From contig JBBRPR010000057.1 of the NCBI GenBank assembly GCA_038227875.1, positions 1-53,397 of the forward strand: 53,397 nucleotides of DNA, in the 5' to 3' direction. Both the position numbers and the translations under genes were made by a program. Origin of the DNA: Planctomycetota bacterium. Its GTDB lineage: Bacteria > Planctomycetota > SZUA-567 > H5-PLA8. Under the pieces are notes generated by a model. That model did not search any database, was not told where the DNA came from, and saw nothing but the letters and a program-made list of their open reading frames with translations. Below, piece after piece: positions 1-53,397 of this stretch; positions within the stretch are counted from its first letter, which is position 1, and every line of letters starts with the position of its first letter.

Positions 1-108
1 CAATCTGATTCTATTCCCGCTGCGGCACCGTCACGCGATTCATAACGCCATATATTTTGAGAATCAATCCGCGCCGTTCACACTTTCCCGCGCCGATTTA
101 TCTGAGAC

Positions 109-1089
109 TCACAACGCTGAAGTACGTGATTCCCGACACCACGCACTAATACTCCAGTCGTCAAGCTGTACCGCAAAACGTTTTCCGTCATTCGAGATGA
201 CGGCATTGAGAACTGCCGTCACTCCGATATCCAGTTCCGCCCTCAACTTTCGAGCGGGAATGTCCCAGATACGCACTCTCCCCTTTTCGTCCACAGTAAA
301 TAGGTGCGTACCGTCTTCCGACAGCACGGACTTCATAATTCGGGGCGTGTTGCCTGAGAGTGTCGCGACTTCCTGTCCTGTTTCCAAGTCCCCAATGATG
401 ATCTCACTGCGTGCTCTCGCCCAGACGTGATCGTCGTGGTTTGTTCTGCTCACAATGCGTAACGTCCCATCTTCAAATTCAACAACAGCGCCTGCCGGTT
501 GTAAAATCTGTTCAAGCGCATCCAGCGCGTTGATGTTCTTGACGGTTAACGTGATTCTGGTGTGGGCTGAACCGAAATCGATCATCCACTTCTCGATGAC
601 GTATTTCTCCTTCAACACAGATCCAAGCAGGTATTCAAGCGCCTCATCCATGGGATGGGATTTCAAAACAAAGGAAACCGGTTCGGGGTGCCGCGCGCGG
701 AATGCTTCACGCCAAGGCTCCTTGAGCATTGGAGGTTGGTAGCCATTCCCATTTGAATATTGCACGAGTCCGACTGCGATCGGACGCTTACTGGATATTG
801 GCACTAGGTCCGATGGCGCGGGGTGGGATGAAATCTCCACGCCCGATTGTGCGTCCGAGATGTGAACGACGTCATCGATCCAGAGAACCCGCTTGCAATC
901 TTCCGTGAATGCGACGAACGAGATATTTCCAACGTGCTGCGCGACTTTTGTCTGCAGCGTCCACGGTTGCCAATGCAGCCAGAGTGCCGTCGCACTCCCG
1001 ATCAGCAGCACGAACAGCACCAACGTCCGAAGCGAAAATCGGGGGCACAGGAATCGTAACGCGTGGTGCGCGGGAACGGCGCTGCTCAT
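109..1089 (-). CDS. Membrane-anchored WD40-repeat protein with an internal STN/secretin-N-like segment; possibly C-terminally truncated
   Basis: N-terminal RFSLRTLVLFVLLIGSATALW hydrophobic anchor; WD-like blades (LFTVDEKGRVRIWD, ISNDGKRFAV); too few blades for a complete propeller. Confidence 0.7.
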   Translation of the reverse strand: MSSAVPAHHALRFLCPRFSLRTLVLFVLLIGSATALWLHWQPWTLQTKVAQHVGNISFVAFTEDCKRVLWIDDVVHISDAQSGVEISSHPAPSDLVPISSKRPIAVGLVQYSNGNGYQPPMLKEPWREAFRARHPEPVSFVLKSHPMDEALEYLLGSVLKEKYVIEKWMIDFGSAHTRITLTVKNINALDALEQILQPAGAVVEFEDGTLRIVSRTNHDDHVWARARSEIIIGDLETGQEVATLSGNTPRIMKSVLSEDGTHLFTVDEKGRVRIWDIPARKLRAELDIGVTAVLNAVISNDGKRFAVQLDDWSISAWCRESRTSAL

Positions 1090-1291
1090 TGCTACAGATT
1101 AACGTGCGAGAACGAACGAGTTGTGAGTAATTCCAGTTCGCTTACCTCTTGCACTTGTTCCTAAAACGAACCGCGGAAGAAACATTCTCGCTTCAACGGA
1201 CCACCTCCCTATTGCACCTCGTGCGCCAAGAGCTAAGATCGCTCTGTCGGCAAACTTTTTCCCGCTCAGAAAAAATTTTGTTCAACTATTT

Positions 1292-1318
1292 GGAACCATT
1301 CCGTTCGCGCGGTGTCAT
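1292..1318 (+). promoter_or_regulatory. Putative ECF-sigma autoregulatory promoter
   Basis: GGAACC(1292-1297)-N16-GTCAT(1314-1318), the GGAAC-N16/17-GTC pattern of RpoE-type promoters, about 55 nt upstream of an ECF sigma gene. Confidence 0.55.
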
Positions 1319-1372
1319 CTTCGGCGAGCAGGGACCTTTCGAAGTGGGTGCGGTAAGAAAAAGGGAGCGGCG

Positions 1373-1954
1373 ATGCCTACGACGGCCTTGATGATCGAAG
1401 CTCTCGTCAAGATGCGGCATGAGCCCGGCGGTGTACCTGTCGATCATTTCTGGCAATTGGTCGAACGTTTCCGCGCGGATCTCGTCAACCAGGCGTTTTC
1501 ATTCACGGGCAATCAGATGGACGCCGAGGACATCGCGCAGATGTCGCTGGCCAAGGCGTTCCGTCTGCTGCCGACGCTCAAAGAGCCGCAGAAACTCGGG
1601 TCATGGCTGCGCACCATCAACCGGCGGGAAGCGCTGAATTTTCTGCGCTCACGCCGCCGCAATCCGGTCTACGCGACGGGAGAACTCGACCCCAACTCGG
1701 CGGCCGCACCCATGACCACACCCACCGGCAGCAACATGGAAGCCGTCGCGCGCAACACCTCCATCGAACAGGTGGCGCGCGCCGTCGACACACTGCCGGA
1801 GATTTACCGCGAACTGGTCGTCCTGCGCTACTGGGAACATCTCGATACGCAACAGATCGCCGAGCGGCTGAACATTCCCGTGGGCACGGTCAAAAGCCGG
1901 ATGGCCCGCGCCGATTGCCAGCTGCTCGAAAAACTGCGGCGCATCTGGAACTGA
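1373..1954 (+). CDS. ECF RNA polymerase sigma-70 family factor
   Basis: Region 2 (DAEDIAQ...SWLRTINRREALNFLR) and region 4 (LPEIYRELVVLRYWE...IAERLNIPVGTVKSRMARA); GGGAG RBS. Confidence 0.93.
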   Translation: MPTTALMIEALVKMRHEPGGVPVDHFWQLVERFRADLVNQAFSFTGNQMDAEDIAQMSLAKAFRLLPTLKEPQKLGSWLRTINRREALNFLRSRRRNPVYATGELDPNSAAAPMTTPTGSNMEAVARNTSIEQVARAVDTLPEIYRELVVLRYWEHLDTQQIAERLNIPVGTVKSRMARADCQLLEKLRRIWN

Positions 1955-1964
1955 CCAAAAGGGA

Positions 1965-4004
1965 ATGGCGCACATGAAATCAACGCCCATGGAAGCCGCG
2001 ACGGAAAATCTTCCGCTCGAATGCCTCGAGACGATCGACAATTTCCGCGCCTACGCGGAAGGCTCGCTCTCGATGAACGACGGCAAGCGCTTCGAAGGCC
2101 ACGTCCAGATCTGTGCCGGTTGCCGGGAACGCTACGCGGCGCACAAGCAGTTGTTCTCACTGATGGAAAACACCATCGGTGCGCGTTCGCTGGCGATGGA
2201 TTTTGAAGCGCGCGCGGAGCGTAAACTGCAGAACACGCCGGAGCACGCCGCCGAACCGATCGAAGCGATGAGCGAAGAGGAACTCGCCGCCGCACCGATG
2301 CCCGGCGATGAAGCGCAAGCGGCTTCGGAGCGCGAACGCCTGACGCTGGCGGCGTTCGTCGCGACGCGACTCGGTGCCGTGCCGTGGTGGGGTGTTTCGG
2401 CGGCGCTGCATGTGCTCGTGATCGCGCTGGCCGGCTTGCTGACGATGGCCATCGACATGCCTCACGGCGACGACGCGGTGATCATGGTCACCGAACTGCA
2501 GGCGCGACCCAACGTGGTTCAGGACAAGGTCGAAGACAAAGACGAGAAACTCGCCGAGATCATGACCAGCAAGGCGGTGACGCCCACGGATCCAACTTCA
2601 AAGGAGTGGTCGAAGGTCGAAGTGCCGCCGGACATCATGGCCAAGGCGGAGCTCGGCGATCATTTTGAAACGATCAACCCTGACCGCCCGGACACGCAGA
2701 GCGCGTACGGAAATCCGGAAGCGGCGCTCTTTCACTCGGTCACCGGCAACGCGGACGCGGCCGGCGGTGGCGGAACCAACGGCGTGGGGATGGAAGACGT
2801 GGTCGGCATCGGCGGAGCGGCGACGCGCGGCACCGGCGGCGGATTTGGCGGCGGCGACGGCACGGGCATCGGCACCGGATCGGGATCCGGCCGCGGGAGC
2901 TTCGGCAATCGTAACGGCGGCGGGCGGCGCTTAATGGTCGCGCGGCACGGCGGATCGCGCGCCACCGAAGGCGCGGTCGACAAGGGCCTGGACTGGCTGG
3001 CGCGCAATCAGGAAGCCGACGGCCACTGGGACAACCAGAAGCACGACGGAAAAAATCAAAACGCGGCGCTGCAGAACGACGAAGCGGATATGGCGGTGAC
3101 TGGCTTCGCAATCCTGGCTTTCCTCGGCGCGGGGCACACTGAAAAAGTCGGCAAGTACAAGGACAATGTCTTGAAGGCCGTCGCGTGGCTGAAAGCGAAG
3201 CAGAATCCCAACGGCTCGTACCTGGCCTCCAACTACGGCCACGCGATCGCCCTGATGGCGATGGCGGAAGCCGCGGGGATGGCGCGCGTGCCCGACACCA
3301 TCGAGTCGGCGCAGAAAGCCGTCGACTGCACCGTCGGCGCGAAAGTGAAGGGCGACACCAGCAGCGACCGCGGCGGCTGGGGCTACGCGCCGACTCAACT
3401 GCGCGACACGCAGCATGGCGACATGAGCAACAGCGGCTGGGCGATGATGTCCCTGAAAAGCGCGAAGGTCGCCAACCTGCATGTCCCATTTGAAGCGATC
3501 GAAGGCTGCCACTCGTACCTGGACGCATGCGAGATCGGCAAGGTGAAAGGCGATTCGTACACGGGCATGATGTTTGGCTACGCTCCCGATCCGGCGAACA
3601 AGGGCAAGGAACCGGGCCGTGCGATCTGCAATTCGATCGGCTGTCTCGGCCGCCTGTTCTTCGGCACGCCGGCGAACGAAGTGGAAAACGGCGCGCAGAA
3701 CATGATCAAGGTCGCCGGCCTGCCCGGTGGTGAGAAAGCCAACGCCTTCAATGCTCTCGGGCTCTACTACATGTACTACGGCACGCTGGTGACGTTCCAG
3801 GTCGGCGGCGACACGTGGAAGACATGGAACGAATCGCTGAAGGCGACCCTCCCGCCGCTGCAGGTCAAAGGCGGCGCCGACGACGGCAGCTGGAATCCGC
3901 AGGGCTCATTCAGTGAACGGTGGGGCCGCGTGGGGCAGACGGCGCTCTCGATCCTGTGCATGGAAGTGTACTATCGCTACCAGAGGCTCAATCAAGGCCT
4001 GTAG
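1965..4004 (+). CDS. ZAS (zf-HC2) anti-sigma domain + TM + Gly-rich linker + prenyltransferase/squalene oxidase repeat (alpha/alpha barrel) domain
   Basis: HVQICAGC (HxxxCxxC) at 2100-2123; TM WWGVSAALHVLVIALAGLL; QW-like repeats LARNQEADGHW, LKAKQNPNGSY, GGWGY, GSWNP; starts 10 nt after the sigma stop (alternative ATG 1974). Confidence 0.85.
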   Translation: MAHMKSTPMEAATENLPLECLETIDNFRAYAEGSLSMNDGKRFEGHVQICAGCRERYAAHKQLFSLMENTIGARSLAMDFEARAERKLQNTPEHAAEPIEAMSEEELAAAPMPGDEAQAASERERLTLAAFVATRLGAVPWWGVSAALHVLVIALAGLLTMAIDMPHGDDAVIMVTELQARPNVVQDKVEDKDEKLAEIMTSKAVTPTDPTSKEWSKVEVPPDIMAKAELGDHFETINPDRPDTQSAYGNPEAALFHSVTGNADAAGGGGTNGVGMEDVVGIGGAATRGTGGGFGGGDGTGIGTGSGSGRGSFGNRNGGGRRLMVARHGGSRATEGAVDKGLDWLARNQEADGHWDNQKHDGKNQNAALQNDEADMAVTGFAILAFLGAGHTEKVGKYKDNVLKAVAWLKAKQNPNGSYLASNYGHAIALMAMAEAAGMARVPDTIESAQKAVDCTVGAKVKGDTSSDRGGWGYAPTQLRDTQHGDMSNSGWAMMSLKSAKVANLHVPFEAIEGCHSYLDACEIGKVKGDSYTGMMFGYAPDPANKGKEPGRAICNSIGCLGRLFFGTPANEVENGAQNMIKVAGLPGGEKANAFNALGLYYMYYGTLVTFQVGGDTWKTWNESLKATLPPLQVKGGADDGSWNPQGSFSERWGRVGQTALSILCMEVYYRYQRLNQGL

Positions 4005-4030
4005 CGCGCCGCACTCATCGTGTTCGATCA

Positions 4031-4060
4031 GAAAACTCGCGACGCACGTCGCGAGTTTTC
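4031..4060 (+). terminator. Intrinsic terminator-like hairpin
   Basis: GAAAACTCGCGACG-CA-CGTCGCGAGTTTTC, 14-bp arms, 26 nt after the 4004 stop. Confidence 0.7.
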
Positions 4061-4191
4061 GTTGCTCACCGCATGAATTCTGCACGGTCCGAAAATTCAG
4101 CGCAGATTCTGAGGGCCATTCCTCCCGTTTGTTCATAGCACTCTTAGACCGGGGCTCCGACACACCGGTTTAACATGAGCTGGGAGCGACT

Positions 4192-5247
4192 GTGTTCAGG
4201 TTAAATGCGAGAGGCAAACAGTGGGTGCGGGTCATGATCATCCTCAGCCTGCTCGGCGGGGCGGGCTGGATTCTGACGCGGCCGGCGACGGTTGAGAAAG
4301 TCGACTGGGCGATCGCCAAGGTCATGTCAAAACACGACGCCACCCCGCCGGCGCCGAACCCGGCCACCGCGTCATCCACGTTGCCAACGGACCGCCGCAC
4401 TGAGATGCCGGACGCCACGCCGAATTCCATGCAGGAGTCGATCCGCAAACACATCGAAAAACGGGATGGTGCGTGGGCGCTGTTCAAATCCACGCGGGAT
4501 TACAAATCCTGCGCGTCACCGCAAGCGCTTGCGCGGATGCTGGCGGACATCGACGAAGCAATCAGAACCTTCGACGAACTGAGCCGCGTGAACATGCAAG
4601 CCGCGGGCTACAACGAGCCGACCAACTTCGGGATGCTCGCCGAACAGGCCCGTCGCGACGAAATTGAAATCATGGACAAGCTCAGCGTTGCGCTGCAGCG
4701 AGAAAAGGCCGCCCGCGCGCCGGAAACTCGCGAACCGAAGTCTGCAGCGGAGGACCGGCCTGCTCCTGCACCGGAGAGCGTCGAGATGCTCAGAGTACCG
4801 TTCGATAGAGCGCTGCAGGAAGTCGAAGGCGCGCAGAAAAGCTACGACGCCGCCTCGACGCGCGAGGAGAAATCGGAGCGCATCTCCGGATTGGCGCGGG
4901 CGGAAATCCGGCTGGCCAGAGAGCTCAAGCTACTGCAGTCGGCGTGGACCGATGCGCAGACGGAACTTCGAAAATTGGAAAACGCCACCCCGGCGCCAAA
5001 GGCTCTGGCCGACGCAAAGGCGACGCTGCTGCGGCGCCAGGAAGCCCGCGATTACGCGCAAGGCGTGATGACCGCGAAAAAATACTGCACCGCCACCAAG
5101 CTCAAAAAGTACGAAATGCAATCCGCCGACCCCATCCTGGGCGAAAACGCAGTGGAGGTCGAAGGCCGCGTGATCATCCTCACCGATCGCGGCCAGCAGC
5201 GCACGATCGAAAAATCGCAGATGGAATCCGTGGAAGAGATCAGGTAG
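4192..5247 (+). CDS. Hypothetical membrane-anchored, largely coiled-coil protein
   Basis: GGGAG RBS before GTG; N-terminal TM (VMIILSLLGGAGWIL); Ala/Glu/Arg-rich helical body; small beta-rich C-terminus. Confidence 0.7.
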   Translation: MFRLNARGKQWVRVMIILSLLGGAGWILTRPATVEKVDWAIAKVMSKHDATPPAPNPATASSTLPTDRRTEMPDATPNSMQESIRKHIEKRDGAWALFKSTRDYKSCASPQALARMLADIDEAIRTFDELSRVNMQAAGYNEPTNFGMLAEQARRDEIEIMDKLSVALQREKAARAPETREPKSAAEDRPAPAPESVEMLRVPFDRALQEVEGAQKSYDAASTREEKSERISGLARAEIRLARELKLLQSAWTDAQTELRKLENATPAPKALADAKATLLRRQEARDYAQGVMTAKKYCTATKLKKYEMQSADPILGENAVEVEGRVIILTDRGQQRTIEKSQMESVEEIR

Positions 5248-5264
5248 CGCCGGAGAACGATGAG

Positions 5265-6740
5265 ATGACCACGCGAGACGCATCTTCCCCGGACGAAGTC
5301 TTTGAACTGGCGGAATCGTCCCGGACGGCGGCGGACGACGTAGCGGGAGATCACGGCGAAAAGTCGGCCCTCGGGACGACCGTCGCCGCGGCGCTCATCC
5401 GGGGAGGCAAGGCCGTGCCGTCCGCGCTGAGCACGTCATTGCGCTGGCTTCGGAAGACCTTCACCGAACCGGACCCTGTCCACGCGGCAAAAAAGAACAG
5501 CTCGCGCCGCTTAACACCGCAGACCGTCGCAGCGCCGGAAGATCCGGCCGTCGCCGACCTGGTCAACACGCTGATTCTGGATGCGCATGCCAGGGGCGCC
5601 TCGGACATTCACATTGAACCGCGCTTCGACCAGTGCGTCCAAGTGCGCCACCGCATCGACGGCCAGATCAAAGCGGCCGGCGAATTGCCGTGGAAGTTCC
5701 ACCGCGCGGTAATTTCGCGCATCAAGATCATGGCCGTGCTGGATATCGCCGAACGGCGCAAACCTCAGTCCGGCAAGATCCGGCTGAATCAGTGGACCGA
5801 CCTTGACCTGGAACTGCGCGTCGAAATCTACCCGACGATCGGCGACGTCGAGGACGCGTCGCTGCGGCTGCTTTCGCCTTCGGCTCAACGCACGCTGGAG
5901 AAACTGGATTTCTCGCCGGCGAATCTGGCCGCGATGAAAGCGCTGATGCGCCAGCCGGCGGGGTTGTTTCTCTGCGCCGGCCCCAGCGGTTCGGGCAAGA
6001 CCACCACGCTGCACGGCGCGTTGGGGCACATCAAGGATCAGAACATCAAGATTCTGACCGCCGAGGATCCCGTGGAGATCACGCAGCCGGGCCTGCGCCA
6101 GTTGCAGGTGAACCGGAAAGCGGGCGTCACGTTCGCCGACGTGCTGCGTTCGTTTCTGCGCTGCGATCCGGATGTGATCATGATTGGAGAAATGCGCGAC
6201 TTTGAAACCGCCAGCGTGGCGCTGGAAGCGAGCCTGACCGGGCATATGGTCTTAAGCACCATCCACACAAATTCAGCGGTCGAAACCATCTCGCGTCTGC
6301 TCGACATGGGGCTGGATCCATATTCGTTTTCCGATGCGCTGCAGGCGGTGCTCTCACAACGTCTCGTCCGCACGCTCTGCAAAGCCTGCCGCGCGCCGTC
6401 GCGGAACTCGGCAACGCTGCTGGCCACGCTTCAGAAAGAATACGGCAGCGACACGCTCTTCCGCACGTTGTTGAGCCAATCCGAGGAAGAGCTGTGCGAA
6501 CCGCGTTTCGATCCCTGTCCGGAATGCAGCGGCGAAGGCTATCGCGGCCGCGCGGCGATTCACGAACTGCTGGTGCTGGACGAGTCGATTCGGAAGCAGA
6601 TCATGGCGCGGAACAACGTTTCGCAGATTCGCGAAGCCGCCGTGGCGTCGGGCATGCGATCGCTGAAGCAGGATGGAATCGAGAAGATTCTCGCTGGCCG
6701 GACAACGCTTTCGGAAGTAAACATGAACTGCATGCGCTGA
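5265..6740 (+). CDS. GspE/PilB-family secretion/pilus assembly ATPase
   Basis: ASDIHIEP, Walker A GPSGSGKTTT, Asp box TAEDPVE, Walker B DPDVIMIGEMRD, His box TGHMVLSTIHTNSA, Zn motif CKAC..CPEC; start placed at ATG 5265 after GGAG, downstream of the previous stop. Confidence 0.92.
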   Translation: MTTRDASSPDEVFELAESSRTAADDVAGDHGEKSALGTTVAAALIRGGKAVPSALSTSLRWLRKTFTEPDPVHAAKKNSSRRLTPQTVAAPEDPAVADLVNTLILDAHARGASDIHIEPRFDQCVQVRHRIDGQIKAAGELPWKFHRAVISRIKIMAVLDIAERRKPQSGKIRLNQWTDLDLELRVEIYPTIGDVEDASLRLLSPSAQRTLEKLDFSPANLAAMKALMRQPAGLFLCAGPSGSGKTTTLHGALGHIKDQNIKILTAEDPVEITQPGLRQLQVNRKAGVTFADVLRSFLRCDPDVIMIGEMRDFETASVALEASLTGHMVLSTIHTNSAVETISRLLDMGLDPYSFSDALQAVLSQRLVRTLCKACRAPSRNSATLLATLQKEYGSDTLFRTLLSQSEEELCEPRFDPCPECSGEGYRGRAAIHELLVLDESIRKQIMARNNVSQIREAAVASGMRSLKQDGIEKILAGRTTLSEVNMNCMR

Positions 6741-6896
6741 ACTCAATGCATCACGTGCAGGAAGAGAATTGTATTTTTCATGCAACTGGCAGCGTATTTT
6801 CTATGTATCTAAATTACTGACACAGCCTACATGCTTTCAGGTCCGTTGTCGGTGATTTGGTTGGTATGGCGTACATTCCCGCTACAGGAGGTATAT

Positions 6897-7388
6897 ATGT
6901 GGTTCGACTTCAAAAAAGCCGTGTGCCTGCTGCCGCTCGTGGTCGTCGTGGGTTGTGGATCGGATTCGACGCCGCCGAAACCCAAGACGGTCGATAAGCC
7001 TGTGGTCACGACGCCGGAGCCCGCAACTCTTCCGCCGCCGCGCTTGCCGGACGAACCGCCGCTGCCTAAGAATCCGGCCACCGAGCCCACCTCCAGCGCC
7101 ATGCCGCCGCCACCGCCCAAGGATGTCGCGAAAGTCGATGCGCCTCCTGCGCCGACAAAGAAGGTGCTCGACGAATTCGATCCGGAAGTCGTCGGCGGAC
7201 GCCCGATCGGCAAGTGGATGGAGATGCTCCGCGGCGACAAGAAGGACGACATCATCGAAGCCGCCGAGGCCTTGAAACAGGTCCCGACGAAAGCCAAGAG
7301 CGCCATCCCGCGATTGCAGGAGCTGACGAAAAACGCGGACAAGGAGATCGCGCAGGAAGCGGTGGATGCGTTGAAAGTCATCAAATGA
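6897..7388 (+). CDS. Lipoprotein with Pro-rich linker and C-terminal HEAT-like helical repeat
   Basis: AGGAGG RBS; lipobox VVVG-C; Pro-rich spacer; AAEALKQV...AIPRLQEL...AQEAVDAL. Confidence 0.75.
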   Translation: MWFDFKKAVCLLPLVVVVGCGSDSTPPKPKTVDKPVVTTPEPATLPPPRLPDEPPLPKNPATEPTSSAMPPPPPKDVAKVDAPPAPTKKVLDEFDPEVVGGRPIGKWMEMLRGDKKDDIIEAAEALKQVPTKAKSAIPRLQELTKNADKEIAQEAVDALKVIK

Positions 7389-7393
7389 GTGCG

Positions 7394-7674
7394 AATTCAA
7401 AATTCAAAAACATGCGGAAGACCTTGGTGCCAGTCGCTGTCCGACCTTGTTGACCATGATCAACAAGGTCGGACAGCATATGGAAAATTTTCCATATGCT
7501 GGAAATTGACCAGCGGCCAAATTTGAACGAATACGAAGTCGACCAACCTTCAGGCAAATTTGCCTGACCACTTCTAATGGTGGAGTTGTAACTGTGGCAC
7601 ACCTGGGGACCAATTGGTCCCCGGGGAAAACAGTCCGCGAACCGTTTCGCAGCGCGCGTTTTGAATTTTGAATT
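7394..7674. repeat. Array of variable ~26-bp palindromes bracketed by a perfect 16-bp inverted repeat
   Basis: IR AATTCAAAATTCAAAA (7394-7409) / TTTTGAATTTTGAATT (7659-7674); palindromic units start at 7444, 7475, 7509, 7546 and 7601. Confidence 0.85.
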
Positions 7675-7680
7675 GCCGTC

Positions 7681-9921
7681 TCACGCGAGTCCAAACACGC
7701 GCAGCCGGTACAGCTCGCTCTCAAACGCGATCTCCGTCGTGTTCTTCGCCACGATCTTCTGTTTGGGGTCGAGCAGGTCGACAACCGTCGCGGCGCGCGG
7801 AAGCGTCAGCACGCGTTTTCCCGGGCGGTAGCTGCACCAGACCGAAAGCATGCGGCTGTTGAACCAGAACAGATCCGTCGTGTTCGAGAAAATGTGCACG
7901 CCGGCCAGCCGCGCGACTTCGCGGATCAGGATTCCCGGCAGCATCACCGTACCGGAATAGATCGACGTCCACGCTTTGAATTTTTTCAGCGCCAGGCCCG
8001 GATGCAATTCGACTCCGGCGTTTGCGCACGGATCAGCCTTCTTGTTAGCGGCCTCAAAAAACGGCGGCGCGTCCTCCGTGCCCGTGTAGCCCAGCACCGT
8101 GGCCTCCGGATCGTCGACGGCGAACAGCGGCGCGCAGGCGGTGATGGGCGGAAAGAGGTGGCGTTCGTGATAGCGCACCGGCGAACGGAGCTCCCGCGCA
8201 AACTGCCCGTACGCGTACGTGTCCGGCAGCGCCTGCTGCAACGGGTGTTCGCCGTCTGCGACATAAACAGTCGGCGCATGCCGCTGCTGGTGCGCGCGGA
8301 ATTGGAAGCCGGTCAGTGCTTCCATGTGTTTGACGGAAAGCGACTTCGCCTCTCCCGGAAAACCGAAACCGGCGCCCCAACCCCAGAGAATCGTGGCGCC
8401 ATTCCGCTTCAGTGAGTCGATCGCCTTGCGCGCAGCGGCGTCCGGCGCCGTCGCAAACGGAATGACGAAGAGCTTGTACTGATCGCGCGGAAAATCCGGA
8501 TGCGTCAAATCGTCGACGGCAAAGCCATCCCACGGCGCGCCGATGCGATTGAGTTCCTGAATGACTTCGCGGTGGCCGAGGTTCCTGCAGACGCGTCCGT
8601 TGTTCCGCATATAAGGGGCACTGTCGCGCTCCCAGATCACGGCGATCTGCGCGTTGGGCGTGCCGCCGTGCGAGAGATTCCAGGCGTCGAGCTTGATCAA
8701 CTGCTTGAACGTGTCGTGTTCCTGTTTCGACTTGTGCCAGCGGTATTGAAAATCCCACCACCACGCAAAGTTGCCGTTGGTGATGTTCTGGACGCCCTGG
8801 CGCAGCAGCATGCCGCAGTAATCGTCCATGTCGCGCACGCCGCCGCTCCAGTTGCCCTGCTTCAAGTGCGGCGGGCCCTGGTCTTCCTCGGCGATAAAGA
8901 TTTTCTTCCGCATGCGCAGGCTGCCGGTCAGCGTGTGGAGCGGCTGGGCATCCTTCGGTGCGCGGCATTCGTAGGGCGGGGGGCCGGCGAAGAAATCGAC
9001 GCTCGGATCGCTGCGCACTGGCAGATGTCCTTCGATCGAAAAGCTGTCGTCAATAATCGGCTCGTTGAAGAATCCGGCGAGCAGATCGGGCCGGTGCTTT
9101 TTCATCTCGCGCGGTCCGGCGAGCACCGTCGCGGTGTGGAATTCAAGAAAGAACGCGCGCGTGTCGAGGTAGCGCTGGTGGCCGGCCGGCTCGTAGAAAT
9201 CGCCGATGTCCGGCTCGGGTCGTTTCTGCTCGGGTTCAGGCGTCGCCTTTTCGAACGTGACGCGTTTGTTGCGCCAGGCATCGCGCAGTGAATTCACTTT
9301 GCGATACTTCGCCTGCAGAAATTTGCGGAACTCCACGAGGTAGCACGGCGCCGCTTCGGAAAGCACCCAGCGCGGATCCTTTTCGTAAACGTACCACTCC
9401 TGCGCGCCGCCGCCTTCGAACATCATTCCCGCGATGCGGTTTTTGCGCGGCAGCGCGTCGATGATTTCCAAATGGCGCTGCGTGTACCTGCGAATCTCGT
9501 CGCGCACGAGCGGACTGGAAAGCGCGTAGCGGATGCCTTCCTGGCGCATGTAATTTCCGCTCGGCGGCAGGTCGAGGACCTTTCCATCGGGGCCGTGGCA
9601 GACGTGGTCGGGATTGGCGTTTGCCCACTCGCGCGAGACGACAAAGTAGTTGCCGAAAATCAGGTAATGATTGTTACCCATGTCGAGCAACCGGTTGAGA
9701 TGCGTCTCCGTGCGCGCGCGGAATTTTGTCCACGTTTCGTCGGGATCCTGCAAGATGGAACAGACGATAATCCGGTGACCGTCATCCACGAAGCGCTGGA
9801 TGTAATCGTAGTCGGTGTGGAGGCGGTTGCGGTAGATGAACAGCGGCAGCAGTTCGCCCTGGGCGGTGATGCGCGGCACGCCATTGACGCGGGTGATCCT
9901 CGGGGAAGTGGGTCTTGGCAT
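7681..9921 (-). CDS. Beta-galactosidase-like (GH42-like) glycoside hydrolase with trimerisation-type domain
   Basis: FRKFLQAKYRKVNSLRDAW motif, AQIAVIW..S and YKLFVIPFA (GATase-like trimerisation domain), REVARLAGVHIF; GGGAG RBS; no signal peptide. Confidence 0.7.
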   Translation of the reverse strand: MPRPTSPRITRVNGVPRITAQGELLPLFIYRNRLHTDYDYIQRFVDDGHRIIVCSILQDPDETWTKFRARTETHLNRLLDMGNNHYLIFGNYFVVSREWANANPDHVCHGPDGKVLDLPPSGNYMRQEGIRYALSSPLVRDEIRRYTQRHLEIIDALPRKNRIAGMMFEGGGAQEWYVYEKDPRWVLSEAAPCYLVEFRKFLQAKYRKVNSLRDAWRNKRVTFEKATPEPEQKRPEPDIGDFYEPAGHQRYLDTRAFFLEFHTATVLAGPREMKKHRPDLLAGFFNEPIIDDSFSIEGHLPVRSDPSVDFFAGPPPYECRAPKDAQPLHTLTGSLRMRKKIFIAEEDQGPPHLKQGNWSGGVRDMDDYCGMLLRQGVQNITNGNFAWWWDFQYRWHKSKQEHDTFKQLIKLDAWNLSHGGTPNAQIAVIWERDSAPYMRNNGRVCRNLGHREVIQELNRIGAPWDGFAVDDLTHPDFPRDQYKLFVIPFATAPDAAARKAIDSLKRNGATILWGWGAGFGFPGEAKSLSVKHMEALTGFQFRAHQQRHAPTVYVADGEHPLQQALPDTYAYGQFARELRSPVRYHERHLFPPITACAPLFAVDDPEATVLGYTGTEDAPPFFEAANKKADPCANAGVELHPGLALKKFKAWTSIYSGTVMLPGILIREVARLAGVHIFSNTTDLFWFNSRMLSVWCSYRPGKRVLTLPRAATVVDLLDPKQKIVAKNTTEIAFESELYRLRVFGLA

Positions 9922-10035
9922 GATGCTCCCGGTTGTGCGTGAGTGGATTGGAACTCGATTGAGAATTCGTCTTTCTACTGCTAATGTAACGCGACAGTTT
10001 TACAAGCAATTCCCCTATTCTCCATGGGAGCGCGC

Positions 10036-11010
10036 ATGAAAATTCAGCGATTGTTTTTTCCGGACAAGGGCCGCTGCGAAGTTGAGGAAGTGCAGCTCGA
10101 CGAGAAGCTGGCGCCCGGCGAGGTCCTGCTGAAAGCGCGCAAGACGCTGATCAGCGCGGGCACGGAGCTTTCGATGTTCACGCGCACGCACCGCGGCTTC
10201 GACGAACCGGATTTCGGCTACGCGAAGTACCCGTGGAAGGCCGGTTACCTCGCGATCAGCGACGTGATCGACAGCACGTCCGAGATCAAGACCGGCACGC
10301 GCGTCTTTTCGATGAGCCACCACGCGACGTATTCAAAAGACAAAGTTGAAAACGTCGTCGTCGTGCCGGAAGGCCTGAGCGACGAGCACGCGTGTTTCTA
10401 CGGTCTGCTGAACATCTCGATGACCGCACCGCGCATCACGCCCGTCCGCGCTGGCGGCAACGTGGTGGTGATCGGGATGGGAATCGTCGGGAATCTCTGC
10501 GGGCAGCTTTACAATGCGTGCGGCGCCGGAGTCGTGGCTGGCGTGGATCTTTCCGACAAGCGTCTGGCCAAGGCCGCAGAGTGCGGCATCCAGAAGAGCT
10601 TCAACAGCGGCACCAAGCCGCTGAAGGAATGGGTGAAGGAACTCGGACCGCGCGGCGCGGAATACATCATCGAAGCGGTCGGAAATTCGCGCACGATCAA
10701 CGACGCGCTGAAATCCTGCGCTCCCCGCGGCTTCGTCGTGCTGCTCGGCAGTCCGCGCACGAAAATGGAGATCGATCCGTATTTCGACATCCACCGTCAC
10801 GCCATATCCGTCGTCGGTGCGCACGGCAACAACGTCGACGCCGCGACGCGCAAAGCCGACGCGCCTCTTCTAATGGAATGGCTGCGCTCCGGAAAAATCA
10901 AAGTCGCCCCGCTGATCACACAGCGAATGCACTTCACCGAAGGCTTGAAAGGCTACGAAGGCCTGCGGGATAAGACGGACGAGTACCTGGGCGTGATTCT
11001 GAACTACTAA
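10036..11010 (+). CDS. Medium-chain dehydrogenase/reductase (zinc-binding ADH superfamily, ISxGTE subtype)
   Basis: LISAGTEL, YPWKAGY, Rossmann VVVIGMGIVG, IIEAVG, VAPLITQ; GGAG RBS before ATG 10036. Confidence 0.88.
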   Translation: MKIQRLFFPDKGRCEVEEVQLDEKLAPGEVLLKARKTLISAGTELSMFTRTHRGFDEPDFGYAKYPWKAGYLAISDVIDSTSEIKTGTRVFSMSHHATYSKDKVENVVVVPEGLSDEHACFYGLLNISMTAPRITPVRAGGNVVVIGMGIVGNLCGQLYNACGAGVVAGVDLSDKRLAKAAECGIQKSFNSGTKPLKEWVKELGPRGAEYIIEAVGNSRTINDALKSCAPRGFVVLLGSPRTKMEIDPYFDIHRHAISVVGAHGNNVDAATRKADAPLLMEWLRSGKIKVAPLITQRMHFTEGLKGYEGLRDKTDEYLGVILNY

Positions 11011-11033
11011 GGGACAGAAAGCATTTTGATGGT

Positions 11034-11084
11034 GCACTGGCACGACCGATCCTGAGCGTAGCGAAGGATCGGCCTTGCCAGTGC
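11034..11084. repeat. REP-like hairpin
   Basis: CCGATCCT-GAGCGTAGCGA-AGGATCGG core with outer arms GCACTGGCA/TGCCAGTGC; resembles the widespread ATCCTGAGCGNAGCGAAGGAT-type palindromic repeats. Confidence 0.55.
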
Positions 11085-11252
11085 GATCGCGCTGTCAGCA
11101 CTATTCGATAACGTGTTCCACCGACTCCGTTCACCTCGGAAAGCGTCATCTGTCCTGATATGGCACTGGCACCAGTCCGCACGACTGCCTTCTGCCCATC
11201 GACCCTCAAGAATCTCTTGTCAACTTCGCGCAAATTCGCGACAATCGAACTC

Positions 11253-13400
11253 ATGAATGCTCTGCCTATCATGATCGGTGTGCTCTGCGTGCTGGCGATT
11301 GCGTATCGTTACTACAGCGCGTTTCTCGCGGCGAAGGTCGCGGTGCTCGACGACACGCGCGTCACGCCCGCGCATGAATTCAAGGACGGCCACAATTACC
11401 ACCCGACGAACAAGTGGGTGCTCTTCGGCCACCATTTCGCGGCCATCTCCGGCGCCGGCCCGTTGATTGGACCAGTGCTTGCCGCGCAGTTTGGTTATCT
11501 GCCGGGATTGCTCTGGCTGCTGATCGGGGTCTGTCTGGCCGGCGCGGTGCAGGATTTCCTGATTCTCGCGGCATCACTGCGGCATAAGGGACGCAGTCTC
11601 GCGCAGATCGCGCGTGAAGAGATCGGTCCGGTCAGCGGCGGTGCGGGAATCGCGGCGATCATCTTCATCACCATCGTGGCGCTGGCCAGTCTCGGCAGCG
11701 TCGTGGTCAAGGCGCTCAGCGGCGAGGAAGTTGCCGTCAATGCCGGCAGCCGGATTGTGCTCTCTGAGAAAGCTCAAGCGTTCGGCGAGCACGGCGAGAT
11801 CGTCAAGATTCCAGCGAAGACACGGTTGGCGATTCCGTCGGAAGTAAAGTCGGTGGCCGAAGGTCCCGCGCGCGTCGTCTACAAGGAATTTCCGCTCACG
11901 TTCGCTCAAGAAGTGACGTTCGTTGACCCGGCCGACCAGCAACACGTTCTCGCCGCGGAACCCGGCGTCGAGGTGCAACTCGCCAAGCCCGCCAAGCTCT
12001 CGATCCCGGGAAGTTCGTGGGGCATTTTCACGCTCGCGACCTCAATCCCGATCGCGCTGTTCATGGGATTGTGGATGTACGTGCTGCGCAAGAATTCGCC
12101 GACGCGCATCGTCGAAGCCTCCGTCATCGGCGTGATCTTGATGCTCACCTGCGTCCAATTGGGCCACTACGTTCCCGGCACGGGCCTGGGCGATCTGCTG
12201 AATTTGAACCGGCGGCAAGTCATTGTGGCGATGGCCGTCTACGGTTTCGTCGCGTCCGTGCTGCCGGTCTGGCTGCTGCTCTGCCCGCGTGATTACTTGT
12301 CGAGCTATTTGAAAATCGGCACGATCGCATCGCTGGTGATCGGCGTGATCATTGTTAATCCGAAACTGGAGATGCCGTACTTCGTCTCTGCGTTTGCGCA
12401 CGGCGGCGGTCCGAACGTGCAGGGCGCGATCTTTCCGTTTCTCTTCATCACGATCATGTGCGGCTCGATTTCCGGCTTCCATGCGCTCGTCTCCAGCGGA
12501 ACGACGCCGAAAATGATCGATAAGGAATCCAACGCGCGCATGATTGGCTACGGCGCGATGCTGATGGAAGGTCTCGTCGGCATTGTCGCCATGATCGCCG
12601 CGTGCAGCCTGGCGCCGGCCGATTACTACGCCATCCAGATCCCCATGGACAAGCAGGCCGGCTACGAAGAAAAAGTGCGCGGCATCCGCGGCATCGATGG
12701 CGATCACGACAACCTGAGCGTCTACGAATTTCAGGTCGGCGAAAATCTGCGCGGCCGAACCGGCGGCGCGGTGACGCTGGCGGTGGGCATGAGTAAGATT
12801 TTTGGCGGGTTCTCGTTCTTCGAAAAACTGATCGGCTACTGGTACCACTTTGCGATCATGTTCGAAGCGCTGTTCATTCTCACGACCATCGATACCGGCA
12901 CGCGTATCGGGCGCTTCCTCGTTCAGGAAGTGATGGGAAAAATCAAACCGGAGCTGGGCCGTGTCGACTGGTGGCCGGGCGCGATTTTCTCCACATTAAT
13001 CATCGTCTTCTGCTGGTCGGCGCTGCTGTGGAACAATGACGTGATGACCATCTGGGGCATGTTCGGCATCGCCAATCAACTCCTGGCCGTGGTGGCGCTG
13101 TGTGTGGCGACGACCGTGATGATCAACGCCGGCCGCGCGAGGTACGCGGCGGTGACGGGACTGCCGCTGCTCTTCTGCGTCAGCACCACGATGACGGCCG
13201 GCATCATTCAGATTCAGAATTTCTACGGCAAAGCGCAGACCTCGGCCGTGCCCAAGGAAGTGAATAGTGCGTGGCTGAATCTGGTGCTGATCGCGATCAT
13301 GCTCGCCTGCGTCGTCGGCGTACTCGCCGATTCGGTGCGCGCGTGGCTGCATCCCAAGCACAGCGTCGCGTCCGCCGCAATTCCCGCCGCGGGAAACTGA
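11253..13400 (+). CDS. cstA: Carbon starvation protein A (peptide/pyruvate transporter) with a ~97-aa soluble insertion
   Basis: VLFGHHFAAISGAGPLIGP, PRDYLS, FITIMCGSISGFH, SSGTTPKM, MFEALFILTTIDTGTR, FGIANQLL. Confidence 0.95.
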   Translation: MNALPIMIGVLCVLAIAYRYYSAFLAAKVAVLDDTRVTPAHEFKDGHNYHPTNKWVLFGHHFAAISGAGPLIGPVLAAQFGYLPGLLWLLIGVCLAGAVQDFLILAASLRHKGRSLAQIAREEIGPVSGGAGIAAIIFITIVALASLGSVVVKALSGEEVAVNAGSRIVLSEKAQAFGEHGEIVKIPAKTRLAIPSEVKSVAEGPARVVYKEFPLTFAQEVTFVDPADQQHVLAAEPGVEVQLAKPAKLSIPGSSWGIFTLATSIPIALFMGLWMYVLRKNSPTRIVEASVIGVILMLTCVQLGHYVPGTGLGDLLNLNRRQVIVAMAVYGFVASVLPVWLLLCPRDYLSSYLKIGTIASLVIGVIIVNPKLEMPYFVSAFAHGGGPNVQGAIFPFLFITIMCGSISGFHALVSSGTTPKMIDKESNARMIGYGAMLMEGLVGIVAMIAACSLAPADYYAIQIPMDKQAGYEEKVRGIRGIDGDHDNLSVYEFQVGENLRGRTGGAVTLAVGMSKIFGGFSFFEKLIGYWYHFAIMFEALFILTTIDTGTRIGRFLVQEVMGKIKPELGRVDWWPGAIFSTLIIVFCWSALLWNNDVMTIWGMFGIANQLLAVVALCVATTVMINAGRARYAAVTGLPLLFCVSTTMTAGIIQIQNFYGKAQTSAVPKEVNSAWLNLVLIAIMLACVVGVLADSVRAWLHPKHSVASAAIPAAGN

Positions 13401-13513
13401 CGGCGAGTCAGTGATTCATTGCTAATTGTGAATTCCCTGAAAAGCGGATTGACCCACATACGCCAGCCTTTATTCCGATGGCAGCACACCGCGACTTTTC
13501 CCGAAAGGAAATC

Positions 13514-14845
13514 ATGAATCCCACGCGACAAAAACTGTTCACGATGCTGGTTCTGCTTTTCACCGTCACGTCCCTTCATGCGGAAGACTGGCCGCAATGG
13601 TTGGGCACGCAACGCGATTCGGTCTGGCGCGAGACAGGAATTCTGCAGAAGTTCCCCGAGGGCGGACCGAAAGTCGTCTGGCGCACGCCCATCGGCGGCG
13701 GTTACGCCGGCCCCGCGGTCGCGAACGGCAAGGTCTACGTCACCGACCGCCAGCTGCCCGAAGGCATCACCAATCCCGCGGATCCGTTTCTGCGCGGCGA
13801 TGTGCCGGGCAAGGAGCGGTTGCTCTGCCTCAACGCGGCCGACGGCAAGGAAATCTGGAAGTACGATTACGATTGCCGGTACACCGTCAGCTACCCTGTC
13901 GGTCCGCGCACCACGCCGGCCGTCGCGGGTGGCAAGGTCTACACGCTCGGCGCCGAAGGCAATCTCTTCTGTCTCGATGCGGAGAAGGGCGGGGTGCTCT
14001 GGTCGAAGGATTTAAAAAAGGAGTACAGCGCCAAGACACCGATGTGGGGTTTTTCGTCGAGTCTGCTGGTCGACGGCCAGAAAGTAATCGCGATGGTGGG
14101 CGGCGCCGGCAGCACGGTCGTCGCGTTCGATAAAGATACCGGCGCAGAAGTCTGGAAAGCGCTCTCGGGGGAAATCGGGTACAGCTCGCCGATCCTCTGC
14201 GAATTCGGCGGCAAGCGACAACTCGTCGTCTGGGACGGCACGGGCGTTCACGGCCTGGATCCGGAGACCGGGAAGTCCTATTGGGATGAAGCCTACCCCT
14301 CGAAAATGGCGATGGGGATCGCAACGCCGCGCAAGCTTGACAATCACCTGTTGGTCACCGGCTTCTTCAACGGTCCGATGATGCTGAAGCTCGACGCCGA
14401 CAAGCCCGCTGAAACCGTGCTGTGGAAAGGCAAGAGCAGCGATGAGACCAAGCCCGACAAACTTCACAGCGTCTTAAGCACGCCGTTCCTCGAAGACGGT
14501 TACATTTACGGCGTCTGCGGCTATGGCCAGTTGCGCTGCTTGAAAATCGAGACCGGCGAGCAGCTCTGGGAAACCTTCGCTGCGACCGGCGGCAAGGCCG
14601 AACGCTGGGCCAACGCGTTCCTGATCAAGAACGGCGACCGCTTCTTCCTACCCAATGAACAAGGCGATCTGATCATCGCCAAGCTCACGCCAAAGGGCTA
14701 CGAGGAGATCAGTCGCGCGCACATCATCGAGCCCACCGGGAAGGCCAACACCCACGCCATCGTCTGGTCGCACCCCGCCTTCGCCAACAAATGCATCTAC
14801 GCCCGAAACGACAAGGAAATCGTCTGCATCTCGCTGGCGGAATGA
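13514..14845 (+). CDS. Secreted PQQ-binding-like beta-propeller protein (BamB-like)
   Basis: Signal peptide ending LHA-EDWPQWLG; repeated CLDAEKG..LW motifs; WSHPAFANKCIYARND C-terminus; AAGGA RBS. Confidence 0.9.
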   Translation: MNPTRQKLFTMLVLLFTVTSLHAEDWPQWLGTQRDSVWRETGILQKFPEGGPKVVWRTPIGGGYAGPAVANGKVYVTDRQLPEGITNPADPFLRGDVPGKERLLCLNAADGKEIWKYDYDCRYTVSYPVGPRTTPAVAGGKVYTLGAEGNLFCLDAEKGGVLWSKDLKKEYSAKTPMWGFSSSLLVDGQKVIAMVGGAGSTVVAFDKDTGAEVWKALSGEIGYSSPILCEFGGKRQLVVWDGTGVHGLDPETGKSYWDEAYPSKMAMGIATPRKLDNHLLVTGFFNGPMMLKLDADKPAETVLWKGKSSDETKPDKLHSVLSTPFLEDGYIYGVCGYGQLRCLKIETGEQLWETFAATGGKAERWANAFLIKNGDRFFLPNEQGDLIIAKLTPKGYEEISRAHIIEPTGKANTHAIVWSHPAFANKCIYARNDKEIVCISLAE

Positions 14846-14913
14846 CGGAAGGACTGAGGGCCGAGGACTCAGGACTGAGGTTCCGGCGCGTCGCTTCGCT
14901 CTTTAAGTCTGGA

Positions 14914-14951
14914 AACAAAAACTCCCCGCGTAAATGCGGGGAGATTTTGTT
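14914..14951. terminator. Bidirectional intrinsic terminator between convergent genes
   Basis: AACAAAAACTCCCCGC-GTAAAT-GCGGGGAGATTTTGTT; flanked by AGGACTG-type heptamers (14850-14880) and their inverse (14951-14968). Confidence 0.8.
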
Positions 14952-14969
14952 CCTCAGTCTTTAGTCCTC

Positions 14970-15851
14970 TTAGTATTTCTTCTCTTCCGCGGCGGTGCCG
15001 CCGAGCAACTGGCGTTGCGCGGGGGTGGCTTGCCTGATCACTTCGGGATTGTAGTAGTGGCTGTACTGCATGGGCGGGTATTGCGTCGCCAGCATGGCAT
15101 GGCCGTATTCCAGCTGCATGATGTGGCGGCGCTCGCCGTTCTTGCTCGTGTTGGAATACGCGCCGTGCCAGAGGTCGAAGCGGAAAATGCAGGCATCGCC
15201 GGCTTTTACCATCGCGGCCTTCGGCGCTTTGCCTTTCCACGATGTATTTTTGCCGGGGGCGCCACCCGAGCGATGGCTGCCGGGGACCAGGATCGTCGGT
15301 CCGAGTTCCGGGACGAGATCGTCGAGATAAAACTGGCAGACGCAATTCAAGATCGGCACGCGGAGGCGCGGATCGCTGGCGATGTCTTCAGGCATGGCCA
15401 TGTGCTGGTAATCGACATGGATCGGCATTTTGCGGCCGGGACCGGTGACCCACATCGAGCCGGATTTGACGCGACAATTTTCGCCCAGCACCCCGCGCGC
15501 GATGTCGACGATGCCCGGGCGGTCGATGTAGCGCAGAAAATGCGGATCCTTGTGGTATTCGACGACCAGATGCTTGTTGAAGCACCAGCCGATGTTGGTG
15601 TGATCGTATTTCGCGTCCTCTTCGCCCTCGGTGTTCATCTTGTGTTTCAGTTCCGCGACTTCCTGAGCGTTCAGCACGCCCGGGATGACCGCGTAGCCTT
15701 CGGTGAACATCGACTCGATCGCCGCGTCCAGATCGAAATGATCCGGGTAGGGCAGGTTTTCCAGCGGACCATCGTAGACTGTTGATCCATTTTCTTTGCG
15801 GAATTGGCCATTGTTGATTTTGCGGGGCTCGGTCAGTGTGGCGGTCGACAT
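14970..15851 (-). CDS. Phytanoyl-CoA dioxygenase (PhyH) family Fe(II)/2-oxoglutarate oxygenase
   Basis: EGYAVIPGVL, canonical HxD (IHVDY), GPTILVPGSH, distal His LWHGA, Arg in ERRH; AAGGAG RBS. Confidence 0.9.
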   Translation of the reverse strand: MSTATLTEPRKINNGQFRKENGSTVYDGPLENLPYPDHFDLDAAIESMFTEGYAVIPGVLNAQEVAELKHKMNTEGEEDAKYDHTNIGWCFNKHLVVEYHKDPHFLRYIDRPGIVDIARGVLGENCRVKSGSMWVTGPGRKMPIHVDYQHMAMPEDIASDPRLRVPILNCVCQFYLDDLVPELGPTILVPGSHRSGGAPGKNTSWKGKAPKAAMVKAGDACIFRFDLWHGAYSNTSKNGERRHIMQLEYGHAMLATQYPPMQYSHYYNPEVIRQATPAQRQLLGGTAAEEKKY

Positions 15852-16056
15852 GGTTTCAGGCTCCTTGATGAATTATGCGTTAAATGGAAGATACAATATT
15901 AATACTCCTGGTAGGAATAGAGTTTGTGCCAATAAACATGTGATTTTTGATTGTCTCATTGCTGCGCTCGTGCACTTCGATGTTGCCCCCTGCTGGGCTT
16001 GAGTTTACGGTTGCGGGTACGTATATAATACACACCACAATTAGAGGTGGGACCCC

Positions 16057-16962
16057 ATGAACATTGCCGAAACTATCGCCGCCATCAAACCTCACCCGCG
16101 CTTCGCTGAGGCCGTCGCTTTCATCGACGCCGGGAACGTCGAAGGCTTGCGCGCGCTGCTTAAAGCCGAGCCCGGACTGATCACCGCGCGCGGAAATCTC
16201 GAGCCGCCGTACTACTACTTCACGGGCGCGACGCTGCTGCATTACGTCGCGGGCAATCCGTTTCGTGTGCCGCTGCCGAAGAACATCGTTGAGATCGCGG
16301 AGCTGTTGCTGCAGTCCGGCGCCGACCCGGAGGCCAGCACCATCGGCCCCAACTGCGGCACCACGATGGGCTTGGTCGTCACCAGTAAGCAGGCCAGCGA
16401 CGCCGGCGTCTCCGGCGCGCTGATTGACGTGCTGTTGAAGCATGGCGCGAAACTGGATCTGAAAAGCGCCGAGGCTTTGAGCCCCGCGCTGGCCAATCAC
16501 GCCCCGCGCGCCGCGGAGCGCATGATCGAACTGGGTGCCAAGGCCGGACTCTTCGCCGGCGCTGCGCTGGGGCGCATGGATCTGCTCCGCGCGTGCTTTG
16601 ATGGTACCGGCGCGCTCACGGCCGTGCCGGAGCGCCATGGCGCGGTCATGAGCAAGCGCGATGCGATCGGCCTGGCGCTGCTCTACGCGTACGTCAACAA
16701 GCGCCGCGCAGCGGTCGATTTTCTCTTCGAAAAAGACGGCAACTGGAACATGACCGGCGTCAACAACGGCACGGCGCTCCATCGCGCCGCCGGCGATGGC
16801 GACCTCGACATGGTTCGAAAACTGATCGCCAAAGGCGCCGACATCAACAACCGCGACAACCCGTTTCATTCCACGCCCTACGGGTGGGCGAAACACGGCA
16901 AGCAGGAAAATGTGCTCGCGTGGCTGCGCGCGAACTGCGCGATCGATCCGGGTGAGGTGTAA
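16057..16962 (+). CDS. Ankyrin repeat protein
   Basis: TLLHYVA, IAELLLQSGADP, GTALHRAAGDGDLDMVRKLIAKGADIN, TPYGWA. Confidence 0.9.
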   Translation: MNIAETIAAIKPHPRFAEAVAFIDAGNVEGLRALLKAEPGLITARGNLEPPYYYFTGATLLHYVAGNPFRVPLPKNIVEIAELLLQSGADPEASTIGPNCGTTMGLVVTSKQASDAGVSGALIDVLLKHGAKLDLKSAEALSPALANHAPRAAERMIELGAKAGLFAGAALGRMDLLRACFDGTGALTAVPERHGAVMSKRDAIGLALLYAYVNKRRAAVDFLFEKDGNWNMTGVNNGTALHRAAGDGDLDMVRKLIAKGADINNRDNPFHSTPYGWAKHGKQENVLAWLRANCAIDPGEV

Positions 16963-16965
16963 TGG

Positions 16966-17134
16966 AACGGATGGCATCGGGGATCGGGCATCAGGCATCG
17001 GTCAGAAGGAGTAGTCGAATTGCTGACTCCGAGCCGCCGGAATGGTTTTTCTCACGCAATGGCTAAGATCGATGCTTATATAAGAACAACCGAACTGACT
17101 GATGCCAGATGCCCGATCCCCGATGGCATCCGTT
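16966..17134. repeat. 40-bp inverted repeat built of GGCATCG-type heptamers around an 89-nt spacer
   Basis: 16966-17005 vs reverse complement of 17095-17134 match at 37/40. Confidence 0.85.
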
Positions 17135-17136
17135 AG

Positions 17137-19206
17137 TCACTTCCCCGTCAACCGCCGCGCGATCACTGCTTTGAACTCGTGATATTCCCGCGAGAGCATG
17201 CCGCTGGCGGCCATGAAATAAACCAGGATGCCGACCGCCACCGGCACGAGCGTGCGCTGCGCGACCAGGCCGAAGGTTTTGCCTTCCGGCGGCAGGCTGT
17301 CGCGCATCGCCCAGACTACGAAACCCATGATCGCCGTCGCGAAAACCGTGCTGTAGATGCAGTGCTGAAATTTCTGATCCTCGGTCCAGCGGTCTTCCGG
17401 AACGCCGTAAACGTCGTGCGGCTTCTGCTCGCTCTCCTTGGGCATCTCGGGCTTGAGCATGCGCGTGAAATGTTCGCGGCAGGTCAGGTAGAACGGAACC
17501 AGGCTGAATCCGATCGCGGCGAAAAATCCGTAGAACGTCTCCCAGTCCTTCTGGTGTGAGAAGTACTGGTACACGCCGACGCCCAGCGCGATGGAAATCA
17601 ACGACGCGCCCGCGGCTTCCTTCAGAAACGCGGTCGTGGATTTGCCGCCGAGCGTGGGCTTGAAGTACTCGTTGCCGCCGAGCTTCTCGCGCACGGCCTG
17701 GGCGAGTTTCCACGTTTGCCAGCCGTTGCTGATGGTGCTGGCCAGCGCGATTCCCCCTTCGCGGATGTTGCCAAATGTGTAGCCAGCGTCGATCAGCACG
17801 TTGACGGCCCAGTTGTGTTTTTCAGGTTCGAGCGTCAGCGGCAGGAGCGCGCGCGCCATGTACTGGCCGCCGATGACGAAGAGCAGATTGAAAAAGACAT
17901 TGATCACCACCGACCACGCCGACGTGGTGGTCGGCGTCTTCATGTCCTTCATCGCGTAAAGCGCGCGCGCCAGCAGCGCGTTGACGCTGAAAAAGACCAG
18001 TCCGAGGCTTGAATACAAGGCCACGCCGGCGGTGCGCCGCACGGGTTCGGCGTCGTTTTCCAGAAAGCGGCCGGTGCCGTAGAGCAGACGGACGATGTCG
18101 TCGGAGAGCAGCATGATCCCGATGGTGCAGGGCACGGTGATGAAGATCGCCATGCGCAAGCCCCACAGCAGCGTCTTGTAGAAGTCATCCTTCTTCGAAA
18201 GCGCCCAGAACTTCGCCAGAGCCGGCAGCGAAACGGTGGCCAGCGCCAGTGCGACGATTGACCAGACCATCTGGTAGACGCTCGTCCCCATGTTCAGGTA
18301 CGTCACCGGGCCCGCGCCGGGAATGAAGACGTTGGCGATGATGTTGTCCAGCAGCACGTTGGCCTGGAACACGGCGACCAGCAGGATCACCGGCTTGAAA
18401 TTAGCGATGACTTCCTTGTAGCCCGGATCGTTCGTGTCGACGGCCGGCCGGAAACGGAAGCCCAGCGCAAACGCAGGCGGAAATTGAATCAGCAACTGCA
18501 GCACGCCGCCGATCAGCACTGCGTAGGCCACGGCCCAGATGCGCTCGGAGTCCACCGCGCCAAAGTGCGGCACCACGAAATAACACGCGCCGATGATCAT
18601 TACGTTCAGCAGCACAGGCGCGAAATTGGGCATCCAGAAATGGCCGAGCGAATTGAGCACCGCCATCAGCACGCAGGCAACGTTGATGAAAATCAAATAC
18701 GGCAGCATCCACTCGAAGAGCTGCACTTTCAGCAGCTCATCGGGCGTGATCATGCCCGGCGCGAAACGCTGCAGCAAAAACACCGCTCCCGCGCAGGCGC
18801 CAATCACAAAGATGCAGCCGAAGGTGAGCCAGTACGCGACCTTCGTAATCAGAATGCTGCCGGTGCGATTGGCGGCTTCGTTCTCGCCTTTCGCAAGCTG
18901 TTCTGAGAACACCGGCACGAACGCGCTGGTCAGCGCGCCTTCGCCAAACAGTCGCCGCGTCAAATTCGGCGCGATGAAGGCAAAGTTGAACGCATCGGCC
19001 ACATCCGACGCGCCGAACATGCGCGCCAGGATGCGGAAGCGCCACAGACCCAGCAGCCGGCTCAGGATCGTCATCACCGCAACGACGCCGGCCGAACGCA
19101 TCAGGCCATGGTTGTGATGCTTGTCAGAGGCGGAGTCCGGCTTCTGCGACGGTTCTCCCGGCTGCGACGGCGACGTTGGCGTTTCAGGTGCGTCCGGATT
19201 GGACAT
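17137..19206 (-). CDS. murJ: Lipid II flippase MurJ (MviN)
   Basis: MTILSRLLGL, DAFNFAFIAPNLTRRLFGEGALTSAFVPVF, APVLLNV, RALYAMKDMKTP, GIALAST; longer than typical at the C-terminus. Confidence 0.93.
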   Translation of the reverse strand: MSNPDAPETPTSPSQPGEPSQKPDSASDKHHNHGLMRSAGVVAVMTILSRLLGLWRFRILARMFGASDVADAFNFAFIAPNLTRRLFGEGALTSAFVPVFSEQLAKGENEAANRTGSILITKVAYWLTFGCIFVIGACAGAVFLLQRFAPGMITPDELLKVQLFEWMLPYLIFINVACVLMAVLNSLGHFWMPNFAPVLLNVMIIGACYFVVPHFGAVDSERIWAVAYAVLIGGVLQLLIQFPPAFALGFRFRPAVDTNDPGYKEVIANFKPVILLVAVFQANVLLDNIIANVFIPGAGPVTYLNMGTSVYQMVWSIVALALATVSLPALAKFWALSKKDDFYKTLLWGLRMAIFITVPCTIGIMLLSDDIVRLLYGTGRFLENDAEPVRRTAGVALYSSLGLVFFSVNALLARALYAMKDMKTPTTTSAWSVVINVFFNLLFVIGGQYMARALLPLTLEPEKHNWAVNVLIDAGYTFGNIREGGIALASTISNGWQTWKLAQAVREKLGGNEYFKPTLGGKSTTAFLKEAAGASLISIALGVGVYQYFSHQKDWETFYGFFAAIGFSLVPFYLTCREHFTRMLKPEMPKESEQKPHDVYGVPEDRWTEDQKFQHCIYSTVFATAIMGFVVWAMRDSLPPEGKTFGLVAQRTLVPVAVGILVYFMAASGMLSREYHEFKAVIARRLTGK

Positions 19207-19304
19207 AGGGAAGAAGTCGGCTCAAAGGGAAATCAGCTGCCGGGGTGCGGGCCGCTGTGCCCGCACGAACTCATTCTGGTATCGGCCTTCCAATAGCCGC
19301 AGCG

Positions 19305-19985
19305 TTACTTAAATGAACCAACCATGGCCTCAAACGCGGGCTTGTTCTCGGTCACGGTTTTCTTCGGTCCAATCAGCTTCAGAAAGTAATCGCCCTGAGC
19401 GGTGGTGACCACGGCGCCCAATTGCGCGAAATCCGGCTTCGGCGGCTGCTGGCCCTGCATGGTCATCGCGCTGTAGGCGCCTTCCAACTCCACCACGACT
19501 GCCATGCCGCCGTTAGCGGTCTTGACTTCACGCTTGGCCACCAGCGACGTGGGTCCGCCGAACTGGCCGGTCCAGCGGTTGATGTTCGCGTCGACGCCGC
19601 CGCCGCCGGTCAGCACGGAAAATTCGCCGTCTTCCGGATCGCCGCCCGACTTCGGAATGCTCGCCTGGTACTTGCGCATGCTGTTGGCCGGAGGAACTTC
19701 CTTCCAATTGCCCGGCAGCGAAAACGTATGCGTGTCGACGGTCACGGGTTTTCCGTCAGCCTTGGGGCCGGGAGCCGGCGTCGGATCGCCGCCCACCTTC
19801 GGATCGGCTTTCGGATCCACCTTGGGCGCCGGATCAGTCGATACGGATTCTTTCGGTGTAGGCGTCGGCGTGGGGGATGTCGTCGGCGTTGAGGGCGTCG
19901 GCTTCGGCGCTTCCGGAACACCACAGCCAGTCACCACCGCCAGCGCAGCCAGCGTCACGCAATAAAATGGGACTCGAACATTCAT
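19305..19985 (-). CDS. Hypothetical lipoprotein (Pro-rich linker; GGGVDANINRW domain)
   Basis: GGAGG RBS; lipobox VVTG-C; Pro/Thr linker; ANINRWTGQF and YFLKLIGP motifs. Confidence 0.75.
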   Translation of the reverse strand: MNVRVPFYCVTLAALAVVTGCGVPEAPKPTPSTPTTSPTPTPTPKESVSTDPAPKVDPKADPKVGGDPTPAPGPKADGKPVTVDTHTFSLPGNWKEVPPANSMRKYQASIPKSGGDPEDGEFSVLTGGGGVDANINRWTGQFGGPTSLVAKREVKTANGGMAVVVELEGAYSAMTMQGQQPPKPDFAQLGAVVTTAQGDYFLKLIGPKKTVTENKPAFEAMVGSFK

Positions 19986-20306
19986 GGCCTTAACCTCCAT
20001 CGTTGTTTTCGGGAATGATTTAGACGCGGCACAGTATACGAAGCGGCGGCGGGAACAAAAGTGACAGTATCAATGCAAGAGAGAGGACGGCCCTTGTTCA
20101 CGGCCTCTGAGAGACTGCCTTCCCCTTGGTGCGTTCTGCCTTCAGCGTTCTCGCCGTCCACTTTCGCCCATGTCGCTCAAAAATCCCACCATAACTTCCG
20201 CCGAAATTGATCCCCATCGCAGGGGAAATCAAATTTCCGCTCTGAGCACGACGATTGCATTCTCGCAGGATTCTCGTTTGTGAGACGCATTGTTTCTGGA
20301 GGAGTC

Positions 20307-21632
20307 ATGGCCGCCGCGGACACGACCGCAATCAAGATTCTCGGCACCTGCCGCATCGAATCACCCGTGGCAAGGGTACTCGGCGAGAAGGCCATGCACT
20401 ATGTAGGCGCGGCCGACAAGATCGTGCTCGACCATCGCCTCTCGGGACTCGCCGGCGTGATGAAAGAAGGTGCAGCGCCGCCCGCATTCGAACTGGCCGG
20501 ACCCCGCAACAAGATTTTCTTCGATCCGTCGAAAACGCGCGTCGGCATCGTCACCTGCGGCGGACTCTGCCCGGGCATCAACAATGTGATCCAGGGTCTC
20601 GTGCGCGAGCTGGTTCACGCTTACGGCGTCAAGACGATCTTCGGTTTCCGTTACGGCTACCAGGGTTTCATCGCCAAATACAAACACAAGGTTTTTGACC
20701 TGACGCTGGAATCCGTCGCCGGCATCCACGAACTCGGCGGCACAATTCTCGGCTCGTCGCGCGGGCACCAGGATACCGAGGAGATTGTCGACTGCCTGGA
20801 ACGGATGAACGTCAACATTCTCTTCGTGATCGGCGGCGACGGCACGATCCGCGGCGCGATGTCGATTGTCGACGAGATCGACCGCCGCGGCTCGAAGATC
20901 AGCGTCGTCGGCATTCCCAAGACCATCGATAACGACGTGATGTACACCGACAAAAGTTTCGGCTTCGATTCCGCGTACTCCAAGGCCGTCGAATTCATCC
21001 GCAACGCCCACGTTGAAGCCAAGGGCGCGCCCAACGGCGTCGGCATTGTGCGGGTGATGGGCCGGCATTCGGGCTTCATCGCCTGCCACGCGGCGCTGGC
21101 CTCCCGCGACGCCAACTTTGTGCTGATTCCGGAAGTGCCCTTCAAACTGGAAGGCGAGAACGGCTTCATCAATTGCCTCAAGCGCCGCCTCGACAGCCGC
21201 GGACACGCGGTGATCGTCGCGGCCGAAGGGGCGGGGCAGGAGCACATCGGCGCCGCCGACACGCAGATCATCCACCGCGATCCGTCCGGCAATCACAAGC
21301 TGCGCGACATCGGACAATTCCTGCGCGACACGATCACCTCCCATTTCCGCGAGAAAAATTGGGAGATGAATCTGCGCTACATCGATCCCAGCTACGCCAT
21401 CCGCAGCGTGCCCGCCTCGCCTGCCGATTCGATCTACTGCTGGAAACTCTCCCGCGACGCCGTCCACGGCGCGATGGCTGGCAACACGAAAATGCTGATC
21501 AGCCTGTGGCACGGCGAGTTCGTCCACATTCCCATGGAGGTCGCCGTCTCCGCGCGCAAGGCCGTCGATCCCGAAGGCTACCTGTGGATGTCGGTGCTCG
21601 AAGCCACCGGACAGCCGGTGCAGTTTGGATAG
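20307..21632 (+). CDS. pfkA: ATP-dependent 6-phosphofructokinase (PfkA superfamily, group X-like)
   Basis: IVTCGGLCPGINNVI, GGTILGSSRG, IGGDGT (Gly indicates ATP specificity), PKTIDND, VMGRHSGFIA, YIDPSYAIRS; GGAGGAG RBS. Confidence 0.93.
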   Translation: MAAADTTAIKILGTCRIESPVARVLGEKAMHYVGAADKIVLDHRLSGLAGVMKEGAAPPAFELAGPRNKIFFDPSKTRVGIVTCGGLCPGINNVIQGLVRELVHAYGVKTIFGFRYGYQGFIAKYKHKVFDLTLESVAGIHELGGTILGSSRGHQDTEEIVDCLERMNVNILFVIGGDGTIRGAMSIVDEIDRRGSKISVVGIPKTIDNDVMYTDKSFGFDSAYSKAVEFIRNAHVEAKGAPNGVGIVRVMGRHSGFIACHAALASRDANFVLIPEVPFKLEGENGFINCLKRRLDSRGHAVIVAAEGAGQEHIGAADTQIIHRDPSGNHKLRDIGQFLRDTITSHFREKNWEMNLRYIDPSYAIRSVPASPADSIYCWKLSRDAVHGAMAGNTKMLISLWHGEFVHIPMEVAVSARKAVDPEGYLWMSVLEATGQPVQFG

Positions 21633-21633
21633 C

Positions 21634-21835
21634 TTTGTAGTCCGGGCGTCCCCGTCCGGTCGTCTTGAAAAGTCGATACAGTTTCACCACGGAGGCGTTT
21701 CTTGTAAGCTGCGTCCGCCGTGGTCCGGGCATCTTGCCCGGTCTGCGACCGACACGCTTATTACAGCAAGAGACGTAAGTCGGGCGAACGATGCGCAACT
21801 TTCAAGAAGACCGGGCGGGACGCCCGGACTACAAA
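21634..21835. repeat. GTAG-type REP doublet (REPIN-like) with a third internal copy
   Basis: TTTGTAGTCCGGGCGTCCCCGTCCGGTC.. (21634) inverted with ..GACCGGGCGGGACGCCCGGACTACAAA (ends 21835); variant at 21720-21743. Confidence 0.8.
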
Positions 21836-21851
21836 AAATGGACGCTGAATC

Positions 21852-24689
21852 ATGACCCAGGCACTTCATCCCAAGACGCACGCTCATTCGCACGCCGGAC
21901 GCGACCGGCTCTCGGGCATTATCCACCGGCTCGGCGACACGCTCGGCCACGTAATCCAGGAGCAATCCGGCGCGCAGATTCTCTCGCTCGAAGAACGCGT
22001 CCGCCTGCTCTCCAAGGAACTCCGCGCCAGCAGCAAGCCGGAACTCTTCGCGGAAATGAAGTCGATCATGCAAGGCCTGTCGATCGAGCAGTCCGCCGGG
22101 CTGATCAAGTCGTTCAGCATGTTCTTTTCGCTCGTGAATCTCTCCGAGCAGCTTCAGCGCATCTGGGTGCTGCGCGACCGCGCGCTGGCCAAGCCCAACG
22201 ATCCACGTTCCGAATCGATCGCTTCGGCGATTTCCGAACTCAAAGCGCAGGGCGTCTCCGCCGCCGATCTCGAACGCTGGCTTGCCGACGCCGAAATTCT
22301 GCCGGTCTTCACCGCACACCCGACGGAAGCCCGCCGGCGCACGGTTCTCGATAAACTCCGCCGCCTCGCCGATGTGCTCGACACCGCGCACACCGGCGGA
22401 GGCCTGGCGTCCTCCAGTGCGCTGCCCAGCGCATCGGGCGCGGATTCCGTGGTGCGCGAGGAGATTACGGCGCTCTGGCAGAGCGACGATATCCGCATCG
22501 TCCGGCCGTCGGTGATCGACGAAGTGAAAAACGGCATCTACTATTTCAACCAGAGCATCTTCGAACTGGTTCCCGCGATCTATGAAGATCTGGAAGCCGC
22601 GCTCAGCGCGCACTATCCCGAACATGCGTGGGATGTGCCGTCGCTCTTGCGCTTCGGATCGTGGATGGGCGGCGACCGCGACGGCAATCCCAATGTCACG
22701 CCGCAGGTCACCGCCGAATCCGTGCGGTTGCTCTCTCAGGCCATCCGCCGCCGCTACTTTCACACCGTCGAAGACATCAGCCGCCGGTTGAGCATGTCGT
22801 CGCACCAGGTCGGCGCGTCGGACGAGTTGGTTACGTTTCTGCAAACCTACGGCGAACTTTTTCCGGAAGTCGCGCACCGCACGCTCGCGCGTTACCCGCG
22901 CGAACCCTACCGGCAGGCCTGCGCGTTCATCCGCGAAAAACTGCTCCGCTCCGTGGCACTCGCCGAGGACGCGCGCCAACTGGATTGGGACGGAACGCCG
23001 CTGCGCTCGCAGACGGCCTACATGCGCAGCTCCGAATTGCTCGCCGATCTGCGCATGCTCCAGAACAGTCTGCGCGCCAATAAGGGCAGCGCCGTTGCGG
23101 CCGGCGCGCTCAAGCGCTTCATCCGCCAGGTCGATGTCTTCGGGCTTCATCTGGCCACGCTCGACTGCCGCCAGCACAGCGACCGTCACCAGAACGCGCT
23201 GGCCGAAGTGCTCGAACGCGCCGGCGTCTGCAAAGACTTCGCGAGCTTATCCGAAGCGCAGCGCGTCGAGTTGCTCTCGGCGGAACTCACCAACCGCCGC
23301 CCGCTGATCCCCGCACGCTTGAGCTACACGCCGGAGACGGTCGAGACGATCGAAACGTTCCGGACCATCGCCGCGATTCTCGATCAACTCGCGCCGGAAT
23401 CGATTGACACGTACATCATCAGCATGACGCGCGGCGCCAGCGATATCCTCACGGCGCTGCTCTTCGCGCGTGAAGCCGGGCTCTTCCAGCCGGCGGCGGG
23501 AATCAGCCGCTTGAACATCGCGCCGCTCTTTGAAACCGGCGCGGACCTCGCCGGCGGCGCGGCGATTCTCGAAGCGTGCTTGAACGTTCCCGTCTACCGT
23601 GAGCACCTGAAGCTGCGCGGCAACGTCCAGGAAATCATGATCGGCTACTCCGACAGCAACAAGGACGTCGGGTTCCTCGCCGCGAACTGGGCGCTGTACA
23701 AGGCGCAGGCCGCGCTGCGCAACGTCGCGACGAAAGAACAGATCCGCCTGCGCCTGTTCCACGGCCGCGGCGGCGCAATCGGGCGCGGCGGTGGGCCGGC
23801 CAACAAGGCCATTCTCGCGCAGCCGCCGGGCAGCGTCGGCAACCAGATCAAGCTCACCGAACAGGGCGAAGTGATCGCCGACCGCTACGGTCTGCCCAAG
23901 ATCGCGCACCGGCATCTCGAGCAGGTGCTCCACGCCGTGCTGCTGGCCGGCCTGGAAAAGCGTCCCGACGCGCCGGAACAATGGGTCGGCGCGCTGGACA
24001 CGCTGGCTGAAAGTTCGCGCGGATACTACCGCAAGCTGGTCTACGAAAATCCGCATTTCATGGAGTACTTCCGCGCCGCGACGCCGATCAATGAAATCAG
24101 CCGCCTGAAAATCGGCAGCCGTCCGACGTCGCGCAAAAAGACCGACCGCATCGAAGACCTCCGCGCAATCCCGTGGGTCTTTTCGTGGATGCAGTCGCGC
24201 CACACGCTCCCCGGCTGGTACGGCCTGGGCTTCGCGCTCGAAGCCTTCGCCGGCGAAAATGGCGCTGCCAACGCGGAGCTGGAACTGCTGCAGGACATGT
24301 ACGCGCGCTGGCCGTTCTTCCGCACGCTGCTGGACAACGCGCAGATGATCCTGAGCAAAGCCGACATGCACATCGCCGAACGCTACGCCGAGCTCGTCGG
24401 CAACGCCGCCGCCTCGCGCGCTGTATTTTCGGAGATCCAGAACGAGTACCAGCGCAGCGCGCGCATGATCTGCCGCATCGCCAAAGTTGAGCGGTTACTC
24501 GACGACAGCCCTGTGTTGCAGCACTCCATCGACCGCCGCAACCCGTATGTGGACCCGCTGAGCTTCATTCAAATCGAGCTACTGCGCCGTCTGCGCAGCG
24601 ACCCGACGTGCAAAGACGCCGCGACGCTCGAAGAGCAGATTCTGCTCACGATCAGCGGAATCGCCGCGGGGCTGAAGAACACGGGTTGA
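21852..24689 (+). CDS. ppc: Phosphoenolpyruvate carboxylase
   Basis: VFTAHPTE, SWMGGDRDGNP, QEIMIGYSDSNKD, FHGRGG, LRAIPWVFSW, C-terminal LKNTG. Confidence 0.98.
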   Translation: MTQALHPKTHAHSHAGRDRLSGIIHRLGDTLGHVIQEQSGAQILSLEERVRLLSKELRASSKPELFAEMKSIMQGLSIEQSAGLIKSFSMFFSLVNLSEQLQRIWVLRDRALAKPNDPRSESIASAISELKAQGVSAADLERWLADAEILPVFTAHPTEARRRTVLDKLRRLADVLDTAHTGGGLASSSALPSASGADSVVREEITALWQSDDIRIVRPSVIDEVKNGIYYFNQSIFELVPAIYEDLEAALSAHYPEHAWDVPSLLRFGSWMGGDRDGNPNVTPQVTAESVRLLSQAIRRRYFHTVEDISRRLSMSSHQVGASDELVTFLQTYGELFPEVAHRTLARYPREPYRQACAFIREKLLRSVALAEDARQLDWDGTPLRSQTAYMRSSELLADLRMLQNSLRANKGSAVAAGALKRFIRQVDVFGLHLATLDCRQHSDRHQNALAEVLERAGVCKDFASLSEAQRVELLSAELTNRRPLIPARLSYTPETVETIETFRTIAAILDQLAPESIDTYIISMTRGASDILTALLFAREAGLFQPAAGISRLNIAPLFETGADLAGGAAILEACLNVPVYREHLKLRGNVQEIMIGYSDSNKDVGFLAANWALYKAQAALRNVATKEQIRLRLFHGRGGAIGRGGGPANKAILAQPPGSVGNQIKLTEQGEVIADRYGLPKIAHRHLEQVLHAVLLAGLEKRPDAPEQWVGALDTLAESSRGYYRKLVYENPHFMEYFRAATPINEISRLKIGSRPTSRKKTDRIEDLRAIPWVFSWMQSRHTLPGWYGLGFALEAFAGENGAANAELELLQDMYARWPFFRTLLDNAQMILSKADMHIAERYAELVGNAAASRAVFSEIQNEYQRSARMICRIAKVERLLDDSPVLQHSIDRRNPYVDPLSFIQIELLRRLRSDPTCKDAATLEEQILLTISGIAAGLKNTG

Positions 24690-24709
24690 CGGCAATCCAC
24701 TGCCTACCT

Positions 24710-24735
24710 ACCCCGTCGCGAATTCGCGACGGGGT
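24710..24735. repeat. Perfect 26-bp palindrome
   Basis: ACCCCGTCGCGAATTCGCGACGGGGT. Confidence 0.9.
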
Positions 24736-24835
24736 TAGAAACCACCAGTTAGCGAAAAGTAATCGACTTCGGACGGTAACAGTCCAGCGCCTGCATTTTT
24801 GAATTTTTAATTTTTGATTCCCCGCCGCGCGCACA

Positions 24836-24864
24836 TTGACAACGAATATTCCGCGGGGTTAATT
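24836..24864 (+). promoter_or_regulatory. Putative sigma-70 promoter for the uORF-tuf leader
   Basis: Perfect -35 TTGACA (24836-24841); AT-rich but non-consensus -10 (TTAATT) 17 nt downstream. Confidence 0.45.
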
Positions 24865-24902
24865 ACCTATCTAAGTAGGCATTCGTTTTTCGGAGCACCA
24901 CC

Positions 24903-25052
24903 ATGTTCGTCCGGCACGCAATCAATTGGGATTCGGTTTCCCGGGAGTTATCAGGGCAAGGCTCGACCTTGCCCGGTCGTGACTCCAGGGGATTGGGATC
25001 CACGACTCTTGCTGCCGGACCGGACACCGATCACGCACCTTCCGTGCGCTGA
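24903..25052 (+). CDS. Putative 49-aa leader peptide (uORF) MFVRHAINWDSVSRELSGQGSTLPGRDSRGLGSTTLAAGPDTDHAPSVR
   Basis: GGAG 8 nt before ATG 24903; TGA at 25050-25052; below the ORF-track length cut-off; followed 30 nt later by a terminator. Confidence 0.5.
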   Translation: MFVRHAINWDSVSRELSGQGSTLPGRDSRGLGSTTLAAGPDTDHAPSVR

Positions 25053-25080
25053 TTCCGCTTTCTCACCTGTCGTGAGTTGA

Positions 25081-25111
25081 AGCTCTCCGGTCCGCCGGAG
25101 AGTTTTTGTTT
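25081..25111 (+). terminator. Intrinsic terminator (attenuator) upstream of the EF-Tu paralog
   Basis: CTCTCCGG-TCCG-CCGGAGAG followed by TTTTTGTTT. Confidence 0.8.
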
Positions 25112-25161
25112 CGCCACGTGCTTTAAGACTCGCGAGGCGGACATCACGGCCAAAATGACAG

Positions 25162-25218
25162 ACCTTGTTGACCATGGTCAACAAGGTGTCCAACTTCCGG
25201 GCCACGTGGCCCGGAAGT
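25162..25218. repeat. Two tandem perfect 26-bp palindromes
   Basis: ACCTTGTTGACCATGGTCAACAAGGT (25162-25187) and ACTTCCGGGCCACGTGGCCCGGAAGT (25193-25218). Confidence 0.9.
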
Positions 25219-25302
25219 CGCCGCGCGGATCCTTCTCCCTCATTTCAAATCGAAACCATAGACGGCCGCGTGCGCACCACGCGCGCCGAAAGGAGAACTA
25301 TT

Positions 25303-26520
25303 GTGTCCACGCAACTGAACACCGTTTCCAAGCCCATCGTCAACGTCGGCACGATCGGGCACATCGACCACGGCAAGTCCTCGCTGACCACGGCCATCGT
25401 CGCCACGCTCGCGCCGCTGGGGCTGGCCAGGCCGCGCACGTACCAGCAGATCACCGCCGGTGGCGTGAAGCGCGACAAGCAGAAGGTCGTCACGGTCATC
25501 GTCTCGCACACCGAGTACGAATCGCGTGCGCGCAGCTACGCGCACGTCGATTGCCCGGGCCACGCCGATTACGTCCGGAACATGATCGTTGGCGCGGCGC
25601 AGATGGACGGCGGGATCCTCGTCGTCGCGGCCGATGAAGGCCCGATGCCGCAGACTCGCGAACACCTGTTGCTGGCCAAGCAGGTCGGCGTCCCGGCGAT
25701 GGTCGTCTTCCTCAACCGCTGCGACAAAGTGGCGGAAGTGGAACTGATCGACCTGGTCGAATCGGAAGTTCGCGCGATGCTCACGCGCTACGGCTATGAC
25801 GGCGTGAACGCGCCGGTCATCCGCGGCAGCGCGAAGGCGGCGATCGAAAATCCGACCGACGCGGCGGCGACGAAGCCGATCTGGGCGCTGCTCGATGCGC
25901 TCGATCGTTACATCCCGCTGCCGAGCCGGCCGATCGACCGGCCGTTCCTGATGCCGATCGAAGGCGTCTACTCCATCGAAGGGCGCGGCACGGTCGTGAC
26001 CGGGTTGATCGAACGCGGCCGCATCGCGCTGGGGGAGAAGCTGGAGATCGTCGGTCTCTCGCAGGACGCCGTGAGCACGACCTGCACGGGGATCGAACGC
26101 TTCAAGCGGCCGCAGCCCAGCGCCGAAGCGGGCGCGAACGTCGGGTTGCTGCTGCGCGGAGTGACGCGCGATCAGGTCCGGCGCGGGCAGGTGATCGCCG
26201 CGCCGGGAAGCGTCCAGCCGCGCTCGCATTTCCGCGCGGAAGTGTACGTGCTGACGAAGGACGAAGGCGGCCGGCACACGGCGTTCACGCCGAACTTCAA
26301 GCCGCAGTTCTTCTTCCGCACCGCGGGCGTCACGGGTGAAGTGCTGTCCGTGACGAACGAGAACTCGGAAGGCGGCGCGGTGATGCCCGGCGATCGCGTC
26401 ACGATGGAAGTGCAGCTGGAAGCCGACAAGCCCGTCGCCCTGTCCCCCGAACTCCGCTTCGCGATCCGCGAAGGCGGATGCACGGTCGGGCAGGGGGTTG
26501 TGGTGGAGGTGTTGGCGTAA
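25303..26520 (+). CDS. tuf: Divergent elongation factor Tu paralog
   Basis: [80 protein letters not shown] before GTG 25303; 405 aa. Confidence 0.93.
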
Positions 26521-26529
26521 GAGGAGTGA

Positions 26530-26564
26530 ACCCTCCCGCCCGCAAGGGCGGGAGGGTGTTTTTT
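26530..26564 (+). terminator. Intrinsic terminator of the tuf paralog
   Basis: ACCCTCCCGCCC-GCAA-GGGCGGGAGGGT followed by G and a T-tract. Confidence 0.9.
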
Positions 26565-27141
26565 ACCACGGCGAAAATGGATCAGAGTGCTTGGTCCAAA
26601 CAAAATCCCATAGCTCTCCCTTCGTTCTTAGTTCGCGTGCATCTGCGGGAAGTGGAATAACATTCAAGATCCTAATCTCGGTATTTTCAAAAGCGATCGT
26701 ATCCCAGCCATCCGCCACGAATCGTGGGTGTAAAATCAAACATTCCGCCTTTGGGAAAAGAGGAATTTCCCCAGGATTTCGAACTTTGTGCCACCAATCA
26801 AATGCGGTCTTGTGATCGAACGGATAGTTACTCAAATTCGCCAAGAAGGACGCAACGGACTTAATTTGAGGTATCGTGAGTTCGAGTCGAACAGCAAAAT
26901 GAAGTTCGCATCTATGATCGACACCTGACATTGCGCGATCACACATTCCCATGGTGCTGAATGAACACATTTCTACTTCTTCATCCGGCTTCCATACAAA
27001 CACGTCCACTCGATCAAGACCATCCGGCGCAATAGGTACGTTCGCATTTGATCGATCAAACTTTATCCCTTCGTCTGGTTCACCGAAGTTAGAAATGTGT
27101 TCATGATATACATGTCGAACAATTGCAGAGGGACCTGCCAT
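26563..27141 (-). CDS. Suppressor-of-fused (SUFU) domain protein, immunity-protein-like
   Basis: VDVFVWKP, FSTMGM, RCELHF, LANLSNYPF, ILNVIPL..RE; GAGGAG RBS before ATG 27141; visibly lower GC than its neighbours. Confidence 0.7.
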   Translation of the reverse strand: MAGPSAIVRHVYHEHISNFGEPDEGIKFDRSNANVPIAPDGLDRVDVFVWKPDEEVEMCSFSTMGMCDRAMSGVDHRCELHFAVRLELTIPQIKSVASFLANLSNYPFDHKTAFDWWHKVRNPGEIPLFPKAECLILHPRFVADGWDTIAFENTEIRILNVIPLPADARELRTKGELWDFVWTKHSDPFSPW

Positions 27142-27209
27142 TATCTTCTCCTCGATATCGGCGATTACGTATTCGCTCCACAAACATTGAATTCTGCATT
27201 CCTATCTGG

Positions 27210-27246
27210 TGTAGTCAATGCCGGGCGGCGAACCGCCTGGACTACA
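27210..27246. repeat. Compact or degenerate GTAG REP doublet
   Basis: TGTAGTC...CCGGGCGGCGAACCGCCTG GACTACA; same family as 21634-21835. Confidence 0.55.
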
Positions 27247-27294
27247 AAAGGCACGGCTTGCCGCTCAAGTCGAAAGTTCTTACACTCATCCAGT

Positions 27295-28002
27295 ATGGTT
27301 AAACGTCGAACGCTCCTCATTATTTCCATTTGTGTCGTGACGGGTTGCAACTCCAACCCTGGCGATTGCTCGTCCGACGCCATCCCGGTGGCGAAACAAC
27401 CGCCGCAGCTCGCTCCGCGCAGCACCGCGAAAGGAATCATGTTTGAACCCAAACCCATCTCCCCCGAACGCATCGCCGCCATCAAGACTGACCTTGAGTC
27501 CCGCCGGGAACGCGAGCAAGGCGTGCGCAACGAGATTACGGAACTGCTCCGGACGGGAACGCCGATAGCGAGCTTAAATGCAGCCACGTCGCCGGTCGTC
27601 AAACGGATGATCGAGATCGATAAAGAGAATGTCGCGGCGCTGAAAGGGATCCTCGCCGAATGCGGCTGGATCGACGCGACGCGCTTCGGAGCACGCGTGG
27701 CGCAGGCCGCGTTTCTCATCGTTCAGCACAGCAACGACGATGAACTTATGGGCGGCGCGCTACCGCACATTGAAGCGGACGCGAAGGCCAAGCGGATCAA
27801 CGGCGATCAGTACGCGCTGCTCTACGACCGGCTGACGCTCAGCCGCGGCGGCCTGCAGCGGTACGGCTCGCAGCTCAGCACGCGGGACAACGGCGAGATG
27901 TTCGCCGACAAGCTCGAAGATCCGGAGCACGTCGACGAGCGGCGGAAGGAATTGGGGATGCAGCCGTTGGCCAGTTACATCGGTGGGTTTGGAAAGCGGT
28001 AG
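27295..28002 (+). CDS. Lipoprotein with DUF6624-like domain
   Basis: Lipobox VVTG-C; IDKENVAALKGILAECGW, AAFLIVQHS, YALLYDRL, QRYGSQ, VDERRKELGMQPL. Confidence 0.75.
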   Translation: MVKRRTLLIISICVVTGCNSNPGDCSSDAIPVAKQPPQLAPRSTAKGIMFEPKPISPERIAAIKTDLESRREREQGVRNEITELLRTGTPIASLNAATSPVVKRMIEIDKENVAALKGILAECGWIDATRFGARVAQAAFLIVQHSNDDELMGGALPHIEADAKAKRINGDQYALLYDRLTLSRGGLQRYGSQLSTRDNGEMFADKLEDPEHVDERRKELGMQPLASYIGGFGKR

Positions 28003-28038
28003 CTAACCGACGGCGTGGAGCGCTGCGCACACTTTTTG

Positions 28039-28062
28039 GACCGGGCGGGACGCCCGGACTAC
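28039..28062. repeat. GTAG-type REP copy
   Basis: GACCGGGCGGGACGCCCGGACTAC, identical to 21809-21832. Confidence 0.8.
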
Positions 28063-28064
28063 GA

Positions 28065-28589
28065 TTACGCTTCTTCGCCGGGCTCCAGGTAGCCGATCTT
28101 CATCTCGCCGTCGACTTCCACCACGATCACGTAGAGCGCGTAGCAGCCGTCCATTTCCTCGTCTTCATCGTCCGGGGCGAACTGGATGGCGAGGGCCTGG
28201 CGGAAATTCGCGTCGGTGATGTCGTCGCAGATCGGGAACGTGAACGGGCCGGTCAGGTCGCCGTCCCACGTGGCCAGGGTCATCGGTTCGCCGTCTTCGG
28301 TCTCGCGGTCGTCGGCGGCCTGGTGTTCGCGCAGATCGTCGAGCGACGACTCGTTGGGAATCAGCTCGAAATCGGCGGGCTCGGCGCGGTCCTCGCCGGC
28401 GGTATCGATGATCTTCTTCAGCGCCTTGGCGCTCACTTCCGTCTGCAGCCACGGCGCAAAAAACTTATGCAGCACGTTGACTTTGTTTTCGATTACGGCT
28501 TTGCCCACGGCTTCGCAGAGCAGCTTGATGCGCTTCTCGGCGGGTATAGCGGGCGCGGCAGGTTTGGCGGTCGATTTCGCTTCGCTCAT
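28065..28589 (-). CDS. Hypothetical highly acidic protein
   Basis: GAGGA RBS; GC-rich third codon positions; Asp/Glu-rich. Confidence 0.7.
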   Translation of the reverse strand: MSEAKSTAKPAAPAIPAEKRIKLLCEAVGKAVIENKVNVLHKFFAPWLQTEVSAKALKKIIDTAGEDRAEPADFELIPNESSLDDLREHQAADDRETEDGEPMTLATWDGDLTGPFTFPICDDITDANFRQALAIQFAPDDEDEEMDGCYALYVIVVEVDGEMKIGYLEPGEEA

Positions 28590-28764
28590 GGCACATCCTC
28601 AAAGTTGGGAATCTCAAAAGTCGAGACAGCATAGGTTGCACGGGGCGGATTGCAACGCTTACTCAATCAAAAAGCGTATGAAAAGAATCATCGCGGCTAT
28701 TCCGCGCGCACGAAAATGCGGATAACGTGGTCGCATCCCTTCACCTCCTATAAGGATCGCGCCC

Positions 28765-31317
28765 ATGGCCGTGAAAACGAAAGCGAAACCGAAACTCAAA
28801 CCCAAACGCCCCGCGAAAAAAGTGACTTCACAAAAAGTGTCCGGATTGCTGCGGCTGGTCCGTCCGTCCGCATCGTGGACGGCCGCGCCGCTGGAGCCGA
28901 TCTCGGTGGTCTGTCCGCCCGGAACGACCATTTCGGTGCTCGACGGCGCACAGCGCGAATACGTCCGCACGGCGGCGACGCCGGAATTCACCTTCCGCGC
29001 CGGCGGAGCGCTCGGCACGCACACGGTTCGCGCGCTCAACGCGGCCGGTCGAGTAATAGAGCAGGTGAGTTTCAAGCTCGATGCGACATCCCGAGTCGAC
29101 GACGGCGGGCGCTTCCGCACACTTTATGGACAGCTCGTGAAGAGCATGCAGCACGAAAACAAACCCGATGGCATCGGCAGGCAGAACTATCGCGGCAAGG
29201 AGTACCGTTATTACGTGCCGTGGATTCTCGACCATGCGCACACGGCCAAGGGGCAGCAGTACCTGGCGCCGTACGCCGGGGAGTTCGTGGATGTGCTGCG
29301 GCAGGCGCAGCGCGAGGACGGGATGATCTGGAGCTTCGGCTTTCAGACTCAGGCGCCCGCGTACGGTTACCACTACTGGGCGTACAAGGATTTTGGCTAC
29401 GCGAAAATCGAGGGCGATATTCTCTTTGCGCGGCAGCCGGTGGAACAGCATTGCGAGTACAACTTCGTCGACACGATCCACCTGCACTGGAAAGGCAGCG
29501 GCGACAACGCGTGGATGAAAAAACAGCTCGGCGCGGCGATGAAGGCGCTGGATTTCAACGTCAGCGACCGCGCGCGCTGGTCGGAGCGCTTCCAACTGCT
29601 CAAGCGCGGCTGCACGATCGACTCGTGGGATTTTCAGGCGCGCGACAAGTACGCAGTCTCCTTTCCGATGGGCGGCGACATGCTGATCGACGCCGACAAG
29701 ACGAAGTTCGTGATCTTCTTCGGCGACAACCAGGGTTACGCGACGGCCTGCGAGCAGTTGGCTGAAATGCTGACCGTCGCCAACCGCAAGGCCGAGGCGG
29801 AAAAGTACCACGCGCGCGGCCGCGAGATTCGCGAACGTCTCGACAAACTCACGTGGACCGGAAATTACTTTCTGCATCACGTCGAAGACGATCCGACCGT
29901 CGTTCGCGATTTTGGCGTCGATGAGTCCAAGCAGATCGTGATGTCCAACGCGTACGCGCTCAACCGCGGCGTCTCGCACGAACAGGCGCGCGCGATTTTG
30001 AATACGTACCTGGAACTGCGAAAAAATCTACCCCGCCGCGGCACTGCGGAATGGTTTTCGATCTACCCGCCGTACGAGCGTGGATTTGGCGGACACAACG
30101 ATCGCTGGCAGTACATGAACGCCGGCGTGCAGGCGCACATGGCCGGCGAACTGGCGCGCGGCGCGTGTGAGCACGGGTTCGAAAATTACGGCGCGGATAT
30201 TCTCACGCGCATCAGCGAGCTGGCGGAACGCACCGACGGCATCGTCCATTTCGCCTACACCGGCGCGTGGGAGCCGCCGCCGCCGGCGCAGCAGTTCACG
30301 CCGCTGGATCTGTCCTCTCATGCAACGATGGATCTGCGCGAAGACGGCGCGGAAAAAACGCCGGGCTGGATGAGCGAAACCGGCGGCAATGACATGCGCG
30401 GCCTGCCCGTCGGCGCGCAGACGTTCTCCGGCGTGCCGTACACGATCACCGATCCGGCGCAGAACGCGCGGCGCGCGGTGGTCGCCGTCGCGCACAATCG
30501 GCCCAACTACCCGCAGCGCGTCGAATTGCCCGTCGGAAAAAAAGCGGCGACGGTGTATCTCGTCCACACCTGCAATCAGATCGGGCCGTCGAAGATCGCC
30601 GGCTCGGTGGAATTCGTTTACGCGGACGGCTCATCCGCGATCCGCTACATGATGGTGGGGCAGCAACTTTCCGGCTGGTGGTTTCCGGGGCTCGGCGGAC
30701 CGGACGCCGGTGTCGCCTGGCGCGGCGCGAATGGGAAGTGCGGAGACGTCGGACCCACGTGGGTCGCGCTGGCCAATCCGAAACCCGATCAGGAAATCGC
30801 GAAGCTCGTCTTCGGATCGTCCGCCGAGAATGCGATCTACGCGGTGATCGCTGTGACGCTGGCCGACCGCCCGCCGTACCACGAAGCGGGTCCGATCTCG
30901 TACGGCGGCCCGGACTGCTGGTCGGGCGCGCTGTGCATGCACGCGCTGATGGAAGGCGTCGCCGGCGTGAAAGACGCCGCGACGGCGTTCCGCAAGGTCC
31001 GACTTTCACCGCGCTGGACGGCCGCGGGCGTAAAGTCGGTGCAGGTGGTCGCGCGCTACGGTGCTTCCACCGGTTACGTCGCGTACACGCAGACGCAGGA
31101 CGCGAAGTCGAAGACGCTCTCGCTGCTCGTCACGGGAGGAGGCGACGAATTTCAGCTCCGCCTTCTGCTGCCGGCCGGCGCGGTGAGCGTCAAGAAGGCC
31201 ACGGTCGACGGCAAGGTTGTGGCCAGCAGCGTGGAGCAGATTGAGAACTCGCGCTACGCGGTGATGTCACTGAGAAACACCGCGCCCGTGGAGGTCCGCG
31301 TCACCTACCGGGTGTGA
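28765..31317 (+). CDS. Putative six-hairpin (alpha/alpha)6 glycoside hydrolase with an inserted beta-sandwich module
   Basis: AAGGA RBS; LHWKGSGDNAW, AEKYHARGREIRERLDKLTWTGNYF, YMNAG, LMEGVAGVKD...VRLSPRW; GH family not resolvable by eye. Confidence 0.65.
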   Translation: MAVKTKAKPKLKPKRPAKKVTSQKVSGLLRLVRPSASWTAAPLEPISVVCPPGTTISVLDGAQREYVRTAATPEFTFRAGGALGTHTVRALNAAGRVIEQVSFKLDATSRVDDGGRFRTLYGQLVKSMQHENKPDGIGRQNYRGKEYRYYVPWILDHAHTAKGQQYLAPYAGEFVDVLRQAQREDGMIWSFGFQTQAPAYGYHYWAYKDFGYAKIEGDILFARQPVEQHCEYNFVDTIHLHWKGSGDNAWMKKQLGAAMKALDFNVSDRARWSERFQLLKRGCTIDSWDFQARDKYAVSFPMGGDMLIDADKTKFVIFFGDNQGYATACEQLAEMLTVANRKAEAEKYHARGREIRERLDKLTWTGNYFLHHVEDDPTVVRDFGVDESKQIVMSNAYALNRGVSHEQARAILNTYLELRKNLPRRGTAEWFSIYPPYERGFGGHNDRWQYMNAGVQAHMAGELARGACEHGFENYGADILTRISELAERTDGIVHFAYTGAWEPPPPAQQFTPLDLSSHATMDLREDGAEKTPGWMSETGGNDMRGLPVGAQTFSGVPYTITDPAQNARRAVVAVAHNRPNYPQRVELPVGKKAATVYLVHTCNQIGPSKIAGSVEFVYADGSSAIRYMMVGQQLSGWWFPGLGGPDAGVAWRGANGKCGDVGPTWVALANPKPDQEIAKLVFGSSAENAIYAVIAVTLADRPPYHEAGPISYGGPDCWSGALCMHALMEGVAGVKDAATAFRKVRLSPRWTAAGVKSVQVVARYGASTGYVAYTQTQDAKSKTLSLLVTGGGDEFQLRLLLPAGAVSVKKATVDGKVVASSVEQIENSRYAVMSLRNTAPVEVRVTYRV

Positions 31318-31326
31318 CGCGCGCGA

Positions 31327-34300
31327 TCAAAAGTCGCCGCTTTTTTCCGGGCTGCTTTCTTTGAGCGGCCAGGTGAGCGGCGCGGGATGGGCGAGCTTCG
31401 CTTTAAGCTCCTGCGCGCGCACGGCGGCGTTGAGGCGCAGCACCGCGTCGCGGCAGGCGGCGGCGCGGGTTTCATCGAGCAGTACGGCTTGCTTGCCGAA
31501 GAAGGCGAGGACCTCGCCGAGCTTATTCTTTTCACGCGCGATTCGTTCGAGCGCCACGATGGCCATGCGGCACTGGAGCGTCACGGAGTCGCCGGGCTTT
31601 CCCGCGTTCTGCTGCGGCGCGTTGACGAGGTTCATCAATACCGGCAGGCTGTCTTCGGACTGCTCCACGCAGGCCTGGACGGCGGCCTGACGCGTCTCGA
31701 CATCCGGGTCGGAAATGGCGCGCCCGACGACGGCGGGGTCCTTCGCGTCGATTTTCGCCGCGGCTGGAACGTTGGCGTAGAGATCCAACTGCAGCACCGC
31801 GCTGCCTTCCTTGGGTGAGATCGCCAGCTGATTTTCGTTGAAATTCCAGCTGACGGCGTGCGGTTTTTCCACCAGCCGCGGGTCGAGTTGGCACTGCCAG
31901 ACCAGCAGGCCGGAGCGGACGTCCCAGATGGAAATTTTGCCCGCATCCAACTGTGCCAATTGCGTGCGGCTGCGGCTGAACAGTTTCGTTCCCGTCGCGC
32001 CGAACTTGCGGATCACCTTGCCGGATTGGACATCGACCACGGCATCGTTGCCGGCGAGCAATTTTCCATCCAGGGTAAAGCGGGAGTTGATGCCGGGAAA
32101 ATCCATGTCGCGGATGAACGTGCCATCGCTGGCGCTGACCAGCGCCGACGTGGCGGAAGTGCCCGGGAACTCCGATTCGTACACGTACAACTGATCGCCA
32201 GCAGGATTCAAGTCCAACTCCTGAACGCTTTGGAGCGGATTTTTCGCGTGATTTTGAAACCAGAAGAGGCGCTTGCCCGTGGCCGGATCAAAAGCACCGG
32301 AGAGCCCGATCGGCGCCGCCTTGGGCTTGCCTGGCTCCGGAAGGCCGCCAAAGCGTTGCGAAAAATCGGCGAGGAAAGCTTTCGTTCCATCCGCCGTCCA
32401 AATGCAACGCGTCACATCCTGAGTCGGGCCGCTTGACGAAAGCGTGGGACCATGCAAGTCGCTTTGCGGTGTGCCGTGGCTCAGATCGAAAAAGCGCACG
32501 GTGCCATTGTATTCGTAACCCAGGAGCGCCCAGCGGTCGTCGTTGGATATCTGGATGAAACTTACCGCATTGCCATTCTGGCCCAGATGCCCGAGCAGTT
32601 TTCCGGTGTACGAATCCCACACTTCCGCCTTTCCATTTTCGGAACCGTGAGCAACGAGCATGCGCCCGTCGCTGAGGAGAAAATTCGCGCCGTAGGCATA
32701 CATCTCGGAGGAAAATTGCTGTGTCCGCTTGCCGGATTCATCGTACGCATAGGTCAGCGCGCCGTCGTACAAAAGCAGCCGTCCGTCGGGAGAATAATCC
32801 ATGCAGTAGGGCGGATTAACGTGAGCATCAGCGCCAGGCGCGAGCCGGCGTTCATTCTTCAAATCCATCAGGAGAAAGCTGGCACCGTTGCTGACAACGG
32901 CAAAGTACGTTCCCTGGGGACTACAGACCGCCTCATTTGCGAATTTGATTCCTGGTGCAGGAAGTGATGACAGCTCATGGCCGTCCTGCGCGGAGAATGT
33001 GCGAATGATTCCGTTTGCAAACGTCGTGACGGCCGCGCCGTCGGGGCTCAGCGAGCCGCACCCGGGAAAGCTGCGCACTTCCGTGCCGTCGGCCGCGCTC
33101 AGAATCCGCGCGGAAGATTTGCCCCACTCACCCATGCCGGAGACAAAAAGATGTTCGCCATCCGGCATCCATGCCAGGCCTTGCACATACGACGCCACCT
33201 TGGTCCATTCGTGCAGCAGCTTTTTTGTTTTCCAATCCCAGATCGAGAAACGTGGCGTGTTTTGATCTTTTTGTACATTCGTTCCGCTCCATCCATTTGC
33301 AATATCCACGCATGCCACACGCGATCCATCCGCGCTCACGCTGATGCACTGCAGACCATAATGGGTATGTTGATCCGTGCGCGAAACAGCGTCGAGGCCA
33401 TCAATGGCCAGGCCGGTATTCAAATCCACAGCCTTCAGCATGCCGCCGTTGGGCGTGCCACCCGGTGCCAGCGCAATCTGCTCGTCGGGAAACAGGGTCA
33501 TGAACCGGCCGCTCACGAATTTATTGAAAGGAAATTCCTTCTTCGACGGTGGAACCGGTAGTGCGCGCGGTTTCAATTCCCTGCGCCAATCCCATTTCAT
33601 AAACGAACACGATTCGAAACTCATATCGCCGCTGGGGAGAATCAGCAGCGTATCGTCCTTCAAAAAGCGAACGTCCCAGACTCCGTTCTGCAGCGTCGTG
33701 CGGACCCGTTCAGTGGCGGTGGCGATCTCCCAGATGGAGACGTATTTGTCGCCGGCCGACGCGATAAACTTTTCGTCGGCAGAGAAAGCGACGTGTTGCA
33801 CGTAGCCCGCCGGCTGAAACACCGCACCACCCAGCACGCGAACAAATCCGGGAATGGCAGCCGGCGACGTCTGCTCGTTGCCGGCAGTTTCCACGGGCTT
33901 CGCGCCGGGCTTCCGGGTTGCGTACGAGCGGTAGAACAGTCCGCCAAAGGTCCCGATCAACAGCACGCATGCCGTCAGCGCGGCCACGGCCTTCAGCTGC
34001 TTCACCGCCAGCATTTTCAGCGCGCCGTGAAACAGCTGCAGCGTGTGCGGCGAGACCACCTGCGCCGCCGCAGCCTCGCCAGCTTTTCCCAGCAGCGCCG
34101 CTTTGGCGGTCGCCGCCAGCAACGTTGCCGGCGCCGGTCCAGCCAGGGTCTGGCGCAGAGCTTCCTGCAGCAGGACCACGCTGCTGAACGCCACGCCGCG
34201 CTGCGCCAGCCGTGTGCGCAGCAGTTCGCGCGCGCGGTTCAAGCGCGCGGAAAATGTGCCGAGCTTCAGGCCCATCAGGCGCGCGCCTTCTTCTTCCGAT

Positions 34301-34767
34301 CGTCCTTCCAGATGATGGAGCACGAGCGGCTGCAGGTATTGCAGCGGCAGCGCGTTCAGCGCGTCGTCGAGCAGCGCTTTCAGCGCATCCTGCGACGGAA
34401 GATTGGGCGTGGTGCTTTCTTTCATGCGAGCGGCCTCCACTTCAAGACGGGCGCGAGCCCGGGAAGCGGAGCGAGCGCGCGTAGCCACATGCCACGCGAC
34501 CTGGTAAAGCCATGTGGAGACGGTGGCGCGCTGTTGCAGCGTGCCGGCTTTGCGCGCGAGCGTCAAAAAGACCGCCTGCGTCGCGTCCTCCGCCTCCTGC
34601 CGGTCGGCGAGAATGCGATTGCAGACGTTGAAGACCAGCGCCGCATGCCGCTGCAGCAGTTCTTCAAACGCCGCTTGATCGTTGGCCGCGTGAAAAGCAC
34701 GCAGCAGCTCGCCGTCGTTGCGTATCATGGCTTGCACAGTCTCCAGGACTCGTTCCGCTGCGTTCAT
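31327..34767 (-). CDS. ECF sigma factor fused to a TM helix, WD40 propellers and a C-terminal HEAT-like region
   Basis: DQAAFEELLQRH..AEDATQAVFLTLARKA..WLYQVA (region 2), LPLQYLQPLVLHHLEG..GTFSARLNRARELLR (region 4), TM ALTACVLLIGTFGGLF, many WD blades; alternative start 34728. Confidence 0.9.
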   Translation of the reverse strand: MNAAERVLETVQAMIRNDGELLRAFHAANDQAAFEELLQRHAALVFNVCNRILADRQEAEDATQAVFLTLARKAGTLQQRATVSTWLYQVAWHVATRARSASRARARLEVEAARMKESTTPNLPSQDALKALLDDALNALPLQYLQPLVLHHLEGRSEEEGARLMGLKLGTFSARLNRARELLRTRLAQRGVAFSSVVLLQEALRQTLAGPAPATLLAATAKAALLGKAGEAAAAQVVSPHTLQLFHGALKMLAVKQLKAVAALTACVLLIGTFGGLFYRSYATRKPGAKPVETAGNEQTSPAAIPGFVRVLGGAVFQPAGYVQHVAFSADEKFIASAGDKYVSIWEIATATERVRTTLQNGVWDVRFLKDDTLLILPSGDMSFESCSFMKWDWRRELKPRALPVPPSKKEFPFNKFVSGRFMTLFPDEQIALAPGGTPNGGMLKAVDLNTGLAIDGLDAVSRTDQHTHYGLQCISVSADGSRVACVDIANGWSGTNVQKDQNTPRFSIWDWKTKKLLHEWTKVASYVQGLAWMPDGEHLFVSGMGEWGKSSARILSAADGTEVRSFPGCGSLSPDGAAVTTFANGIIRTFSAQDGHELSSLPAPGIKFANEAVCSPQGTYFAVVSNGASFLLMDLKNERRLAPGADAHVNPPYCMDYSPDGRLLLYDGALTYAYDESGKRTQQFSSEMYAYGANFLLSDGRMLVAHGSENGKAEVWDSYTGKLLGHLGQNGNAVSFIQISNDDRWALLGYEYNGTVRFFDLSHGTPQSDLHGPTLSSSGPTQDVTRCIWTADGTKAFLADFSQRFGGLPEPGKPKAAPIGLSGAFDPATGKRLFWFQNHAKNPLQSVQELDLNPAGDQLYVYESEFPGTSATSALVSASDGTFIRDMDFPGINSRFTLDGKLLAGNDAVVDVQSGKVIRKFGATGTKLFSRSRTQLAQLDAGKISIWDVRSGLLVWQCQLDPRLVEKPHAVSWNFNENQLAISPKEGSAVLQLDLYANVPAAAKIDAKDPAVVGRAISDPDVETRQAAVQACVEQSEDSLPVLMNLVNAPQQNAGKPGDSVTLQCRMAIVALERIAREKNKLGEVLAFFGKQAVLLDETRAAACRDAVLRLNAAVRAQELKAKLAHPAPLTWPLKESSPEKSGDF

Positions 34768-34886
34768 TTCCGCGCGGAGGAGCCCAGACCTGCATCAATC
34801 TATTAAAATAGTGAGAAAGTTGAATCGGGGAATGGGAAGCTGAGCCCGTACTGCTTACGGGCAAAGAACATCCAACTTTGGATGGA

Positions 34887-36557
34887 TCAATTGCTGGAGG
34901 ACCCGGCGCCCGCACCTTTGAGCTTCACGGTGCTCAGCGGAGTGACTATCCCGGTGAATTTGTCGCGGAGGTTTTTCACCGTCGCGGTGCCGGTGGCCTG
35001 CATGTAGAAGGCCGCGACCAGCGTCGTGCCGATCTGAATTTTAACGGGGATCGTTTCGCTGATCAGTTTGTTCTGGCCGGTCAACTGTTCGGCATGAAGG
35101 GTATGGATGCCGCCGACCGCTGATGTGCCTTTCAAGCGCGCCATGATTTTTACCTGCGAGGTCTTCAGCAGCGTAAAGGCGAAGCTGCCGACCTTGACCG
35201 TACGGCCATCTTTTTTGGCGGTGATGTTGAAGAGCGCTGACTTTCCCGGCGTGAACTTGCCCTTGCTGGACGCGTCTCCGAGCTGCTGCGCGAATTCATA
35301 GAGACCGACGGTAACGTCGAGATTCAAATTCTTGTCGAACAGGGCGGGGGTGATGCCCGGCGTGTTGACGACGGCAGTGAAGCTGAACATGCTCGACGGC
35401 GTCGTGCCACCGATGCTCTTCGCATCGCGGTAGCTGTCGGTGAATTTGATCGTCGCACCCGTGGTTGCTGGTGCCAGCGACGCGACGGTGATGGTCAGCG
35501 TCTGGTTATCCGTGCCCGCGGCGTTGGCGGCGCTGAACGGTGTGATGTAGACGCCCGGATCGAACGGCACGCCGAGGATGTCGCCGGAGGAATTCTGCGC
35601 CAGGCCGCGCGGCAGCAGCGTGGGGTCCAGCGAGAAGGAGATCGGCGACTTGCCGGCGGCGGTGCTGTTGTAGAAGAACGACTCGCCGACTTCGCCCGTC
35701 ACGGAAAGCGGGCTGGTGATCAGCGGGACGCCGTTGGCCGGTGCGACGGTGAAGTTCACCGTCGCGCTGATCGTGCCGAAAGTGTTCGTCGCCGTCAGCG
35801 TCAAGGACGTGATACCCGCGGTCGTGGGCGTGCCGGTGATGAAATTGCTGTTGGACGTCATGCTCAGCCCCGGCGGCAGTTGCGAGACGGTGAACGTCAG
35901 CGGCCCGGAACCGCGCACCTTTAGCGCGCCGATGTAAGCCGTGCCCACGGTGCCGGTCAGCGGCGTCAGTCCCAATGACGTCGGCGCGGCAACGCCCCCA
36001 TTAATGGTGATCGAGAGCAGTTGACTGGCGATCATCGTGGCGTTGGAGGCCGTCACTGTGACTGCGTAGATGCCGGGGCTCGTTGGCGTGCCGGAAATCA
36101 AGCCGGACTTCGAACCGATCTTCAAACCCGCCGGCAGACCGGTGGCGCTGAACGTCGCTGCTGTCACCGGCGCTGCGAGTTGAAAGCTGAACGCCGTCGC
36201 GACGGCACCCGAGGCCGTGTTGGCGCTGGTGAAATCGACGGACTGCTTGATCAGGACAAATTTGATGCGCTTGGTCGCGGTGGTCGTCGCGCCCTTGGCG
36301 TTCACGGTAACGGTGAAGGTTCCGGTTTCTGTCGGCGTCCCGCTGATCAGCCCGGTCTTGCTTAACGTGAGCCCGGAGATGTTGCTCAAGCCCGACGTGG
36401 TGAACGACGACGGCGCGTTGTCGGCGGTTATCTGGTAGGAGAGGGGCTGCCCGCCGACGCCGTCGACTTCCGCCGCGCTGGTGATCGTCGCCGCGTGTGC
36501 GGCGAATTGAGCGCCGAGGATCAGTAGCAGCACGGGCAGGGCGGAAATCAGACGCAT
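34887..36557 (-). CDS. Secreted protein with four putative Ig (He_PIG) repeats
   Basis: Signal peptide ending AHA; repeated GLP.GL....GLISGTPT..G.Y.VTVTA.N; GAGGA RBS. Confidence 0.88.
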   Translation of the reverse strand: MRLISALPVLLLILGAQFAAHAATITSAAEVDGVGGQPLSYQITADNAPSSFTTSGLSNISGLTLSKTGLISGTPTETGTFTVTVNAKGATTTATKRIKFVLIKQSVDFTSANTASGAVATAFSFQLAAPVTAATFSATGLPAGLKIGSKSGLISGTPTSPGIYAVTVTASNATMIASQLLSITINGGVAAPTSLGLTPLTGTVGTAYIGALKVRGSGPLTFTVSQLPPGLSMTSNSNFITGTPTTAGITSLTLTATNTFGTISATVNFTVAPANGVPLITSPLSVTGEVGESFFYNSTAAGKSPISFSLDPTLLPRGLAQNSSGDILGVPFDPGVYITPFSAANAAGTDNQTLTITVASLAPATTGATIKFTDSYRDAKSIGGTTPSSMFSFTAVVNTPGITPALFDKNLNLDVTVGLYEFAQQLGDASSKGKFTPGKSALFNITAKKDGRTVKVGSFAFTLLKTSQVKIMARLKGTSAVGGIHTLHAEQLTGQNKLISETIPVKIQIGTTLVAAFYMQATGTATVKNLRDKFTGIVTPLSTVKLKGAGAGSSSN

Positions 36558-36677
36558 GGATAGTTCCTCTCGAAGTATGGGCGCGGCAATGCAACCAAGG
36601 CTGCGATAGCCTACCTCCTATTATAGGTACCGGGGATGGTATTTTGGGTTACTGTATTGCAGATGCAGGAAGCAAAT

Positions 36678-37394
36678 ATGAGCGCTGCGGAACTCCCGGA
36701 TCCTGGACGCCGCTGGCGGCGCTGCGTGCGCGTTGGCGCGGTGTTGTGCACGCTGGCGACCGTGGTGCCGTTTGATGGAACCGACTTGGACTGGTGTGTG
36801 TGGGCACGCCTCCCATCAATCGTGAGAGATCTGGGTTTGGAAGGACCTTCGTGGCTCGGTCTCTATTGTAGTTTTATTTTTACTGTCATACTGGGCGGTC
36901 CCGTGCTGTTGCTGTTGCTGTTGCTGTGCGCAGCGGCGGATTACGATTCAACCGCGCTTCGCCGGAATCTTACGCGCATCTTACTGGGAGGTCTGTGGGC
37001 AGTCAGCACGCTTCCGCCTTACTACGCGGCGATCCGCATCTTCCAAAAAGTGGGTTTAAGTGAAGTTCAAGTTGCACTAATTGCCAGTGGGTTGTCCGTT
37101 TTCCTGCTCATCACTGCGCTCGGTTTTCTCACCAGCCGGCGTGTGTGGTACACGCCCCTCTACCCGTTTGCAATGGGTGTTGTCCCAGTGACGCTGGGCT
37201 TCCTGGCGTGGACCGGAGCGATGTTTGATATTGTCAACGAAATTAAAGGTCGGATAGGTACATACCAGCAACTTTCACTCGTCTTTGGATCTGGAGCCGT
37301 CGGCAGCGCGCTGATATTGCTGGGCTGGCTGATGTGGTGGAGCGCCGTGCGCAGGGCCATGCGAGCGAATCCGGCGCTCGGCGAGAACCGTTAA
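36678..37394 (+). CDS. Hypothetical multi-pass membrane protein
   Basis: About 6 hydrophobic segments; AGGA RBS before ATG 36678. Confidence 0.6.
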   Translation: MSAAELPDPGRRWRRCVRVGAVLCTLATVVPFDGTDLDWCVWARLPSIVRDLGLEGPSWLGLYCSFIFTVILGGPVLLLLLLLCAAADYDSTALRRNLTRILLGGLWAVSTLPPYYAAIRIFQKVGLSEVQVALIASGLSVFLLITALGFLTSRRVWYTPLYPFAMGVVPVTLGFLAWTGAMFDIVNEIKGRIGTYQQLSLVFGSGAVGSALILLGWLMWWSAVRRAMRANPALGENR

Positions 37395-37442
37395 CGCTGT
37401 CGGAATTGGACTTTCCCGGCGGAATGCGTATGGTTTCACTGC

Positions 37443-38420
37443 ATGAAAATACTGGTCACCGGCGGCGCCGGTTTCATTGGATCGCACACCTGCGAACATC
37501 TCCTGACCCTGGGACACCAGATCGTCGCGCTGGATAATTTCGATTCGTTTTATCCCAAGGCGCGCAAACGCCGCAATGTCGAGACGGCGCAGAAACACGA
37601 AAACTACAAGCTGGTCGAAGGCGATTTCGGAGACCGGCTCGCGGTCAGCAAACTGCTCGAAGCCGAAAAGTTCGACGTTGTCCTGCATCTCGCCGCTCAG
37701 GCTGGTGTGCGGCCGTCGATCCACGATCCGCTCAAGTACGAACGTACCAACGTCCGCAACCTGATCGCGATGCTGGAAGCGATGCGCGACCACGGTCCGC
37801 GCAAGATCGTCGCGTCCTCGTCCAGCTCCGTCTACGGCAACGCCACGCCCGTGCCGTTCCGCGAAGATGCGCCGTGCATGCAGATGCTCTCGCCCTACGC
37901 GGCCAGCAAACGCGCGGCGGAAATCTTCCTCGGCACTTACGCGGGATTGTACGATTTCAAAATCACGGTCGTGCGTCCGTTCACGGTCTACGGACCGCGG
38001 CAGCGGCCGGACATGGCGATCTCGTCGTTCGCGGAAAAATTGCTGCTCAACGAACCGATCACGCTTTACGGCGACGGCAACTCGTCGCGCGATTACACGT
38101 ACGTCAGCGACATCGTCGACGGCCTGGCGGCGGCGGTGGAAAAAGTCGATGCCAGCTACACCGTCTACAATCTGGGCGGGGACGCGCCAGTGAGTCTCTC
38201 CGATCTGATCGCGAAGCTGGAGACGATCATCGGGCGGAAGGCGCAGATTCAGCGCATGGATCTGCCGCCGGGTGATGTCCAACGCACCGCGGCGGACATT
38301 TCCAAAGCGCGCAAGGAACTGGGTTTCGCGCCGAAAGTCAGCCTGCAGGAAGGCCTCGAGAAAACCGTCACCTGGGTGCGGCGCGAACTGCGATTGGAAG
38401 CCGGCGCGGCCACAAAATAA
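37443..38420 (+). CDS. NAD-dependent epimerase/dehydratase (UDP-glucuronate 4-epimerase-like)
   Basis: TGGAGFIG, HLAAQAGVRPS, ASSSSVYG, YAASK, FTVYGPRQRPDMA, RDYTYV. Confidence 0.92.
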   Translation: MKILVTGGAGFIGSHTCEHLLTLGHQIVALDNFDSFYPKARKRRNVETAQKHENYKLVEGDFGDRLAVSKLLEAEKFDVVLHLAAQAGVRPSIHDPLKYERTNVRNLIAMLEAMRDHGPRKIVASSSSSVYGNATPVPFREDAPCMQMLSPYAASKRAAEIFLGTYAGLYDFKITVVRPFTVYGPRQRPDMAISSFAEKLLLNEPITLYGDGNSSRDYTYVSDIVDGLAAAVEKVDASYTVYNLGGDAPVSLSDLIAKLETIIGRKAQIQRMDLPPGDVQRTAADISKARKELGFAPKVSLQEGLEKTVTWVRRELRLEAGAATK

Positions 38421-38454
38421 CGATTACTCATCACGCGGGAAAAACCAACAGGGC

Positions 38455-39423
38455 ATGAACATCCTCGTCACCGGCGCGTCCGGATTTTTAGGCTACCACC
38501 TGTGCTCACGGCTGCTCACAAAGGGCTATGACGTGACCGGCACGATCCGCCGCGCGGGGATGGCGTCGGCCGACAGCCGCCGGCGCATGAAAAAGCTCGA
38601 GAGCATGAACGGCACCGTGAAGGGCAAGCTGCTGATCGCGCGCGCAGAGGAATTCGAAGCGCTCTACAACCAGTTCAAGCGCTCGCCGCCGGACGTCTGC
38701 GTGCATCTGGCCGGAAAATCGTGGGTGCGCGAATCGGTCGGATATCCGGAGCTTTACGAAGAAGCGAATTTCCGTTTCACCGCCGCGCTGCTGGAAGCGC
38801 TGCGCCAGAACGGCTGCCGCCGCCTGGTCTTCGCCAGTTCGGTGATGGTCTACGGCAAGGATGCGCCGCTGCCCTACTCGGAAAACCTGCTCGGCAGCGC
38901 GCCCAGTTCGCCCTATGGCGCGAGCAAGCTCGCGTGCGAAGTGCTGACCAATACCTATAGCGCGCTGCACAAAATGGACGCGGTGAACCTGCGCCTGTTC
39001 TCCGTCTACGGGCCGGACCTGCGACCCGACTGCGCGCCGCACCTGATCGCCACGGCCATCCTCTCCGGCAAGCCGTTCACGGTCTTCGGCGACGGCAGCG
39101 CGATGCGCGATTATGTGGAAGTCGAGGACGTGCTCGATGCATTCATGGCCGCGATTGAAGGCAGCGGATCGCACGAGGCGCTGAACATCGGCTCGGGCTT
39201 CGGCACGACGCTGATCGATCTGATCCGCACGGTCGAAAAAGCGCTCGGCCGCCGCGCGGAACTGGTCTACAAGCCGGCTGTCGCTGGCGAACTGCATGTC
39301 GCGGTGCCGGACATTTCGCTGGCGATGGAAAAGCTGAAATGGGAACCGAAAGTGGAACTCGACGCCGGCATCGCCCGCATGGTCGAGTGGTTCAGGCATC
39401 CGGAAGCGCTGACGGGAAAGTAG
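38455..39423 (+). CDS. NAD-dependent epimerase/dehydratase (second, divergent paralog)
   Basis: TGASGFLG, HLAG, FASS..VYG, YGASK, FSVYGP, RDYV. Confidence 0.9.
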   Translation: MNILVTGASGFLGYHLCSRLLTKGYDVTGTIRRAGMASADSRRRMKKLESMNGTVKGKLLIARAEEFEALYNQFKRSPPDVCVHLAGKSWVRESVGYPELYEEANFRFTAALLEALRQNGCRRLVFASSVMVYGKDAPLPYSENLLGSAPSSPYGASKLACEVLTNTYSALHKMDAVNLRLFSVYGPDLRPDCAPHLIATAILSGKPFTVFGDGSAMRDYVEVEDVLDAFMAAIEGSGSHEALNIGSGFGTTLIDLIRTVEKALGRRAELVYKPAVAGELHVAVPDISLAMEKLKWEPKVELDAGIARMVEWFRHPEALTGK

Positions 39424-39434
39424 CGCGACGACAG

Positions 39435-39461
39435 TTTTGAGTTTTAAATTTTTAGTTTTGA
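39435..39461. repeat. TTTTGAN-type heptamer tandem repeat between convergent genes
   Basis: TTTTGAG TTTTAAA TTTTTAG TTTTGAC. Confidence 0.55.
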
Positions 39462-39468
39462 CTTGTGT

Positions 39469-40512
39469 TCAGCTACCGCTGATTTTCAATTCGTTCAGCG
39501 CAGTGATCACTTCCTCCGGCTGAATGTTCCAGAGACATTGATAGTGCCCGAATTTGCAGGTGCGCTTCAGGCACGGGCTGCATTCGATTTTCTTGTAGAG
39601 AATTTTCGTGCGCGCGCCCAGCGGGCCGGTGCGGTCGAAGCGCGTGCTGCCGTAGATCCCGACCGTTGGCTTGCCCAGCGCGCCGGCGACATGCATCGAT
39701 CCGGAATCGTTACCGACGAACGCCGCGCAGAGCGAGAGCAGCGCGATGGCCTCCCCGACGCTCGTTTCCCCCGCGGCGACGACGGCGCCGGTCTTGCTCT
39801 TCGCGGCGACTTCATCTGACTTTCGCCGCTCGCTGGGCGCGCCGACGAGCACGCATTCGGCGCCGAATTTTTCCGTGAGCAGATCGACGGTGCGCGCGTA
39901 AAGGTCGGCCGGCCATTCCTTGGCCGGACCGTAAGCGGCGGCGACGGCCATGCCGATCAGCGGACCCTTCGGACGTTTGCGCTTTCCCTGCAGATACGCT
40001 TCCATCCGCGCGCGCGCTGCCGGGTCCACATCCGGCGCGAAGTCGTCGGGCGAGCCTTTCAGCCCCAGCGTCTGCGAAAGCATGTGCAGGTAGTAATGGA
40101 CCTGGTGGACTTCCAGAATCTCCGGCGTGGCTGTCGCGCGATGGCTTAAAAGCAAACTGCGCGCGTCGCGGGCAAAGCCGACGCGCTGCGGAATGCGCGC
40201 GAAGAGCGGCCAGACGGCGCTATCGAAACTGTTCGGAAACAACACTGCCAGGTCGAAGTGCCTCTGGCGCAAATCCTGAACGATCTTCTTGCGGTCGGAC
40301 AGTCCGGGAAAAAATCCTTTGCGCAGTCCGTACGGAATGACTTCGTCGATCCACTTCGAACCGTCGAAGAAACTCGCGAGTTCTTTCTTGATCAGCACAC
40401 TCACATGAGCATCTGGAAAGGACTTCCGTATCGCGTGAAGCGCCGGAAGGCTCATGACGATGTCGCCGAGCCAATTGACTTCCTTGACCAGAATGCGAGT
40501 GGGCGCGGACAC
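39469..40512 (-). CDS. waaF: Lipopolysaccharide heptosyltransferase II (GT9)
   Basis: ILVKEVNWLGDIVMSLP, AAYGPAKEWP, FVGNDSGSMHVAGALG, CSPCLKRTCKFGHYQC; GAGGAG upstream of GTG 40512. Confidence 0.9.
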   Translation of the reverse strand: MSAPTRILVKEVNWLGDIVMSLPALHAIRKSFPDAHVSVLIKKELASFFDGSKWIDEVIPYGLRKGFFPGLSDRKKIVQDLRQRHFDLAVLFPNSFDSAVWPLFARIPQRVGFARDARSLLLSHRATATPEILEVHQVHYYLHMLSQTLGLKGSPDDFAPDVDPAARARMEAYLQGKRKRPKGPLIGMAVAAAYGPAKEWPADLYARTVDLLTEKFGAECVLVGAPSERRKSDEVAAKSKTGAVVAAGETSVGEAIALLSLCAAFVGNDSGSMHVAGALGKPTVGIYGSTRFDRTGPLGARTKILYKKIECSPCLKRTCKFGHYQCLWNIQPEEVITALNELKISGS

Positions 40513-40738
40513 GTCGGAATCTAACTCCTCACTAAATTTCCGTCCAAAAGACAGAGTGTCCGAAGGTCTAGACACAACGTGCGTAGCGGACAGATCGTGC
40601 AAATCTTGCAGCTTGCTAAGGGCATATCTATCCAGTTCTTACAGAAATGAAAACAAAGATTCTCCCCGGCACACGTAGTGCAATACAGCTCCTCGACAGT
40701 CGGGCATTGATGCCTGGGAAACAGAGGAGAGGTGAACG

Positions 40739-41704
40739 ATGTTTAAGAAAGTCTTCCAAACCGCGCTGAGTATCCTGACCATCACCGCCATGATCACATG
40801 GGCAATGAGCGCCCCAGTCAAAGCGTTTCAGCCCTTCATGACGTCCAGCAGCACCGCCTATCACTGGAATTTGGCGCTTCAAAACGGCACGATCAACTGG
40901 CACCTCGCCGACGGCGTTCCGAGCATGGCTGGCGAATCGATGACGGCGTGCATGCAGTCCTGGTCCGACGCGACCAGCGGCGCGTTCAAGTTCGCGCAGG
41001 GTCCCGGTGGCGTCTCGGTCGATTGGGACACCGACGGCACCAAGATTCCCGATCCCACGTACCTCGCCTACACCACCTTCAACGCGGATGCCACCGGCCG
41101 CATCACTGACGCCCGCATCGTCGTCAACGCGCACAACTACACCTGGCACCGCGGCGGTTTCGGCGGCGTCGGCCCGACGATCAACGGCGTCCGCGACGCG
41201 AACCTCGACAGCGTCATCCTCCACGAACTCGGACACGCGCTGGGCCTGGACCACTCCGACAAGAATCCTGCCGCGATCGTCGGCACGCTGGTCGCCGGCG
41301 ACCCCCCGACGATGAACTCGATCGTCTACCCCGGCGCCGGATCGCTCCACGACGACGACAAGGCCGGCATCCGCAGCCTCTACGACACCGGCGTCCACGT
41401 TGCGCCTTCCGCGATCACGGTCACCCCCTCAGTGACGCAGGGCACGAAAGCGCCGCTGAACGTCAGCTTCACCCAGGTTGGCGGCGATGCCTCGACGACG
41501 TGGGACTTCGGCGACGGCTCGACGAGCACCGGAACGTCCGCCCAACACGCCTTCACCGCCAACGGCACCTACACCGTGACCGTCGACTGCCTCGGCACGA
41601 AAGCCACAACCACGATCCTGGTCGGCAGCAAAGCCATCCGCGCCGCGAAAGCCGCGAAGGCCAAAGCCGACCGAATGCAGAAGCAGCTGGCGAGCAATAA
41701 GTAG
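40739..41704 (+). CDS. Secreted matrixin-like (M10, metzincin) metalloprotease with C-terminal PKD domain
   Basis: HELGHALGLDH zinc motif, Met-turn PTMNS, LHDDDKAGIRSLY, PKD WDFGDG..GTYTVTV; AGGAGAGG RBS. Confidence 0.9.
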   Translation: MFKKVFQTALSILTITAMITWAMSAPVKAFQPFMTSSSTAYHWNLALQNGTINWHLADGVPSMAGESMTACMQSWSDATSGAFKFAQGPGGVSVDWDTDGTKIPDPTYLAYTTFNADATGRITDARIVVNAHNYTWHRGGFGGVGPTINGVRDANLDSVILHELGHALGLDHSDKNPAAIVGTLVAGDPPTMNSIVYPGAGSLHDDDKAGIRSLYDTGVHVAPSAITVTPSVTQGTKAPLNVSFTQVGGDASTTWDFGDGSTSTGTSAQHAFTANGTYTVTVDCLGTKATTTILVGSKAIRAAKAAKAKADRMQKQLASNK

Positions 41705-41735
41705 AACGAAAGGACTGAGGACTGAGGACTGACGT

Positions 41736-41772
41736 ACAAAAACTCCCCGCGCTCGCGGGGAGTTTTTGTTTT
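41736..41772. terminator. Bidirectional intrinsic terminator
   Basis: ACAAAAACTCCCCGCG-CT-CGCGGGGAGTTTTTGTTTT, preceded by (AGGACTG)3 at 41711-41731. Confidence 0.85.
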
Positions 41773-41790
41773 GCGTCATGGCACTGAAAT

Positions 41791-42651
41791 TCAATGAATT
41801 GCTGACGTGCCACGTACTCCGGCTTGCGCGGCGAGCACGCGGTAGCGGTGGGGACTCTGCCCGCTCGTGTTTTTGAACTCGCGGCTGAAATGAAATTGAT
41901 TCGGGTAGCCGCAGCGCCGGCCGACGTCCGCGACGGAGAGTTCCGAACTCAACAGCAGTTCCTGTGCTTTGCGGATGCGCAGACGCCGAAGATAGGCGAT
42001 CGCGGACGTCCCCGTGGCCTGCCGGAAGACATCGTGAAAGCGGCTCTCCGAAAGATGCACACACGCCGCCAGAACGTCGCGCTGGATCGGCTCCGCCAGA
42101 TGCGCCTGCATGTAATCGAGAGCCGGCTGGACCCGGGCTCGGCCGGAAAGCAGAGCCGCGGTTCCGGGGTGTGGTTGGGCATGCTTCATCAAAATTCCAA
42201 GCAGGCGAAAGCCCAGTTCCTGGCGTCGCGCCATCGCGGCCAGGCCGAACGGTTCGGCGCCCTCGCGGAGCGACACCTGTTCTGCGTTGATCGCTCCGAT
42301 GGCCTTGCCCGTTTCCGTCGGCAGGATCAGCGGAAACTGCATCACCTGAAACAAATCCACACCGCCCAGCAGCGTGAAGCGCACGTGCGACCAGCGCACG
42401 GTGGACAACGCCGAACCGTCGCTCCAGGAGCGAATCGCGACGTTGGGCGGAATGACGTAGCCGAAGTTGTCCGGAAGACGTTGCGGCGGCTTGCCCTGAA
42501 TCTGCACCCAGCATTTTCCGCCGCGCGAATGCCCAATCACCGCGACCGGATAACTCATCGCCGCGGCCTCATTGACCAGATAAGTGACAATGCCGCAGCG
42601 CAGCAGTTGGAATTCCACCGTGCGTTCCAATTGCGGCACGTCGTGATCCAT
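41791..42651 (-). CDS. AraC family transcriptional regulator
   Basis: ALDYMQAHLAEP, HLSESRFHDVFRQATG, LRIRKAQELL, CGYPNQFHFSREFKNTSGQSP; GGAGG RBS. Confidence 0.93.
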   Translation of the reverse strand: MDHDVPQLERTVEFQLLRCGIVTYLVNEAAAMSYPVAVIGHSRGGKCWVQIQGKPPQRLPDNFGYVIPPNVAIRSWSDGSALSTVRWSHVRFTLLGGVDLFQVMQFPLILPTETGKAIGAINAEQVSLREGAEPFGLAAMARRQELGFRLLGILMKHAQPHPGTAALLSGRARVQPALDYMQAHLAEPIQRDVLAACVHLSESRFHDVFRQATGTSAIAYLRRLRIRKAQELLLSSELSVADVGRRCGYPNQFHFSREFKNTSGQSPHRYRVLAAQAGVRGTSAIH

Positions 42652-42774
42652 GAGTGGGCCTCCGCGGGTCAGTACAATCAGATATAAAGTTCGGCGGCGT
42701 AACTATGGCGACTTTTCTTCGAATAGCGCATAGTTCTCCTGTCTATTTTGAATCCACTTACAGGAGAAAGAGCC

Positions 42775-43629
42775 ATGTCTGCTGCAGTACAAGAAGTGCC
42801 ACCCATTACGACTCCGATCACCGTGACGAAAGAAGAGCGATTCCTCTTCGACCTGCAGGGGTTCATCCTGCTCAAGGGAGTGTTGACGCCGGAGGAATGT
42901 CAAAGGTACCGGGGGATCGTCGACGATCTGGAATCGAAAACATTCGACGATGAGGAAAAGCGCGAACGCTTGAACCGCACGGGGAGGCCCTGTCAACCCA
43001 CGCTGGCACGCAGGCCGACCAACGTTCGCCTCAACGGACTGCTGCGCATGGATCCCGCGTTTTACGAACTGATTGCGCATCCCAAGGTTTCGCCGTATCT
43101 CGAAGCATTCATGGATGCTTCGCCCGGCACGGACGGTCCGCAACTGGGGAACACGTGGTCGATCAGCAAATTCAAGGGCGATGAACCGATGGGCTGGCAC
43201 CGCGGCGTCGCGCCGTTTCATTACAGCTACCGCAACGGCCGGATCTTCACGCCTATGCTCAACACGGTCTGGTTTCTGACCGACAACGGGCCCGACGATG
43301 GCTGCATGGTTGCGCTGCCCGGCGGACACAAGAGCAACATCGACCTGGAGTGGTATCAGTACCACGGCTTGGACATGCCCGGCGCGCGAGCGGTCACCGG
43401 TCAGGCTGGCGACGTCTTCCTGTTTTCAGAGACTGTCTTGCACAACGGTCTGAACAAGACCACGCCGGGAAAGCGCACGAATCTTTATTACAACTACATC
43501 TCGCGCGGGATGGAAGTGACGATGGAACACGCCTACCACTTCGTCATGCCGCCCCATGTTCGCGCTCGATTCAGCGACAAGCAACGGGCCTACACGGAAT
43601 GGATGGAGCACATGAACGCAGTGGAATGA
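42775..43629 (+). CDS. PhyH-family Fe(II)/2OG enzyme with a non-canonical HxG motif
   Basis: FDLQGFILLKGVLT, WHRG (43195-43206), VWFLTD, GCMVALPGGHK, AGDVFLF, VLHNG, KRT; CAGGAG RBS. Confidence 0.88.
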   Translation: MSAAVQEVPPITTPITVTKEERFLFDLQGFILLKGVLTPEECQRYRGIVDDLESKTFDDEEKRERLNRTGRPCQPTLARRPTNVRLNGLLRMDPAFYELIAHPKVSPYLEAFMDASPGTDGPQLGNTWSISKFKGDEPMGWHRGVAPFHYSYRNGRIFTPMLNTVWFLTDNGPDDGCMVALPGGHKSNIDLEWYQYHGLDMPGARAVTGQAGDVFLFSETVLHNGLNKTTPGKRTNLYYNYISRGMEVTMEHAYHFVMPPHVRARFSDKQRAYTEWMEHMNAVE

Positions 43630-43636
43630 CGAAACG

Positions 43637-45586
43637 TCAGTCCTTCAGCACCAACGCGTGTCCGTGCTGAGTGAGGTACACCGAGAGCAGTGACAAATCC
43701 GCGGGCGTGACGCCATCCAGGCGTAGCGCCTGGCCAAACGTGCGCGGGCGGTGCCGGGTCAGTTTCTCTGTCGCTTCCCGGCCCAGTCCGCTGACGACCG
43801 AGAAGTCGACGCCGGTCGGGATCAAACGATCTTCCAGGTACTTCAAGCGTTCAACCTGGTCGGTCTGGCGCTTCAGGTAGCCTTCGTACTTGGCTTCGAT
43901 CTGAAGCGCTTCGGCCAGCAGCGGAGTTACCTCAAGCTTCGCGCCGCGCTCGGCGACGAGGCGTTCGAAGGTCATCTCCGGCTGGCGCAGGTTGTCCCAG
44001 AATGTTTTCGGATCGCCGTGCGTGCGGTGCGTGCGGAGGTACTGCAGCGCGGCGTCGAGTTCCGCCTGCTTGGTCTCCACGCGCGTGAGCGTCGGCGCAT
44101 CGAGCAGGCCCAGGCGTTTGGCGTGCGCCATCAGGCGGCGGTCGGCGTTGTCCTGGCGCAGCAGCAGGCGGTATTCGCTGCGTGACGTAAAGAGCCGGTA
44201 CGGTTCGGTGATCTCCTTGGTGACGAGGTCGTCGATCAGGATCCCGATGTACGCTTCGTCGCGGCCGAGCACGAACGTCTCGGGCCCCTGCGATTTGACC
44301 TGCAGCGCCGCGTTGATTCCCGCCATGATGCCCTGCGCCGCCGCTTCCTCGTAGCCGCTCGTGCCGTTGATCTGTCCGGCAAGGTACAGCCCTTCGGTGC
44401 GCCGTGTGACCAGCGTCTGCGTAATCTGGTGGGGCGGAACCATGTCGTATTCGATCGCGTAGCCGAAGCGCAGAATCTCCGCGTCTTCGCAGCCGGGCAC
44501 CGACTTCACCAGATCCATCTGCACGTCCGGCGGCAGACTCGTCGAGAGTCCGTTGACGTAGAATTCCTCCGTGTCGACGCCTTCCGGTTCGAGAAAAATC
44601 TGGTGGCTCTCTTTGTCGCCGAACTTGACGATCTTGTCCTCGACCGACGGGCAGTAGCGCGGGCCGCGCGATTGAATCTGGCCCGTGTACAGCGGCGCGC
44701 GGTGCAGGTTGGCGCGGATCAGTTCGTGCGTGCGCGCCGTGGTGCGCGTGAGATAGCACGCGAGGCTGGGCCGATCGATCTTGTCGGTGCGGAAGCTGAA
44801 CGGCGGCGCGGGCACTTCGCCCCACTGTGGTTCGAGGTCCTTGAGATTCAGCGTGCGCCCGTTGAGGCGCGGCGGCGTGCCGGTTTTCAGGCGGCGCAGT
44901 TCGAAGCCCAGCGCTTCCAGCGAACCGGAAAGGCTCATCGCCGCCACTTCGCCCGCGCGCCCGCCGCGGCTCTGCTTGGTGCCTTGATGGATCAGCCCGC
45001 GCAAGAACGTTCCGGTCGTCAGGATCACCGTGGGAGCGAGATACGTCAGCCCGCTGCCGCTGCGGATGCCCGTGACGCGCAAACTTTTCTCCGGCGGCGG
45101 TGCTACGGAAAGCGATTCGGGTGCCACGCCGTTACGCAGTTGCTTCAGGCGTTCGTCGTAGGCGTGGGCTGCTCCGGGCAGCAGCTCGTCGATCAGCAGC
45201 TCTTCGACCATTTCCTGGCGCAGCAGCAGATTCGGCTGGCGTTCGATCAATTGTTTCATCAGGATCGCGTACTGTCGCTTGTCGCACTGCGCGCGCGGCG
45301 ACTGCACCGCCGGGCCGCGCGAGCGATTGAGCATGCGAAACTGAATGCCCGAACGATCGGTGATCAATCCCTGCGCGCCGCCGAGCGCATCGATCTCGCG
45401 CACCGCGATGCCCTTGGCCGTTCCGCCGATCGCCGGGTTGCAGGACATCTGCGCGACCGCTTCCAGCGCAATGGTCGTCAGCAGGGTGCGGCAGCCCATC
45501 CGCGCGGCGGCCAGAGCCGCTTCACAGCCCGCATGTCCGGCGCCGACGACGATGACATCAAAATTCTCTGCGCGATCGGTGTTCAT
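43637..45586 (-). CDS. mnmG: tRNA uridine-5-carboxymethylaminomethyl(34) synthesis enzyme MnmG (GidA)
   Basis: DVIVVGAGHAGCEAA, MSCNPAIGG, LKTGTPPR, GPRYCPSVEDK, AGQINGTSGYEEAAAQG, FTSRSEYRLLLRQDNAD. Confidence 0.97.
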   Translation of the reverse strand: MNTDRAENFDVIVVGAGHAGCEAALAAARMGCRTLLTTIALEAVAQMSCNPAIGGTAKGIAVREIDALGGAQGLITDRSGIQFRMLNRSRGPAVQSPRAQCDKRQYAILMKQLIERQPNLLLRQEMVEELLIDELLPGAAHAYDERLKQLRNGVAPESLSVAPPPEKSLRVTGIRSGSGLTYLAPTVILTTGTFLRGLIHQGTKQSRGGRAGEVAAMSLSGSLEALGFELRRLKTGTPPRLNGRTLNLKDLEPQWGEVPAPPFSFRTDKIDRPSLACYLTRTTARTHELIRANLHRAPLYTGQIQSRGPRYCPSVEDKIVKFGDKESHQIFLEPEGVDTEEFYVNGLSTSLPPDVQMDLVKSVPGCEDAEILRFGYAIEYDMVPPHQITQTLVTRRTEGLYLAGQINGTSGYEEAAAQGIMAGINAALQVKSQGPETFVLGRDEAYIGILIDDLVTKEITEPYRLFTSRSEYRLLLRQDNADRRLMAHAKRLGLLDAPTLTRVETKQAELDAALQYLRTHRTHGDPKTFWDNLRQPEMTFERLVAERGAKLEVTPLLAEALQIEAKYEGYLKRQTDQVERLKYLEDRLIPTGVDFSVVSGLGREATEKLTRHRPRTFGQALRLDGVTPADLSLLSVYLTQHGHALVLKD

Positions 45587-45633
45587 GCCGCCATTAGACC
45601 CGCCGCGCCTGGCGGATGCAAGGGCGTGCGGTT

Positions 45634-47298
45634 TCAATTCCCCGCAGCGGTCATGTCGTAGCAGGCCAGCCCGCGTTGAAGACGCAGCAGCACGCGGCCG
45701 TTTGAAAACGCGGGCGAACTGCAGGCCGCCACGTTGACGGCCTGAAAGTTTCCGATCTCTTCGTACTTGTCGGGCGTGGTTTTCGCGACCAACAGGTGGT
45801 TGATGCGGTAGTCGCCGTAACCGTTGAAGAATATCTTTCCGTCGGCGATCAGCGCATTGGAGCAGCGGCCCGCTTTCTGGTCTTTGATGTTGAGCGTGAT
45901 CGCGCCGGTCTTCTGATCGAGCACCGTGATGACGTTCGTGCCATAGGACTGTCCGCAGAGGTAGACGTGGTCCTGGTAGACCACCGGCGCGCCGCCCTGA
46001 TCGCCACAGCCCGGCGTAAACCAGATTTTTTCATACTTCGTCGGAGAAAGCGCCAGCGCCGCGCAGCCCTGTCCGTTGCGCATGTAGAGCGTGTCGCCGA
46101 TCACCGTCAGTGCGTTGTACTGTCCGGCAAACGGTGTTTCCTTACCGTTCACGATCGTCCACTGTTCCTTGCCGTCCGCTGCGTTGAGACAAAAGAATGG
46201 CTGATAGTACCGCGGCGCGTCGACCTGGCAGAGCACGTAAGACACGCCCGCATGCGTCCAGATGGCGGGGGTCTCGCTTTCGCCGATGACCTTCGGCTGG
46301 CTCCACAATTCCTTCCCCGATGCGGCGTCGAACGCTTTGAGGTTCTCGAGCACGCAGTAGATCACGCCGTTGGCGAGTACAGGCGAATTGTTTCCGCCGG
46401 CGCTTTTCACCTGCCAGACCGGCTCACCCGTATTCGCATCCAGGCAGAAAAGTCCGCCGCTGCCGCGCAGATAGAGGCGGTCCTTGTTCACCAGCGGCGT
46501 GCCGGAGCACCCAAATTCGACGCCGTAATTCTTCTTCGTGCCGGGAAACGATTTGCGCCAGAGTTCCTTGCCGCTGGCCAGGTCGAGGCAGATGACCTGG
46601 TCGATGAATTTCTGATCCTTGTAGACTTTGTCCGCGAAGGCGGTGAGCATGGTGATCTGCCCGCCGTGATAGATGTTGTGATGGAACCACTCGACAAACA
46701 TATTCATGAAGTCTTCGCGCGATTCGACCTCCTGGTCCTGAGCCTTCACGAACAGGGCGACGCCGCCCGAATCAAACGACTTGCGGCCCAGTTTCAGGCG
46801 CAGCTTGATGCTCTCGCTGAATCGTTTGGCCTGCTCGGGATCGAGCGTGGCGAGGAACTCTTTGGAGAACGCTTCGACTTCGTCGTCGTTCTTGCATTGA
46901 TTGCGCTTTTCTCCAAACTGTGCGTCATTGATTTTCTTCTCCAGATCCTGGGGCATGTCCGGCACGTAACCCAATTCAGCCAGAAAGAGCTTGAAGGGCT
47001 TGATGCCTTTGAGCGGTTCGACTGTGTTGGCGTAAGTGTAGACCTTATTTCCTGAGATGATGGGACTGCCGATGCCGCAGACCGGTGCGTAGGGCAGCTT
47101 GTCGCTCTGCCAGACCAACCGCGGCCCCTTCGCCGGCCAGGCCTCGATCAGCTTGGGGCTCCTGGCAATCCCTGTTCGTCCGGGGCCGAGCAACTGCGGC
47201 CAATCGCCATCGGTGGCGGTGGCTTCGGTCGCATGCGTGGCGAACGCAGCCACGGCCGCGAGGACACTCAAGGAGAAGAACAGGCTCAGCGTTCGCAT
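45634..47298 (-). CDS. Secreted PQQ-binding-like beta-propeller protein with a helical insertion
   Basis: GGAGG RBS, signal peptide, DWPQLLGPGRTG, CLDLASGKELW repeats, SSPAFSNGRVLLR. Confidence 0.88.
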   Translation of the reverse strand: MRTLSLFFSLSVLAAVAAFATHATEATATDGDWPQLLGPGRTGIARSPKLIEAWPAKGPRLVWQSDKLPYAPVCGIGSPIISGNKVYTYANTVEPLKGIKPFKLFLAELGYVPDMPQDLEKKINDAQFGEKRNQCKNDDEVEAFSKEFLATLDPEQAKRFSESIKLRLKLGRKSFDSGGVALFVKAQDQEVESREDFMNMFVEWFHHNIYHGGQITMLTAFADKVYKDQKFIDQVICLDLASGKELWRKSFPGTKKNYGVEFGCSGTPLVNKDRLYLRGSGGLFCLDANTGEPVWQVKSAGGNNSPVLANGVIYCVLENLKAFDAASGKELWSQPKVIGESETPAIWTHAGVSYVLCQVDAPRYYQPFFCLNAADGKEQWTIVNGKETPFAGQYNALTVIGDTLYMRNGQGCAALALSPTKYEKIWFTPGCGDQGGAPVVYQDHVYLCGQSYGTNVITVLDQKTGAITLNIKDQKAGRCSNALIADGKIFFNGYGDYRINHLLVAKTTPDKYEEIGNFQAVNVAACSSPAFSNGRVLLRLQRGLACYDMTAAGN

Positions 47299-47372
47299 AA
47301 GGACCTCCACGCAAGAACAATTGTTGTTCGGACTGCACACACAGGAATAGTCGTGCGCAGCAGTCATTGACA

Positions 47373-47401
47373 TTGAAATATTTCTTCGCAGTATGTATGT
47401 T
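47373..47401 (+). promoter_or_regulatory. Putative sigma-70 promoter with an overlapping palindrome
   Basis: TTGAAA-N17-TATGTT; palindrome GAAATATTTC (47375-47384); TTGACA also at 47367. Confidence 0.45.
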
Positions 47402-47448
47402 TCCTTCTTGTTTCTTTTCAAGGCACAGGTGCGCCGGGAGGATCCCCA

Positions 47449-48561
47449 ATGGCTCGTAAATCGCGCGGCCGTCCCCCCGGCACTGTTCCGCGTTACCGCG
47501 TTCTCTCTGAGCAATTCCAACAGAAGCTGGAATCGGGTGCGTGGGCGATCGGTCAGCCCATTCCATCCTGCCGCGAGTTGGCCAGGGAATACCGCGTCGG
47601 CGTCAAAACCATCTGGCGTGCGCTGCAGACTCTAAAAACGCAAGGTCGTCTGCGCATATCTCGCGCGCGGCGCGCCACGGCGGTCCGCCGCGTCCCCCTC
47701 GATGAAATTTTCTCCGGCGCCATCGTGCTGGTCCTGCGCTCGGGGTTGACCTGGTTTTCCGGCATGGACGCGCCGCCGGGATTGGGCCACGGCGTCTTCC
47801 GCGCGCTGCAGCCCACGCGCGATACCTGCATCGTCGTTCAACACATGGATTGGTGGCGCTACCGGGTCCCGGAAGGCCTGCGCGATCTGCCGCTCAAAGG
47901 AATGTTGCTGTGGGGGCCCTTTCCGCAGGCGCTGCTGCGCCAATACGAAGCGATGAACGTCCCGGCCGTGCTGATGGACCAGCCCGCCGATGGCTTGAAC
48001 ATGAACGCCGTCACCGTGGACAATTACCACGCCGCGTTTGATGCCACGACGCGATTATTGAAGAAGGGCCACACGCGCATCGCCTTCCTTCGCTCGATCG
48101 TGCATTCGTTGATGAACATCGATCCCGATGCGCGCGAACGCCAGGAGGGTTTCGTTGCGGCCTGTCGCGCCGCGGGGCTGAACGAACAACATTACCGCAT
48201 CGTCAGCGCCACGTTTGACGGCCAGCGCGCCACGCTGCGCGAGCTGTTCCGCGAACGGCCGCGCCCCACCGCGATTCTGTCGGCATCTGAATTTCACCTG
48301 GAGGCGCTCGCGCAGGAGGCTCACGCCGTCGGGCTGAAAATCCCGCAGCAACTGAGCGTCGCGTCGTTTCGCCTGCCGCAACTACGCGACCCGGATTGGT
48401 CCGGACCGATCATCGAATTCGAAAAAATGGGCGCCGCCGCCGTGGAACTGCTCAAGCGCGGCCGATCGCGCGTAGAAACCCTGCGCATCCCAACGCACTG
48501 GCATGAAGGCCAGACGATCGCCGCACCACCCAAATCCGGGCGCGGCATTTTGAAACGATGA
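47449..48561 (+). CDS. GntR-type wHTH + LacI-type sugar-binding domain regulator
   Basis: IPSCRELAREYRVGVKTIWRALQTL; VTVDNYHAAFDATTRLLKKGHTRIAF, ERQEGF, PTAIL, IPQQLSVASF; GGAGG RBS. Confidence 0.9.
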   Translation: MARKSRGRPPGTVPRYRVLSEQFQQKLESGAWAIGQPIPSCRELAREYRVGVKTIWRALQTLKTQGRLRISRARRATAVRRVPLDEIFSGAIVLVLRSGLTWFSGMDAPPGLGHGVFRALQPTRDTCIVVQHMDWWRYRVPEGLRDLPLKGMLLWGPFPQALLRQYEAMNVPAVLMDQPADGLNMNAVTVDNYHAAFDATTRLLKKGHTRIAFLRSIVHSLMNIDPDARERQEGFVAACRAAGLNEQHYRIVSATFDGQRATLRELFRERPRPTAILSASEFHLEALAQEAHAVGLKIPQQLSVASFRLPQLRDPDWSGPIIEFEKMGAAAVELLKRGRSRVETLRIPTHWHEGQTIAAPPKSGRGILKR

Positions 48562-48610
48562 ACGAGGAGTGCTTACCAAGAGGTGTGCACTTCGCATTGT
48601 GCGCAAAACC

Positions 48611-48632
48611 GTGGTCGCAAATTTGCGACCAC
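48611..48632. repeat. Perfect 22-bp palindrome preceded by ACC
   Basis: GTGGTCGCAAATTTGCGACCAC. Confidence 0.8.
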
Positions 48633-48682
48633 CAAAAACCAAAGGCACCCGCTGGGTTGCCCGCAATGCGGATCTGTGAAGT

Positions 48683-50569
48683 TCATCGTTTCCGCTGGTC
48701 TTTCCACAAGCTCACCAACATGCCGATGGCCAGCAGGATCGTCGTCCACAACTCCGGCAGTGCGAGCACACCGTACGGGCCGTCGGTGCGGCGGGGCACC
48801 CAGAGCGCCAGGCGCGAGCCGCCGACAACGACGCGGCGGTTGTCGGGGCAGAATGCCGCGAGCGTGATGTTGCCGTTGCCGATCTGCGGAATGCGGCTGG
48901 TTCTCGCGAACGAGACCGCGTCCCAGATCTCCACGTCGCTCCCGGAACCCACGATGATCTGCCGGCTGTCCGGCGACCAGCCGATCGACGTCGGGCTGTC
49001 GCCATCGCCGGTCAGCGTGCGGATGCAATTGCCCGTCGTCGTGTCCCAGATCCAGACCGGCCAGCCGCGCTGTGAACGCGTGAGCAGATACCGGCTGTCC
49101 GGCGCGAAGACCGCCTCTTCCAGGTTCGCTTGCGAAAAGGTGTAGACGCACTTTCCGGTCGCGTACTCCCACATGTAGGCGGTGCCGCTGGGCGTAAAGG
49201 CCAGCAGCAATTTGCCGTCCGGAGAAAAGTTGAGCACGGGAAGACCATCGATCTTGATTTCCAAATCGCGGTCGCGCACCGCATCGCGCACGCGCCAGAC
49301 ATGCATGATGTTATCGTCGCCGGCCGTGATCACCGATTTGCTGTCTGGCGAAAACAGCGCGCGCACCCACGTTCGACCATGACCGATCTCGGTGATTTGC
49401 TCGCCGGTGCTGGCGTTGAAAATTTTTGCGATGCCCCGGGTGTTCGACCAGATCAGGACCTTCGTGCCATCCGGGGAAAATCCGGCCCCGTCCTTTGTAT
49501 CTTTGATGACGAACTGTTCCGCTCCGGAATGCGCGTCCAGCACCCGAATCGTTCTGTCCACGCCTTGAGTCAGCAGCAGGCGGCTCCCCGGATCAAATTC
49601 CATGCGATGAAAAATGGCGGGCGGTCTCAACTTCAAGAGCACAGCACCCGTATCCACCGTGCGGAGATAACTGGGCATCAGGTTCGAAGAAGTGGCCACC
49701 GTCTTACCATCGGCAGAAAGGGCAACGCTGCCCGCATCGTAGTCGTTGCGGAATTCATACTGCCGCACCCACGGCTCCCAATGCCAATGCAGCGTCGCCG
49801 CGCTGCCAATCAGCAGCACCGTCAGCAGCGCCGAACGCAGCGAGAACTGAAACGGCTGCCGCGCCGGCGCAGCTTCCGCGTAGGCCTCCAGCGCGGTGAG
49901 GAGCTTGGTTTGCACTTCCGCGCAGAGCGCCGCGTTCTCGCCGGATACTTCCAGTAAGCAGATGGAGAACAGCGCCATCGTCCGCACCTGCACCCCGGGC
50001 AAGTTCCAATGCTGTTCGTAGTACAACCGGAGCCGCGGTATTTGGGTGAGTCCATACGCTTTCAGTTGCGCCAGCAATACCGGTTCGATGTCAGTTCGCC
50101 GCGCGTTCCTGATCAGGATGTAGCGGTCACGTTTCTGGTACTGTTTGAAAACCAGGTACAGAATGAAACCATAAAGCAACAGAATCGCTCCGCCGAGAAT
50201 TTCCAGCGTGAGGCGCTTCCCCGCCAATTCGCTGAACGCCGCAGTGCGATAGAGCTCCACGTACATCCAGACCATGCCCGCGATCAGCGCCACGCCCACC
50301 GTAATCGCCAGACCGAGAACCACGCGAAACGCGGTGGTCAACGATGAGCCGCTGACGACCGTGCAACGCAACCCGGTAAAGCGCCGCGCGAGCACCGTTC
50401 CGAAGATAATTCCGAATACGGTACCGAAGAGAATGGTCCAGACCATGATGCGAACGTAACGGGGCAGGGGACGATTACAACGCACGCCCGATTCAAAAAA
50501 AAACAGCCACAGGCTCGCGCCCATGGCCATCAACACGGCCCAAATTCGGACCGCTTTACAAAAACTCAA
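48683..50569 (-). CDS. Multi-TM membrane protein with WD40 propeller and C-terminal TM; start uncertain (alternative 50449)
   Basis: N-terminal TMs, QFSLRSALL..WEPW motif, about 8 FSPDG/WD blades, C-terminal LPELWTTILLAIGMLVSL. Confidence 0.85.
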   Translation of the reverse strand: MSFCKAVRIWAVLMAMGASLWLFFFESGVRCNRPLPRYVRIMVWTILFGTVFGIIFGTVLARRFTGLRCTVVSGSSLTTAFRVVLGLAITVGVALIAGMVWMYVELYRTAAFSELAGKRLTLEILGGAILLLYGFILYLVFKQYQKRDRYILIRNARRTDIEPVLLAQLKAYGLTQIPRLRLYYEQHWNLPGVQVRTMALFSICLLEVSGENAALCAEVQTKLLTALEAYAEAAPARQPFQFSLRSALLTVLLIGSAATLHWHWEPWVRQYEFRNDYDAGSVALSADGKTVATSSNLMPSYLRTVDTGAVLLKLRPPAIFHRMEFDPGSRLLLTQGVDRTIRVLDAHSGAEQFVIKDTKDGAGFSPDGTKVLIWSNTRGIAKIFNASTGEQITEIGHGRTWVRALFSPDSKSVITAGDDNIMHVWRVRDAVRDRDLEIKIDGLPVLNFSPDGKLLLAFTPSGTAYMWEYATGKCVYTFSQANLEEAVFAPDSRYLLTRSQRGWPVWIWDTTTGNCIRTLTGDGDSPTSIGWSPDSRQIIVGSGSDVEIWDAVSFARTSRIPQIGNGNITLAAFCPDNRRVVVGGSRLALWVPRRTDGPYGVLALPELWTTILLAIGMLVSLWKDQRKR

Positions 50570-50608
50570 CTCTCAAAACTCTCGTGCGACGATGCCCGTC
50601 GGAACGGG

Positions 50609-50962
50609 TTAGAAAAACGCCAGCGCCGCCTTCATGTCCGGAACGATCCGCAGCGAACTCACCAGCCCGAGCAGGCGCAGCACTTCCAGCACCCGGTCGC
50701 TGACCTGAATGCAGACCAGGTTCCCGCCGTTCTGACTGGCCTGGTGCGTCGCCGAAACCAGCGTGCCGACTCCAGCCGACGAGATATACTCCACTTCGCT
50801 CATGTCCAGGATGATCGCAAAGCATTGTTCGTCGAAGATATTCTGGATGGCGTTATCGAGCTGATCGAACGTGTGCGCGTCGATACCGCCGCCCAGTCGC
50901 ATAATTTCGATACGTGTCCCTTCAAACGTCTCCCGGTTGATCTTCAGCTCGCCGACGTCCAT
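50609..50962 (-). CDS. STAS-domain anti-sigma factor antagonist
   Basis: LGGGIDAHT, IILDMSEVEYISSAGVGTLV (conserved phospho-Ser region), VLEVLRLLGL. Confidence 0.92.
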   Translation of the reverse strand: MDVGELKINRETFEGTRIEIMRLGGGIDAHTFDQLDNAIQNIFDEQCFAIILDMSEVEYISSAGVGTLVSATHQASQNGGNLVCIQVSDRVLEVLRLLGLVSSLRIVPDMKAALAFF

Positions 50963-51171
50963 AGCTACCCCTTTTCCGGCCCTGCATCCGCTGTCTTAAA
51001 TTGCGTCGTCCTTGCTCTACGCACATAGTGATATGCAAACACCTGTCCAAATCTGCCGGAAGGCCGTTTTTTCCAGCACTCTTTTCCGGCTTGGAAGTGC
51101 CAGTCATTCATTGCCTTACAAAAATTGCTGTACGCATTTGTAACGTTCCCGCATTGAATCCCGGTAACATC

Positions 51172-51180
51172 TGCTACAAT
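51172..51180 (+). promoter_or_regulatory. Extended -10 promoter element
   Basis: TGcTACAAT upstream of the ECF sigma gene. Confidence 0.5.
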
Positions 51181-51270
51181 CGCGCGCCTCTAGAAGACAA
51201 GAAGTGCGCGGTTACTGACAAATTTTCGCACGCACTGACAGCTTGCGTCCACCGGGAGCAAAATTCACAC

Positions 51271-51873
51271 GTGCCCAGCGAAACCACGCGCGCGAACATG
51301 TTGCGCAGCGATGCGGAATTGGTGGAAGCGGTCCTGAAAGGGACTCACACCTCTTATAACGAGCTGGTACGCCGCTACAAAAGCCTGGTGACGACGTACT
51401 GCTACAGCCGCGTCGGCCAGCGCGAAACCGCCGAAGACCTAGCGCAGGAAACCTTCGTCCGCGGCTTCACCGCCATGGACCACCTCAAGAAACCCTCCGC
51501 CTTCTCCGGCTGGCTGCTCTCCATCGCGCACAACGTCTGCATCGATTACCTCCGCAATACGTCGCGCACCGTCCCGCTGGAAGTCTTCGGCGTGAAGGAC
51601 AGCCAGGGCGAAATTCTGCTCGAGAACAAAAAAGAGCGCCCGGCGATGGACCAGATGGCCAACGCCGAAATGCACGACAAGATTCTCGGCGCCATCAATT
51701 CGCTCAGCGAAGAATACCGCGTCACGCTGATCCTCCGCCACGTCAACGAATACAGCTGCGAAGAGATCGCCGATGCGCTCAACATCTCTCTCGGCACCGT
51801 CACCAGCCGCCTGAGCCGTGCGCACAAACTGCTGCGCGAGAAACTGGGAAAGTTTATCGAGCCGGACAAGTAA
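51271..51873 (+). CDS. ECF RNA polymerase sigma-70 family factor (alternative start ATG 51298)
   Basis: SDAELV, AEDLAQETFVRGF, FSGWLLSIAHNVCIDYLR, YSCEEIADALNISLGTVTSRLSRA. Confidence 0.93.
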   Translation: MPSETTRANMLRSDAELVEAVLKGTHTSYNELVRRYKSLVTTYCYSRVGQRETAEDLAQETFVRGFTAMDHLKKPSAFSGWLLSIAHNVCIDYLRNTSRTVPLEVFGVKDSQGEILLENKKERPAMDQMANAEMHDKILGAINSLSEEYRVTLILRHVNEYSCEEIADALNISLGTVTSRLSRAHKLLREKLGKFIEPDK

Positions 51874-51890
51874 GCGCGCGCTAAAGCGCG

Positions 51891-52097
51891 AGGGGTCAGG
51901 GGCCAGGGGTCAGGGGCCAGAGGTGGGTGGATGCAGGAAGAGTTAGTTAGGTAAAAGCGCGGTGGGACACGCAGTCAGAGGCAGAGTCAGAGGCAGTAGT
52001 CAAGAAGTTGGGAATGTTGCAAGAGTAGGTTGGTGGGAGCAATCACGAGCCGGAGGTCGTTGCTGTTCTGACCCCTGGCCCCTGACCCCTGACCCCT
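51891..52097. repeat. Inverted heptamer (AGGGGYC)4 repeats around a purine-rich spacer
   Basis: 51891-51920 vs reverse complement of 52068-52097, 27/30 match. Confidence 0.85.
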
Positions 52098-52117
52098 GCA
52101 GTTAAGGAGTAAGGACC

Positions 52118-52567
52118 GTGTCCGAAGGCACTGAAGAAATTGACCTGCTGATCGAGGACTACCTCGACGGGCGCATGGAGGGATTCCAGCGCACCAAGTT
52201 TGAGGAGCGGATGAAGCAGGATCCGGAACTGCACCGCCGCGTGATGTCGGCGACGCAGTCGGTGGCGATGGTGCAGCAGGCGCTCGGATGGGTCACGCCC
52301 GGCGACAATTTCGAAGACGAAGTCACCAACAAGATCGTTAGCATTACGCAAAGCGGCCAGCACATCCGACCGATGGGCGGAGCTGCCGGGAATGGACTGG
52401 AAGGCAACCTCACCAAGGAAGACCCCGACGCCAAGCTGCTCGGCGACCCCGACGCCGCCCGCGAAAACCGCCGCCTGATCCTGCTGGGCGTCGTCGCCGT
52501 CCTTCTCTTCGCCGCCGCCATGGCCGCGATTGTGTATTCCGTCTCGCAGGGCATGCATTCGAAGTAG
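52118..52567 (+). CDS. Putative membrane anti-sigma factor (zf-HC2-like fold without Zn ligands)
   Basis: LIEDYLDGRM....TKFEERMKQDPEL N-terminus; C-terminal TM; AAGGAG RBS; downstream of the ECF sigma. Confidence 0.75.
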   Translation: MSEGTEEIDLLIEDYLDGRMEGFQRTKFEERMKQDPELHRRVMSATQSVAMVQQALGWVTPGDNFEDEVTNKIVSITQSGQHIRPMGGAAGNGLEGNLTKEDPDAKLLGDPDAARENRRLILLGVVAVLLFAAAMAAIVYSVSQGMHSK

Positions 52568-52602
52568 GTAGTGGCAGTGAGCAGTAACAAAGGAGCGCAG
52601 GC

Positions 52603-52857
52603 ATGAGCGTCGCCGTGACCGCCGAGCAACGCAGCGCCATCCAACGCGATTTTCCACCCGCCGACCGCGCCGACATCGAACGCCTCCTGACCGACGAATG
52701 CAGCACGAATCTCCCCTTCCTAGCCCAAAACCGCGAACCCGACATCCAGCGCATCCGCAACGCCGTCCTCAAACTCAGCGCTGGTAACACGGACAAATTT
52801 CTGTACTGGCTCGGCATCGCGAAGCAGGATTGGCGGGATGTGTTGCAGGGAAATTGA
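52603..52857 (+). CDS. Small hypothetical protein
   Basis: AAGGAG RBS; RIRNAVLKLS.G....A..DWRDVL. Confidence 0.7.
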   Translation: MSVAVTAEQRSAIQRDFPPADRADIERLLTDECSTNLPFLAQNREPDIQRIRNAVLKLSAGNTDKFLYWLGIAKQDWRDVLQGN

Positions 52858-52872
52858 AGCCACGGAGATGTT

Positions 52873-53319
52873 ATGGGAGGCGAACAATGGTTCAATTATG
52901 TAGCGTATCAGGAAGATATAGGTAAGGCGTTTCGCGAGTTGCTCGAAGCCGAGTTTGCCGCCGGAAATTACACCATTTCAGATACGCGTCGCCCACGCAG
53001 CATTTCTGAATTGTTGAAGCTGGCGGGTTCAGATGGGACAGGATCTATTTTGGATTTTCAAGGCGTGGTCTCCACGCCTCGAGAAAAACCCATTGACGCA
53101 TACGATGATCTGGAAGCTAGACCGTATTTTCTGAAAGTGGTGCCACTTTGCGTTGAAGATTTAATGCGTTATTTCGGCTCCAAAACACCGACCTTTGAGC
53201 AGATCGAGTCGAGCTACGATTTTTTCGATGACGTCGATCGAGGCCATGGGATCTACGTCATTTTTTACGAGAGAGATAAACCCGTAGGAATTTTCTTCGC
53301 CGGACGCGCAGTAGATTGA
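52873..53319 (+). CDS. Hypothetical protein (lower GC)
   Basis: GGAG RBS; 148-aa ORF ending IFFAGRAVD; visibly AT-richer than the surroundings. Confidence 0.65.
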   Translation: MGGEQWFNYVAYQEDIGKAFRELLEAEFAAGNYTISDTRRPRSISELLKLAGSDGTGSILDFQGVVSTPREKPIDAYDDLEARPYFLKVVPLCVEDLMRYFGSKTPTFEQIESSYDFFDDVDRGHGIYVIFYERDKPVGIFFAGRAVD

Positions 53320-53338
53320 ACGAATTCTACGTCCCAAT

Positions 53339-53397
53339 TTCGACATTCGACATTCGACATTCGACATTCGACATTCGACATTCGACATTCGACATTC
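53339..53397. repeat. (TTCGACA)n heptamer tandem repeat running off the window end
   Basis: At least 8 perfect copies of CGACATT from 53341. Confidence 0.95.

Follow-up and report, generated by a model that had tools for sequence, protein, structure and literature searches.

Bacteria, archaea and phages commonly encode orphan ParB-like proteins, and in Bacillus subtilis a parS site is located inside the spo0J gene. According to the available text of a previous study, proteins of the ParB family bind palindromic sites (PMC7022226). A 2025 survey catalogues the domain fusions of orphan ParB-like proteins, which include fusions to phage-type DNA methyltransferases, and a term search of its main text gave no mention of palindromes, inverted repeats, own gene or coding sequence (10.1101/2025.10.10.680097). 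In the Cluster O mycobacteriophages, dispersed 17-bp palindromes are mostly located off promoters in genomes that encode a protein with a ParB-like domain; binding of these palindromes by a dimeric protein was predicted, and the available text does not link the site to the ParB-like gene (PMC4351075). Two further groups of described elements resemble parts of the locus studied here. The REP, BIME and REPIN-RAYT sequences are short extragenic palindromes present in hundreds of copies and enriched after genes, and the linkers within the mosaic arrays of BIMEs are conserved. Intrinsic bidirectional terminators and terminator-like MITEs combine an A-rich tract, a GC stem and a T-rich tract.

Here, we analysed an array of palindromes at positions 7394-7674 of contig C57 from a Planctomycetota bacterium. 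The contig was taken as a whole (the window, 53,397 nucleotides) and is part of a 9.34-Mb assembly of 176 contigs with a GC content of 59.6% and a completeness of 88%. On balance, comparisons at the sequence level favour a candidate multi-specificity array of parS-like sites, at which ParB-like proteins would bind. As in the ParB-parS, Noc-NBS and KorB-OB systems, the proteins concerned are predicted to combine a ParB N-terminal fold and a Box II-like arginine motif with a helix-turn-helix (HTH) domain, the sites are dyad-symmetric, and, as in B. subtilis spo0J, one site is located inside the protein's own gene. Noc has many sites dispersed over the chromosome, as the paralogue family here would have. 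In contrast to all three systems, the sites here are 22-26 bp long with variable arms around a constant centre, GCAAATTTGC or CAATTG, a single genome contains at least 12 paralogues, and about 300 sites are located mostly just 3' of genes, in arrays that often mix the sites of different paralogues. The palindromes of the Cluster O phages differ from the present ones in sequence and length, and are found in phage genomes rather than in a chromosome.

The array occupies the gap between two convergent genes, 6831-7388 on the plus strand and 7681-9921 on the minus strand, which encode proteins of 185 and 746 amino acids, both without Pfam match, and whose stop codons are located 5 nt ahead of and 6 nt past the bracketing repeat, respectively. 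No close relative of the 746-amino-acid protein was found in 30 related genomes (best identity 31%) or in metagenome contigs. The perfect 16-nt inverted repeat that bounds the gap (7394-7409 and 7659-7674) and the main palindromes inside it, which had been noted in a first-pass annotation of the DNA, were all present. The first palindrome, P1 (7436-7477), has arms of 21+21 nt with one mismatch and a 26-bp core at 7444-7469 of the ACC...GGT type with a CCATGA centre. P2 (7474-7501) is a perfect 14+14 palindrome, and P3 (7546-7571) has a perfect 18-bp core at 7550-7567. P4 (7601-7626) pairs at 11 of 13 positions around a CAATTG centre and contains a 12+12 palindrome with one mismatch at 7602-7625. 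The unit at 7509-7534 is indeed decayed (6 of 13 pairs), and the homologous slot is still palindromic in a copy on contig C17. P3 and P4 are separated by a linker (7568-7600, plus strand) that is conserved among copies of the mosaic repeat and forms a small hairpin (CCAC..GTGG in this copy, CTAC..GTAG elsewhere).

The bracket is a repeat family separate from the palindromic units, a terminator-like foldback, rather than the boundary of a system as had been supposed. Its arms are tandem AATTCAA heptads and extend beyond 16 nt; in family members they run inward as AAACGCACGCGG...CCGCGTGCGTTT. On the plus strand, the left arm (7394-7420) holds 2.3 heptads followed by a diverged AAACATGCGG stem base, the sub-terminal segment (7415-7435) reads GGAAGAC..TTGGTGCCA.., and the right sub-terminal segment and arm (7637-7674) read ..CGAACCGTTTCGCAGCGCGCG TTTTGAATTTTGAATT. 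The sequences previously taken for a half-unit at 7421 and for a degenerate unit, GCGAACCGTTTCGC, at 7637 are conserved sub-terminal segments of this repeat. Genome-wide, the heptad leader was found on 48 bracket ends, which gave 8 clean pairs plus the diverged pair of 7394-7674; 30 of the ends face away from the stop of the upstream gene, and 23 of these begin within 12 nt of the stop codon. The bracket has the GC-rich hairpin and the T-tract of an intrinsic terminator, and the shortest foldback members are plain hairpins with an A-tract, a 13-bp stem and a T-tract, that is, ordinary bidirectional terminators. The longer members differ from such terminators in that mosaic sequence has enlarged the loop to 100-300 nt and in that the inner units are without T-tracts. 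No direct repeat or target-site duplication of the kind that accompanies MITEs was visible at the bracket flanks. Canonical terminators with an A-tract, a GC stem, a T-tract and loops of 3-5 nt are also present in the genome.

The palindromes belong to a class that is found throughout the genome. We identified 217 perfect loopless palindromes of at least 20 bp, with a distribution of arm lengths that peaks sharply at 13 nt, whereas a third-order Markov simulation yielded 4 in 3 Mb, corresponding to about 12 when scaled to the genome. Likewise, 310 windows of 26 bp had at least 12 of 13 palindromic pairs (117 perfect and 193 with one mismatch), as compared to 5 in 3 Mb of simulated sequence, or about 16 genome-wide. 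The shared geometry that the first-pass annotation had proposed thus defines a real class, since 121 occurrences of ACC-N20-GGT have 10 perfect outer pairs, as compared to at most 6 for each of the other spacings from N16 to N26. The consensus of the approximately 300 units is (G)ACC-N8-AATT-N8-GGT(C), 26 bp in length. In the sequence logo of the 169 units that start with ACC or end with GGT, the ACC/GGT ends do not vary, the centre is AATT, arm positions 10 and 11 are G and C, and conservation is poor at five arm positions; the flanks extend the dyad, with G/A to one side and C/T to the other, before information is lost. We counted 170 distinct half-sites among 338. The pattern ACC-N8-AATT-N8-GGT had 178 matches in this genome versus 7-11 for shifted controls, and 0-7 matches per genome in 19 other genomes of the order, one of which (G017) is unpublished and contains a single match. 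None of the outcomes that the first-pass annotation had named as refuting it was obtained, since units recur by the hundred in the genome, shuffled controls yield far fewer and no known REP consensus covers them. The array is not a CRISPR, as had been recognized, because no constant direct repeat was found and the units themselves vary.

The symmetry of the units is kept as a property of the DNA. The central two bases of a loopless palindrome cannot pair in a hairpin. Nevertheless, the central 4-mer was palindromic in 143 of 195 units (AATT in 112, CATG in 11, ACGT in 8, AGCT in 7, CCGG in 4 and TATA in 1). Mismatched pairs showed no excess of G.U on the sense strand (28 G.U versus 20 A.C in tandem gaps), and transversions accounted for 88 of 180 mismatched pairs. 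A single orthologous comparison was obtained from a metagenome contig that is 91% identical over 443 nt to C20:65260-65702 and carries a unit at the same position; three mirrored pairs differ between the two versions, both of which are perfect palindromes.

The link to ParB-like proteins came from a scan with the commonest core, which placed the palindrome inside open reading frames of two viral contigs with PHROGs matches to ParB-like proteins (8e-63 and 4e-16); the palindrome is read in one common frame in both. A search of the genome with the viral ParB-like protein as query returned nothing, and the paralogues were recovered only with a profile of the linker and HTH region and a wider alignment. 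With a profile built from an alignment of 21 sequences we obtained 16 matches in this genome; the 19 other genomes of the order gave 0-3 matches each, and 13 of them gave none. The matches represent at least 12 paralogue loci (about 12-15), several of which are located at contig ends.

As judged by an AlphaFold model of the paralogue at C31:44288-45295 (mean pLDDT 80.6, below 50 for the linker residues 142-149), the paralogues are proteins with a ParB N-terminal fold of the CTPase type (NTPase-like) followed by an HTH DNA-binding domain. The model comprises an N-terminal domain, a helical domain for DNA binding and a small domain at the C-terminus. In a Foldseek search of PDB, 33 matches had E-values of 1e-3 or lower, and the top ones, over approximately 190-240 aligned columns, were all to ParB, Noc, Spo0J or KorB (E 6e-6 to 1e-4). 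The Box II-like motif DGRHRLRAC contains D72, G73, R74, R76, A79 and C80, which are invariant in the 21 sequences. TIGR00180 gave a weak match (E = 0.006), Pfam ParB_N remained below threshold on the genome's own copies, and neither PADLOC nor NCBIfam assigned these copies to a defence system or a named family. Neither ParA nor any other conserved partner was located beside the paralogues at the three loci examined, in contrast to ParB-parS, and the family is therefore orphan, like Noc or KorB. A canonical parB gene with canonical parS-type palindromes, scored with the consensus in the available text of PMC7022226, is located separately at C3:119529-120186. The idea that the array in the window is the chromosomal partition site was rejected, given these palindromes beside the canonical parB. 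Homologues of the family in other genomes are often fused to DNA methyltransferase domains.

A palindrome of 14-26 bp was present at a common offset in 9 of the 15 family matches (paralogues or fragments), about 383-392 nt into the match for the full-length ones. The sites of C33, C36 and C107 are among the full ACC...GGT 26-mers, and the full-length paralogue on C14 lacks the linker palindrome. In the C31 model, the palindrome encodes residues of the disordered, low-confidence linker (142-149) between the two domains. Each of the in-gene dyads had 3-24 other matches in the genome with at most 2 mismatches in the 20-nt core, nearly all of them intergenic. To set a background for such matches, we permuted the arm positions symmetrically. 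Of 308 units outside these genes, 40 had at most 3 mismatches in 20 to one of the 9 in-gene sites, as compared to 1.6 in the control, and the corresponding numbers were 58 versus 6.3 for up to 4 mismatches and 88 versus 15.9 for up to 5. These matches show a correspondence in sequence between in-gene and intergenic dyads, and genes and sites have expanded together in this genome, a co-expansion seen in a single lineage. About 70-80% of the units differ at 6 or more of 20 positions from all known paralogue sites, a level that the permutation control also reaches, and therefore most units are without an identified partner.

Three of the units in the gap are related to different paralogues. The 20-nt core of P2 has 2 mismatches to the in-gene palindrome of the ParB-like paralogue C107:4298-5164, P3 has 3 of 20 to that of the C31 paralogue, and P4 has 3 of 20 to the palindrome in the paralogue fragment C3:101377-101762. 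P1 has no matching paralogue site, the nearest being at 8 of 20 mismatches. A 22-bp class from inside the paralogue C15:40518-41387 has about 24 near-copies, including an intergenic copy in the window at 48611-48632, the asymmetric flanks of which (about 15 nt) would read like the flanking codons of the C15 gene.

We also examined the in-gene palindrome in viral homologues. These were collected as 80 loci by means of two protein motifs outside the linker, DGR[HN]Rx[RL]AC and HLxExQRAM, from at least 544 relatives, and 60 distinct viral loci with the motif QR[AS][MLIV] were selected regardless of palindrome. Allowing one mismatch, we found a palindrome with arms of 8 nt or more in the 95-nt linker window of 38 of the 60 homologues, as compared to 0 and 2 of 60 in equal-sized control windows upstream and downstream; for arms of at least 10 nt, the counts were 26 versus 0 and 0. 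The centre was AAATTT in 32 cases and CAATTG in 5, and it was located in all three codon phases (22, 14 and 2 cases), giving ANL, QIC or KFA peptides. These data show that the in-gene palindrome is a frame-independent element at the DNA level and not a peptide motif. Among the genes of six relatives examined, three contained the palindrome and two had none at the seed used. We found no description of a linker palindrome in the ParB-like literature searched, in which subscription journals are thinly covered, and the core decamer used as a text string gave chemistry or otherwise ParB-unrelated records among the matches listed.

The simplest account of these observations is that the dyad would be a DNA site that acts in cis and is linked to the ParB-like protein whose gene surrounds it. 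Since the units also occur inside the ParB-like genes, the gap is probably a docking pad for several such proteins. The first-pass annotation had listed parS-like sites among its guesses, and this one is now favoured at the sequence level by the occurrence of these palindromes inside ParB-like genes here and in viruses. Protein family and sites are both expanded and the array joins sites of at least three paralogues, which is the basis for reading it as a multi-specificity parS-like array. The gap itself is one copy of a mosaic intergenic repeat built in two layers. The outer layer, placed directly after both stop codons, runs from A-rich heptads and a GC stem base to the mirror stem and its T-rich heptads, and the inner layer holds four or five 26-bp dyad sites drawn from the family of about 300 units. 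Under the multi-specificity reading, each paralogue dimer would recognise its own dyad, as ParB does with parS and Noc with its sites, such that the array would serve as a landing pad that gathers several different paralogues at one gene-end position. NTP-dependent clamping or spreading may take place at the dyads, and the cellular role could be chromosome organisation, insulation or a roadblock at gene ends, or competition with mobile elements.

A more far-reaching version, which we put forward only tentatively and at less than even chance, is that a widespread orphan ParB-like family, including phage ParB-methyltransferase fusions, writes its own recognition dyad into its linker DNA, and that in this bacterium it has radiated to at least a dozen specificities and has had its sites copied about 300 times to gene ends and joined in multi-specificity arrays, giving an undescribed combinatorial addressing layer on the chromosome. 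With the recognition dyad inside the linker-coding DNA, gene and site would therefore travel and diverge together.

The main rival to the multi-specificity parS-like reading is that the units are REP- or BIME-like repeats, selfish or neutral, which spread by copying and are tolerated 3' of genes, the ParB-like linkers being merely a source or sink and the intergenic copies unbound by ParB-like proteins. We regard this as unlikely. The high copy number and the location outside genes speak for it: by crude ORF-based gene calls, 267 of the 310 units are located outside and 43 inside called genes, and unit density falls from 0.33 per kb in convergent gaps to 0.18 in tandem and 0.074 in divergent gaps. 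The median distance was 47 nt to the adjacent gene end versus 122 nt to a gene start, and 80 of the 109 units in tandem gaps were nearer the upstream gene end, with 29 nearer the next start. Such a bias toward the 3' side of genes is equally compatible with selfish repeats and with RNA hairpins. Identical 26-mers were found at loci with unrelated flanks, which shows copy-and-paste spread, and 94 of 195 units had flanks unlike those of any other unit. The majority of units that match no paralogue also speaks for such repeats.

So does the organisation in mosaic arrays, which resembles that of BIMEs. In a looser set of 424 units, clustering within 120 nt gave 295 singles, 52 pairs, 7 triples and 1 quadruple. 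The order of slots and linkers in the gap is common to at least eight other loci (on C70, C19, C14, C85, C17, C12, where there are two, and C15), and the array at 7394-7674 is thus one copy of a block-duplicated mosaic repeat and not the accumulating library that was previously suggested. Palindromes in homologous slots differ by changes that are mirrored on both arms; for P4, the arms in three copies are GGGGACC/GGTCCCC, GGGGACA/TGTCCCC and AGGCACC/GGTGCCC.

Several properties of the units are nevertheless at odds with repeats of the REP type. The unpaired GTAG or CGTC tag of REP sequences, as given in the available text of PMC3733652, is absent, the units are loopless, perfect and orientation-free dyads, and they map to no known REP consensus. 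Perfect dyad symmetry that includes the unpairable centre is not a property of REP sequences, homology to an in-gene element of a DNA-binding protein family likewise sets the units apart, and decay without renewal would not leave 117 perfect and 193 one-mismatch units. True REP-type hairpin families do adjoin Y1 transposase genes in the same genome, which shows that such repeats thrive here, but no ACC-type unit was located within 2.5 kb of any of the 8 Y1_Tnp (PF01797) matches. The REP-like hairpins near two Y1 genes are other families, the C24 copy being flanked by a hairpin family with an 8-nt loop, and none of the RAYT genes examined has an ACC-type unit nearby. No transposase-like gene recurred beside or between units, and the search for co-occurring genes, an idea of the first-pass annotation, yielded only a modest enrichment of ECF sigma-factor genes (13 of 327 versus 115 of 5757, odds ratio 2.2, p = 0.014). 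The 2.5-kb surroundings of the Y1_Tnp matches also contain two 11/13 near-palindromes of other sequence.

It is improbable that the units are decoy or incompatibility sites, that is, chromosomal copies that titrate or mis-load the ParB-like proteins of mobile elements or viruses, or with which such elements hitch-hike; the first-pass annotation had raised this idea as decoy or sponge operators. The abundance of the protein family in viral contigs, with the at least 544 relatives mentioned above, its frequent fusion to phage-type DNA methyltransferases (available text of 10.1101/2025.10.10.680097) and the combination in arrays of sites matching different paralogues speak for decoys, as do the two units of one related genome, which adjoin primase/helicase and resolvase genes. 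On the other hand, the three paralogue loci examined, out of about 12-15, are located amid different ordinary genes (DUF4340, FtsK, PfkB kinase and TPR genes) and share no mobile-element neighbours, the 281-bp stretch had no match in the phage and plasmid collections searched, and the mosaic repeat has been duplicated as a block and not site by site.

Slightly less probable still is that the units act as RNA hairpins at mRNA 3' ends, either as terminators without a U-tract or as protection against exonucleases. Apart from the bias toward upstream gene ends, this alternative is favoured by the very stable folding of the whole gap: the 298-nt gap folds with -133.8 (plus strand) and -135.6 kcal/mol (minus strand) as compared to a mean of -83 for shuffled sequences (z = -9.7 and -10.0), and none of 200 shuffles was as stable. 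The bracket itself has the anatomy of a terminator, with simple terminator hairpins as its shortest relatives. The units inside it do not: there is no T-tract after them, with no enrichment of T after GGT in the logo of 169 units, which agrees with the original judgement that they are not ordinary terminators. Canonical terminators with short loops are already available in the genome, tolerance of G.U on the sense strand is absent, the unpairable centre is still symmetric and the palindrome is kept within coding regions in three frames. The near-absence of units from the 19 related genomes further implies that they are not the termination signal of the lineage. Earlier suggestions of small RNAs or recombinase targets gained no support.

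If the linker palindrome is what the proteins recognise, the DNA targets of ParB-like proteins, hundreds of which are uncharacterised, would be directly predictable from their own genes. The multi-specificity reading, if true, would provide about ten natural pairs of paralogue and site for the study of how ParB specificity diversifies, and would prompt the question which function ParB-type proteins have at the ends of genes. Should binding fail, the units would still represent a dispersed repeat family that arose from an element within a gene and has kept perfect symmetry at the DNA level.

Similar sequences were also found outside this genome. A metagenome scan for ACC-N5-GCAAATTTGC-N5-GGT identified at least 120 stretches, and in the 80 metagenome loci that were fetched, 60 of 83 matches had at most 2 mismatched pairs. 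At least 14 contigs came from one metagenome, two of which align to the ParB-like genes described here and the others to other regions or none, and therefore at least one further uncultured lineage seems to have dispersed units. Of 33 matches in viral contigs, 25 had at most 2 mismatched pairs, some of these being repeats of one conserved gene segment. A scan of species genomes for ACCCT-N3-GCAAATTTGC-N3-AGGGT gave 14 loci; several of these, in unrelated phyla, were hairpins with a T-tract; these are ordinary terminators with a chance fit to the pattern and were not counted as members of the family.

Elsewhere in the window, the palindrome scan located a perfect ACC-type unit at 24710-24735, which is next to a right arm of the foldback repeat that stands alone (about 24780-24815), and two perfect units at 25162-25187 and 25193-25218. 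An Rfam search of 6800-8300 in E-value mode returned two plant miRNA models on the hairpin at 7436-7477; both were sub-threshold and judged to be chance matches. No RNA run was listed among the sequencing runs that contain the locus. Among the contigs of four sequencing runs, those of a second run contain a near-identical strain that covers 7332-7548 with few substitutions. The run contigs of this strain end at palindromes.

In the genome of the source bacterium, genes for ECF sigma factors adjoined the ACC-type units, the loopless 26-bp palindromes, about twice as often as expected (13/327 vs 115/5757, p = 0.014). Fifteen of the 18 units beside such genes were located upstream of the sigma gene; examples of the adjoining genes lie at C2:46586-48106 and C10:116042-116680. 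The related genome G006 contained only two perfect units (L021:5016-5041 and L022:5041-5066), both in contexts resembling mobile elements. One of these is located 364 bp past a serine recombinase gene, and the other falls within an open reading frame with a primase zinc ribbon and the ParB-like linker/HTH region, adjoining a DnaB-like helicase.

The public short-read contigs from run X1, which is likely to represent the source sample, stop and resume exactly at the palindrome at 7602-7625 of the window, with an overlap of 26 bp (7605-7630), and assemblies of such genomes may thus break or collapse at the units. Several of the ParB-like paralogues (C4:38-556, C32:38-547, C36:85221-85823 and C110:14768-15127) are located at contig ends of the source assembly, and the domain peptide is identical between the copies on C4 and C32. 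The count obtained therefore probably underestimates how many paralogues the genome has.

An intergenic element of about 55-60 nt, made up of a 22-bp palindrome and the conserved, asymmetric sequence on either side of it, is present at 48611-48632 of the window and at about 24 further loci. Its flanks read like the codons around an identical palindrome in the paralogue at C15:40518-41387, and the element looks like a copied fragment of that gene.

A canonical parS-type palindrome of 20 bp occurs in three identical copies (C3:120030-120049, C3:120167-120186 and C3:42946-42965), two of which closely adjoin parB (C3:119529-119828), the sole strong ParB_N gene in the genome, indicating that an ordinary chromosomal partition system is present, distinct from the ACC-type units.

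Two families of REP-like hairpins with 8-nt loops and the stems CAAGGAGCAAGC and CACTGGTGGCT together comprise about 144 perfect copies (C24:22150-23030, C10:59330/59444, C24:87707/87820 and others), many of them arranged as inverted pairs spaced by about 114 bp. The two members of one such pair stand on either side of a Y1_Tnp (PF01797) gene, an arrangement resembling that of a classical REPIN-RAYT system. Among the canonical bidirectional terminators across the genome, a few stem sequences (AAAAACTCCCCGC, AAAAACTCGCCGC and AAAAATCCCCCGC) recur with different loops (for example at C20:43412, C43:18314 and C21:15396), suggesting terminator duplication or strong convergence.

Follow-up and report, generated by a model that had tools for sequence, protein, structure and literature searches.

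In the trp, his and leu attenuators of E. coli, segment 1 lies inside the leader ORF. The leader RNA pairs as 1:2, as 2:3 (the antiterminator) or as 3:4 (the terminator). There are three states: OFF when the leader is untranslated, ON when the ribosome is stalled, and OFF again when translation is fast. The whiB7 leader of mycobacteria and other Actinobacteria is described as a uORF-mediated transcription attenuator that senses general translation stress (10.1101/2023.06.02.543512). According to the available text of that report, efficient translation of the uORF gives termination, and inefficient translation gives the antiterminator and read-through. The uORF varies between species in length and sequence, and it contains 25-40% alanine. 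The discussion of the same work draws the parallel between uORF attenuation and the classical attenuators.

The toiL uORF of E. coli, upstream of topAI-yjhQ, was proposed as a multi-stress sensor in which stalling at different positions remodels the leader RNA (PMC12121999). As summarized there, it frees a ribosome-binding site, thereby preventing Rho-dependent termination. The tet(M) leader of Tn916 (Ptet / srn0030) has a putative leader peptide and a rho-independent terminator, and it was long described as attenuation (10.1101/2021.03.24.436905). For this peptide, the available part of the report gives no toeprint, and replacing the start codon left the MIC unchanged. The case suggests that a predicted leader peptide may go unused. 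Regarding additional EF-Tu copies, the divergent actinobacterial EF-Tu3 (tuf3, 'actEFTu2') is called starvation-induced (PMC4342817). Two titles cited in that article call it inessential and resistant to three classes of EF-Tu inhibitors, with an apparent positive stringent control. The available text of PMC4342817 held no description of leader-peptide control of tuf3.

We analyzed a window of 53,397 nt (the whole stretch of DNA, from genome G000). Positions 24836-25111 lie ahead of a gene for a divergent EF-Tu paralog. According to sequence and folding models, this region would be the promoter and leader of that gene, and the leader would act as a four-segment transcription attenuator that depends on the ribosome (leader-peptide type); we give this reading a probability of about 0.6. 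Direct reading and computation give the parts of the leader, the degree to which they are conserved, and the energies of the alternative pairings. Most likely, the leader switches the paralog on when translation is slow. The type of attenuator is already known; a gene for an EF-Tu paralog is not so far known under such control.

Among known systems, the whiB7 leader is mechanistically the closest. The whiB7 leader, as its report describes it, combines a distal promoter and a uORF a few dozen codons long with a rho-independent terminator ahead of the gene, and the same parts are predicted here. However, the two leaders have no sequence relation. Here, the regulated gene encodes an elongation factor paralog instead of a transcription factor, and the phylum is Planctomycetota. 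The present uORF also contains a near-invariant hairpin and, from reading of the alignment, no enrichment in any single amino acid. With the trp, his and leu attenuators it shares the four-segment logic with three states. In contrast to them, it has no series of codons for a single regulatory amino acid, its uORF is longer (49 codons), and the downstream gene is not biosynthetic. Moreover, segment 1 coincides with the first codons of the uORF; a delay anywhere over ~34 codons would therefore count.

Like toiL, as outlined in its source, the locus has a single uORF with a proposed sensing of translation stress by ribosome position. Nevertheless, the terminator is intrinsic here, and the Shine-Dalgarno of the paralog is not predicted to be sequestered. 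The tet(M) locus likewise has a translational GTPase gene that follows a leader with a terminator and a possible leader peptide. However, the sequences are unrelated, and tet(M) encodes an EF-G-family protection protein. Finally, EF-Tu3 is, in the account available, also an additional and divergent copy, but from another phylum. The paralogs found here split off from EF-Tu of the planctomycete type; therefore, orthology to EF-Tu3 is not supported.

Putative promoter, uORF and conserved core

Direct reading locates every element named in the original prediction: the TTGACA, the ribosome-binding site, the uORF (24903-25052), the terminator (25083-25111) and the tuf gene. The putative promoter (24836-24864, + strand) consists of a -35 TTGACA at 24836-24841, a 17-nt spacer and a -10-like TTAATT at 24859-24864. 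Its layout, TTGAC[AG]-17 nt-TT[AT]A[TG]T, is present in 3/3 homologous leaders (the window, G004 and the metagenome contig L046). With 0.01 matches expected, the pattern has a single match in the 53-kb window; this comparison is circular here, as the motif was derived from the same site. A sigma-70 scan listed no promoter for the leader because the -10 TTAATT fits the consensus poorly. Judging from the sequence, transcription would start a few bases past the -10 element. Upstream of the -35, an AT-rich block with three T5 runs (24794-24819, + strand) is a possible UP-like element. The hairpin at 24866-24879 shows apparent covariation, and it was dropped as an RNA element; it is probably partly upstream of the transcription start.

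Sequencing data cover parts of this region. Contigs from the DNA run X1 are identical to it, and this run probably represents the source itself or a close strain. A contig of a related strain (run X2) is ~95% alike over 24746-24996; it carries 8 substitutions, and deletions of 3 nt at 24884-24887 and of 1 nt at 24804. The RNA run X7 of a relative gave two 151-nt contigs, over 25238-25540 only (6 and 4 differences), and the absence of contig cover is uninformative.

At 3/3 loci, the homologous leader immediately precedes the gene for the same rare and divergent EF-Tu paralog, and the neighboring genes differ from locus to locus. A DNA similarity search against 41 relatives gave a single 30-nt match, in G004. 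The core pattern, with up to 3 mismatches, matched 2 of 62 genomes of the class and occurs once in the G000 genome, with no second copy. A pattern from back-translation of the peptide matched 2 of 401 genomes of the phylum. The exact core gave 7 stretches in all species genomes (1 real) and 8 in metagenome contigs (1 real). Five further orthologs of the paralog exist (P0006, P0007, P0008, P0010 and P0011), and the leader comparison rests on 3 DNA homologs.

A uORF upstream of orthologous tuf paralogs, which the original prediction had proposed to look for, is kept with its Shine-Dalgarno and ATG in 3/3 leaders. In the window, the Shine-Dalgarno GGAG (24892-24895, + strand) stands 7 nt before the ATG at 24903. 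It is GAGGAG, 9 nt before the ATG, in L046, and AAGGAGG, 8 nt before, in G004. The ancestral Shine-Dalgarno position reads AAGTAGG in the window; the new GGAG sits in an insertion specific to this leader, with the spacing restored. The start is thus usable in all three (7-9 nt), and the frame qualifies as a leader ORF at the sequence level. The uORF of the window (P0002, 24903-25052, + strand) has 49 codons and a TGA. Its aligned homologs have 44 codons in L046 and 36 in G004, and gene callers annotate the G004-type uORF on other assemblies (P0003 and P0004). The uORF is probably translated, to judge from these sequences. Its codon usage is a point against it, being unlike that of most genes of the window. 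The GC3 is 0.63 versus 0.62-0.88 in 8 long ORFs of the window (7/8 at 0.72-0.88); therefore, many of its codons are rare. Other reading frames are also open across the leader, so open frames are uninformative.

The uORF contains a conserved stem-loop (24938-24992, + strand). It consists of an apical 8-bp hairpin (24954-24974; -13.8 kcal/mol), within a 30-nt core (24954-24983), and of flanking helices. RNAalifold on the three leaders retains the apical hairpin together with CGGGA:UCGYG and UYCC:GGRA. Among these 3 DNA homologs, 3/20 pairs are changed on both sides, a thin support from covariation. The core differs at 3/30 positions among three loci whose EF-Tu paralogs are 60-80% identical. With ATG-to-core distances of 51, 57 and 57 nt, it stays in one frame in 3/3 leaders, yet the window and L046 differ by indels of -10, +5 and -1 nt. 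It is always read as GQGxTLPGRD (3/3 leaders), and the motif is invariant in 4/4 peptides. Of the three variable positions in the core, two are third positions with synonymous changes, and one is a first position, which gives S, T or A. Across the two conserved blocks, 4/5 variable sites are synonymous third positions. P0004 and P0003 differ at 6/36 residues, all outside residues 8-33, where the motif lies. Further, the nucleotides of TGGGATT...CCCGGGAG are conserved, but their reading frame in the window differs from that in L046 and G004. Therefore, part of the apparent peptide conservation is RNA conservation.

Terminator and alternative folds

The terminator (25083-25111, + strand) presents an 8-bp GC-rich stem, the loop UCCG and then U5-G-U3. 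Its hairpin, CTCTCCGG-TCCG-CCGGAGAG, occupies 25083-25102 and is followed by TTTTTGTTT up to 25111. With -13.5 kcal/mol alone and -17.1 kcal/mol with its flanks, it qualifies as an intrinsic terminator in the window. A simple terminator scan did not list the hairpin 25083-25102; we suspect that the greedy A-T/G-T stem extension of the scan consumes the T-run. Folding models suggest that transcription would terminate here. The + strand of 24860-25115 folds with -115.7 kcal/mol (z = -7.0; 0/200 shuffles as good), and the - strand has z = -2.9.

The original prediction had seen that CGGACCGGA (25016-25024) is the exact reverse complement of TCCGGTCCG (25086-25094), and direct reading verifies it. 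The first of these stretches is the core of segment 2, the putative antiterminator (25009-25026, + strand), which can pair either with segment 1 or with the 5' arm of the terminator. Segment 1, the putative anti-antiterminator 5' strand, corresponds to uORF codons 1-6 (24904-24921, + strand); it pairs with 25009-25026 in the minimum-energy fold. Two small hairpins (25029-25075, + strand) lie between the antiterminator strands, and the first contains the uORF stop (25050-25052).

The terminator has a probability of 0.87 in the free leader and of 0.02 or less with a ribosome footprint on codons 1-8. When only the RNA 3' of the ribosome folds, the antiterminator is the minimum-energy structure at P-site codons 1-34, where the terminator probability is about 0, and the terminator is from codon 35. 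Forcing each state on the whole leader gives -106.2 kcal/mol for the terminator versus -98.0 kcal/mol for the antiterminator. Without segment 1, the antiterminator reaches -41.6 versus -33.9 kcal/mol for the terminator, 7.7 kcal/mol better. So a free antiterminator does out-compete the terminator in this window, as had been claimed. We defined a full switch as a terminator probability of at least 0.8 in the free leader and of at most 0.05 in both ribosome models, which are equilibrium approximations of a kinetic process. When the upstream 208 nt were shuffled and the terminator was kept, 0/200 shuffles had a full switch; a switch in one ribosome model only appeared in 1/200 and 2/200.

The original prediction explained the OFF state by a ribosome that masks the antiterminator during normal translation. 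In the ribosome-mask models, this holds only at P-site codons ~35-45, and a ribosome parked at the uORF stop codon leaves 25016-25024 uncovered. The main lock in these models is instead a segment that the prediction had missed, with uORF codons 1-6 (24904-24921) pairing 25009-25026.

The attenuator would then work as follows. With no ribosome on the leader, or with a ribosome at the end of the uORF, segment 1 would pair with segment 2. This pairing would form the base of a long hairpin with the conserved stem-loop at its top, the terminator hairpin (25083-25102) with its U-run would form, and RNA polymerase would stop. If the leading ribosome is between codon 1 and ~34 when the terminator is made, segment 1 would be unavailable. 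The free segment 2 could pair with the terminator 5' arm, and the polymerase would read on into the paralog. What the leader would thus sense is uORF translation that is slow, or late, compared with transcription.

Homologous leaders and other readings

The predicted switch is clear in the window, but the modeling gave no clear switch in L046 or G004. Only for the leader of the window did the folding models produce a mutually exclusive, ribosome-position-dependent antiterminator. The 1:2 helix is predicted in L046 too, with one compensatory change (C24911:G25018 to U1452:A1556). This is the kind of covariation that the original prediction had proposed to look for; the overall support from 3 DNA homologs is thin. 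The best terminator candidate of L046 (1637-1651 and U6) has a probability of 0.002 in the free leader, with the transcript ending at 1651. This value shifts irregularly as the modeled ribosome moves, and another strong hairpin (1661-1683) forms constitutively. Terminator-like sites number 4 in L046, versus 0.5 expected. The G004 leader shows no hairpin with a following U-run and no terminator in the leader proper; its last GC hairpin forms in every model. Known RNA families were also considered. Rfam 15 gave no match, either in 24000-26000 at E <= 1 or in the whole window at the gathering score, and ARAGORN found no tRNA or tmRNA. The 6S, SRP, tmRNA, T-box and riboswitch families were dropped on these empty permissive and gathering searches.

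Three other readings compete with the attenuator. One of them is an arrest peptide: GQGxTLPGRD, perhaps with the hairpin that encodes it, would stall the ribosome on a specific condition or molecule, and the leader would open for antitermination or another downstream effect. The constant frame of the core in 3/3 leaders, despite indels whose lengths are not divisible by three, speaks for it. So does the variation of the core (synonymous except for S, T or A), and the P0004/P0003 differences avoid the motif-bearing residues. Furthermore, a ribosome held at codons 22-27 leaves the antiterminator free in the downstream-only model. However, the motif is invariant in peptides encoded by base-paired and nucleotide-conserved RNA. 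All the conserved residues coincide with it, which makes selection on peptide and on RNA inseparable, and the residues just upstream of the motif change frame in the window. The upkeep of the frame could equally set a workable stop-codon distance, because the other frames stop at 25078, beside the terminator, or at 24980. We know of no arrest motif that resembles GQGxTLPGRD, and we regard this reading as unlikely. The arrest peptide can be seen as a variant of the main reading with another sensor.

The strongest conservation is at the nucleotide level, with those 3 differences in the core among loci with 60% identical proteins. This fits a structured cis-regulatory RNA, in which the stem-loop is the sensor for a protein or ligand (for example, autoregulation by the paralog or another translation factor) and the uORF is incidental or secondary. 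The paired flanks CGGGA:UCGYG in 3/3 leaders, the conservation of CCCGGGAG across the frame change, the stable + strand fold, and an attenuator logic not seen in G004 or L046 point the same way. Nevertheless, such an RNA leaves unexplained the conserved Shine-Dalgarno and ATG at 7-9 nt, the replacement of this site in the window, and the conserved frame. No Rfam family matches it, and the single copy of the core in the genome argues against a regulon-wide protein site. We hold it to be improbable. Far less credible is a separate gene for a small RNA that has a promoter and a terminator of its own and only happens to adjoin the paralog; the promoter of the paralog would then lie downstream of 25111. 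The promoter-to-terminator unit of ~240 nt has a very stable fold, and the terminator and the start codon are 190 nt apart, as such a gene would allow. However, the element occurs only and always before the paralog, at 3/3 loci with different neighbors, and in G004 the stretch from leader to gene lacks a U-run terminator. In the window, a repeat-like insert missing from the other two leaders makes up much of the 190-nt gap, and a search of the 53-kb window with the conserved promoter pattern found no second match downstream of the leader.

The EF-Tu paralog and its possible signal

The gene behind the leader (25303-26520, + strand; start GTG at 25303) encodes a divergent EF-Tu paralog of 405 aa (P0001). 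Pfam finds its three EF-Tu domains (GTP_EFTU, D2 and D3). With TIGR00485, P0001 scores 526.6 bits against a cutoff of 522.4, so it belongs to this EF-Tu equivalog with a borderline score; the canonical copy scores 625.2 bits. The L046 ortholog has 512.9 bits, below the cutoff. P0001 keeps GHIDHGKS and DCPGH (G1 and G3), and its G4 motif is NRCD, not NKxD. Its identity to the canonical tuf of contig C15 is 58-59%. The tree places the paralogs on one side of a 99/98 branch and 14 canonical EF-Tu rows on the other.

EF-Tu is among the most abundant and most frequently attacked bacterial proteins. Divergent second copies are rare and poorly understood, and gene regulation in Planctomycetota seems little studied. 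Under the attenuator reading, we infer that the physiological signal is a reduced elongation capacity, through EF-Tu shortage or inhibition, starvation, or ribosome-targeting drugs. The inducers named in the original prediction, EF-Tu antibiotics and starvation, would be candidates. If the leader gates the paralog by ribosome speed, the paralog would be a stress or back-up factor. The inducer of read-through would be a direct handle on the condition that requires it. The locus would also be a case of leader-peptide attenuation in Planctomycetota, and a translation factor would join the short list of genes under general translation-stress uORFs. The near-invariant hairpin within a uORF is in itself a clean test case for RNA versus peptide constraint.

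A more speculative idea, which we consider doubtful, is that the 30-nt core is doubly coded. The hairpin and the GQGxTLPGRD peptide would jointly serve as a dedicated gauge of how fast elongation runs, in other words of the supply of EF-Tu ternary complex. The cell would sense failure of its main EF-Tu and answer with an NRxD-type EF-Tu that escapes the disabling agent (inhibitor, toxin or modification). If true, the core would close a feedback loop between elongation rate and elongation-factor supply. The literature searched gave no description of such a closed loop.

The gap before the paralog contains two perfect 26-bp palindromes (25162-25187 and 25193-25218). The insert 25162-25218 is specific to this leader and absent from G004 and L046. 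Further copies of the first palindrome occur on contigs C26, C2, C12 and C1, as well as at 7443-7469 of the window. These copies lie between genes and have different flanks. An operator or second promoter at 25162-25187 was discarded, as other copies stand after gene ends as well as before genes. The palindrome is probably repeat-like. Closer to the paralog, its Shine-Dalgarno AAGGAG (25290-25295, + strand) is preceded by a GC hairpin, GCGCGCC-GAAAGGAG, which is common to G004 and invariant between both genomes.

Predicted switch in the leader

The elements on which the original prediction built leader-peptide attenuation before a backup EF-Tu are all present on direct reading of the sequence. 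On the + strand, the -35 box TTGACA lies at 24836-24841, the Shine-Dalgarno GGAG of the uORF at 24892-24895 and the 49-codon uORF at 24903-25052. The antiterminator segment CGGACCGGA (25016-25024) is the exact reverse complement of TCCGGTCCG (25086-25094). The terminator hairpin CTCTCCGG-TCCG-CCGGAGAG, followed by TTTTTGTTT, occupies 25083-25102 (-13.5 kcal/mol in ViennaRNA). Simple promoter and terminator scans return neither this promoter nor this terminator; for the latter, we suspect that stem extension consumed the T-run. The + strand of 24860-25115 folds at -115.7 kcal/mol (z = -7.0), and none of 200 shuffles is as good. The opposite strand gives z = -2.9.

A related strain in public sequencing run X2 differs by 8 substitutions across 24746-24996. 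It also carries a 3-nt deletion at 24884-24887, in the T-run just 5' of the uORF Shine-Dalgarno, and a 1-nt deletion at 24804, in an AT-rich block.

Folding of the alternative structures predicts a switch in the window. In the minimum-energy fold, uORF codons 1-6 (segment 1, 24904-24921) pair with 25009-25026 (segment 2) and close a 124-nt hairpin of -70.7 kcal/mol. With this helix formed, the predicted terminator probability is 0.87. A 27-nt ribosome footprint with the P site at codons 1-8 lowers it to 0.02 or less. With only the RNA on the 3' side of the ribosome free to fold, the antiterminator comes out as the optimal structure while the P site is at codons 1-34; from codon 35 onwards it is the terminator. 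This antiterminator joins 25016-25024 to 25086-25094 and is lengthened to about 15 pairs. Forcing each state on the whole leader gives -106.2 kcal/mol for the terminator versus -98.0 for the antiterminator; once segment 1 is removed, the energies become -33.9 and -41.6 kcal/mol, respectively. As a control, we kept the terminator and shuffled the 208 nt upstream (n = 200). The full switch appears in 0 of 200 shuffles; switching under a single ribosome model appears in 1 of 200 and 2 of 200. By these models the leader is a complete and statistically unusual attenuator architecture, with the same logic as classical leader-peptide attenuators.

Homologous leaders, their uORF and RNA core

A 30-nt piece of the leader matches the relative genome G004 right upstream of its own EF-Tu paralog. 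Pattern scans add one further genuine leader, on the metagenome contig L046; they find no other in 62 genomes of the class, 401 of the phylum or the species-genome collection. All three leaders have the promoter layout TTGAC[AG], 17-nt spacer, TT[AT]A[TG]T. Their neighbours are unlike: the phosphoenolpyruvate carboxylase (21852-24689; Pfam PEPcase) upstream in the window, unknown ORFs in G004, followed farther downstream by a class II aminoacyl-tRNA synthetase, and in L046 a GT1-family glycosyltransferase (66-1343, - strand, divergent from the leader; EryCIII-like_C, UDPGT and Glyco_transf_28). The leader and the paralog thus travel together, and the leader is a conserved, paralog-specific element. 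The GT1 family includes antibiotic-modifying enzymes, which would weakly suggest an antibiotic setting for L046.

The expected uORF stands upstream of the orthologous tuf paralogs, with ATG, core reading frame and a Shine-Dalgarno 7-9 nt 5' of the ATG in all three leaders (49, 44 and 36 codons), in GC-rich DNA where open frames are common. In the window's genome (G000) the ancestral Shine-Dalgarno position has degraded to AAGTAGG, and a new GGAG lies at the right spacing in a G000-specific insertion. From the ATG to the core it is 51, 57 and 57 nt, so the core reads GQGxTLPGRD in every leader, although indels of -10, +5 and -1 nt separate G000 from L046 in this interval. These two differ twice in codons 1-6, both times at synonymous third positions. 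Two of the three variable core positions are synonymous, and the remaining one encodes S, T or A. Searching with a profile built from these peptides yields five candidates, two of them gene-caller predictions: P0003 is identical to the G004 uORF peptide, and P0004 differs at 6 residues, none of them within 8-33. As a caution, the uORF GC3 is 0.63; eight long ORFs of the window range over 0.62-0.88 (seven at 0.72-0.88). We judge the uORF very probably functional.

RNAalifold retains three helices in all three leaders: an apical 8-bp hairpin GGGCARGG/CCUUGCCC, in which one A:U pair becomes G:U; a flanking helix CGGGA:UCGYG; and a helix UYCC:GGRA. The anticipated covariation is sparse, with changes on both sides in 3 of 20 predicted pairs. 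In the stretch TGGGATT...CCCGGGAG the nucleotides are kept, but the reading frame of G000 differs from that of L046 and G004. The conserved helices account for this frame-independent conservation, and the core is therefore constrained as RNA. It is possibly constrained as a peptide too. Within the core (24964-24980, also in L046 and L010), CGACC of the apical loop and 3' arm can pair instead with the following conserved GGUCG. The G004 minimum-energy fold uses this pairing; it may act as an additional, local switch in conformation.

The folding models give no clear switch in L046 or G004. In L046 the helix between segments 1 and 2 is likewise predicted, U1452:A1556 standing in for C24911:G25018. 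The best L046 terminator candidate (1637-1651 plus U6) has a free-leader probability of 0.002 when the transcript stops at 1651 and shows an irregular response to ribosome position, and the strong hairpin at 1661-1683 is constitutive. The G004 leader has no hairpin with a U-run, and its last GC hairpin forms under every model. The reason is either divergence of the downstream half of the mechanism, an overly crude equilibrium model, or a conserved role of uORF and stem-loop that in some members is something other than intrinsic termination. We put the probability of a ribosome-dependent transcription attenuator at about 0.6 and divide the remainder among an arrest-peptide variant, an RNA-only sensor and a separate sRNA.

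The closest translation-stress sensor is the whiB7 leader, described as forming a rho-independent terminator when its uORF is translated efficiently and an antiterminator when it is not (10.1101/2023.06.02.543512). The toiL uORF is reported to serve multiple stresses via the ribosome-binding site and Rho (PMC12121999). An attenuator has been proposed for the translational GTPase tet(M), whose leader peptide may go unused (10.1101/2021.03.24.436905). The best-known spare EF-Tu linked to stress is actinobacterial EF-Tu3 (PMC4342817). A limited literature check found no description of a uORF or attenuator before an EF-Tu paralog.

The EF-Tu paralog

Downstream of the leader, the 405-aa protein P0001 starts at GTG 25303 after AAGGAG and has all three EF-Tu domains. 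It barely passes TIGR00485 (526.6 bits, cutoff 522.4). The canonical EF-Tu on G000 contig C15 scores 625.2 bits and is 58-59% identical to it. Its odd switch-I region also occurs in the canonical EF-Tu of the lineage, so the paralog derives from a planctomycete-type EF-Tu. The guanine-specificity motif NKxD is NRxD in all seven G000-type paralogs (residue 139 of P0001); the lysine is retained in the G004 paralog and 14 canonical copies. These seven paralogs are fixed for other residues than the 14 canonical rows at 36 alignment columns, of which the G004 paralog shares 12 with them.

Of 17 genomes in the family, 16 match EF-Tu at E <= 1e-100; a second, divergent EF-Tu occurs only in G000 and G004. 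At class level 37 of 62 genomes match, a count that takes in the unpublished genome G017. The only others with two EF-Tu are G025, G027, G029, G030 and G038, complete genomes of genus g18. Their copies score equal or nearly equal to the query and are ordinary tufA/tufB-type duplicates, not divergent paralogs. A large protein collection holds six clusters 80-87% identical to the paralog (P0006-P0011; P0009 is the L046 protein). In a 17-row tree, which left out L036 (duplicate of L010), L034 (truncated) and L035 (fragment), a 99/98 branch sets off the three paralogs whose DNA is known, a grouping that may be partly artefactual because of long branches.

Public-run cover, palindromes and surroundings

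Public-run contigs place the locus in a sediment sample and contain a variant, about 95% alike, of the promoter and first half of the uORF. Two metatranscriptome contigs of a relative cover 25238-25540 only, and bear on neither termination nor read-through.

Between the terminator and the gene are two perfect 26-bp palindromes (25162-25187 and 25193-25218), without counterpart in the other leaders. The first (core TTGACCATGGTCAA, extended arms) occurs at five or more other intergenic G000 sites with unrelated flanks: window 7443-7469, C26:65851-65891, C2:21157-21191, C12:34213-34235 and C1:174446-174508. Other palindromes often adjoin these copies, and contig C1 has both window palindromes in tandem at 76% identity. 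We read 25162-25218 as a repeat-like insert outside the switch. The first palindrome is a candidate REP-like repeat, bidirectional terminator or operator.

Directly 3' of the paralog lie genes for a SUFU-domain protein (26563-27183, - strand) and a DUF6624 protein (27097-28002, + strand), a neighbourhood not present at the G004 or L046 loci. Farther on, 31327-34767 (- strand) encodes a 1146-aa protein with N-terminal sigma-70 regions 2 and 4 fused to a long WD40 beta-propeller region.

Follow-up and report, generated by a model that had tools for sequence, protein, structure and literature searches.

The locus and its genome

The window, which is the whole 53,397-nucleotide stretch of DNA analysed here and corresponds to contig C57 of a planctomycete genome assembly (G000; 9.3 Mb, 176 contigs, 88% complete), contains a gene for elongation factor Tu (EF-Tu) that begins with GTG and is accompanied by a leader of its own (Table 1). 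Genes for phosphofructokinase (PFK) and PEP carboxylase (ppc) lie upstream, a SUFU-like ORF lies downstream on the opposite strand, and no tRNA gene was found within the 53-kb window. The SUFU-like ORF is of atypical composition. The whole leader is held in the 613-bp spacer between ppc and the EF-Tu gene. Judged from its sequence elements, the gene is apparently a self-contained cassette made up of a promoter-like site, a leader ORF, a terminator-like hairpin, the gene itself, and a terminator.

Table 1. Features of the EF-Tu paralog locus, in window coordinates
Feature	Position	Strand	Details or basis
Promoter-like TTGACA (24836-24841), 17-nt spacer, TTAATT (24859-24864)	24836..24864	+	Putative, by sequence reading
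Shine-Dalgarno-like GGAG, 7 nt before the upstream ORF start	24892..24895	+	Sequence reading
Upstream ORF P0240, ATG start, 49 codons, GQGSTLPGRD at codons 18-27	24903..25052	+	
Conserved leader core: CCGGGAG, hairpin GGGCAAGG (24954-24961)/CCTTGCCC (24967-24974), then GGTCGTGAC	24941..24983	+	
Terminator-like hairpin, 12-pair stem, loop UCCG, running into UUUUUGUUU	25079..25111	+	Folding
Two perfect 26-nt palindromes (25162-25187, 25193-25218)	25162..25218	.	Genome-wide palindrome class
Shine-Dalgarno AAGGAG of the EF-Tu paralog	25290..25295	+	Seven bases before GTG
EF-Tu paralog P0001	25303..26520	+	405 aa, translation without stops
Intrinsic-terminator-like hairpin and T-run, end of the monocistronic unit	26530..26565	+	Terminator scan; 12-pair G+C-rich hairpin with T-run at 26530-26557

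The three Pfam domains of EF-Tu (GTP_EFTU, D2, and D3; PF00009, PF03144, and PF03143) were all detected above their cut-offs over residues 10-403. The best sequence match in the PDB aligned end to end (E 1.8e-142), and identity to solved EF-Tu structures was approximately 55% over the full length. With the NCBIfam equivalog model for EF-Tu (TIGR00485; cut-off 522.4 bits), the window protein scored 526.2 bits and a relative from the same clade, P0007, scored 512.9, so that the clade straddles the cut-off; the corresponding scores were 538.6 for the divergent paralog of another genome of the family (G009), 635.4 for the genome's own housekeeping copy, and 793 for E. coli TufA.

A preliminary description of this DNA had taken the gene for a stand-alone, divergent EF-Tu outside any ribosomal-protein or tRNA operon and had proposed a comparison with the housekeeping tuf of the same genome. 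That comparison bears the description out: the gene is intact, and it is neither the sole nor the housekeeping tuf of its genome. A canonical tuf, 59% identical to the paralog, is located at C15:91431-92621, flanked by tRNA-Thr and tRNA-Trp; downstream come secE, nusG, rplK, rplA, rplJ, and rplL. Owing to this context, the C15 copy is the housekeeping gene, and the window gene is a second, non-housekeeping copy. The tetranucleotide profiles of C57 and C15 correlate at 0.991, and C15 has a median correlation of 0.992 with the remaining contigs of at least 20 kb (97 such contigs in all). Furthermore, the single-copy MurJ encoded on C57 ranks the genomes of the family broadly as housekeeping EF-Tu does, with identities of 56-60% to G014, G003, and G002, 53-55% to genus g8, and 47-50% to G004-G009 and G001. 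On the strength of this profile and this ordering, the contig looks native to the genome rather than a contaminant.

The dN/dS ratio between the window paralog and a clade member on a metagenome contig, L040, was 0.19, within the 0.08-0.24 found for six pairs of family housekeeping genes, all of these estimates having dS compressed by codon bias. Codon bias was likewise similar: the paralog had ENC 31 and CAI 0.75, and the housekeeping tuf, itself part of the CAI reference set, had ENC 34 and CAI 0.78. The paralog is thus under purifying selection and uses the preferred codons of its genome. It is a real, rare, and functional-looking EF-Tu.

Distribution and origin of the paralog clade

A protein collection of 5.8 billion clusters was searched, with 8000 candidates scored and the best 120 listed. 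Apart from P0010 and P0011, these 120 matches were EF-Tu proteins of 391-406 aa, and every one with a named source was labelled planctomycete. The clade of the window protein consists of seven sequences at 80-100% identity, namely the protein itself and six relatives at 80-87%; among the best 120 of 8000, the next genuine matches were at most 63% identical. Two matches of intermediate rank, P0010 and P0011, were rejected as chimeric or duplicated EF-Tu of the canonical type. No further clade member was found among 16 other genomes of the family, 19 of the order, and 61 of the class (G019 being included in the order and class counts). A clade-specific DNA pattern matched the one metagenome contig L040 and no contig among species-representative genomes. 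The clade therefore appears to be a small paralog lineage confined to planctomycetes. The paralog of G009 is of a different divergent type: it shares 60% identity with the window protein and 64% with its own housekeeping copy, and it retains the canonical NKxD motif.

In phylogenetic trees, the window clade was fully supported on a stem of approximately 0.5 substitutions per site, and the housekeeping EF-Tu proteins of the family formed a clade excluding the paralogs (97/98). The careful tree contained 40 rows, after 15 of 55 rows (P0038, L011, L018, L023, L024, L033, L036, L037, L038, P0012, P0014, P0026, P0035, P0040, and P0076) had been dropped as identical, partial, or redundant; its deeper placement was a four-way polytomy. 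The two paralog types joined in this tree at 81/83, but not in a tree that included Gemmataceae sequences. In topology tests, a single clade of the paralogs and the family housekeeping proteins was not rejected (p-AU 0.34), and a grouping of the paralogs with the housekeeping proteins of families f1 and f2 was borderline (p-AU 0.048). Two insertions in domain 3 occur only in both paralog types and in the housekeeping EF-Tu of f1 and f2, which belong to the same order, and this shared feature points to a probable origin of the paralog inside its own order.

Several wider connections were considered and set aside. An old "type 2" paralog family shared with Gemmataceae (Y218, L223, and L230) was rejected, as L230 and K230 forms interleave and the window clade does not join it; the assignment of family f28 to Gemmataceae was rejected at about 57% identity. 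In a sample of 151 genomes of the phylum, nothing exceeded 65% identity to the Urbifossiella protein. Synteny through ppc was discarded as well, with only one of five relatives matching, partially and at 46% identity.

A conserved leader precedes the paralogs

The leader, newly noticed here, was examined at three loci, comprising the window, L040 (these being two of the seven clade members), and the G009 paralog. All three leaders have, at aligned positions, a conserved TTGAC[AG] element and a conserved A+T-rich hexamer. A simple sigma-70 scan did not report the promoter-like site of the window, whose second hexamer lacks the A at position 2. Shine-Dalgarno sites matching that of the window precede homologous upstream ORFs of 44 codons in L040 (GAGGAG) and 36 codons in G009 (AAGGAGG), and all three predicted peptides start with MF and have GQGxTLPGRD in common. 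In the 30-nt block encoding this motif, 27 of 30 positions are the same at all three loci, and the coding regions of these loci differ at approximately 45% of synonymous sites. The GGGCAAGG/CCTTGCCC hairpin is located inside the upstream ORF. CCGGGAG is also conserved, yet it stands in a different reading frame in the window, so that part of the conservation is at the RNA or DNA level rather than the peptide level. The loop of the hairpin had been compared by eye with a tRNA T-loop, but this resemblance was dropped because the U55-equivalent position varies (U, A, or G).

Downstream of the upstream ORF, the terminator-like hairpin of the window was missed by a simple terminator scan; in the stretch from the upstream ORF to the gene, the same scan reported terminator-like sites in L040 and none in G009. 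The two palindromes of the window leader are absent from the leaders of L040 and G009. Their interpretation as operators was rejected, given that the genome has 133 perfect palindromes of at least 24 nt against approximately 0.6 expected, and similar adjacent pairs occur elsewhere in it.

The leader block occurs once in the genome of the window and once in G009, in both cases directly upstream of the paralog, and was found with up to 3 mismatches in none of the other 60 of 62 class genomes. Similarly, the leader peptide motif was found in none of the other 399 of 401 sampled phylum genomes, with reversed-pattern controls giving 0 matches, and it is unique in six frames of the 9.3-Mb genome. 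Among 185,579 species genomes, the block matched only the G009 contig. A permissive Rfam scan of positions 24500-25500 gave 0 matches at E values up to 1, and the upstream ORF peptide had no homologue in the protein collection. The three loci have no neighbouring genes in common. This conservation and the exclusive association with paralogs indicate, at the level of sequence comparison, a functional tie between leader and gene, and the common leader is the best evidence for one origin of both paralog types.

Residues and motifs of the paralog

Residues were numbered by alignment to E. coli TufA from NC_000913 and compared among 16 family housekeeping EF-Tu proteins, 29 other planctomycete EF-Tu proteins, and the seven clade members. 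All residue calls of the preliminary description (NRCD, SAK, D216G, M260R, R230L, R381C, and a retained A375) were reproduced, as was the catalytic His in DCPGH. What these residues signify differs from case to case. The description had regarded the G motifs as altered, and for G4 this holds: the paralog has G1 (GHIDHGKS), G3, and G5 (SAK), with NRCD at G4 instead of NKxD. NRxD, in which Arg (residue 139 of the window protein) replaces Lys136, occurs in 7/7 clade members, the other 113 of the best 120 matches having NKxD, and in none of 116 EF-Tu proteins of the Gemmataceae type. The remaining peculiarities are not the paralog's own. The G1 motif with Ser25, the G5 Lys175, and switch I (T..GG..RD..K.VT in place of DNAPEEKARGIT) also occur in the housekeeping EF-Tu of this genome and in that of its family. 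The change from NKxD to NRxD is therefore the sole G-motif change that truly marks the paralog clade.

Fifteen clade-specific changes were found at positions where 46 housekeeping sequences show at least 80% conservation. They include T26S, A29T, I62V, H75S, T93V, K136R, L156M, L265Q, G268A, P321A, Y326F, T335A, and N355R; T335A together with D336G is present in all seven members. The functional sites are retained throughout the clade, both the catalytic ones (G18-K24, T61, D80-H84, N135, and D138) and those in contact with tRNA (H66, E215, T228, N273, Q329, T338, and E378). At the positions that govern resistance, the residues for kirromycin (L120, Q124, Y160, G316, Q329, A375, and E378) are wild type in 7/7, except that Y160 is F in one member, and those for GE2270A (V226, G257, and G275) are wild type in 7/7.

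Three substitutions that had been read as marks of the paralog proved to be less distinctive. D216G occurs in 14 of the 29 other planctomycete EF-Tu proteins. Within the clade, D216G and F218Y are present in six of seven members, M260R in only five (position 260 being R or S), and R381C in only three. The preliminary description had further identified R230L as a substitution at a pulvomycin-resistance position. Although L230 is present in 7/7 clade members, the position is K in 12 of the 29 other planctomycete proteins, and the 116 EF-Tu proteins of the Gemmataceae type comprise 41 with K, 31 with L, 24 with V, 6 with R, 1 with M, and 13 in which the residue was unread. The named Gemmata and Urbifossiella proteins have L, and in the tree the L230 and K230 forms interleave within one orthologous Gemmataceae clade. 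Since the position varies across the phylum and both forms mix in a single clade, R230L is an ordinary polymorphism in this phylum and no adaptation of the paralog.

Comparison with known systems

The nearest known counterpart is the EF-Tu3 of actinobacteria. In the Atkinson 2015 survey (PMC4342817), one bacterial EF-Tu paralog subfamily is described, the actinobacterial actEFTu2/EF-Tu3. Translation inhibitors induce tuf3 of S. coelicolor, which WblC/WhiB7 targets directly (PMC7157823), and EF-Tu3 is reported to be kirromycin-resistant (PMC6804068). Like EF-Tu3, the planctomycete paralog is a divergent, non-operonic second EF-Tu beside a canonical one. However, its kirromycin positions are wild type, NRxD is invariant in its clade, and its leader is attached directly to the tuf gene without the intervening transcription factor through which tuf3 is described as being controlled. 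Its nearest relatives are planctomycete, and it carries the domain-3 insertions restricted to its order, which argues against descent from EF-Tu3; independent origin was judged from the best matches and the insertions. The planctomycete paralog is thus probably analogous to EF-Tu3 and of independent origin. The suggestion in the preliminary description of a resistance or stress factor resembling EF-Tu3 survives in the sense that a spare, conditional factor is plausible. The paralog matches canonical EF-Tu (TufA/TufB) in its three domains, its length, its catalytic residues, and its tRNA contacts, and differs in lacking the G4 lysine, in having its own leader, and in lying outside the tuf operon context.

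For the leader, the closest parallels are leader-peptide attenuators, a further example of which, beyond those compared below, is the tet(M) leader of Tn916. To our knowledge, GQGxTLPGRD matches no known arrest motif. The leaders of erm, ABC-F genes, whiB7, and E. coli toiL (PMC12121999) resemble the present one in having an upstream ORF led by a Shine-Dalgarno site, overlapping hairpins, and a terminator-like hairpin, and the gene regulated there also acts on translation; whiB7 is described as under the control of an upstream ORF. Unlike these systems, one of the three paralog loci (G009) has no recognisable terminator, and stalling and antitermination are here proposed from sequence.

Proposed function and its alternatives

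The conserved leader argues for conditional expression. In the reading that we favour, to which we would give an even chance, the gene supplies a conditionally made, working second EF-Tu gated by the behaviour of ribosomes on the leader. The upstream ORF would be translated, as its Shine-Dalgarno site, ATG, and conserved GQGxTLPGRD suggest; ribosome pausing on it would refold the RNA such that the downstream terminator-like hairpin fails to form; and the paralog would be made when elongation is slow, through starvation or through inhibitors of aminoacyl-tRNA delivery. When the window leader was folded with the upstream ORF masked as ribosome-occupied, positions ~25005-25024 paired with 25086-25102 in the minimum-energy structure and the terminator was lost, whereas the terminator formed when the leader was free or a ribosome stood at the stop codon. 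This alternative antiterminator pairing was not reproduced in L040 or G009 by constrained folding. We infer that the leader may regulate expression, possibly by attenuation in particular. The earlier idea of an inducible gene fits well with a dedicated conserved leader containing an upstream ORF, a hairpin, and a terminator-like stem; taken as a whole, the interpretation offered in the preliminary description is partly supported.

As for the protein, the Arg in place of Lys136 would lie in the guanine pocket and may confer nucleotide or inhibitor properties unlike those of the housekeeping factor, and the changes at the junction of the three domains (L230, A335, and G336) may likewise alter such properties. 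Lys136 of the E. coli factor has been the subject of older mutagenesis work. A more specific version of the proposal, which we put forward as tentative and rather unlikely, is a one-gene stress module, in which the pausing leader reads the supply of ternary complex and releases an NRxD EF-Tu that sustains elongation through altered GDP/GTP/ppGpp affinity or independence from EF-Ts. If true, the rate of elongation would feed back directly on which elongation-factor isoform is made; we know of no such loop for EF-Tu.

Alternatively, the paralog could be an EF-Tu resistant to elfamycins of the pulvomycin type that sustains translation when the housekeeping factor is blocked. Pulvomycin resistance was reportedly obtained by Zeef et al. 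in 1994 through R230C, R333C, and T334A, and L230, A335, and G336, found in 7/7 clade members, lie at or beside these sites. A leader that senses translation would also suit an inducible resistance gene. According to a review (PMC6685928), a single resistant copy is enough only where the drug acts by blocking formation of the ternary complex. However, R333 and T334 are retained, the wild-type residue is found at every kirromycin and GE2270A position examined, and no biosynthetic cluster or conserved neighbour accompanies the gene at the three loci. Moreover, many planctomycete EF-Tu proteins that appear to be housekeeping have L, V, or K at residue 230. Because the very residue invoked varies so freely in the phylum, drug resistance is only a minority possibility.

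A doubtful alternative holds that the region of the upstream ORF is no regulator and represents instead a small gene, an sRNA, or a promoter-proximal element, the paralog being constitutive and partly redundant. The upstream ORF has poor codon usage, with a mean codon share of 0.30 against 0.53 in the gene (rare codons, as in non-coding sequence), CCGGGAG is conserved independently of frame, and G009 lacks a terminator. Furthermore, the window leader ends in a good terminator approximately 190 nt before the gene and could be an independent short transcript. Nevertheless, the element is found only before paralogs and on the same strand at 3/3 loci whose neighbours are otherwise unrelated, and a simple scan detected no second promoter-like site between leader and gene, both of which count against this alternative.

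It is improbable that the paralog is a specialised carrier of one unusual aminoacyl-tRNA, comparable to SelB or nematode mitochondrial EF-Tu2, which are likewise EF-Tu-derived paralogs with a narrowed role. The changes in the aminoacyl pocket (D216G and F218Y in six of seven members, and R or S at 260) would be in keeping with such a role, as would an aspartyl-tRNA synthetase gene 0.7 kb downstream of the G009 paralog, but housekeeping planctomycete EF-Tu proteins commonly combine D216G with H or Y at 218, and the contacts to the T-stem and the tRNA body are unchanged. The 405-aa protein ends with domain 3, lacking the C-terminal mRNA- or tRNA-binding extension of SelB or any other extra domain, and neither a partner tRNA gene in the window, nor a recoding mRNA element, nor a conserved partner gene accompanies it.

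A non-translational role, either as a decoy that diverts EF-Tu-targeting toxins or phage proteins or as some other moonlighting function, is highly improbable: the adjoining SUFU-like ORF belongs to a family that includes immunity proteins of polymorphic toxin systems, but this neighbourhood is not conserved in L040 or G009, and the catalytic and tRNA-binding residues all persist under purifying selection.

Significance

Second, divergent EF-Tu genes have been documented mainly in actinomycetes, and their purpose is debated. The independent planctomycete case adds a translational GTPase, intact in other respects, in which Arg naturally and invariantly replaces the Lys of the NKxD motif, as well as a conserved upstream ORF leader attached directly to an EF-Tu gene. 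Switch I, residue 230, and D216 of EF-Tu vary naturally across Planctomycetota, and because these textbook motifs vary in the phylum, caution is warranted in reading resistance from single positions in E. coli numbering. If the leader does sense elongation, the locus would offer a compact system for studying how aminoacyl-tRNA delivery is sensed and how an alternative EF-Tu is put to use.

Genomic surroundings of the EF-Tu paralogs

Downstream of the window paralog lie ORFs of the SUFU and DUF6624 families, whose calls overlap by about 87 nt and which may constitute an acquired islet. The SUFU-family ORF is atypical in composition, with a GC3 of 0.43 and an ENC of 54 versus about 0.8 and 31–37 in the larger neighbouring genes compared, and GC3 in the DUF6624 ORF is 0.71. 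Further downstream, WD40 beta-propeller repeats and regions 2 and 4 of an ECF sigma factor occur together in a single fusion protein.

Perfect palindromes of 24–38 nt were counted genome-wide, and 133 were found in the 9.3-Mb genome, for which our own arithmetic gives a chance expectation of about 0.6. Many have ACC...GGT ends and AATT, AAATTT, CAGCTG, CCATGG or CACGTG centres, and some form adjacent pairs (for example, C1:174446-174471 and 174478-174505). These palindromes look like a REP-like class.

In L040, a metagenome contig carrying a member of the window paralog clade, an EryCIII/UDP-glycosyltransferase-family gene is divergently transcribed from the paralog's leader. In G009, a genome of the same family as the window organism, a different EF-Tu paralog is followed, about 0.7 kb downstream on the same strand, by a gene for aspartyl-tRNA synthetase.

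Coordinates of features in the window and on the related contigs
Feature	Sequence	Position	Strand	Remark
SUFU-family ORF	window	26563-27183	-
DUF6624 ORF	window	27097-28002	+	after SUFU-family ORF
ECF sigma-factor/WD40 fusion protein	window	31327-34767	-	1146 aa
Palindrome	window	24710-24735
Palindrome	window	25162-25187
Palindrome	window	25193-25218
EF-Tu paralog (L025)	L041 (G009:C98)	9799-11019
Aspartyl-tRNA synthetase gene	L041	11791-13674	+
EryCIII/UDP-glycosyltransferase-family gene	L040	5429-6706	-

Variation at drug-related and other positions

Drug and pocket sites are more heavily altered in the G009 paralog than in the window protein. The residue table (E. coli TufA numbering) gives Y160C and L120I, at kirromycin-resistance positions, together with N273S and the replacement of GRG by GLG at residue 223. 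Two database "EF-Tu" proteins, P0010 (625 aa) and P0011 (519 aa), are canonical in sequence, internally duplicated and probably assembly artefacts.

Switch I differs in several ways across the class; housekeeping EF-Tu of families f6 and f7 (L031, L032, L034 and L039) carries a 3-residue insertion there, the stretch reading AKASESQGRRD. Within a single clade of Gemmataceae-type EF-Tu (P0102, P0125-P0239), residue 230 switches among K, L, V and R, accompanied by GRG/GLG at 223 and H/Y at 218. These residue-230 differences represent natural variation at a position that resistance databases use.
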